Positions 1 to 20,000 of a DNA stretch of 20,000 bases are shown here, piece after piece. How positions within the stretch are numbered: the first letter of the stretch is position 1; the number at the start of each line of letters is the position of its first letter. Source of the DNA: an uncultured virus (IMG/VR IMGVR_UViG_3300046007_007003) (taxonomy: Duplodnaviria > Heunggongvirae > Uroviricota > Caudoviricetes); the IMG/VR virus record IMGVR_UViG_3300046007_007003; one strand, given 5' to 3'. Position numbers and translations under genes: made by a program. Under the pieces are notes generated by a model. That model saw only the letters and a list, made by a program, of their open reading frames with translations, searched no databases and was not told the origin of the DNA.

Positions 1-1573
1 TCTTGAACTCCTGACGCATCGCGTAGTGCAGGCGCTTGTGGATCGCACTCATCACCCGAGTGCCCTGCTCCAACAGCGCAATCGTCGTCCCAACAGCCGC
101 CTGCTCGTTGCTGTCGCCAACCTTCAGGTCCGTAATCGTCGCAAACCGCTGACCCGCCTGAACCACAAAACCCAACAGGTTCATCAGCGTCGCAGACGGC
201 TCCTTGAACGGCAACGGCATCAATCCGTCCCGAATAGCCCCGCCCGGACTGTCTACATCCCGAAATTCACCCGGCTGGATCGGCGACTCGTCGTCCCTGA
301 TCCGTAGGCCGCGGATCTTGAACCCCGCAGGAAGGTTGGACAGCGTCCCAGCGTCAATCAACTGCCGCAAAGCCGCCGTCGCCGTCCGCGACAACCCACC
401 AATCGTGTGGATCAAGCCCAAACCGTAGAAACCAAAACCCGGCAGGAACTTGTAATGCACGAAATAGTGGATCTTCCGACGCATCGGATCGTCCTCGCGG
501 TAGTTCCGACGTATCGCCAAAACCTTCCCGCTATCCTCAACCACCGTCACAATGTACGGCAGCCGAATCCCAGTCTCCTCGTCATCCTCTCCACGGTCCT
601 CGAACCCCGGAAGGTCCAAATCGACGTGAAATTCTAGCAAAGTCACGTCATAGTCGATGTTCGTCGGGCTCTGACCCTTAATCAGGTCCTCAATCTCGGT
701 CGTGTCGTCCGCACGAGCCGCCGCAGGCTGAACAGGAACGTCCAAATAGAAGCCCGAAACCTGCATCTTGCGGACGTCGTTCCACGGCAGACGGACCATC
801 TGCGCCACAAACGGCGCCGTGGCCAGATCCGAGGCGTCATACGGCACAACCAAGTTCTCAGCAGGCACGAACCGCGAGACAGGACGCCCCAAACTCTCGT
901 CAAAGTAGACTTTTTTGAAGGAACTACCAGCAAGAGGCAAGTGGAAGAGCAACTGATCGAACTCCGGAGTGTACTCCTCCATCTCGTTCATCAGGTAGTA
1001 GTTCATAAAGTCCTTGACGCGCCGCCCTTGGGCCTCTTTTTCCCGCGTCCGATCCCCCAAAACCTGCGTCCGAACCGGACCCTCCGCCGGAAGAAGCTCG
1101 TTGAAGGCCTGTGCCTGAAATTGTGTCGCAGCCTCGGCCAAAAGCGGATGCGTCACACCCGTCGCACCACGGAAAGGCTGCGTCCGCTCCTCGTATTTGA
1201 AGCCCAGAAGCTCCAAACCCTTGGAATATTCCTCCTCCCAGTCCCCACGACTGCCCTTTGCCGCGTCAAATTGCGCCATCAGGTCGTTCGCAAGCACCCC
1301 AAGGTCGGAATCGGTCATAAATTCAGCCAAGTTGGCCGAAAACTCCGCCCCCGCCGCGTCATCGCGTTCGTCAGCGTCAAACTCGACGGTCACGCTACCG
1401 TCGTCCTCCATCTCAATCTCAATGCCCGGAGGCAACGGACGCTCAAGGTCCACCGCCGTTCCGGGCATCTCGATCTCAAGATCCGCCATCATGTCGGCGC
1501 GCATCTCTTCCGACTCAGGGCTCCGAGAACGCTCGACAAAGGAAACAGGCGTATTGCGGGGAGGTATGGCCAT
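1..1573 (-). CDS. Phage portal protein (P22-like portal of HTVC010P/uvMED-type podoviruses), 3' end runs off the window
   Basis: Not in the ORF track because there is no stop in the window. My translation from ATG at 1573 (GGAGA RBS upstream) is open to position 2: MAIPPRNTPVSFVERSRSPESEE...RGDWEEEYSKGLELLGFKYEERTQPFRGATGVTHPLLAEAATQFQAQAFNELLPAEGPVRTQ...LFHLPLAGSSFKKVYFD...FVHYKFLPGFGFYGLGLIHTIGGLSRTATAALRQLIDAGTLSNLPAGFK...IQPGEFRDVD...HKRLHYAMRQEFK. I recognise these motifs from this portal family, and the gene lies downstream of terL. Confidence 0.88.
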   Translation of the reverse strand, partial: MAIPPRNTPVSFVERSRSPESEEMRADMMADLEIEMPGTAVDLERPLPPGIEIEMEDDGSVTVEFDADERDDAAGAEFSANLAEFMTDSDLGVLANDLMAQFDAAKGSRGDWEEEYSKGLELLGFKYEERTQPFRGATGVTHPLLAEAATQFQAQAFNELLPAEGPVRTQVLGDRTREKEAQGRRVKDFMNYYLMNEMEEYTPEFDQLLFHLPLAGSSFKKVYFDESLGRPVSRFVPAENLVVPYDASDLATAPFVAQMVRLPWNDVRKMQVSGFYLDVPVQPAAARADDTTEIEDLIKGQSPTNIDYDVTLLEFHVDLDLPGFEDRGEDDEETGIRLPYIVTVVEDSGKVLAIRRNYREDDPMRRKIHYFVHYKFLPGFGFYGLGLIHTIGGLSRTATAALRQLIDAGTLSNLPAGFKIRGLRIRDDESPIQPGEFRDVDSPGGAIRDGLMPLPFKEPSATLMNLLGFVVQAGQRFATITDLKVGDSNEQAAVGTTIALLEQGTRVMSAIHKRLHYAMRQEFK

Positions 1574-1592
1574 CAGATCTTCTCCAAGAAGC

Positions 1593-1608
1593 CAGACAAA
1601 CCTAACAC
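1593..1608 (-). promoter_or_regulatory. Putative late-promoter motif GTGTTAGGTTTGTCTG (extended -10-like) upstream of portal
   Basis: 14/16 identical to the motif at 4619-4634. Both lie in short intergenic gaps, 19 and 24 nt upstream of a structural-region start codon. Confidence 0.55.
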
Positions 1609-1631
1609 ACAGGCTCTCAACTGGCTAGGCT

Positions 1632-3605
1632 TCACCGCCGGAACATGTCCCTCGCGATTGACGACAAAGACGCAACGCCGCCCTCCGAGAAATACGGAAC
1701 ACGAGGCACCATTACAGGCGTCGGCATGAACCCAACACCGCGCGCGAACTGCGAACCGCGAGCCGCGATGTCGTAAAGGTCGGGAAGACCAATCATCCCG
1801 GGTGTGGGAGCCATGAACGGGTTATACGTCTCAGGGGCATAGGCCACAGGCGGAGGTGCAGTGCCGGGCCCGACAGGAGTAGGACCAACCGGAGTGGGGC
1901 CGACAGGCGTCGGACCGACCGGCGTGGGGCCGACCGGAGTAGGACCAACCGGGGTGGGACCAACCGGGGTGGGACCAACCGGAGTGGGACCAACCGGAGT
2001 GGGACCAACCGGAGTGGGACCGACCGGCGTCGGAGTAGGCGTAGGAGTAGGCGTCGGAACGGGCGTAGGAGTAGGCGTCGGAACGGGCGTCGGACGAGGG
2101 GGAGGAACAGGAATAACCTCCGGCGTCGGCGCAGGTACCGGGCGCGGGGGAGGGACGGGGACAGGCTGACGAACAGGGTCCCTTACCGGCGTCGGACGAG
2201 GGGGAGGAACTGGAACAGGCTCCCTTACCGGCGTCGGACGCGGCGGCGGTACAGGGACAGGCTGACGAGCAGGCGCCGCGGGCAGCGCTCCGGGCTCATA
2301 AATGGGCGGGGTAACGACGATAGTACCCGGGCGTGGCGCCGCGGGAAGGGTACCCACCGGAACCTCGGGCCTACCAGCAACGACAGGCGAAGGAGAAGCC
2401 GCAGGAAGACTGCCCACCGGAACGTTGGGCCTACCAGCAACGACAGGCGAAGGAGAAGCCGCAGGAAGACTGCCCACCGGAACGTTGGGCCTACCAGCAA
2501 CGACAGGCGAAGGAGAAGCCGCGGGAAGGGTACCCACCGGAACCTCGGGCCTACCAGCAACGACAGGCGAAGGAGAAGCCGCAGGAAGACTGCCCACCGG
2601 AACGTTGGGCCTACCAGCAACGACAGGCGAAGGAACCTGTGCGTTCTTGATCGTCGAGGGCTTGGGCGTGGTAGTGAACGTCGGCGCAGGAACAGTGATC
2701 GTTCCAAGGTCGATGACCGGGGGAGCCGCAGGAAGAGATCCCACAGGAACGTCGAACCTTCCCGCAGAAACAGGCGACGACACAGACGGAGCCTGCGTAA
2801 ACGACCCAATGCCCGCCTCAAGATCCCCAAGACTCGGAGCAGGACCCGCATCCGTAGACGTCGACGTCTTGAAACGGTCCAAGGCCCTCGTCACAGCGTT
2901 CGATGCCCTGATAGAAGCGTTGAGAATCGGATTGCCCGAGAGCGCCGTTTGAGTCGGCGACAGAGTCGGACCCGCCAAAACGCCAGCGCCTAAAAGATTA
3001 AGAAGCGCGGACCCCGCTCCGCCAACCACGGACGGCGCTGCCGGCAAGTTCGCCGCAACCGACGGAGCAAGAGATGTCACCCCAGCCCGCGCAGCGTTCA
3101 TAATCACAGGAGCCGCAACCGCCAGCGCAGGAACAGCCGCCTCCGCCGTCCCAATCGGGCTCAAAGAAACCCGGCCACCGCCGGGCCCCGGGCCGACGTC
3201 CGCGGGCCCCGCAAATGGCGACGTTGCCTGAATGCTGCCAACAGGACGCATCGGCGGCGTGACAACGGTCGGACGGGCAGGGGATACAGGTGCGGAGACA
3301 GGGGCCCGGTCATCCCGAGCCACGGAAGGGGTGGTCGTTTTTGCAGGGGTGGTCTTGGCGGGGGTGGATGCCGCAGGCTTTGCAGGCGTCGCCTTGGCCG
3401 GAGTCGACGGGGCCCGGTCATCCCGAGCACTAGAGGGGGCCGGGGTGGCCTTCGCTGGGGTGGCCTTCGCTGGGGTGGCCTTCGCTGGGGTGGCCTTCGC
3501 TGGGGTAGATGCGGCGGGTTTCGTAGGCGTGGACTTCGCCGGAGCCGAAGACGAGGACTTCGGCCCAGCCTGCCCTCCAGACTTCGCTATTTCTCTTGGA
3601 GGCAT
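1632..3605 (-). CDS. Pro/Ala/Thr-rich low-complexity repeat protein, 657 aa, probably virion-associated or ejected; function unknown
   Basis: Long ORF coupled to the upstream gene by a TGATG overlap at 3605. Its repeats (PAKAT, PSPVVAGRPNVPVGSLPAAS, PVPVPPPRP, PTPVG) all have unit lengths divisible by 3, and the PTPVG and PVPVPPPRP copies vary at synonymous positions. It ends in FSEGGVASLSSIARDMFRR. Confidence 0.8.
   Translation of the reverse strand: MPPREIAKSGGQAGPKSSSSAPAKSTPTKPAASTPAKATPAKATPAKATPAKATPAPSSARDDRAPSTPAKATPAKPAASTPAKTTPAKTTTPSVARDDRAPVSAPVSPARPTVVTPPMRPVGSIQATSPFAGPADVGPGPGGGRVSLSPIGTAEAAVPALAVAAPVIMNAARAGVTSLAPSVAANLPAAPSVVGGAGSALLNLLGAGVLAGPTLSPTQTALSGNPILNASIRASNAVTRALDRFKTSTSTDAGPAPSLGDLEAGIGSFTQAPSVSSPVSAGRFDVPVGSLPAAPPVIDLGTITVPAPTFTTTPKPSTIKNAQVPSPVVAGRPNVPVGSLPAASPSPVVAGRPEVPVGTLPAASPSPVVAGRPNVPVGSLPAASPSPVVAGRPNVPVGSLPAASPSPVVAGRPEVPVGTLPAAPRPGTIVVTPPIYEPGALPAAPARQPVPVPPPRPTPVREPVPVPPPRPTPVRDPVRQPVPVPPPRPVPAPTPEVIPVPPPRPTPVPTPTPTPVPTPTPTPTPTPVGPTPVGPTPVGPTPVGPTPVGPTPVGPTPVGPTPVGPTPVGPTPVGPTPVGPGTAPPPVAYAPETYNPFMAPTPGMIGLPDLYDIAARGSQFARGVGFMPTPVMVPRVPYFSEGGVASLSSIARDMFRR
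1867..2030. repeat. 15-bp tandem repeat (~11 units) encoding PTPVG
   Basis: Units such as ggaccaaccggagtg / ggccgaccggcgtg, with wobble-position variation. Confidence 0.95.
2341..2634. repeat. 60-bp tandem repeat, ~5 units in an A-B-B-A-B pattern, encoding a 20-aa repeat
   Basis: The lines at 2341 and 2521 are identical (type A). The lines at 2401, 2461 and 2581 are identical (type B; the last is partial). A diverged copy lies near 2725-2780. Confidence 0.97.
3440..3506. repeat. 15-bp tandem repeat encoding PAKAT
   Basis: ggggtggccttcgct x4 exact, with degenerate copies at ~3330-3400. Confidence 0.95.
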
Positions 3606-4594
3606 CAGACAAACCCCTGACGAAGACCAAACGGATCATCCTGCTGACCCAGTGGGGGCAACCCAAACATCGGCGGCGGAAGTGCCCCTTGCTGACCCTG
3701 AGCCATCCCAAACTGCGGGGCACTCGGCATCGGCGAAGGCATGAACGCACCCGCCGCACCAACCGGCTGGATCGGCGTGAACGCAGGATACTGCGTGATC
3801 GGCGGCTGAACAGGCGGCTCTGGCGTAGGCGGCTGAACAGGCTGCTGACCCACAGTGCCAATCACAGGCATGACAGGCGGAGCCGCAGGCAGTTGCAGCG
3901 CCTCGAAAATCTTCGGCAGATACTCGGCAAAGTTCGTAACGCCACGACCCCGCAAGTACTCCATAATCATCGGCTGAAGCGACTGCTGCGTCTGACCCGT
4001 CAGGTCCTTGCCCTCGGCAAACGCACGCGCCAACTCCTCCGCGGACAAAGCCTGCGAAGCCTGCGAAGCCGCCGGTGCCACAACCTCGCTCCGGTCAATG
4101 CCGCGACCCGCATTCTCCGCAGCCATCCGCTCCATCGTCGCGTCCGTCCGCGCAAAGTAGTCGTCAATCTCCGCCTGCGAGTAACCACGCTCCGCAAGAT
4201 TCTCACGCTGAGCGTCACGGTTGGCAAAAGGATTCGCGGAAAAACCCATGCTGACGTCACGAACAATCCCACTGGGAATTGACTTCACCGCCTCAATGAA
4301 GCCCCTACCCGTGTTCGCGGCACTCGAAACGACGTTCCGCGCCCCAGACGAGGCGTTGCTTCCAGAACCACCCGAAGCCGCAGCACTCTTCTGGGCCATG
4401 CTCCTGTCATAAGAACTGTCCGCAAACGAAACCTTCTGAACGCCCTTGCCCTCAATGTTCACAGACTTGCCGTGATACCCAGCCTCCGCTGCCTCCCGCA
4501 AACTTCCAAAAGTAGGCGAACTACTCGACGCCGCCCCACCGTTCCTCAAACGGACAACGCCATAGTCCGCACCAAGACGCCCACGGTCGATCAT
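3605..4594 (-). CDS. Hypothetical virion-region protein, 329 aa, with low-complexity Ser/Gly and Pro/Gln segments
   Basis: ORF between terL and the Pro-rich gene, with the same G/T-ending codon bias as terL. It has a GGGGG purine tract upstream and a TGATG coupling downstream. N-terminal LRNGG motif. Confidence 0.8.
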   Translation of the reverse strand: MIDRGRLGADYGVVRLRNGGAASSSSPTFGSLREAAEAGYHGKSVNIEGKGVQKVSFADSSYDRSMAQKSAAASGGSGSNASSGARNVVSSAANTGRGFIEAVKSIPSGIVRDVSMGFSANPFANRDAQRENLAERGYSQAEIDDYFARTDATMERMAAENAGRGIDRSEVVAPAASQASQALSAEELARAFAEGKDLTGQTQQSLQPMIMEYLRGRGVTNFAEYLPKIFEALQLPAAPPVMPVIGTVGQQPVQPPTPEPPVQPPITQYPAFTPIQPVGAAGAFMPSPMPSAPQFGMAQGQQGALPPPMFGLPPLGQQDDPFGLRQGFV

Positions 4595-4618
4595 CGACTA
4601 CCCCCGCCAACAGCAAGA

Positions 4619-4634
4619 CTGACAAACCTTACAC
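4619..4634 (-). promoter_or_regulatory. Putative late-promoter motif GTGTAAGGTTTGTCAG
   Basis: Near-copy of 1593-1608, in the gap between terL and the 329-aa gene. Confidence 0.55.
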
Positions 4635-4665
4635 CACTTCCGACACACATTCTAGCCGTAGTAAC

Positions 4666-6117
4666 CTACCCATAATACACAACACGCTGCGAAGGCCCCG
4701 CATCCTCCCGACCCCAGTCGTCCGTCGGCAACTGAACAAAATTCCCCTGACGATACCGCATCAACGCCTGCGTCATACTGTCCACATAGTCGTCATGCTC
4801 CCCGTTCGGAAATGCCGCACACTCCTCAATCACCTCGTGCGCCCACTGCTCGTCCGGAGCCCAAATCATCCCAGCCTCAAACAACGGCGCTATACTGTGC
4901 GCCCGGCTGATCTTGTCCTTCCCACGCGACGGCGTAAAATTCACCACAGGTATCCCCATCTGCCTCAACTCATGCGTCAACGGCGTACCCGTCGCCTTCG
5001 CCTCCACAATCACCGTCTCAGGCTCCCAAAACTTGTACTTCTCCCACGCCACACGCTTCAACTCAGGGAAATCCCACCGACCCTTCTCCGCATCCAATAA
5101 CATCAAACTCGGCATCCCAGCCTCGTTCACCTGAAACACACCCCACGTCGTGATCGCAGAATAATCCGCTAACTCAGACTTCGAAAACGCCGTGTCATAA
5201 CTCTGTATCACATACTGCAACTCCGGGACCTTCGATCCCTCCCAAATCTTCCACCACTCACGCTTCAGTATCGCATTCTCCTCACCCGTCGGATTCTGCT
5301 GATACTGCGCATTCCACTTGCTCGGCGGAATCGACGCACGAACCTTCTCTAACTCACCAACAGGCCAATACTCAGGCCAGCAACTCCGCCCACTCGGCAA
5401 AATAGCAGGTAACTCCAAAACCTCCCAAACATCAGCCCGCGGATCACGAGCCTGAGCCTTCAACAACTGACCCGTCAGATCCTTCTCACTCCACCGCGTC
5501 ATCACCACAATAATCGAACCACCCGGCTGCAAACGCTGCCGAGGTCCACCCGTGTACCAGTCCCAAGCATCCTCAAAACCAGAACTGCTCATCGCAGTCT
5601 GTTCTGAATGTGGGTCATCGATGATCACCAAGTCACCACCACGACCCGCCAAGTTCGACCCAACACCAACAGCATAATACATCCCACCACGGTCCGTGTC
5701 CCACCGACCACTCGCCTTACTGTCCGCCGCCAACCGCACATCAAACACGTCCTTGTAATCATCCCGGTCCAGCAAATTCTTGACCTTCCGGCCAAAACCT
5801 ACCGCCAACTCCGTCGTGTGCGTCGCCTGAATGATCTTCATCGACGGGTTCCGACCCATCATCCAAGCCGGAAACAAGTAACTCGCAAACTCACTCTTCG
5901 TGTGCCGCGGGGCCATGTTCACAATCAAACGCTTCAGCTCACCCCTCGCTACACGCTCCAACCTCTCCGCAATCAAACGATGATGCTCGCCAGCAATGAA
6001 CTCAGGCCAAACAGACCTCACAAACGACAGAAAATCACCCTGAGAACGCTCCCTACGCTCCAACTGCGCAAGCCTCAGTTGAAGTTTCAGAAGTCTCTCG
6101 TCACGGCCCTCGGACAT
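4666..6117 (-). CDS. terL: Terminase large subunit (Terminase_6-type ATPase + RNase H-like nuclease)
   Basis: Walker A variant NMAPRHTKS, Walker B LVIIDDPH, motif III VMTRW, QYQQNP, nuclease QSYDTA and FPNGEHDDYVDS. AGGAGG RBS. Confidence 0.97.
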   Translation of the reverse strand: MSEGRDERLLKLQLRLAQLERRERSQGDFLSFVRSVWPEFIAGEHHRLIAERLERVARGELKRLIVNMAPRHTKSEFASYLFPAWMMGRNPSMKIIQATHTTELAVGFGRKVKNLLDRDDYKDVFDVRLAADSKASGRWDTDRGGMYYAVGVGSNLAGRGGDLVIIDDPHSEQTAMSSSGFEDAWDWYTGGPRQRLQPGGSIIVVMTRWSEKDLTGQLLKAQARDPRADVWEVLELPAILPSGRSCWPEYWPVGELEKVRASIPPSKWNAQYQQNPTGEENAILKREWWKIWEGSKVPELQYVIQSYDTAFSKSELADYSAITTWGVFQVNEAGMPSLMLLDAEKGRWDFPELKRVAWEKYKFWEPETVIVEAKATGTPLTHELRQMGIPVVNFTPSRGKDKISRAHSIAPLFEAGMIWAPDEQWAHEVIEECAAFPNGEHDDYVDSMTQALMRYRQGNFVQLPTDDWGREDAGPSQRVVYYG

Positions 6118-6137
6118 CGGGATACCTCCTGTATGCT

Positions 6138-6166
6138 AAGATATACGACTAAACGCTGGCTTACAA
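6138..6166 (-). promoter_or_regulatory. Sigma70-like promoter for terL: TTGTAA-N17-TATCTT, with AT-rich upstream tract
   Basis: On the minus strand, -35 is at 6166-6161 and -10 at 6143-6138, with exact 17-nt spacing, followed by AGGAGG and ATG at 6117. Confidence 0.65.
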
Positions 6167-6211
6167 AAATACAATACCCGGGGGTAGGGGACCCATGAAG
6201 CCCTTCGTACA

Positions 6212-6227
6212 CGTTTCACGTGAAACA
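6212..6227. promoter_or_regulatory. parS: parS-like centromere palindrome CGTTTCACGTGAAACA
   Basis: 15/16 match to the universal chromosomal parS consensus TGTTTCACGTGAAACA, with a perfect 14-bp core GTTTCACGTGAAAC. Intergenic. Confidence 0.8.
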
Positions 6228-6435
6228 TACGACGGATCGCATACCGTTGGTAGAATTTAGGTACCATTTTTATTTTGGAACGTGATTGTTTGTAACGAAC
6301 ATGGCCCAAGCGCCCGTTCGCTCGGCCACCCGGCCGCGCTGCGCGGCTCGCATCGCGCCGTCACCGGCTGCGCGCCGGTAGCCTCTATTGCGGCCGGGGC
6401 CCCGTGCGCCGGGCGGCGCGGGGCGCGCGCCGGGC

Positions 6436-6463
6436 GGGGCGGATCGCGGATCGCGGATCGCGT
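6436..6463. repeat. 7-bp repeat array (ATCGCGG-type) in GC-rich non-coding DNA
   Basis: ggggcgg atcgcgg atcgcgg atcgcgt. Confidence 0.75.
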
Positions 6464-6617
6464 GCCGGTTGCGCCAGGTCGAGATCCTGGCACAACTGCC
6501 GGTTGGGCGCGGCGCGCTCGATCTCGGCACCGGGATCCAGCTGGCCGGGATCCAGCAAGCGAAAGCCCCGCCCGGCGGACCGGACGGGGCGAGGGCAGGC
6601 CAGCGGATCGCGGCGCG

Positions 6618-6791
6618 TCAGGCGGGGCGCGCGGGCTCGAGCAGGCGGGCGGCGCGCGCCTGCGCGATGTAGCTGCGGGCGGCGGCGATGGCCGCGCGCC
6701 GAACGCCCGGGTTGCGGGCGGCGGCGGCGTAGCGGCGACGGGCGGCGGCGCACGAAAGATCGAGCGCGGACCAATATCCAAGCCGGTTCAT
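6618..6791 (-). CDS. Small basic Ala/Arg-rich hypothetical protein, 57 aa (MNRLGYWSALDLSC...)
   Basis: Start re-called at ATG 6791, which forms an ATGA overlap with the stop of the upstream gene. Confidence 0.55.
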   Translation of the reverse strand: MNRLGYWSALDLSCAAARRRYAAAARNPGVRRAAIAAARSYIAQARAARLLEPARPA

Positions 6792-7030
6792 GCCGCGCCC
6801 CCGACGTTGAAGGCCGCCGCCTGACGCGCGGACCAAGGCCCGCGCTCGAGCGCCGCGATCTCGGCCGCGCGCAGCGGATAGGACCGGCCGCTAGCGTCGA
6901 TCCGTTCCCCGTCGACGATATAGGCGAGTGATCCGCCCGGGGCGCGGGGATCCCCGCACCACCACGCGGAAAAGCGGGAGCGTCGGCCGGGGATCCGGAT
7001 GCCGTGATAAACGTGTGTTGCGTTTGCCAT
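6788..7030 (-). CDS. Hypothetical early protein, 80 aa (MANATHVYHGIRIPGRRSRFSAWW...)
   Basis: Start re-called at ATG 7030 with AGGAGA RBS, downstream of leader-repeat copy 1. Confidence 0.7.
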   Translation of the reverse strand: MANATHVYHGIRIPGRRSRFSAWWCGDPRAPGGSLAYIVDGERIDASGRSYPLRAAEIAALERGPWSARQAAAFNVGGAA

Positions 7031-7046
7031 TGGTAGAGTCTCCTGC

Positions 7047-7099
7047 GGGCGGGATTGCCCGCCCCCACCCTCGCATATCTTCGCAGCATCGGGCAAGCG
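7047..7099 (-). promoter_or_regulatory. Early-gene leader repeat copy 1: CGCTTGC-N15-TATGCGA followed by GGGCGGGCAATCCCGCCC hairpin
   Basis: Plus-strand gcaagcg at 7093-7099, tcgcata at 7071-7077, hairpin at 7047-7064. Matches the copies at 7982 and 9258. Confidence 0.8.
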
Positions 7100-7135
7100 T
7101 TATTTCCAACAAAATAAGGGGCGCGGAGGGCGGGT

Positions 7136-7177
7136 TTCACGGGGCGCGGATCGCTGCCCTCGGGGCGCGGATCGCGG
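7136..7177. repeat. 7-bp repeat array (NNCNCGG x6)
   Basis: ttcacgg ggcgcgg atcgctg ccctcgg ggcgcgg atcgcgg. This is the reverse complement of the unit type at 11358-11406. Confidence 0.7.
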
Positions 7178-7212
7178 GGGCCGGTTTCAGCAAAGCAGGG
7201 GCGGAGGTTGCC

Positions 7213-7265
7213 GTTGTTTATCACTCGATAAATAAGAGGAGGTTGTTTATCACTCGATAAATAAG
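7213..7265. repeat. Exact 24-bp direct repeat x2 (GTTGTTTATCACTCGATAAATAAG), each containing the palindrome TTTATC-N4-GATAAA; operator-like
   Basis: Copies at 7213-7236 and 7242-7265 (period 29 bp), forming an AT-rich island in very GC-rich DNA. Confidence 0.9.
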
Positions 7266-7273
7266 GGCGCGGC

Positions 7274-7307
7274 AAAGAAAAACCCCGCCCGGCTGAACCG
7301 GACGGGG
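7274..7307 (-). terminator. Rho-independent terminator after the beta-clamp-like gene
   Basis: Minus strand CCCCGTCCGG-TTCAG-CCGGGCGGGG-TTTTTCTTT. Confidence 0.85.
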
Positions 7308-7338
7308 CGCGGCGCGCGGCAAGCTCGAGCGGGGCGCG

Positions 7339-7959
7339 CTACTCGGCAGCCATGCGGGCGGCGGCGCTGGCCTTGCGCGTCATATCCGCGACCATCGATT
7401 TAAGCTCGGCCGGGTCGCGCTTGTCCGCGTTTCGGTATGGCATGCAGAGCCCGAAAATATCGGACCGGCCGTAAAAGGTCACAAGCGCGGGGGAGTGTCC
7501 GCAATGGTGAACCTGCGGCTTGCTGAGCTTGTCGCCGAGCATGACAGCCGCCTTGCGGAAGCCTTCAAGATAGGCGGGGTCGTATTGCGCCAGCGTGCCA
7601 AGCTCGGCCATGTCCGGCATGACGCGGGACCAGTCGGGGAAGCTGCCATCGACGGGGCGGAAGAGGATATCCCCAAGAGTGTAAGCACCGCCGCGCCGGG
7701 CGAGACCGATACCGGGGGCCTTGTGCCCCTTCAAAGCCCGGGCGATAATCTCGGCCGGGATGATAAATTTTTCGCCGGGGATGATTTCGGGCACGCGCGC
7801 GACCATCAGGCGGTGCCCGTCAGTTGCGACAAGGTGCAGGGTCGCGCCGTCAGGCTCGACCGAGACGCCTTGCAGGTAGTAGCGCGTCTCTTCGGTCGAT
7901 ACGGCAAGCGCGACGGCGCGCAGGATATCGCAGGGCAGAGTAACGTCGAAGTCGGACAT
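7339..7959 (-). CDS. Truncated DNA polymerase III beta (sliding clamp)-like protein, 206 aa
   Basis: Start re-called at ATG 7959 (AGGAG RBS). AVSTEETRYYLQGV...LVATDGHRL and VDGSFPDWSRVMP correspond to DnaN central-domain motifs and the linker to domain 3. The N-terminal domain is absent. Confidence 0.82.
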   Translation of the reverse strand: MSDFDVTLPCDILRAVALAVSTEETRYYLQGVSVEPDGATLHLVATDGHRLMVARVPEIIPGEKFIIPAEIIARALKGHKAPGIGLARRGGAYTLGDILFRPVDGSFPDWSRVMPDMAELGTLAQYDPAYLEGFRKAAVMLGDKLSKPQVHHCGHSPALVTFYGRSDIFGLCMPYRNADKRDPAELKSMVADMTRKASAAARMAAE

Positions 7960-7981
7960 TGGCAGGGCTCCTAAAGCAAGC

Positions 7982-8036
7982 GGGGCGGGATTGCCCCGCC
8001 CCGTGTATCGCATACGCTCGGCCGCGAAGGCAAGCG
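7982..8036 (-). promoter_or_regulatory. Early-gene leader repeat copy 2
   Basis: gcaagcg at 8030-8036, N15, tcgcata at 8008-8014, hairpin GGGGCGGGGCAATCCCGCCCC at 7982-8002. Confidence 0.85.
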
Positions 8037-8042
8037 GTAATT

Positions 8043-9236
8043 TTATGCGACCTTATCCAGCATCGCCCCGGCGCGCTTTTCCAGCTCCACCCGGTCGTCC
8101 TGATGCGGGACGTCCCGCGCAACGGCGGTAATCGCCTGCGCGACGTCCCATACTGACGCGACCGGGCGGCCTTCCTCTTCAAGGTGCCGGGCGGCGGCGG
8201 CCTTCGCCATCCGCTGCGAAAGCCCGGCGCGCTTAGTCAGGAAATCGAGCCGATCATCGTCATCCTTGGCGATGATCGCGTCCCGCGCCGCCTTCACCCC
8301 GTCGAGGAATTTTGCGGTCGCACCCTGCGCGAAGGATTGCAGCGCCGGGCGGGCTTCCGCCGCGAAGCGGTCCGGGGCGAATTTTGTATGCCGGATCTTG
8401 ATTTCCTGAAAATTCTCCACGCCCCAGAGGTTGCGGTTCATACAGACGCCGCGGAGATACATTGCCGCAATTCCGGCGGTTTTGCTGCCCGTCTCACTGT
8501 TCCAAGCGTAGAAGCCCCGGAAAACAAGGTCCGGCTCGCCGTTTGCAAGTTTCCCGATCTCGATCGGGTTGCGATCATCGACGAGGAAAACGAAAACGTC
8601 GCGGTCGCTGGCGAAAAGGGTTGTGGTTTCCATGCTAACCGGGATTTCGGGATCATACACGGCCAAGCCGTTGCGGCTGCCAACCATCATGCCCGGCACT
8701 TTCCAGCGGCCTTCGCTGGCATCGACAAGCCGCTTGATCGGCTCAATGATTTCCCAATCGTGGATGCGGCCATAGTCGGGGCCGGTGGCGGCGCGCAACT
8801 CGCCCGGCACGGCCCCCGCTTCGCTGTCGTAGAGCTTCACCAGTTCTTTGCCGCGATTATAGCGCAGGCCCCATTGCAGGCAGTCAGCGGCCAGAGGGGC
8901 CGGGAGGTCGCGCAGGTAGCCCGCCGGAGCACCGGCCAGCGTCGCGACCTGTGAGAAGGACCAGTGCGTCGGGGCCGTCATGTTCTCGGCGCGGTTCTCG
9001 TCGGTGTATTCGATCAGGACGGAGCCGGTCGTCGGGTTGGCCTCGTCGATCTCACCGACCACCTTGATCTTGTGGGTGTTGACGATGCGGCTGTCGAGGC
9101 GGCGCGCGTCGGCTTTCTTGTGCGTCAGCATCGCATCCAACGACAGGAATTTTTCGTCGGCCGGGCGGCTCCACCATTGCGCGGAAACCGCGCCGTTGCC
9201 GATCCCGTGAGCGAAAGCGTTGGTCTGGTAGGTCAT
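8043..9236 (-). CDS. DUF932-family protein, 397 aa
   Basis: Start re-called at ATG 9236 (GGAG RBS). Motifs WWSRPADEKFLSL, PTHWSFSQ..LAGAPAGYLR, LRAATGPDYGRI, FRGFYAWNSETGS, YLRGVCMNRNLWG and IRHTK, as I recall from DUF932 proteins of alphaproteobacterial plasmids, ICEs and phages. Confidence 0.82.
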   Translation of the reverse strand: MTYQTNAFAHGIGNGAVSAQWWSRPADEKFLSLDAMLTHKKADARRLDSRIVNTHKIKVVGEIDEANPTTGSVLIEYTDENRAENMTAPTHWSFSQVATLAGAPAGYLRDLPAPLAADCLQWGLRYNRGKELVKLYDSEAGAVPGELRAATGPDYGRIHDWEIIEPIKRLVDASEGRWKVPGMMVGSRNGLAVYDPEIPVSMETTTLFASDRDVFVFLVDDRNPIEIGKLANGEPDLVFRGFYAWNSETGSKTAGIAAMYLRGVCMNRNLWGVENFQEIKIRHTKFAPDRFAAEARPALQSFAQGATAKFLDGVKAARDAIIAKDDDDRLDFLTKRAGLSQRMAKAAAARHLEEEGRPVASVWDVAQAITAVARDVPHQDDRVELEKRAGAMLDKVA

Positions 9237-9257
9237 GTCACTTGCTCCAAAAGTGAA

Positions 9258-9311
9258 GGGGCGGGATTGCCCCGCCCCCTCTGTCGCATAACCTCGCACA
9301 GTGTGCAAGCG
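9258..9311 (-). promoter_or_regulatory. Early-gene leader repeat copy 3
   Basis: gcaagcg at 9305-9311, N14, tcgcata at 9284-9290, and a hairpin at 9258-9278 identical to copy 2. Confidence 0.85.
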
Positions 9312-9324
9312 GTTTTTTCGGAAA

Positions 9325-9621
9325 TTATCGGCCCGCCTCGACGACGGACGCCTCGGCCTCTAGCGCCCGCTCGATCTGCCGCACCGCGTGCAGTCGTGCG
9401 AAGTGGACCGCGCAGTCACGCCGGTAGGTGTCGGGCTGTCCGGGATAGTCGCGCCCGTTGGGGACCAAGATGCCGAGACGCTCCTGCAAGAGGCGCAGCG
9501 CATCCAAGGCGCTGATTCGGTCCTCGATCAAGTGCGCCCGCGCCGACCCGTTGAGGTTGAAAATCGGGCGCATCGGCTCGTCGAGCATGGGCGGGCAGTA
9601 AATCGGGCTTTGCTGGTTCAT
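9325..9621 (-). CDS. Hypothetical phage protein, 98 aa (…PIFNLNGS…PNGRDYP…)
   Basis: Start re-called at ATG 9621 with a GGAGGAGG RBS. Confidence 0.75.
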   Translation of the reverse strand: MNQQSPIYCPPMLDEPMRPIFNLNGSARAHLIEDRISALDALRLLQERLGILVPNGRDYPGQPDTYRRDCAVHFARLHAVRQIERALEAEASVVEAGR

Positions 9622-9693
9622 TCTTACCTCCTCCGGTTGCCGTTCCGAAAACCACCCCGCCGCGCCTTGGGCATGGGGCGTCGGGACACATCG

Positions 9694-9722
9694 TCCCACA
9701 CTTCGCGGCCGTATAGCAGGCG
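9694..9722 (-). promoter_or_regulatory. Degenerate leader repeat copy 4: CGCCTGC-N15-TGTGGGA
   Basis: Same spacing as copies 1-2, with 1 and 2 mismatches in the two boxes. It lacks the GCAAT hairpin. Confidence 0.5.
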
Positions 9723-9748
9723 GCCGATCCAGTCGATCAGGAAGAACA

Positions 9749-10000
9749 TTAGGCGGCGTCCTCTGCCAGAGCATAATGCGCGGCGATCTCATAACAGTTG
9801 ATCTCGCCCAGCGCACAGTTGATCAAGTCAGAGAACAGCCCCCACTGCGGCGGCAAATCCGCCAGCATATTGTTGAGCGTATCCTTGATATGCGCGGCGC
9901 AAATGGTCTGCCCTTCGTCAATCTCCTGCTGGAAATAATCGCCCAGCCACAGGTTTACGAGCCACGTTTCCTTGTTCGGCCATCCGTTGTAGTTGGCCAT
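9749..10000 (-). CDS. Small acidic phage protein of the YNGWxNxETWxVNLW family, 83 aa
   Basis: ATG 10000 with GGAGG RBS. The N-terminal YNGWPNKETWLVNLW motif is common in small phage early proteins (possibly DUF7249; unverified). Confidence 0.8.
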   Translation of the reverse strand: MANYNGWPNKETWLVNLWLGDYFQQEIDEGQTICAAHIKDTLNNMLADLPPQWGLFSDLINCALGEINCYEIAAHYALAEDAA

Positions 10001-10043
10001 TGGTAGGTCCTCCAAAGCACCGCCGCACCATCGCGGCCCGCAG

Positions 10044-10072
10044 AAGGTATGCGATCATCCGCGACAGGTCAA
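10044..10072 (-). promoter_or_regulatory. Sigma70-like promoter TTGACC-N17-TACCTT, overlapped by an inverted TATGCGA box
   Basis: -35 at 10072-10067, -10 at 10049-10044. Plus-strand tatgcga at 10048-10054. Confidence 0.72.
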
Positions 10073-10480
10073 GGCCAAAACATCTTCCCATGGCGGCGGC
10101 CACTGCCAGAGGCCGACAGGCTCGACCGCGTCGACCCCGTCCATCCTCAGGGCGACCGCGTCGCGGCCGTGGAAAAGATAGAGCGACCTCGGACGATCCT
10201 TGCCCGCCGACCTCTCGACCAGAACCCAAACGCTCGCGTGCCCGTGCCGGGTCAACCATGCGACCTGATGGGGACTCAGCGCGACCGCCCTCGTGCCGGT
10301 CGTCTTGAGTTCCAGAAAGTGGAACCGGCCCGCCTCGTCACAGAGCAGGACGTCCGGGACGCCCGGCATGGCCCAAGTCTCAATCCTCGTCGTCGTCCAC
10401 TGCGTCGGCATCTTCGATAGTGCCTGCCGGAGGGACGCCCAGAGTTTGCTTTCCGGGGTTTTCGTTGGGCGTGACGTCAA
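10055..10480 (-). CDS. PD-(D/E)xK nuclease (VRR-NUC / Holliday-junction-resolvase-like)
   Basis: ESKLW...RIET...PGVPDVL...FLELK...LSPHQVAW motif pattern. TTG start overlapping the terS 3' end; start position uncertain. Confidence 0.85.
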   Translation of the reverse strand: MTSRPTKTPESKLWASLRQALSKMPTQWTTTRIETWAMPGVPDVLLCDEAGRFHFLELKTTGTRAVALSPHQVAWLTRHGHASVWVLVERSAGKDRPRSLYLFHGRDAVALRMDGVDAVEPVGLWQWPPPWEDVLALTCRG

Positions 10481-11015
10481 TCACCGATCCTCCCAGTTCT
10501 TGAATGGCCCGCAGCACTTCTTCCTTGCTCATCGAGTCGATGCTGCCGTGCCGGATTTCAGATTTGCTGACGTAGATGTTCCCGTGCGCCATGCCGCGCC
10601 GGACCTCGGCCTGCACGGCGGCAGAATACTTTCCATTCGCCAGCGCCTCGTCGCGGATGATCTGCAAGTCGCGCAGGTGCCGCTCGAAGGTGATTCCATA
10701 CATCTCATCGAGCTCAGACCGATATTCCCGAATCTTCTTGGCGATGTTGGGATACAGACGAGGATTCATCATCCTGTGGGCGGATTGGTGCGCCGAGGCG
10801 GGGGCAAAGCCTGCGTTGATCGCGGCCTGTCGGGCCGTGATCTGCCCGTCCTTCGACACAATCTCCTTGACGAAAAGCTCCTGCTTTCTGGTCAGGGCCT
10901 TCGTCACAGGGGCCATCGGCATGTCTTTGGGCCTTTTGGCCCGGTAGGCAACGCTTGAGTCGCGTTTCTGGATCTTCAAGGCAAGCTGCACTTGCTTCTC
11001 GACTTCATCGCTCAT
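10380..11015 (-). CDS. terS: Terminase small subunit, 211 aa
   Basis: Start re-called at ATG 11015 (MSDEVEKQ; a later start is possible). LTRKQELFVKE...ARQAAINAGF...SA...AHRMM..P.IAKKI is an HTH pattern of Terminase_2-type TerS, followed by SAAVQAE..RG and a VIDVTP tail. Confidence 0.82.
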   Translation of the reverse strand: MSDEVEKQVQLALKIQKRDSSVAYRAKRPKDMPMAPVTKALTRKQELFVKEIVSKDGQITARQAAINAGFAPASAHQSAHRMMNPRLYPNIAKKIREYRSELDEMYGITFERHLRDLQIIRDEALANGKYSAAVQAEVRRGMAHGNIYVSKSEIRHGSIDSMSKEEVLRAIQELGGSVIDVTPNENPGKQTLGVPPAGTIEDADAVDDDED

Positions 11016-11058
11016 GGTCTTGTCCCCGCTTATCGCATACGGCTGGAAGGTTCCAAAA

Positions 11059-11359
11059 GGCTCTATGTATATATGGCTGGAAAATCCGAGAGGCTCGAAA
11101 ATTTTTTTGAACCCCCTTAAGGCACTTTTCGTTTTTTGCCCCGCGGCCCCCTTGGACGGCCTTCCCCGGCCTTCCCGGCCCCATTCGGGAGGGGATACAT
11201 CGGTTACATATTTCAAAAACATCACTTAGCTACTTAGTGAAACTACTAACCCTATATATATAAAGGGAAAAACAGTGGTGGTTAACGGAAAAACATCGGT
11301 TACGGTCATTTTCATTTCATTCACCTCGTTAGAGTTTGGCTCCATATATATACAGGGCC
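11059..11359. other. AT-rich non-coding region with inverted and direct repeats; candidate replication origin or packaging site
   Basis: Imperfect 18-bp inverted repeats at 11059-11076 and 11342-11359 (15/18). ACATCGGTTAC x2 at 11197-11207 and 11293-11303. CCCTATATATATAAAGGG near-palindrome at 11250-11267. Confidence 0.55.
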
Positions 11360-11406
11360 GTGATCCGCGAACCGCGTCCCGTGATCCGCGTCCCGTGATC
11401 CGCGTC
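11358..11406. repeat. 7-bp tandem array CCGYGNN x7
   Basis: ccgtgat ccgcgaa ccgcgtc ccgtgat ccgcgtc ccgtgat ccgcgtc. Confidence 0.92.
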
Positions 11407-11417
11407 CCACCCCCCTT

Positions 11418-12032
11418 TCACCTCGCCCCATCCTTTCTGACGACCCACACTGCTTTGAGTGACGCGCCGTAGGACTGTCGTTGTGAGTATGGGATTTCCT
11501 TGACTGGGATGGGTTTGACGAGGGCTTTTCGGGTGAGTCTATCGAGTGCGCCTTTGGTTGCTTGTCTAGAGATGGAGAGTTTGTGTGCGATATCGACGAT
11601 GGCGAGTCCTGTTGGGTATGCTGTCAGGATTTTCATGATGAGTTCGTCTGTGGGGTTTGTCCCTCCGGGTTGGTATCGTGCGTAGGCTGCTTTGATGATG
11701 AGGTCTGGCCCCGGGTCGGCCCCCATCCCTGCGCTGCCCTCTGCGCCCCGCTGGGGCCCATCCCCGGCATTCGGCTGGGTTGGTGCCTGAATTCCTTCCC
11801 TGCCTGCCCACGGCCTTCCTAGGCGCGCTGACGGGGTGCGCGGGGCGGCGTCGTCTATGTCCCGCGGTGCTTGTCGGCGTTGCGGGTTAGCGGTCAAGGT
11901 CCGTGGTCCGTGGTCTATTTTGAGTGCTTCGAGTTCTTCGGCTCTATGTCTGTGGATAGCGTCGGCGATTTGGGCTTCGTATTTTGTGGCGAGTTTGGCG
12001 TTGAGGTTGTAGGCTGGGATGAGGAGGTTCAT
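11418..12032 (-). CDS. Putative DNA-binding protein with C-terminal winged HTH, 204 aa
   Basis: Start re-called at ATG 12032 (AGGA RBS). ELIMKILTAYPTGLAIVDIAHKLSISRQATKGALDRLTRKALV...AVW fits a wHTH pattern. Confidence 0.7.
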   Translation of the reverse strand: MNLLIPAYNLNAKLATKYEAQIADAIHRHRAEELEALKIDHGPRTLTANPQRRQAPRDIDDAAPRTPSARLGRPWAGREGIQAPTQPNAGDGPQRGAEGSAGMGADPGPDLIIKAAYARYQPGGTNPTDELIMKILTAYPTGLAIVDIAHKLSISRQATKGALDRLTRKALVKPIPVKEIPYSQRQSYGASLKAVWVVRKDGAR

Positions 12033-12066
12033 TTTTGGGGTTCCTGTATTTTGGCGGGGATCAGGA

Positions 12067-12261
12067 TCATCGGTTGCTCCGTGGATAATACTCGTCGAGT
12101 TTGCCGTCTTCGACGGCGCAGCGCAGTAGCTCACGGGCTACATCTGAGAAGGGACGGTTAACGAGGAGGGCGTGTATGTTAACCGCGTCGAAGACATGCT
12201 GGTCCATCGTGATGACGATGCGTGGATCGCTGTCCTCGGTCAGGTAGTGGCCCTCGGCCAT
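12067..12261 (-). CDS. Small protein, possible ribbon-helix-helix regulator, 64 aa
   Basis: ATG 12261 with TGATG coupling. RIVITMDQHVFDAV...NRPFSDVARELLRCAV has a beta-helix-helix pattern. Confidence 0.6.
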   Translation of the reverse strand: MAEGHYLTEDSDPRIVITMDQHVFDAVNIHALLVNRPFSDVARELLRCAVEDGKLDEYYPRSNR

Positions 12262-12506
12262 CACACATTCTTCCACGGGTTTGACTCCGGGCGGGAGTCG
12301 CGGGCTGGGTTGTCGCTCGACAACCGGCGCTCCAGTTTCCGCAGCTCCTCGGCCACGGTCTCGTTGGGCTCGTTGAATGCGGGGTCCACCTGCATCAGGC
12401 GGTTCGCGGTCCTCGACCATAGGTCCCGCCAATACTCGGCGCGCTCCTTCCAGTAGGCAGCCTGCCGCGCCTGCTCTTGCAGTTGGATGCGGAGGTCGTC
12501 GGTCAT
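12261..12506 (-). CDS. Hypothetical protein, 81 aa
   Basis: AAGGAG RBS, ATGA coupling upstream and TGATG downstream. Confidence 0.7.
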   Translation of the reverse strand: MTDDLRIQLQEQARQAAYWKERAEYWRDLWSRTANRLMQVDPAFNEPNETVAEELRKLERRLSSDNPARDSRPESNPWKNV

Positions 12507-12814
12507 GGCTTGTCTCCTTTCAGGGCCGCGATTATCAAGCGCGTAGCATCCTTGGCAGTCATCGGTTGGGCTTCATCTCGCAGTCCGCGACACGCCTTCT
12601 CAATCTCTTTCGCCACAGACAGGCCGCGTTCAATATCACCCCGCAGCCTCTCGATCTCGGCGGCTTGGGCTTCGATGCTGTCGGAAGCTGCATCCAGCGC
12701 AGGCGGCTTTACGGCGGGCAGAGCGTCGATGGCGTCGTGCGCTTCATAACGATGCACGGACTGGCGACAGGCATTAATCGCATCGCCCCTGCGGATCAGG
12801 TCGTTATCACTCAT
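12503..12814 (-). CDS. Modular hypothetical protein (DLIRRGDAI..ALPAV module + IEAQAAEIERL module), 103 aa
   Basis: Start re-called at ATG 12814 with AGGAGG RBS. Confidence 0.75.
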   Translation of the reverse strand: MSDNDLIRRGDAINACRQSVHRYEAHDAIDALPAVKPPALDAASDSIEAQAAEIERLRGDIERGLSVAKEIEKACRGLRDEAQPMTAKDATRLIIAALKGDKP

Positions 12815-13277
12815 CCTTGCCTCCTGTAAGTTCTGCGAGGGTGGCGCGGGCATCAGAAACCCAATCGCCTTGCATGTTGTATCCATGCTTGTTGTGGTCA
12901 TCCCAACAAATCAAAGCCCAATCAATGACATTTACCGCCTTCGCCAGCTTGTCCTCAAGATCACGCACTGCCTGCGTCCCGATCCTGCCCATCTCGTCGT
13001 AGGCGTCACGGTATTTCTCGCAGGTGGTCAGCGCACCCCGCAGCCTCTCGATCTCGGCGGCTTGGGCTTTGATCAGGTCTTCGTGCAGTTTGCGCTCCGC
13101 TTCCATTGCATTGGCGTAGCCCCGCTGTTCCGCTGCCTGCACCAGATCGGCTCGGACGTATTCCACTGTGCTCATCGGCTCATCTTCATGCTGCCAAGTC
13201 TGCTCTTGCCAAACACTGTCGGCCAGCCAACCCCAAGCCCATATCCGCTCAGGCGCTTCGTGTGTAATGTCAGTCAT
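12807..13277 (-). CDS. Modular hypothetical protein (APERIW..EYVRADL + AQAAEIERL + ARATLAEL modules), 156 aa
   Basis: ORF track entry, AGGACAGGA RBS, overlaps with both neighbours. Confidence 0.78.
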   Translation of the reverse strand: MTDITHEAPERIWAWGWLADSVWQEQTWQHEDEPMSTVEYVRADLVQAAEQRGYANAMEAERKLHEDLIKAQAAEIERLRGALTTCEKYRDAYDEMGRIGTQAVRDLEDKLAKAVNVIDWALICWDDHNKHGYNMQGDWVSDARATLAELTGGKDE

Positions 13278-13632
13278 CGTCCTGTCCTTTCAGTTCTGCG
13301 AGGGTGGCGCGGGCTTTGTTGCACCGTTCACAGTCGCACCCGTCATCCATCGTTTTTCCCGCCTCCAACGCCATCGCCAGCTTGGCCTCTGCCGACTTTG
13401 CTCGCTGATAATTCGACTGCGACACTTCGGCCCACTCGGCGCACGCTTTCTCCAGCCTCTCGATCTCCGCGGCTTGGGCTTCAATGCGGTCGGCTAATAC
13501 CTTCAGGGCTTCGGCACTGTCACACTCGCAGTCAGGATCGCGCAGACCTCTGCCTGTGTAGGCTGGATGGCAACGGCATTTCACAAGGTCTTGAAGTTCT
13601 GCCAGAGCCTGCTCCACTGGGTCGTCGGTCAT
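13270..13632 (-). CDS. Modular Cys-containing hypothetical protein (IEAQAAEIERL + ARATLAEL), 120 aa
   Basis: Start re-called at ATG 13632 (GGAGGAG RBS, TGATG coupling). Confidence 0.78.
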   Translation of the reverse strand: MTDDPVEQALAELQDLVKCRCHPAYTGRGLRDPDCECDSAEALKVLADRIEAQAAEIERLEKACAEWAEVSQSNYQRAKSAEAKLAMALEAGKTMDDGCDCERCNKARATLAELKGQDDD

Positions 13633-13715
13633 CACTTCTCCTCCCTCTTCCACTTCCTGAACACGATCTTGAAAGCCTCGGTCACGGCGCGCTCGACTTC
13701 TTCTTCGGTGATCAT
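13632..13715 (-). CDS. 27-aa microprotein MITEEEVERAVTEAFKIVFRKWKREEK
   Basis: Not in the ORF track. It fills the gap exactly, with an ATGA overlap at the start, TGATG at the stop, and a GGAGGGG RBS. Confidence 0.7.
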   Translation of the reverse strand: MITEEEVERAVTEAFKIVFRKWKREEK

Positions 13716-13915
13716 GACTTCCCCTCCAGCGCCGCGATCCGATCACGTAACTCCTTGAACAGCCGGAACTGCCGCAGCCAGTTCCTGTTTCCAGCAAGCG
13801 GGCTCGTGTCGAAACCCAACTCGCGCATCAACTCCACGCGCTCGGCTTCCTCTTCCGCAGTCAACGGCGTCTCGACAAACGCCAAGCGCGGCTTTGGGTC
13901 TTTCTTCTTTGTCAT
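13712..13915 (-). CDS. Hypothetical protein, 67 aa
   Basis: ORF track entry, GAGG RBS, 4-nt overlaps with both neighbours. Confidence 0.72.
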   Translation of the reverse strand: MTKKKDPKPRLAFVETPLTAEEEAERVELMRELGFDTSPLAGNRNWLRQFRLFKELRDRIAALEGKS

Positions 13916-14163
13916 TTCATCGGCCTCATCGGTGGCACCGGCACGGGAACGTAGCGCGGTTTCAGGTTGTCAGGTCTCGGCGGCGGCACGGGCACAGGCT
14001 CGTGCAGCACCACATTCTCACAGCGAACCACAGCGCCGGGGTCATCCTCGGCGATCAGGTCCTGCATCGCTCGGCAGTGCGCCGGGTCAGCGTACATCCC
14101 AACGTACCCGCTCCACATCGGAGACAGCGTCACGCTGAGAACAGTCACAGTCAGTAAGGACAA
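13912..14163 (-). CDS. Small protein with hydrophobic N-terminus and PVPVPPPRP tail, 83 aa
   Basis: Start re-called at TTG 14163 after GGGAGGGGAG. Confidence 0.6.
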   Translation of the reverse strand: MSLLTVTVLSVTLSPMWSGYVGMYADPAHCRAMQDLIAEDDPGAVVRCENVVLHEPVPVPPPRPDNLKPRYVPVPVPPMRPMK

Positions 14164-14303
14164 TCTTCTCCCCTCCCATAGGCCGCCTTCGACGGCTCTC
14201 GCTTCGGTTGCTTCGGTGATTGTACCACGGGCCTCGGAGCTAGGGCCTGCGCCCGCAGCTCCTGCTCCAGCCACTTGGGCAGCGGCTCCTCATGCGTCGC
14301 CAT
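14151..14303 (-). CDS. Hypothetical protein, 50 aa (MATHEEPLPKWLEQELRAQ...EDCPY)
   Basis: My translation. AGGAGG upstream; fills the gap between neighbours. Confidence 0.6.
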   Translation of the reverse strand: MATHEEPLPKWLEQELRAQALAPRPVVQSPKQPKREPSKAAYGRGEDCPY

Positions 14304-14457
14304 CTTCACTCGCCTCCTTCCGTCTGGCGTCGAGGTGTTCAGCTACCCACCACGCCCAGAACGACACGGCCTCCGCGTCTTCGTCGGGTTTTTCAAAATC
14401 GAAGTGACGAAGAAGTTCTTTCATCGCTGCGATTGCTGCTTTTTCTTTGAACGTCAT
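14290..14457 (-). CDS. Hypothetical protein, 55 aa (MTFKEKAAIAAMKELL...AWWVAEHLDARRK)
   Basis: My translation. GGAG RBS; starts 1 nt after the upstream stop. Confidence 0.65.
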   Translation of the reverse strand: MTFKEKAAIAAMKELLRHFDFEKPDEDAEAVSFWAWWVAEHLDARRKEASEDGDA

Positions 14458-14458
14458 C

Positions 14459-14650
14459 TTATTCTCCATTGTTGATCGGCTCCTGCACTATCCTCGCCGC
14501 GATCTGCGCGAGGGTCTTGATCTCGTTGGCACGCTCGACATTCCAGTATGCGCCCGCTGTCTTGTCGTTGGCGATCAGTTCAGCCACCCGCTCGATGCGG
14601 TTGAGCGTGGCGAACAGGTCTTTGATATTCGGTTCAGTCCACTTAGCCAT
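14459..14650 (-). CDS. Hypothetical protein, 63 aa
   Basis: ORF track entry, GGAGGGAG RBS. Confidence 0.72.
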   Translation of the reverse strand: MAKWTEPNIKDLFATLNRIERVAELIANDKTAGAYWNVERANEIKTLAQIAARIVQEPINNGE

Positions 14651-14810
14651 TGCTCCCTCCGATCACCTTCCTCAGTCGCTCCAAGTCCAGAACCAGCTTC
14701 CTCTTGTCCTCGGAAAGCTGCTTGATCAGTTCTGTCATCCTAGCCAGTTCGCTCCGTTGCTTGGCTAGCTTGCTCCGCATGATCGCGTTCTCGTCTTCAT
14801 CACGCTGCAT
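14643..14810 (-). CDS. Coiled-coil hypothetical protein, 55 aa (MQRDEDENAIMRSKLAKQRSELARM...)
   Basis: My translation. Fills the gap, overlaps both neighbours, and shows a heptad Leu pattern. Confidence 0.62.
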   Translation of the reverse strand: MQRDEDENAIMRSKLAKQRSELARMTELIKQLSEDKRKLVLDLERLRKVIGGSNG

Positions 14811-14991
14811 CAGAAAAGTTCCCTTGCACTTTCTTCAGTCGGCCATCCCGGTATGTGATGCCGAACTTCTTTGCTGCGTTGAACACTGCCTGAATGCTGA
14901 CGCCGAGAGCAGCCGCTGCTTCTGCCTTGCTCATCCCTGCGTTGGCGCACTCGATGTATTTGTTCACGCCCACCATCTTCTTCGTTGCCAT
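14800..14991 (-). CDS. Small helix-turn-helix DNA-binding protein, 63 aa
   Basis: GMSKAEAAAALGVSIQAVFNAAKKFGI is a typical HTH; GGAGG RBS. Confidence 0.8.
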   Translation of the reverse strand: MATKKMVGVNKYIECANAGMSKAEAAAALGVSIQAVFNAAKKFGITYRDGRLKKVQGNFSDAA

Positions 14992-15750
14992 TCAGCCCTC
15001 CATCTGTGCTGCGATTACTTTGAACAGGCGCTCCTGCGCCCTGCGAAACCCTGTGTCGAACGCCGTTGCGAACGAGGGTTCGAATGTGTTGTGAACGCTG
15101 CCATCCTTCATGAAGGTCTGGGCGAAGACATAGCCTTGCGTCCTCAGCAGTTGCTTCTTGTAGTAGTAGAGCGCCTCGACCTCGAAGGCTTGCATCCTTA
15201 CGTCCTCAACCGCAGCCGACTGGATGCGGCGCGCCTTGGTGATGGCGTAGTTTCGCCTCGGATCGCTGGCGAACTCAAGCCCAGCCTTCTTCACAGACCG
15301 GGTCCAGTTGGGAGAGACATAGACGACAGGGGTCTTGGCTACGATGGCTTCCTCGTGCCTGTTGAACGTGACCTTGATGCTGACCGTCTTGACGAAGGTC
15401 TTGATGGTCTCGACTATATCAGGCACAACCTTGTTCATCGCTATCTGGACGCCAGACATGCCGCCATCATCATAGCACATGTCGTCTCTTCTGTCTCTGA
15501 TGCTGACTATCGAGGATCGCACTGTGTTCACGATGCTATGCGATCCCATTGTGCTTCTTATCTTTGCTGAACTCCCCTTCAACTCGGTCGGTATGTCGTA
15601 TCGGTTATATGCAATTGCCTCCACCTCATCTGGAGACAAGTATCTTCCGCAGATTTGCTTGATGATGCCCATCATCTGAGCGGTCAGGTCACATTGCACC
15701 TTGACCATCTTGTAGGTTGCGACCAATTCCTCTCTGGTTTTCTTTCTCAT
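14992..15750 (-). CDS. Hypothetical protein, 252 aa
   Basis: Long ORF abutting both neighbours, AAGGA RBS, no motif recognised. Confidence 0.72.
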   Translation of the reverse strand: MRKKTREELVATYKMVKVQCDLTAQMMGIIKQICGRYLSPDEVEAIAYNRYDIPTELKGSSAKIRSTMGSHSIVNTVRSSIVSIRDRRDDMCYDDGGMSGVQIAMNKVVPDIVETIKTFVKTVSIKVTFNRHEEAIVAKTPVVYVSPNWTRSVKKAGLEFASDPRRNYAITKARRIQSAAVEDVRMQAFEVEALYYYKKQLLRTQGYVFAQTFMKDGSVHNTFEPSFATAFDTGFRRAQERLFKVIAAQMEG

Positions 15751-15753
15751 CCG

Positions 15754-16849
15754 CTATCCTTTCATGTTGAACTTGATGACCTGACCGAACGGCGCATGGC
15801 GCAGGCCGCACGACACCCAGAGGACGGGGTAGTCGGGCGCATCTTTTGGGAAGTCGTTGATCTCAAGGTCGGTGAAGCTGATGAAGTGATCGACCTCGAT
15901 CTGATTGTCTTCGATGTAGTCAAACACCGGCCTGACGAGGGTGCCGCCCCGGCCCTTGGCGTTGAGCATGGTGATCGGTTCGCCCTCTTCGTATCGGGTG
16001 ACCGACTGGATCGAGTAGTCGCAGGCGATGACTGTGATGCTGGCGGGGCGCAGTTCCTCTGCCAGTGCGTTCATGGCACCGAGAAAGTAGGTCAGTGCCT
16101 TGTCGCTCACCGAGCCGCTGGTGTCGTTGTGGATGACGATGTGCCCGACACCCTTGCGGTCTGAGGTGGGGGCGATGATCCGGCTGAGGTGATACATCTT
16201 CCGGTTGGGTCGACGCATACTGTAGTCGTCTGGCTGGTCGCCTGTGAGGTGGCGACGGATCGCATCCTCGAAGTTTATCTCGGGGTCTTGCATCTCGCGG
16301 ATCATTTCATACGCCCACCCCGGCAGCTTGCCGCGACCCTTGGCTATTGCCGACGCCATGATCACGCGCTGCTGGACCTTGATTTCCTCTTGCTTCTTCT
16401 CCTCTTCGGACATCTCAGGCTCGAACACCAAGCCCCATGCTGGGGGGGGCTATGTCGTCCGGCAGGAGATCGTAGATTTTCTCTGCCGAGTATTCCGCGA
16501 ACAGCGGCATATCGATGCCGCCATCCGGCAATTCGAAACCATCCGCCTTCAGGATGTTGTTGATCGCCGCATCGCAGGCGATGTTCCACTTGTCGTGGTT
16601 GCGGTTGCCCTTGCGGAGATGATGTCGCAGGGCGATGTGCAGAACCTCGTGCGCGATGAGGCCGAGGGTCTTCGGCTCTGTCAGGGTGTCGATGAAGGGA
16701 CCGGACCACTTGATCCAGTCGCCATTCGTTGCTGCTGTCCCCATGGTGTCGTCGCGGCTAACGTCGGAGCCCATCGCGAGCGAACCATAGAAGGGGTGAT
16801 GCAGGACGAGCCGGGTCATAGCCCGGCTGACCTTGAGTTCTGGTGTCAT
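15754..16849 (-). pseudogene. DUF2201-type HExxH metallopeptidase + vWA domain gene, split by a 1-nt frameshift in a C8 run (16442-16449)
   Basis: The N part (ATG 16849 to stop 16415) has PFYG, TAATNG, AHEVLH, WNIACDAAIN and SAEKIY. The C part (to 15754) has RRPNR, the MIDAS motif DTSGS, GRGGT..PVF, FTDL and PVLWV. Deleting one C gives ...DIAPPAWGLVFEPEM... and a single 364-aa ORF. It could be an intact gene with a sequencing error. Confidence 0.82.
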
Positions 16850-16856
16850 GTTGCCC

Positions 16857-17876
16857 TCAGAGTACGAGTTTTGAACCATCGTGCAGCGCCCACTCGCGGA
16901 CGGCTGCATTCTTCTTGAGGCTGGGATCACGGGACCATGCGTCCTTGATCGTGAACGCTGCCAGTTCGCGGTTGGGCAGTCGCTTGAGGTAGGCGATGAT
17001 CTTCGAGACGTTCCTGTCTGTCGCTCGGTTCGAGAGGGAAGCACACAGGGCATACCGGATCGCGGAACTGGTCGGGATGGGCGCTTTGTCCGGGTCTGCG
17101 ATGACCATGTCAGGGTCTGGGCATTCCTTGGCGTTCTCAAGGTAGCCCATGAAATCGATGGCAGCAGGCTCGCCGATCTGGCCCATCAGTGCCTGCATCG
17201 ATGCCTTCGGCGACATGCCGAGGTTGATGATCACCGACGCGCGCTGCCATGAGCGGGGCGAGGGGCACGAGTCAACGTCCCGGTCGAACTTGTGCAGGAA
17301 CTCAGGGCGGAAGCGCAGGAAGGAGCGGATGCGGGTGTCCACACCGACCATCGAGAAGTAGGCGATGGTGTCTTCGAGGTCGGCCTCGACCGGAACGAAG
17401 GTCAGTCGGTCGCGCAGATGGGTGGGCATGGTGTTGGCACCGGCACGATCCGATGTGCGGTTGCCAGCGGTCACGACAACCCAGCCATCCGGCAGGTAGT
17501 GGGGTCCGACGCGCCGCTCGTTGACGATCTGGGCGGCGATGTTCTGGCAGGGGACGGGGCCTTGCACCAGTTCATCGATGAACAGGACACCCTTGCCCTC
17601 GCTCGGCATCCAGTCGGGGCGCATCCGCTGCATGGTCGTGCCATCAGCAGACGGCACAGGCCAGCCGCCGAGTTCGCCGGGGTCATACTGTGCAAGCGAC
17701 AGGACCGAACAGTCGATGCCCATGTCCTTGCAGATATCCTTGACGATGGTCGTCTTGCCGAGGCCCGGACCACCGACGAGGTAGGGCACCACGTTCTGGG
17801 CGTCACGCCCGGAGGTGTTGGACATGTTCCACTTGATCGATGCCTCGACGATCTCGCGAGCGACTGACAGTTTCAT
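16857..17876 (-). CDS. MoxR-family AAA+ ATPase
   Basis: Walker A GGPGLGKT, Walker B VLFIDE, TAGNR, Arg finger LRDR, sensor-2 PSPRSW. Adjacent to a vWA gene. Confidence 0.92.
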   Translation of the reverse strand: MKLSVAREIVEASIKWNMSNTSGRDAQNVVPYLVGGPGLGKTTIVKDICKDMGIDCSVLSLAQYDPGELGGWPVPSADGTTMQRMRPDWMPSEGKGVLFIDELVQGPVPCQNIAAQIVNERRVGPHYLPDGWVVVTAGNRTSDRAGANTMPTHLRDRLTFVPVEADLEDTIAYFSMVGVDTRIRSFLRFRPEFLHKFDRDVDSCPSPRSWQRASVIINLGMSPKASMQALMGQIGEPAAIDFMGYLENAKECPDPDMVIADPDKAPIPTSSAIRYALCASLSNRATDRNVSKIIAYLKRLPNRELAAFTIKDAWSRDPSLKKNAAVREWALHDGSKLVL

Positions 17877-17903
17877 GGGTTCTCTCCCGTTTGTTCAGTT
17901 GAA

Positions 17904-18152
17904 CTATTCGAAGTGGATGACGGCACCTGACGCAAAGCGCAGGGCCTCTTCGATGTCGGCGAAGTCCACTGAGCACGACCTCTCGCCTGCCGGGCCGTCG
18001 CTCAGTTGCCACTCGACATCACCGATCTTGTGCTTGTCGCCGTAGATGCGCTCTGTGATGGTGCCCTTGACCAGCCAGAACTCCCGGCGCTTGAGCGTCG
18101 CGATCTCGCGGCGCAGGGCTGCGTTCTCCTGCTCGAGCAGTTGCTGTTTCAT
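17904..18152 (-). CDS. Hypothetical protein, 82 aa
   Basis: ORF track entry, GAGG RBS, starts 1 nt after the upstream stop. Confidence 0.7.
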   Translation of the reverse strand: MKQQLLEQENAALRREIATLKRREFWLVKGTITERIYGDKHKIGDVEWQLSDGPAGERSCSVDFADIEEALRFASGAVIHFE

Positions 18153-18153
18153 G

Positions 18154-18507
18154 TCAGACCTCGATGCTGTTGATGATGGACCTGATCTCTGCGTCGATCA
18201 TGCTCTGCTCGGCGCTGATGCTGATCGCGAAGGATTTGTTGGCGAGCAGGTCGCGTTCTGCTCGCAGTTGGATGACACGCGGGTTGTTCTTTGCGATCTC
18301 TTCGCGCTTCGCTCTCTTGCGCTCGTTCGTCACCATCTTTGTGGCGGCGGAGAGGTGCCTGCCGAAATCTTCGCGAGTGACCTTCGAGAAATTCCTCTGC
18401 GACCCGTGCTCATTGGCGAGCATCTTCCAAGCGAGGACCATCGCCGCTCCCCGCTCGTGCCAATCGAAGTTCCGGCTCTGAAATCTTCTGATGCTCTCGA
18501 TGTTCAT
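18154..18507 (-). CDS. Hypothetical protein, 117 aa
   Basis: ATG 18507 is coupled (TGATG) to the HNH stop. Confidence 0.7.
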   Translation of the reverse strand: MNIESIRRFQSRNFDWHERGAAMVLAWKMLANEHGSQRNFSKVTREDFGRHLSAATKMVTNERKRAKREEIAKNNPRVIQLRAERDLLANKSFAISISAEQSMIDAEIRSIINSIEV

Positions 18508-18974
18508 CACAGCCCCTTAGTTGTTAGCGGCAGGTGGCCCCAAGTCCGGCCCCTGACGATGTCCTGAATGCCGGGTTGGCTCATGCCAAACTCGAATGCC
18601 AAGAGGGTCGGGCTTTCTCCCTTCGCCCACCTTTGGCGTATCTCGATGATCTGTTCTTCGCTCAGTTTGGCCTGAGCATTCCTTTTCCCTTTTGTGGAGT
18701 TCTCGTGCCTCACGGTGTCTTGACAATTTTCTTTCTGAGTTCCCCATGCGAGGTTCTCTATTCTGTCGTCGCCGGGGACGCCGTTGAGGTGTCTCACCAC
18801 GGATGGCTTCGGCCTCTCGCCTGTGAATGTCTCGCATACCAAAACGTGCCTGCGCTTTTTCACTTGGGCGCAGTAATGGTATCCGCCATGTCCGGGCTCA
18901 GTCCCGATCTCTAGGAATGCGCGCCCATCTTCCGTGACGAAGAGGTTCTTGATTGACGGGTGTTTGTGCAGCAT
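18507..18974 (-). CDS. Free-standing HNH homing endonuclease with C-terminal HTH, 155 aa
   Basis: Start re-called at ATG 18974. HVLVCETF..RP...VRHLNGVPGDDRIENLAWGTQKEN is an HNH_3 pattern. AKLSEEQIIEIR...LAFEFGMSQ..I.DIVRGRTW is the HTH tail. Visibly lower GC than the flanks. Confidence 0.9.
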   Translation of the reverse strand: MLHKHPSIKNLFVTEDGRAFLEIGTEPGHGGYHYCAQVKKRRHVLVCETFTGERPKPSVVRHLNGVPGDDRIENLAWGTQKENCQDTVRHENSTKGKRNAQAKLSEEQIIEIRQRWAKGESPTLLAFEFGMSQPGIQDIVRGRTWGHLPLTTKGL

Positions 18975-18978
18975 GTTG

Positions 18979-19040
18979 GGGCCTACTTTGTTGCGCTCGA
19001 AAGTAGGCCCACTTATACGCTCACAGCCCGAAGCGCACAA
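18979..19040 (-). promoter_or_regulatory. Promoter TTGTGC-N17-TATAAG and 11-bp hairpin occluding the HNH RBS
   Basis: -35 at 19040-19035, -10 at 19017-19012. Perfect inverted repeat at 19010-19000 / 18989-18979, ending 4 nt before the ATG. Confidence 0.7.
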
Positions 19041-19593
19041 GGCAGATCGGCCCAATGCCGAGCGCCACTGATTGTTTGTCGGTCAGGGTGCGCCCGCAGC
19101 AGGCGCAGGCTCCGGTCTTGCGGCCATGCTCGATGGCCTTGCCGCGAGGGTCGCGGGCGATGCTTGCCAGCTTGTCGCCCAGCCCGTCAGGCGCTGAGGA
19201 AACCGGCATGAACACGCCGCCCATGATCTTGCCTGCGTATTGGTCCTTGACCTTGACGTAGACTGCACCGGCGTTCTTGCCCGTGCTGGGAGCGAGGGAG
19301 AGGTTCAGTTCTCCGATACGGAAGGCAGGCTTCTTGAGGCCGTTGCGCTGGGCGGTGGCGAGCAGATGCTCGATGCGGGACACATCGACCGGGCGGCGGT
19401 TCTTCTCGCGCTTGGCCTCACCTGTGCGGCACTTGATGATCATGCGCGCGGCTGCGTCCCACTGCCTGTGGGTCAGTTCCCCCCGCAGTGCATACTGATC
19501 GAGCAGGCTGTCGGCAAAGGTGTTCCAATCCCGCATCTCTTCGAGGGTGATGAGGATTTCCTCGTAGTCCATGTCGTCTTCGATGATGTTCAT
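19021..19593 (-). CDS. DUF6011-type Zn-finger domain protein, 190 aa
   Basis: Start re-called at ATG 19593 (GAGGAG RBS). C-terminal CACCGRTLTDKQSVALGIGPIC; also GKNAGAVYVK...YAGKI. Confidence 0.8.
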   Translation of the reverse strand: MNIIEDDMDYEEILITLEEMRDWNTFADSLLDQYALRGELTHRQWDAAARMIIKCRTGEAKREKNRRPVDVSRIEHLLATAQRNGLKKPAFRIGELNLSLAPSTGKNAGAVYVKVKDQYAGKIMGGVFMPVSSAPDGLGDKLASIARDPRGKAIEHGRKTGACACCGRTLTDKQSVALGIGPICLVRFGL

Positions 19594-19621
19594 GGCGTCT
19601 CTCCTCTTGTGGGCATGGTGA

Positions 19622-19641
19622 GGCACCCCCTCAGGGGTGCC
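19622..19641. other. Intergenic GC hairpin GGCACCCC-CTCA-GGGGTGCC without a U-tract
   Basis: Perfect 8-bp stem between two co-directional genes; possibly an mRNA stabiliser or processing site. Confidence 0.6.
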
Positions 19642-19650
19642 CTTCGATGC

Positions 19651-20000
19651 TCACATCTGGCCGAACACGGCATTGGCGAGGTTGTTCTGGCGCTCGACCT
19701 CTTCCGCCGTGTCGGCTGCTGCCTCGCTGCCCTTGATGCGGGCGGCGCGCAATTCGCGGACGATGTCGTCGAAGCGATCCCAATCGCTTTCTTCGAACTT
19801 GCTGGGCTTGAACACGCCCTTAACCTTCTTGCCCTCGTCGTCCTTGCGGTTGGTGAACTTGCCGATCAGGGTCTCGGCCAGTTCGCGCATGGGGTCTTTC
19901 TCGCTCTCTCCCGACACGCGCTTTGCCAGCTTGTTCTCGCTGTCGATGTTCTCGGAGAGCAGGATATCGCGCACGAGGTTGGGGGTTGCCTGCGTCGGGA
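19651..20000 (-). CDS. Hypothetical protein, C-terminal part (start lies beyond the window)
   Basis: The frame stays open upstream of the GTG at 19974 to the window edge. Confidence 0.7.
   Translation of the reverse strand, partial: PTQATPNLVRDILLSENIDSENKLAKRVSGESEKDPMRELAETLIGKFTNRKDDEGKKVKGVFKPSKFEESDWDRFDDIVRELRAARIKGSEAAADTAEEVERQNNLANAVFGQM

Follow-up and report, generated by a model that had tools for sequence, protein, structure and literature searches.

A chromosomal-type parS site upstream of terL in an HTVC023P-type phage: a predicted loading site for host ParB

The sequence CGTTTCACGTGAAACA, which lies upstream of the terminase large subunit gene (terL) of an uncultured HTVC023P-type phage, is by sequence comparison a chromosomal-type parS under selection, in a phage without detectable partition proteins. 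We propose, with a probability of roughly 0.55 for the statement as a whole, that host ParB would load at this site and make the phage DNA a cargo of the host's ParA, SMC and pole-tether machinery. The window is the whole 20,000-nucleotide stretch of DNA that was analysed, and G000 is the 66,335-base record that contains it, which is rated complete but linear.

The site and the genome that carries it

The letters to which the sequence-only reading had drawn attention at 6212–6227 are confirmed, and 94 bases (it gave about 95) separate them from the terL ATG at 6117. They match TGTTTCACGTGAAACA in 15 of 16 positions, contain a perfect 14-bp palindrome (6213–6226) and fit t/cGTTt/cCACGTGAAAca, the consensus given for Caulobacter in the available text of PMC7022226, which may not be that of this phage's host; on this fit the earlier identification as a host-type chromosomal parS stands. 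The 14-mer is the sole site at two or fewer mismatches in G000, where an order-2 Markov model predicts 0.0002 exact copies, and shuffles of the window gave 0.05 matches to the 16-mer at three or fewer mismatches. The site lies beside the packaging genes of a phage genome and not on a chromosome near oriC or parAB. DNA from four other studies was compared over the region, and one contig covers 5881–6265 without any difference. A separate argument, that CACGTG is kept here despite avoidance of that hexamer, was rejected (2 seen versus 5.2 expected, with 14 palindromes more depleted).

G000 encodes PolA, UvrD, primase, GroES, portal and capsid, and its kinship with the HTVC023P-type group is seen in TerL (63.5% identity to Pelagibacter phage HTVC027P and 56.6% to HTVC023P, that is, 57–64%), capsid (70%), PolA (46–50% in the best segment) and the presence of Cpn10. 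The absence of parA and parB that had been remarked on for the window extends to the whole 66-kb genome, and the suggested search for these genes and an integrase found none, as follows: ParA, ParB and recombinase families match 0 of the 84 ORFs (Pfam), six-frame searches for ParB_N (PF02195) and tyrosine integrase (PF00589) gave nothing, and tblastn with host ParA and ParB against the phage genome was empty. G000 thus has neither the phage-encoded ParA and ParB of a phage-plasmid ParABS system nor the tyrosine or serine integrase of a temperate phage. A DUF932 gene, whose 39% relative is named "integrase" on one GenBank record, has no profile support for that name. The group is described as lytic (available text of 10.1101/2019.12.14.876532) and G000 has no plasmid-maintenance genes, which leaves the plasmid-like state that had been considered without support.

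The sequencing runs that hold this DNA come from lakes, wetlands and other fresh water. A host search found one terL relative (77%, in the site-less clade described below) inside a Rhodobacteraceae MAG, and weak matches to Roseobacter, Erythrobacter and cyanophage records that give no firm host. The first 466 bases of G000 (4–466) recur at 93% at G000 60191–60653 (window 13856–14318), so the repeat may be a duplication or come from a strain-chimeric assembly, and the record may have a small gap.

Table 1. Positions of the features discussed (window coordinates)
Feature	Position	Strand	Basis or remark
terL, terminase large subunit, HTVC023P-type	4666..6117	-	phrog_38, E 1e-109; 63.5% to HTVC027P TerL
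Candidate terL promoter TTGTAA-17-TATCTT, weak	6138..6166	-	8/12 to sigma-70 consensus
GGGTCCC, the GGG(A/T/G)CCC motif of the clade's terL leader	6188..6194	-	in most relatives with and without parS
Host-type parS, predicted loading site for host ParB	6212..6227	.	Caulobacter consensus fit; 14-bp perfect palindrome 6213-6226
TATGCGA/TCGCATA box, frequent in the clade's terL leaders	6237..6243	-	17 copies in genome
Conserved leader motif, CATGTT..C.CAAA type	6285..6307	-	candidate part of pac or origin region
Conserved leader motif GGGGCCCC...AATAGAGGCTA	6379..6403	-	comparison with relatives
Small nuclease-like gene next to terS, lacking the site in this phage	10055..10480	-	homologue holds parS in HTVC027P and kin
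terS, terminase small subunit	10380..11225	-	phrog_51, PF03592

Recurrence of the site among terL relatives

In the best 80 of 332 terL relatives in IMG/VR, GTTYCAYRTGRAAC is present in 28 terL loci (33 sites in 678 kb; 25 of 77 loci without the three that are near-copies of the window), counts that overstate the number of independent cases because the loci are related. By comparison, only six of 1,259 permuted palindromes reach five loci, all six overlapping the parS pattern, and the others reach at most three. The variants found match those of bacterial parS (T/C at position 5 and A/G at position 12). In 20 of the 28 loci the site is in the terL leader, ~10 to 240 bases from the start and single or paired, between motifs common to site-less relatives and with flanks that vary by lineage; in the other eight it is only inside ORFs, downstream of terL. 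The scan of relatives that had been suggested therefore bears out the recurrence of parS but not a fixed position near terL.

No site was found in 52 of the 80 loci, although many of these are short contigs; L075, for example, has none nearby and one 8 kb off in its genome. Whole records have the site in 20 of 50 cases (two of the 50 were selected for having one), as do three of the six IMG/VR records that are at least 90% complete, and among cultured kin HTVC027P has it and HTVC023P, DSL-LC04 and MinM2 do not. On a quick TerL tree (82 rows, with L005 and L010 left out) presence is clustered and needs eight presence/absence changes, at least five of them forced by strong branches. A well-supported clade of 33 rows on that tree is entirely without the site; its three complete records have none within two mismatches of the 16-mer, and no substitute shared palindrome is apparent in the clade among perfect palindromes of at least 14 bases. 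The parS is dispensable, as this clade and HTVC023P do without it, and it is likely an accessory advantage that is not essential for lytic growth.

Where present, the site stays near the packaging genes: all five near-complete site-bearing genomes have it within −4.1 to +8.2 kb of the terL start, and in a sample collected by the site first, 11 of 13 matches to this clade fall in the terS-terL-portal block.

Codon choice where the site lies inside genes

Is the DNA of the site itself what is kept? In a structural-region ORF downstream of terL, 15 loci (13 distinct; L381 was dropped as a duplicate of L024) read VSRET, VPRET or VPRGT at the site. The first four site codons are without synonymous change, and the only amino-acid replacements, S/P and E/G, correspond precisely to the T/C and A/G alternatives that parS allows. 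Synonymous variation is seen, by contrast, in 19 of the 20 codon columns that flank the site, a figure raised on the upstream side by three rows that are misaligned by one codon. In HTVC027P the site is inside the small nuclease gene beside terS (MN698241, 16412–16427). Of 71 homologues of this nuclease 68 are readable; 30 have a peptide that permits the site, and 23 of the 30 contain it. A third-position G is used in the Ala/Ser codon of 28 of the 30 site-permitting genes and of 10 of 38 others, Val is GTG in 20 of 26 versus 1 of 11, and GCG is used for only 1 of 107 Ala codons elsewhere in the nuclease genes. The rows for both genes are related, so these counts are not independent, but the two genes and the leader agree. 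The variable leader distances and the coding copies with fixed codons indicate that the DNA itself is under selection and that its placement is free to vary. This agrees with a ParB loading site and speaks against a promoter gate dedicated to terL.

The terL leader and possible control of terL

A −35 box of terL had been placed 45 bp from the site. The distance to TTGTAA is 45 bases (6166–6138), but the promoter is weak, and since it matches eight of 12 consensus letters and lies below the cut-off of a sigma-70 scan that found 0 promoters above threshold, it is a candidate only; its TATCTT occurs also in the leaders of L009 and L011. The TATGCGA box 9 bp from the site is present as described, on the minus strand. 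The sequence-only reading suggested that ParB might gate late terL transcription here. Repression or delay of the late terL operon by host ParB could account for the 20 site-bearing leaders, and it has a precedent in P. aeruginosa, where ParB represses genes beside intergenic parS (available text of PMC7022226). The leader of L006, in which the site abuts a 10/12 promoter match, and that of L007, in which the site fills the 17-base spacer after TTGACA, fit such a role. The position relative to the promoter is nevertheless lineage-dependent (here the site is 45 bases upstream), eight loci and HTVC027P have the site in coding sequence, and site-less relatives retain the same leader motifs. Given the varying distance and the coding copies, gating is unsupported as a general function; we consider it improbable as the explanation of the site, and at most a secondary use in some lineages.

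The site had also been placed at an abrupt boundary of composition. There is a step nearby, from a GC content of 0.44 over 6118–6300 to 0.79 over 6301–6800, but it begins at ~6300, just past the 6285–6307 motif, and not at the site, and site-less relatives show the same change of skew where terL starts; neither is thus part of the site, and we rejected the boundary as a property of parS. The clade-wide leader motifs (GGGNCCC, AAT.GAGGCTA and CATGTT..C.CAAA) are kept with or without parS and adjoin the 79% GC stretch. Many contigs end there, and the motifs and GC-rich stretch together are a candidate pac or origin region. In this analysis of genome ends, which is based on contigs, ends fall within 600 bases upstream of terL in 29 of 80 loci and downstream in 10; a pac site is not established from them, as the ends scatter and contigs from four other studies break into strain variants there.

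What would bind the site

The 14-mer is a common bacterial sequence: GTTYCACGTGRAAC is present in 266 of 301 Pseudomonadota genomes, most often twice, versus 10 for a reversed control, and in chromosome G107 two copies of the same 14-mer flank mnmG, next to rsmG-parA-parB. In HTCC1062, on which HTVC027P grows, parA (SAR11_0353) adjoins a chromosome-partitioning gene (SAR11_0354), and smc is also present (available text of PMC12753301). On the phage side, a ParB domain was found in 0 of 27 related records.

Viral copies are also numerous: the exact core is present in an estimated ~8,400 viral stretches, and a centre-swapped control in ~190. We sampled 132 viral loci (flanks of 2 kb for 80 and of 300 bases for 52) and, in a search run with a positive control, none had mnmE, mnmG, rsmG, parA or parB near the site. 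Such figures bear on the possibility that the site is a chance palindrome or a functionless fragment carried along from a host. More than half of the relatives lack the site, as that explanation would allow, but it conflicts with the abundance of viral copies and the missing chromosomal neighbours, with the very low expectation per genome and with the codon constraint in two genes. It is largely refuted by the codon data, and we regard it as extremely unlikely.

The 124 flanking ORFs from these viral loci, most of which have no family at a strict cut-off, point to phi29-like phages, to Microviridae (three cases) and to several unrelated neighbourhoods of terminase genes. Could a phage protein, TerS or a small regulator, read the sequence as an operator or packaging signal? 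Sites crowd around the packaging genes here, the site-first sample shows them close to terminase genes in further phage groups too, and many phage ORFs are without a family. Against this, no ParB-like protein was found, TerS is encoded by site-bearing and site-less genomes alike, and no G000 gene follows the site among the near-complete genomes, present with it and absent without it. The same sequence in the unrelated phi29-like phages and Microviridae points instead to a shared host factor, and a phage-encoded reader seems to us very unlikely.

We compared two 30-base parS queries with 50,697 cultured-phage records; they match 338 and 491 of these, versus 63 for a palindrome of the same composition from the window; BLAST detects only those sites with a few matching flank letters. 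The ten most frequent names include Listeria, Clostridium, Microbacterium, Bacillus, Arthrobacter and Gordonia, and any name beyond the top ten accounts for at most 9 and 15 records with the two queries. Escherichia, Klebsiella and Salmonella, though abundant in the collection, are neither in the top ten names nor among the 100 matches listed; Enterobacteriaceae are without par genes (available text of PMC7022226). Judged by these matches, the site is common in cultured phages whose hosts use ParB and rare in enterobacterial phages. A site that is shared by unrelated phages and follows host parABS points to host ParB, and we think it very probable that host ParB is the binder.

Several individual cases were also recorded. 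Phages of the non-sporulating Listeria, Microbacterium, Gordonia, Arthrobacter, Pseudomonas, Ruegeria and Enterococcus have parS-like sites, some in terminal repeats; examples are Ruegeria phage vB_RpoS-V10 and a phage of Microbacterium foliorum. In three Microviridae the exact core is intergenic, by capsid and Rep genes (L095:868, L100:2001 and L141:1967); these are tiny phages that encode no ParB. In the phage collection 19 records named Microviridae match, and "bajarodino virus 6" does so in 12 places.

How host ParB might be used

With CTP, ParB is loaded at parS, from which it spreads; it engages ParA and loads SMC, and in Alphaproteobacteria it binds PopZ and MipZ. Host ParB-CTP clamps would load at the phage parS and spread, so that a phage genome with one site might be treated like an origin region. 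ParA could then position or separate phage genome copies over the prolonged latent period of infection in a host that grows slowly (about 18 h for HTVC027P), and phage genomes might enter a daughter cell when host division precedes lysis. The available text of the literature on the HTVC023P-type group does not report such carry-over.

The closest rival is that the tens of phage parS copies present after replication act as a decoy that draws off ParB, with MipZ or SMC loading, and so stalls host segregation and division to give a larger undivided cell in which phage is produced. Most sampled Pseudomonadota have only about two sites, so one per phage genome would be enough, and no fixed position would be needed; Caulobacter and Hyphomonas cannot do without ParB, which is linked there to positioning of the Z ring (available text of PMC7022226), and the multicopy parS mimics of SGI1 both self-stabilise and expel the helper plasmid (available text of PMC10954446). 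More copies should pay, however, yet the genomes hold one or two. We judge a decoy role unlikely as the primary function, but it is not exclusive of use of the phage DNA as cargo: rising phage copies would come to outnumber the host's few sites, and titration may be the same mechanism seen later in infection.

The cargo proposal has its own difficulty. Simple segregation does not need the crowding of sites in the packaging block, and this counts against our best explanation. The crowding may reflect nearness to the packaged DNA end, which the pile-up of contig ends upstream of terL would fit, although strain variation also explains that pile-up.

Comparison with known systems

The phage-plasmids P1, N15 and mycobacteriophage RedRock have their own parABS. 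Like them, the present phage has a centromere on its genome, but they encode ParA and ParB and use their own parS type, whereas G000 encodes neither protein. The cultured kin of G000 infect Pelagibacter, which, unlike the Bacillus hosts of phi29, does not sporulate. The Bacillus phages phi29 and Nf use parS sites through host Spo0J (PMC2731898); according to the available text of that source phi29 is, like the present phage, a lytic phage with host-type parS in cis, no phage ParB and host ParB as the proposed binder, but it has five sites and the outcome is prespore entrapment, as compared with one site and predicted binding in an HTVC023P-type phage. SGI1, whose parS mimics hijack the IncC plasmid ParABS, is likewise a mobile element that borrows another replicon's ParB through cis sites alone (as predicted here), and in it self-stabilisation and competition go together; it is an integrative element that targets a plasmid system, while here a lytic phage would target that of the host chromosome (available text of PMC10954446). 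The chromosomal parS of Caulobacter and Hyphomonas is the same 16-mer with the same tolerated variants and works in intergenic or coding DNA, both of which hold phage sites (available text of PMC7022226). The phage site differs in having no linked parAB operon and in lying by packaging genes instead of mnmG/oriC.

The sequence-only reading described a cis-only hijack of host partitioning. With a host-type parS and no phage ParA, ParB or integrase this remains the best reading, but it is not unprecedented, since phi29 with Spo0J and SGI1 precede it; what is new is the non-sporulating hosts and a testable cultured pair. The literature, of which few subscription papers were covered, yielded no report of parS for HTVC023P-type phages or for lytic phages whose hosts do not sporulate, nor a survey of lytic phages for host-type parS, and the available main text of two descriptions of the group (10.1101/2019.12.14.876532; PMC9599517) mentions neither parS nor ParB.

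A broader and more doubtful conjecture is that lytic phages whose hosts do not form spores (HTVC023P-type pelagiphages, actinophages and even Microviridae) commonly borrow host ParB by means of one cis site, a strategy not yet described, in which the packaging-block bias would put the site near the virion DNA end, so that ParB and ParA might grip the entering genome or tether concatemers for packaging and the infection might persist through division. Phages of the HTVC023P type belong to the most abundant marine phages. Should they use host ParB, a site of 16 bases would provide a strictly lytic phage with positioning, with inheritance when the host divides or with an arrest of division, and no protein would have to be made for it; this would bear on the persistence of infections in slow-growing hosts. 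HTVC027P (with the site) and HTVC023P (without) share one host strain, so a direct test is possible. The site might further help to indicate the host of a phage, given the difference between phages of ParB-using hosts, in which it is common, and enterobacterial phages, in which it is rare.

Other features of the window and its relatives

Between terL and portal (window 1632–3605) lies a gene for a 657-aa Pro/Ala/Thr-rich protein with PTPVG repeats, strong AT skew and no family. Early genes encode a beta-clamp-like protein (central domain only; 7339–8013) and a DUF932 protein (8043–9308), and repeated intergenic elements, with CCGCCCC...TCGCATA boxes and similar terminator-like hairpins, precede early genes (7071, 8008, 9284, ~6550–6600 and ~7270–7320). 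A perfect 24-base direct repeat is present at 7213–7236 and 7242–7265. At 15754–17876 a MoxR-type AAA ATPase gene is followed by a DUF2201 metallopeptidase/VWA gene, the latter split into ORFs 16415–17140 and 15754–16431. The PolA gene (G000 2732–5479) contains an intein, and the 817-aa TerL of L009 (4786–7236) has a large in-frame insertion, probably an intein, that hid the terL start.

Follow-up and report, generated by a model that had tools for sequence, protein, structure and literature searches.

A variable, likely early gene array with repeated leaders of predicted promoter and hairpin and a tandem candidate operator box in an HTVC023P-type phage

The window, the whole 20,000-nucleotide stretch of DNA analysed here, comes from a 66.3-kb freshwater genome (G000). 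Judging from its sequence, this is an HTVC023P-type phage, podovirus-type and lytic-looking: its TerL is 63.5% identical to that of HTVC027P and 56.6% to that of HTVC023P, and it shares with both the gene order terS/nuclease, small genes, terL. A preprint devoted to phages of this type (bioRxiv 10.1101/2019.12.14.876532) reports that no known marine phage group is more abundant, and the closest cultured relatives of G000 infect Proteobacteria. The relatives used for comparison are the best 80 of 267 loci, near-duplicates included, and all counts of leaders, cargo and boxes rest on these. In order of descending coordinates, the region contains:

10380 to about 11014: terS, overlapped at its end by the nuclease gene
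10055..10480, minus strand: VRR-NUC-like nuclease gene, upstream border of the array, overlapping the end of terS
9749..10000, minus strand: cargo ORF of 83 aa, acidic (pI 4.05), DUF7249
9624..9749, minus strand: cargo ORF of 41 aa, with a family in 20 regions (best 80 of 267 loci)
9325..9621, minus strand: cargo ORF of 98 aa, no family, closest relatives only
8043..9236, minus strand: DUF932-family protein of 397 aa (Pfam E 7.6e-6)
7339..7959, minus strand: two-domain beta-clamp-fold protein of 206 aa, a stand-alone phage family (model pLDDT 94)
7282..7308, minus strand: intrinsic-terminator-like hairpin after the clamp-fold gene (terminator scan)
7213..7265, no strand: two identical 24-bp copies with the palindrome TTTATC-N4-GATAAA
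6788..7030, minus strand: cargo ORF of 80 aa, basic, no family; in 8 regions, position shifted
6618..6791, minus strand: cargo ORF of 57 aa
6565..6590, minus strand: intrinsic-terminator-like hairpin closing the array (terminator scan)
6212..6227, no strand: host-type parS palindrome CGTTTCACGTGAAACA, 15/16 to consensus, the only copy in the genome
6132..6148, minus strand: box pair TCGTATA-N3-TAGCATA over the predicted terL promoter (genome box scan)
4666..6117, minus strand: terL, downstream border of the array (TerL comparison)

An Rfam scan of 6100-10500 gave no match at E<=1. The array had been placed between terS and terL; the terL border stands, and at the other end the nuclease gene (10055-10480) intervenes, so that the array does not directly follow terS. 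Its units are headed by the following leaders:

10044..10072, minus strand: predicted promoter of the first unit, -35 TTGACC (10072-10067), 17 nt, -10 TACCTT (10049-10044); reverse-orientation boxes TCGCGGA 10064-10058 and TCGCATA 10054-10048 (genome box scan)
9237..9310, minus strand: leader 1, -35 TTGCAC (9308-9303), 17 nt, predicted -10 GACAGA (9285-9280); boxes TGTGCGA 9300-9294 and TATGCGA 9290-9284; hairpin at about 9281-9255 with a T-rich tail, then GGAG; predicted +1 near 9273; z -3.67
7960..8050, minus strand: leader 2, -35 TTGCCT (8033-8028), 18 nt, predicted -10 GATACA (8009-8004); box 8014-8008 plus an extra reverse TCGCATA 8050-8044; hairpin 8003-7981 with a terminator-like score, GGAG-CCCTGCCA-ATG downstream
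7031..7098, minus strand: leader 3, -35 TTGCCC (7096-7091), 18 nt, predicted -10 GAGGGT (7072-7067); boxes GCTGCGA 7087-7081 and TATGCGA 7077-7071; hairpin without a T tail, then GGAG-ACTCTACCA-ATG

The three leader copies of the original prediction are confirmed: GCTTGC-N14/15-TATGCGA has exactly three matches in the 66.3-kb genome (minus strand, 9310-9284, 8035-8008 and 7098-7071) against a mean of 0 in 30 codon-block shuffles, and all three continue into a GGGCGG(G)GCAATCCCGCCC hairpin, then GGAG. A relaxed form of the pattern has 5 non-exact matches versus about 2.8 expected per genome by chance. The shared CT(A/G)CCA-ATG context at 7030, 7959 and 10000 is likewise present. The supposed fourth copy at 9694-9722 is rejected as a coding chance: it has no TTG, lies inside the conserved 41-aa ORF and has letters that follow the codons in relatives. 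The fifth unit retains a likely promoter with an inverted box, which is not the fully canonical sigma70 promoter claimed for it (TTGACC-17-TACCTT, 5/6 and 3/6). This promoter is absent from the list of a consensus promoter scan, which returned no minus-strand promoter in the region, yet it keeps -12T, -11A and -7T, and an equivalent lies 3' of the nuclease gene in the relatives examined.

Among the best 80 of 267 loci, 44 nuclease-to-terL regions yield 52 ORF clusters; with 8 doubtful clusters left out, 42 of these regions display 30 distinct gene strings with the leaders retained, and two families occur in both orders. In comparison with L003 and L004 (94-97% identical), identity ends exactly at 10001|10000, and the 83-aa ORF is swapped from its ATG for two other ORFs in relatives of this type; the same swap is seen in contigs of independent runs. 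L004 also carries an additional 70-aa ORF between two CTACCAATG copies, at the start-codon side of leader 3, and the 57-aa ORF was undetected in it, while L074 and L028 differ by one module flanked by two leaders. Contigs from two lake/freshwater runs connect 6622 to 6805, skipping the 57-aa ORF; no leader-to-leader joints occurred in the contigs of 4 runs, and contigs drop rare variants. Together these comparisons show that cargo genes come and go and change order while the leaders are conserved, and that the breakpoints fall at a leader or a start codon, as expected of the modular array, shuffled at its leaders, that had been proposed. The further proposal that the array is early finds an analogy in HTVC027P, where the same slot, gp34-gp39 from the nuclease gene to terL, makes up all six Early rows of Table S3 in the transcriptome paper (PMC12753301), which lists terL as Late and the RHH-like gp21 as Middle; the analogy is positional only, because there is no homology between gp34-gp39 and the cargo here. 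That paper describes strong early expression of gp34-gp39, and promoters go unmentioned in it (0 occurrences).

With regard to the cargo itself, the predicted DUF932 gene is borne out by the profile match listed above. Its modeled structure (pLDDT 94.9) has no clear solved relative, with no match at Z>=8 and weak OB-fold-like rows for the N-terminal domain at Z about 6 in a fold search; fold searches likewise gave no support for the "integrase" label carried by the DUF932 protein of ZS04. The supposed beta-clamp fragment is instead a whole two-domain protein with 208 homologs among candidates of 113-361 aa, mostly about 200-230 aa. It is not a bacterial beta clamp (DnaN, three domains, about 370 aa), as its TIGR00663 score of 48.9 bits falls below the cut-off of 137.65. 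At the position of the 24-bp palindromic copies, L007 has other tandem palindromes. The cargo ORFs tested have no informative Pfam or PHROG family.

The cargo ORFs are small, variable and probably early, as is generally the case for anti-defence genes, and DUF932-family genes of several subfamilies recur in the slot (20/32 loci by profile, plus DSL-LC04). Against a cargo that is mainly anti-defence stand the scans with Pfam, PHROG, NCBIfam and PADLOC, libraries not designed for anti-defence genes, which matched no characterised anti-defence family (PADLOC gave 0 matches for the six cargo ORFs other than 9624-9749), and the fact that the sole recognisable fold is that of a replication clamp. 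Given that no supporting evidence was found, we regard an anti-defence role as possible and a mainly anti-defence cargo as somewhat unlikely; going by the clamp-fold protein and DUF932, host DNA transactions are the most likely target of the cargo.

The claim that the array has a regulatory grammar of its own holds insofar as a repeated leader grammar exists, and has to be revised with respect to TATGCGA, which is probably not the -10 as had been proposed, and is instead one box of a tandem site with a 10-bp period. The box takes the form TATGCGA, or reversed TCGCATA, TCCCATA or TCTTATA, and recurs every 10 bp at a fixed spacing from TTG in both orientations. Tandem boxes probably occupy -27/-17/-7 of ordinary sigma70 promoters with 17-18-nt spacers, in either orientation. 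Counted with a consensus derived from these very leaders, boxes are present in 125/133 distinct leaders (best 80 of 267 loci), whereas base-shuffled versions of the leaders average 11.5 and coding chunks yield 12/342; box pairs at exactly 10 bp number 69 in leaders versus 0.005 in shuffles. The TTG-17/18-(-10) geometry is seen in 99/133 leaders, and the forward-box -10, including that of the three window copies, is unusual in its non-consensus -12G. In the 34 forward-box leaders, -9A (82%) and -7T (68%) were not used in selection, whereas the box positions are partly circular since leaders were classed by a box 17-18 nt from TTG. Four unrelated cassettes (L092, L116, L143 and L151) have canonical TTGACG or TTGACA, with TA or GA at the same spot before the same hairpin. 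AT-rich TAA(C/T)TTT..AAAA tracts, judged by eye, precede TTGC in the DUF932 leaders and are shorter in leaders 2 and 3. Open-access literature searches found no description of the leaders, box or parS in HTVC023P-type phages.

The best candidate for the protein that binds the box is a conserved Arc-like ribbon-helix-helix (RHH) protein, a predicted small phage repressor encoded after the DNA polymerase gene (G000 C1:2633 onward, minus strand). RHH_5 matches 10/10 members (best E 1.8e-6), with the G000-type member under the curated cut-off; the top PDB matches are to Arc (E 0.001-0.02), the family falls in the Atlas RHH_5 11% cluster, and the protein has an invariant G-R-T loop motif. Its gene is present in 7/7 near-complete relatives, and the exact box is found in 16/17 RHH-gene promoters, the degenerate one being that of G000 itself. 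In HTVC027P the match is weak (E 0.035 in one search, absent in another); in DSL-LC04 the RHH gene was not found and there is 1 box in 4.4 kb. Other regulator candidates (wHTH 11418-12032, RHH-like 12067-12261 and HTH 14800-14991) were set aside as being confined, among the loci compared, to the closest relatives, within the limit set by short contigs, and DUF932 was rejected as the box binder given its leaders without boxes in three unrelated phages (Mae-JY30, S-ESS1 and ZS04).

The same array and leaders might be governed by a host regulator that reads the box, or the RHH protein might be an activator or general timer as opposed to an early-gene repressor. Boxes are shared by predicted promoters of the early, the middle (RHH) and the late (terL) class, and plain early shut-off leaves those at the predicted late terL promoter unexplained; moreover, the poor -10 (-12G) of forward-box promoters might need help, and L092 keeps the RHH gene with boxes missing from all seven of its cassette leaders. 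However, whichever way they face, the boxes overlap both -10 and +1, an arrangement that suits steric repression, and they are retained in relatives spanning 36-63% GC, probably with different hosts, alongside an invariant RHH beta-strand. Their absence at the DUF932 genes of the three unrelated phages also speaks against such a reading, which we rate as unlikely; we know of no host box of such sequence, nor did we find one.

The spacer before terL bears the parS palindrome, which resembles the 16-bp chromosomal consensus TGTTTCACGTGAAACA (PMC7383237); the exact parS 14-mer is seen in 14/28 records, with 0 for a reversed control. The parS match of HTVC027P falls inside the coding sequence of the nuclease and could be coincidental. 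The array could also be a genome-end module, either an SPO1-like terminal repeat or the end injected first, with the physical end or a pac site in this GC-rich spacer; it would then be early because it enters first, a view compatible with the leader model. GC skew shifts near 6250, a GGGCCATGTT motif is conserved at the spacer edge, and 28/79 terL loci end <=700 nt upstream of terL versus 7 downstream. Yet the contig starts reveal no sharp genome terminus, being scattered and often in tandem repeats, for which variable cargo and repeats alone suffice; contigs span the spacer, and L095-L097 have the array upstream of the nuclease gene, which itself abuts terL, all of which makes a genome-end module quite unlikely.

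The hairpin arms, defined by folding each sequence individually, comprise 26 distinct pairs that are 98.9% paired versus 53% after the arms are redistributed between leaders; pairing is maintained while the letters vary. When 19 leaders were folded jointly with RNAalifold, differences in stem length left the consensus without pairs. Forward-box leaders (n=34) have a T tail of 5.0/8 and an upstream terminator in 0/34, and reverse-box leaders (n=65) a T tail of 1.8/8 and an upstream terminator in 37/65. The hairpin is better read as straddling the predicted +1 and resembling a terminator in the window copies. Even when counted from +1, the stem is able to fold (mean -10.4 kcal/mol), with 9273-9258 scored terminator-like, and the leader could therefore attenuate its own gene. 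That TATGCG is the -10 of a short-spacer promoter for an alternative or phage-modified polymerase, the hairpin being a 5' stabilising stem at +1, draws on its gap to the hairpin, equal to the TATAAT-hairpin gap of reverse-box leaders where the hairpin is 5'-stem-like, and on TA being commoner than GA at -12/-11, but is very unlikely as it requires a 12-13-nt spacer, as a bimodal spacing of 17/18 is seen with the other register alone, as the same box lies reversed over canonical TTGACA-TAAAGT promoters, as in L092 the same hairpin follows a TA placed precisely where GA stands elsewhere, with no box present, and as no sigma gene was found in G000.

We consider it moderately probable that this is a variable, likely early array whose leaders combine predicted host-sigma70 promoters with a hairpin and are overlaid by a box likely read by the Arc-like protein as a means of timing expression. 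No RNA polymerase or sigma factor is known from HTVC023P-type phages, and profile searches of G000 returned no match to sigma-70 region 2, ParB or integrase. Under the proposed scheme, host RNA polymerase would fire each leader soon after injection (-35 TTGCNN, 17-18 nt, -10 GAnAnT, the latter accompanied by TG at -15/-14). In forward-box leaders the hairpin would begin 3-6 nt before +1 and carry a T tail, so that read-through from the previous unit is stopped, and the new transcript would retain only a weaker stem. Later, the RHH protein would bind the boxes as adjacent dimers, damping both its own promoter and those of the array. The cargo would be reshuffled by homologous recombination from one leader copy to another, and a captured gene would thereby come with promoter, insulator and switch attached. 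A more speculative and rather unlikely extension is a plug-and-play early regulon of HTVC023P-type phages: whatever gene recombines in behind the leader would acquire a host promoter, a terminator acting as insulator and an operator indifferent to orientation, a single tiny conserved RHH protein would switch the whole shufflable array, and host ParB loaded at the parS before terL would help gate or place the late programme.

In the passages of the single transcriptome study that concern them, all HTVC023P-type early genes are of unknown function (PMC12753301). The present finding places these genes, and the leader motif can locate them in uncultured genomes. It also offers a concrete candidate operator-regulator pair amenable to in vitro work or to cultured HTVC027P, and a cargo pool (DUF932 subfamilies, DUF7227/GP88, two-domain clamp folds and many ORFans) that forms a focused set for host-takeover and anti-defence screening.

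Among known systems, HTVC027P belongs to the same group and has the same slot, TCCTATA boxes related to those here and an RHH homolog of weak similarity; it differs in having no cargo proteins in common and boxes in another register. The Arc/MetJ/RelB RHH repressors, as described in passages on them (PMC2812701), similarly have boxes on one helix face and at their own promoter, but the putative targets here would form a shufflable regulon in a lytic-looking phage and not one operator. Bacillus phage phi29, in the corresponding passages (PMC2731898), likewise has consensus chromosomal parS in a phage without its own ParB; in contrast, there are one or two parS in the terL leader here, and the closest cultured relatives live on Proteobacteria. 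A parallel in operation is offered by PeSL elements, the promoter-early stem-loop mobile regulatory cassettes of the T4-type phages RB49/phi1, PST and nt-1, as presented in passages of PMC2839356 and PMC4122927. According to these, PeSL too combine a repeated intergenic sigma70-like promoter, an AT-rich upstream tract and a G/C stem-loop, in one class downstream of the -10 as here, with variable ORFans alongside and indels between element copies in close relatives. Termination and mini-circles are demonstrated there, whereas the terminator of the leaders here is a prediction from sequence; the present genome is a 66-kb podovirus-type one with a single array at the early/late border, and its leaders, unlike PeSL in those passages, bear a tandem box that occurs in either orientation and has a candidate regulator in the phage. 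The array would work like PeSL and is no member by their definition, which specifies hyperplastic regions of T4-like myoviruses, as this genome is HTVC023P-type. The principle of a swappable cassette is thus already known from T4-type phages; a shared switch would be new.

The phage genome holding the window is a single 66,335-bp contig rated 100% complete, in which searches for ParB, a tyrosine integrase and sigma-70 region 2 gave no match. Its TerL is nearest to those of the Pelagibacter phages HTVC027P (63.5%) and HTVC023P (56.6%), and also of DSL-LC04 (61.2%). The sequencing runs carrying its DNA are mostly lake and freshwater metagenomes, and none is an RNA run. Two copies of a 463-bp stretch, 93% identical to each other, lie at the contig start (C1:4-466) and inside the window (C1:60191-60653; window about 13856-14318), for which strain mixture, duplication or an assembly effect are candidate readings. 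An AAA ATPase and DUF2201 (VWA/metallopeptidase) gene set lies at 15754-17876, with DUF2201 apparently split over two ORFs. The features around the array are:

Gene order, minus strand: terS, VRR-NUC-like nuclease gene, array, terminator, GC-rich spacer, terL
6618..10072, minus strand: array, with ORFs in order of 83, 41, 98, 397, 206, 80 and 57 aa
10072-10044, minus strand: predicted promoter of the fifth unit
9310, 8035 and 7098 regions, minus strand: leaders 1, 2 and 3 (promoter, hairpin, GGAG)
6212-6227: host-type parS palindrome of the chromosomal consensus (PMC7383237), 110 nt before terL

Comparison of 44 full nuclease-to-terL regions, drawn from the best 80 of 267 DUF932 loci and counting the window and two GenBank phages, yielded 52 ORF clusters. 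With 8 doubtful clusters dropped, 42 regions displayed 30 distinct gene strings, and two cargo families were seen in both orders. These alignments indicate that the cargo varies between relatives while the leaders persist. Two loci 94-97% identical to the window (L003 and L004) lose identity at 10001, the base preceding the DUF7249 ATG, and regain it at 9764; the same swap appears in contigs from other sequencing runs, and so does a join spanning the 57-aa ORF. Furthermore, L004 has an additional 70-aa gene at leader 3 between two copies of CTACCAATG, and hence the start context singled out in the original prediction marks a genuine exchange point. Another pair of loci (L074 and L028) differs by a two-gene module flanked by two leaders. 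In a second set of 79 new loci picked by TerL, which removes the DUF932 bias, this DUF932 is present in 9 of the 29 loci with both borders, and profile searches recovered DUF932-family genes in 20 and clamp-fold genes in 8 of 32 loci. Given three loci in which the nuclease gene lies 18 nt from terL (L095-L097, with the array upstream in L096), the array slot is common, not fixed.

The DUF932 protein has a confident predicted fold, and no solved structure emerged from the searches as a clear relative; its N-terminal domain, weakly OB-like, hints at nucleic-acid binding. The supposed beta-clamp fragment proves to be a complete protein of two domains, and its phage homologs of equal length are many. 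Among 30 cargo proteins from the window and relatives, only DUF7227, GP88, Kyano_Gp96 and one weak DpnD/PcfM match emerged, and nothing was found for or against the proposed anti-defence role. In HTVC027P, six rows are labelled Early, gp34-gp39, reaching about 2e5 TPM, and terL is Late (PMC12753301, Table S3). These genes all sit between the nuclease gene and terL, and their proteins are not homologous to the window cargo; by analogy, the window array may be expressed early.

The three leaders were confirmed as exact and unique in the genome, and shuffled sequence yields none. The proposed fourth copy (9694-9722) lacks the TTG, lies inside a conserved 41-aa ORF and occurs at chance frequency, and the fifth promoter, thought canonical, has a good -35 and 3/6 of the -10 and is missed by a consensus promoter scan. 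Leaders of relatives fall into two types. The reverse type has a separate terminator, then a predicted TTGACA/TTTACT-17/18-TATAAT-like promoter with boxes (TCGCATA/TCCCATA/TCTTATA) at -27, -17 and -7. The window's three leaders are of the forward type, whose box is TATGCGA at -27 and -17; the final two bases of this box thus supply -12G and -11A, and its TG occupies -15/-14. The 133 distinct leaders comprise 34 forward, 65 reverse and 34 matching neither rule; boxes occur in 125 of them, the same leaders from which the consensus was drawn, versus a base-shuffled mean of 11.5 (maximum 24) and 12 of 342 coding chunks. Box spacing did not enter the consensus: 69 pairs of boxes in the same orientation have a spacing of exactly 10 bp, and 12 inverted pairs have one of 11 bp. 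Support for the promoter register comes from -9A (82%) and -7T (68%) in forward leaders and from an independent phage (L092), in which the same hairpin-GGAG leader recurs seven times behind TTGACG-17/18-TA, without the box.

Four other phage contigs (L176, L177, L183, L188) have the same hairpin with forward boxes 2-3 nt off relative to the -10. Box-carrying predicted promoters also lie outside the array (C1:10720-10760 and C1:2000-2040); in one of them TTGACA hexamers face each other. DUF932 leaders (e.g. L008, L011, L016; window about 9312-9330) have another imperfect palindrome, TAA(C/T)TTT-N-AAA(G/A)TTA, which precedes or covers the -35 and is a candidate second operator or UP element. The interval from the clamp-gene terminator to leader 3 carries tandem palindromes: TTTATC-N4-GATAAA twice in the window (7213-7265), and in L007 (about 9970-10050) TTGTGCATAAATGCACAA twice plus one more palindrome; these are possibly decoy or regulator sites.

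A candidate binder of the box is a ribbon-helix-helix (RHH) protein. Its short gene follows that of the DNA polymerase (C1:2633 onward), and low-GC relatives encode a counterpart with 61% identity. All 10 family members match RHH_5, the PDB match is Arc, and the protein carries a G-X-T motif in its loop, as noted for RHH proteins (PMC2812701). The gene is present in 7/7 near-complete relatives and HTVC023P; searches of DSL-LC04 and of three unrelated DUF932 phages, all likewise devoid of tandem boxes, did not find it. An exact box occupies 16 of 17 distinct RHH gene promoters, and a box lies in the promoter of HTVC027P gp21, a weak RHH homolog and Middle gene (PMC12753301). Counting against this reading, the phage's own RHH promoter is the degenerate case, L092 has the gene with box-less cassette leaders, and boxes also occur at the predicted terL promoter. 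On balance, we lean modestly towards the RHH protein binding the box, and somewhat less towards repression as its main effect.

parS lies in the terL leader, often twice, in 47 of 52 terL-containing loci (the DUF932-chosen set and three GenBank loci, near-duplicates included). Of the TerL-chosen loci, 16 of 69 terL leaders contain it, as do 29 of 79 loci when any position is counted; exact parS occurs in 14 of 28 whole records and in none of the control. In other subclades the palindrome is not in the leader but 2-4 kb downstream of where terL begins. These counts indicate that parS is selected but clade-dependent. Phage phi29 uses host ParB (PMC2731898), and ParB is able to repress promoters adjoining parS (PMC5521831). 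HTVC027P (L081 about 7630-7930) has an unannotated plus-strand nuclease homolog with a parS match within its coding sequence. The GC-rich spacer (window 6300-6550, and in relatives) has GATCCG-type repeats and ends in a conserved GGGCCATGTT motif. Contig ends are frequent in it (28/79 vs 7 downstream), and a pac site or an origin may lie there.

The hairpin of forward leaders starts 3-6 nt before the predicted +1, and the 8 nt after it contain 5.0 T, versus 1.8 in reverse leaders; a terminator just upstream is seen in 0/34 forward versus 37/65 reverse leaders. Hairpin stems stay paired despite many letter changes, partly by construction of the comparison. A weaker stem is left when folding from the predicted +1, and hence the leader could possibly attenuate its own transcript. 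Searches of the open-access literature returned no description of such an array for this phage group. The forward leaders share the composite promoter-terminator layout of the promoter-early stem-loop (PeSL) cassettes of T4-type phages, as described in PMC2839356 and PMC4122927. Together these observations establish a real, PeSL-like, shufflable array, early by analogy, which appears to add to the PeSL design a putative operator that is free in orientation and a candidate regulator.
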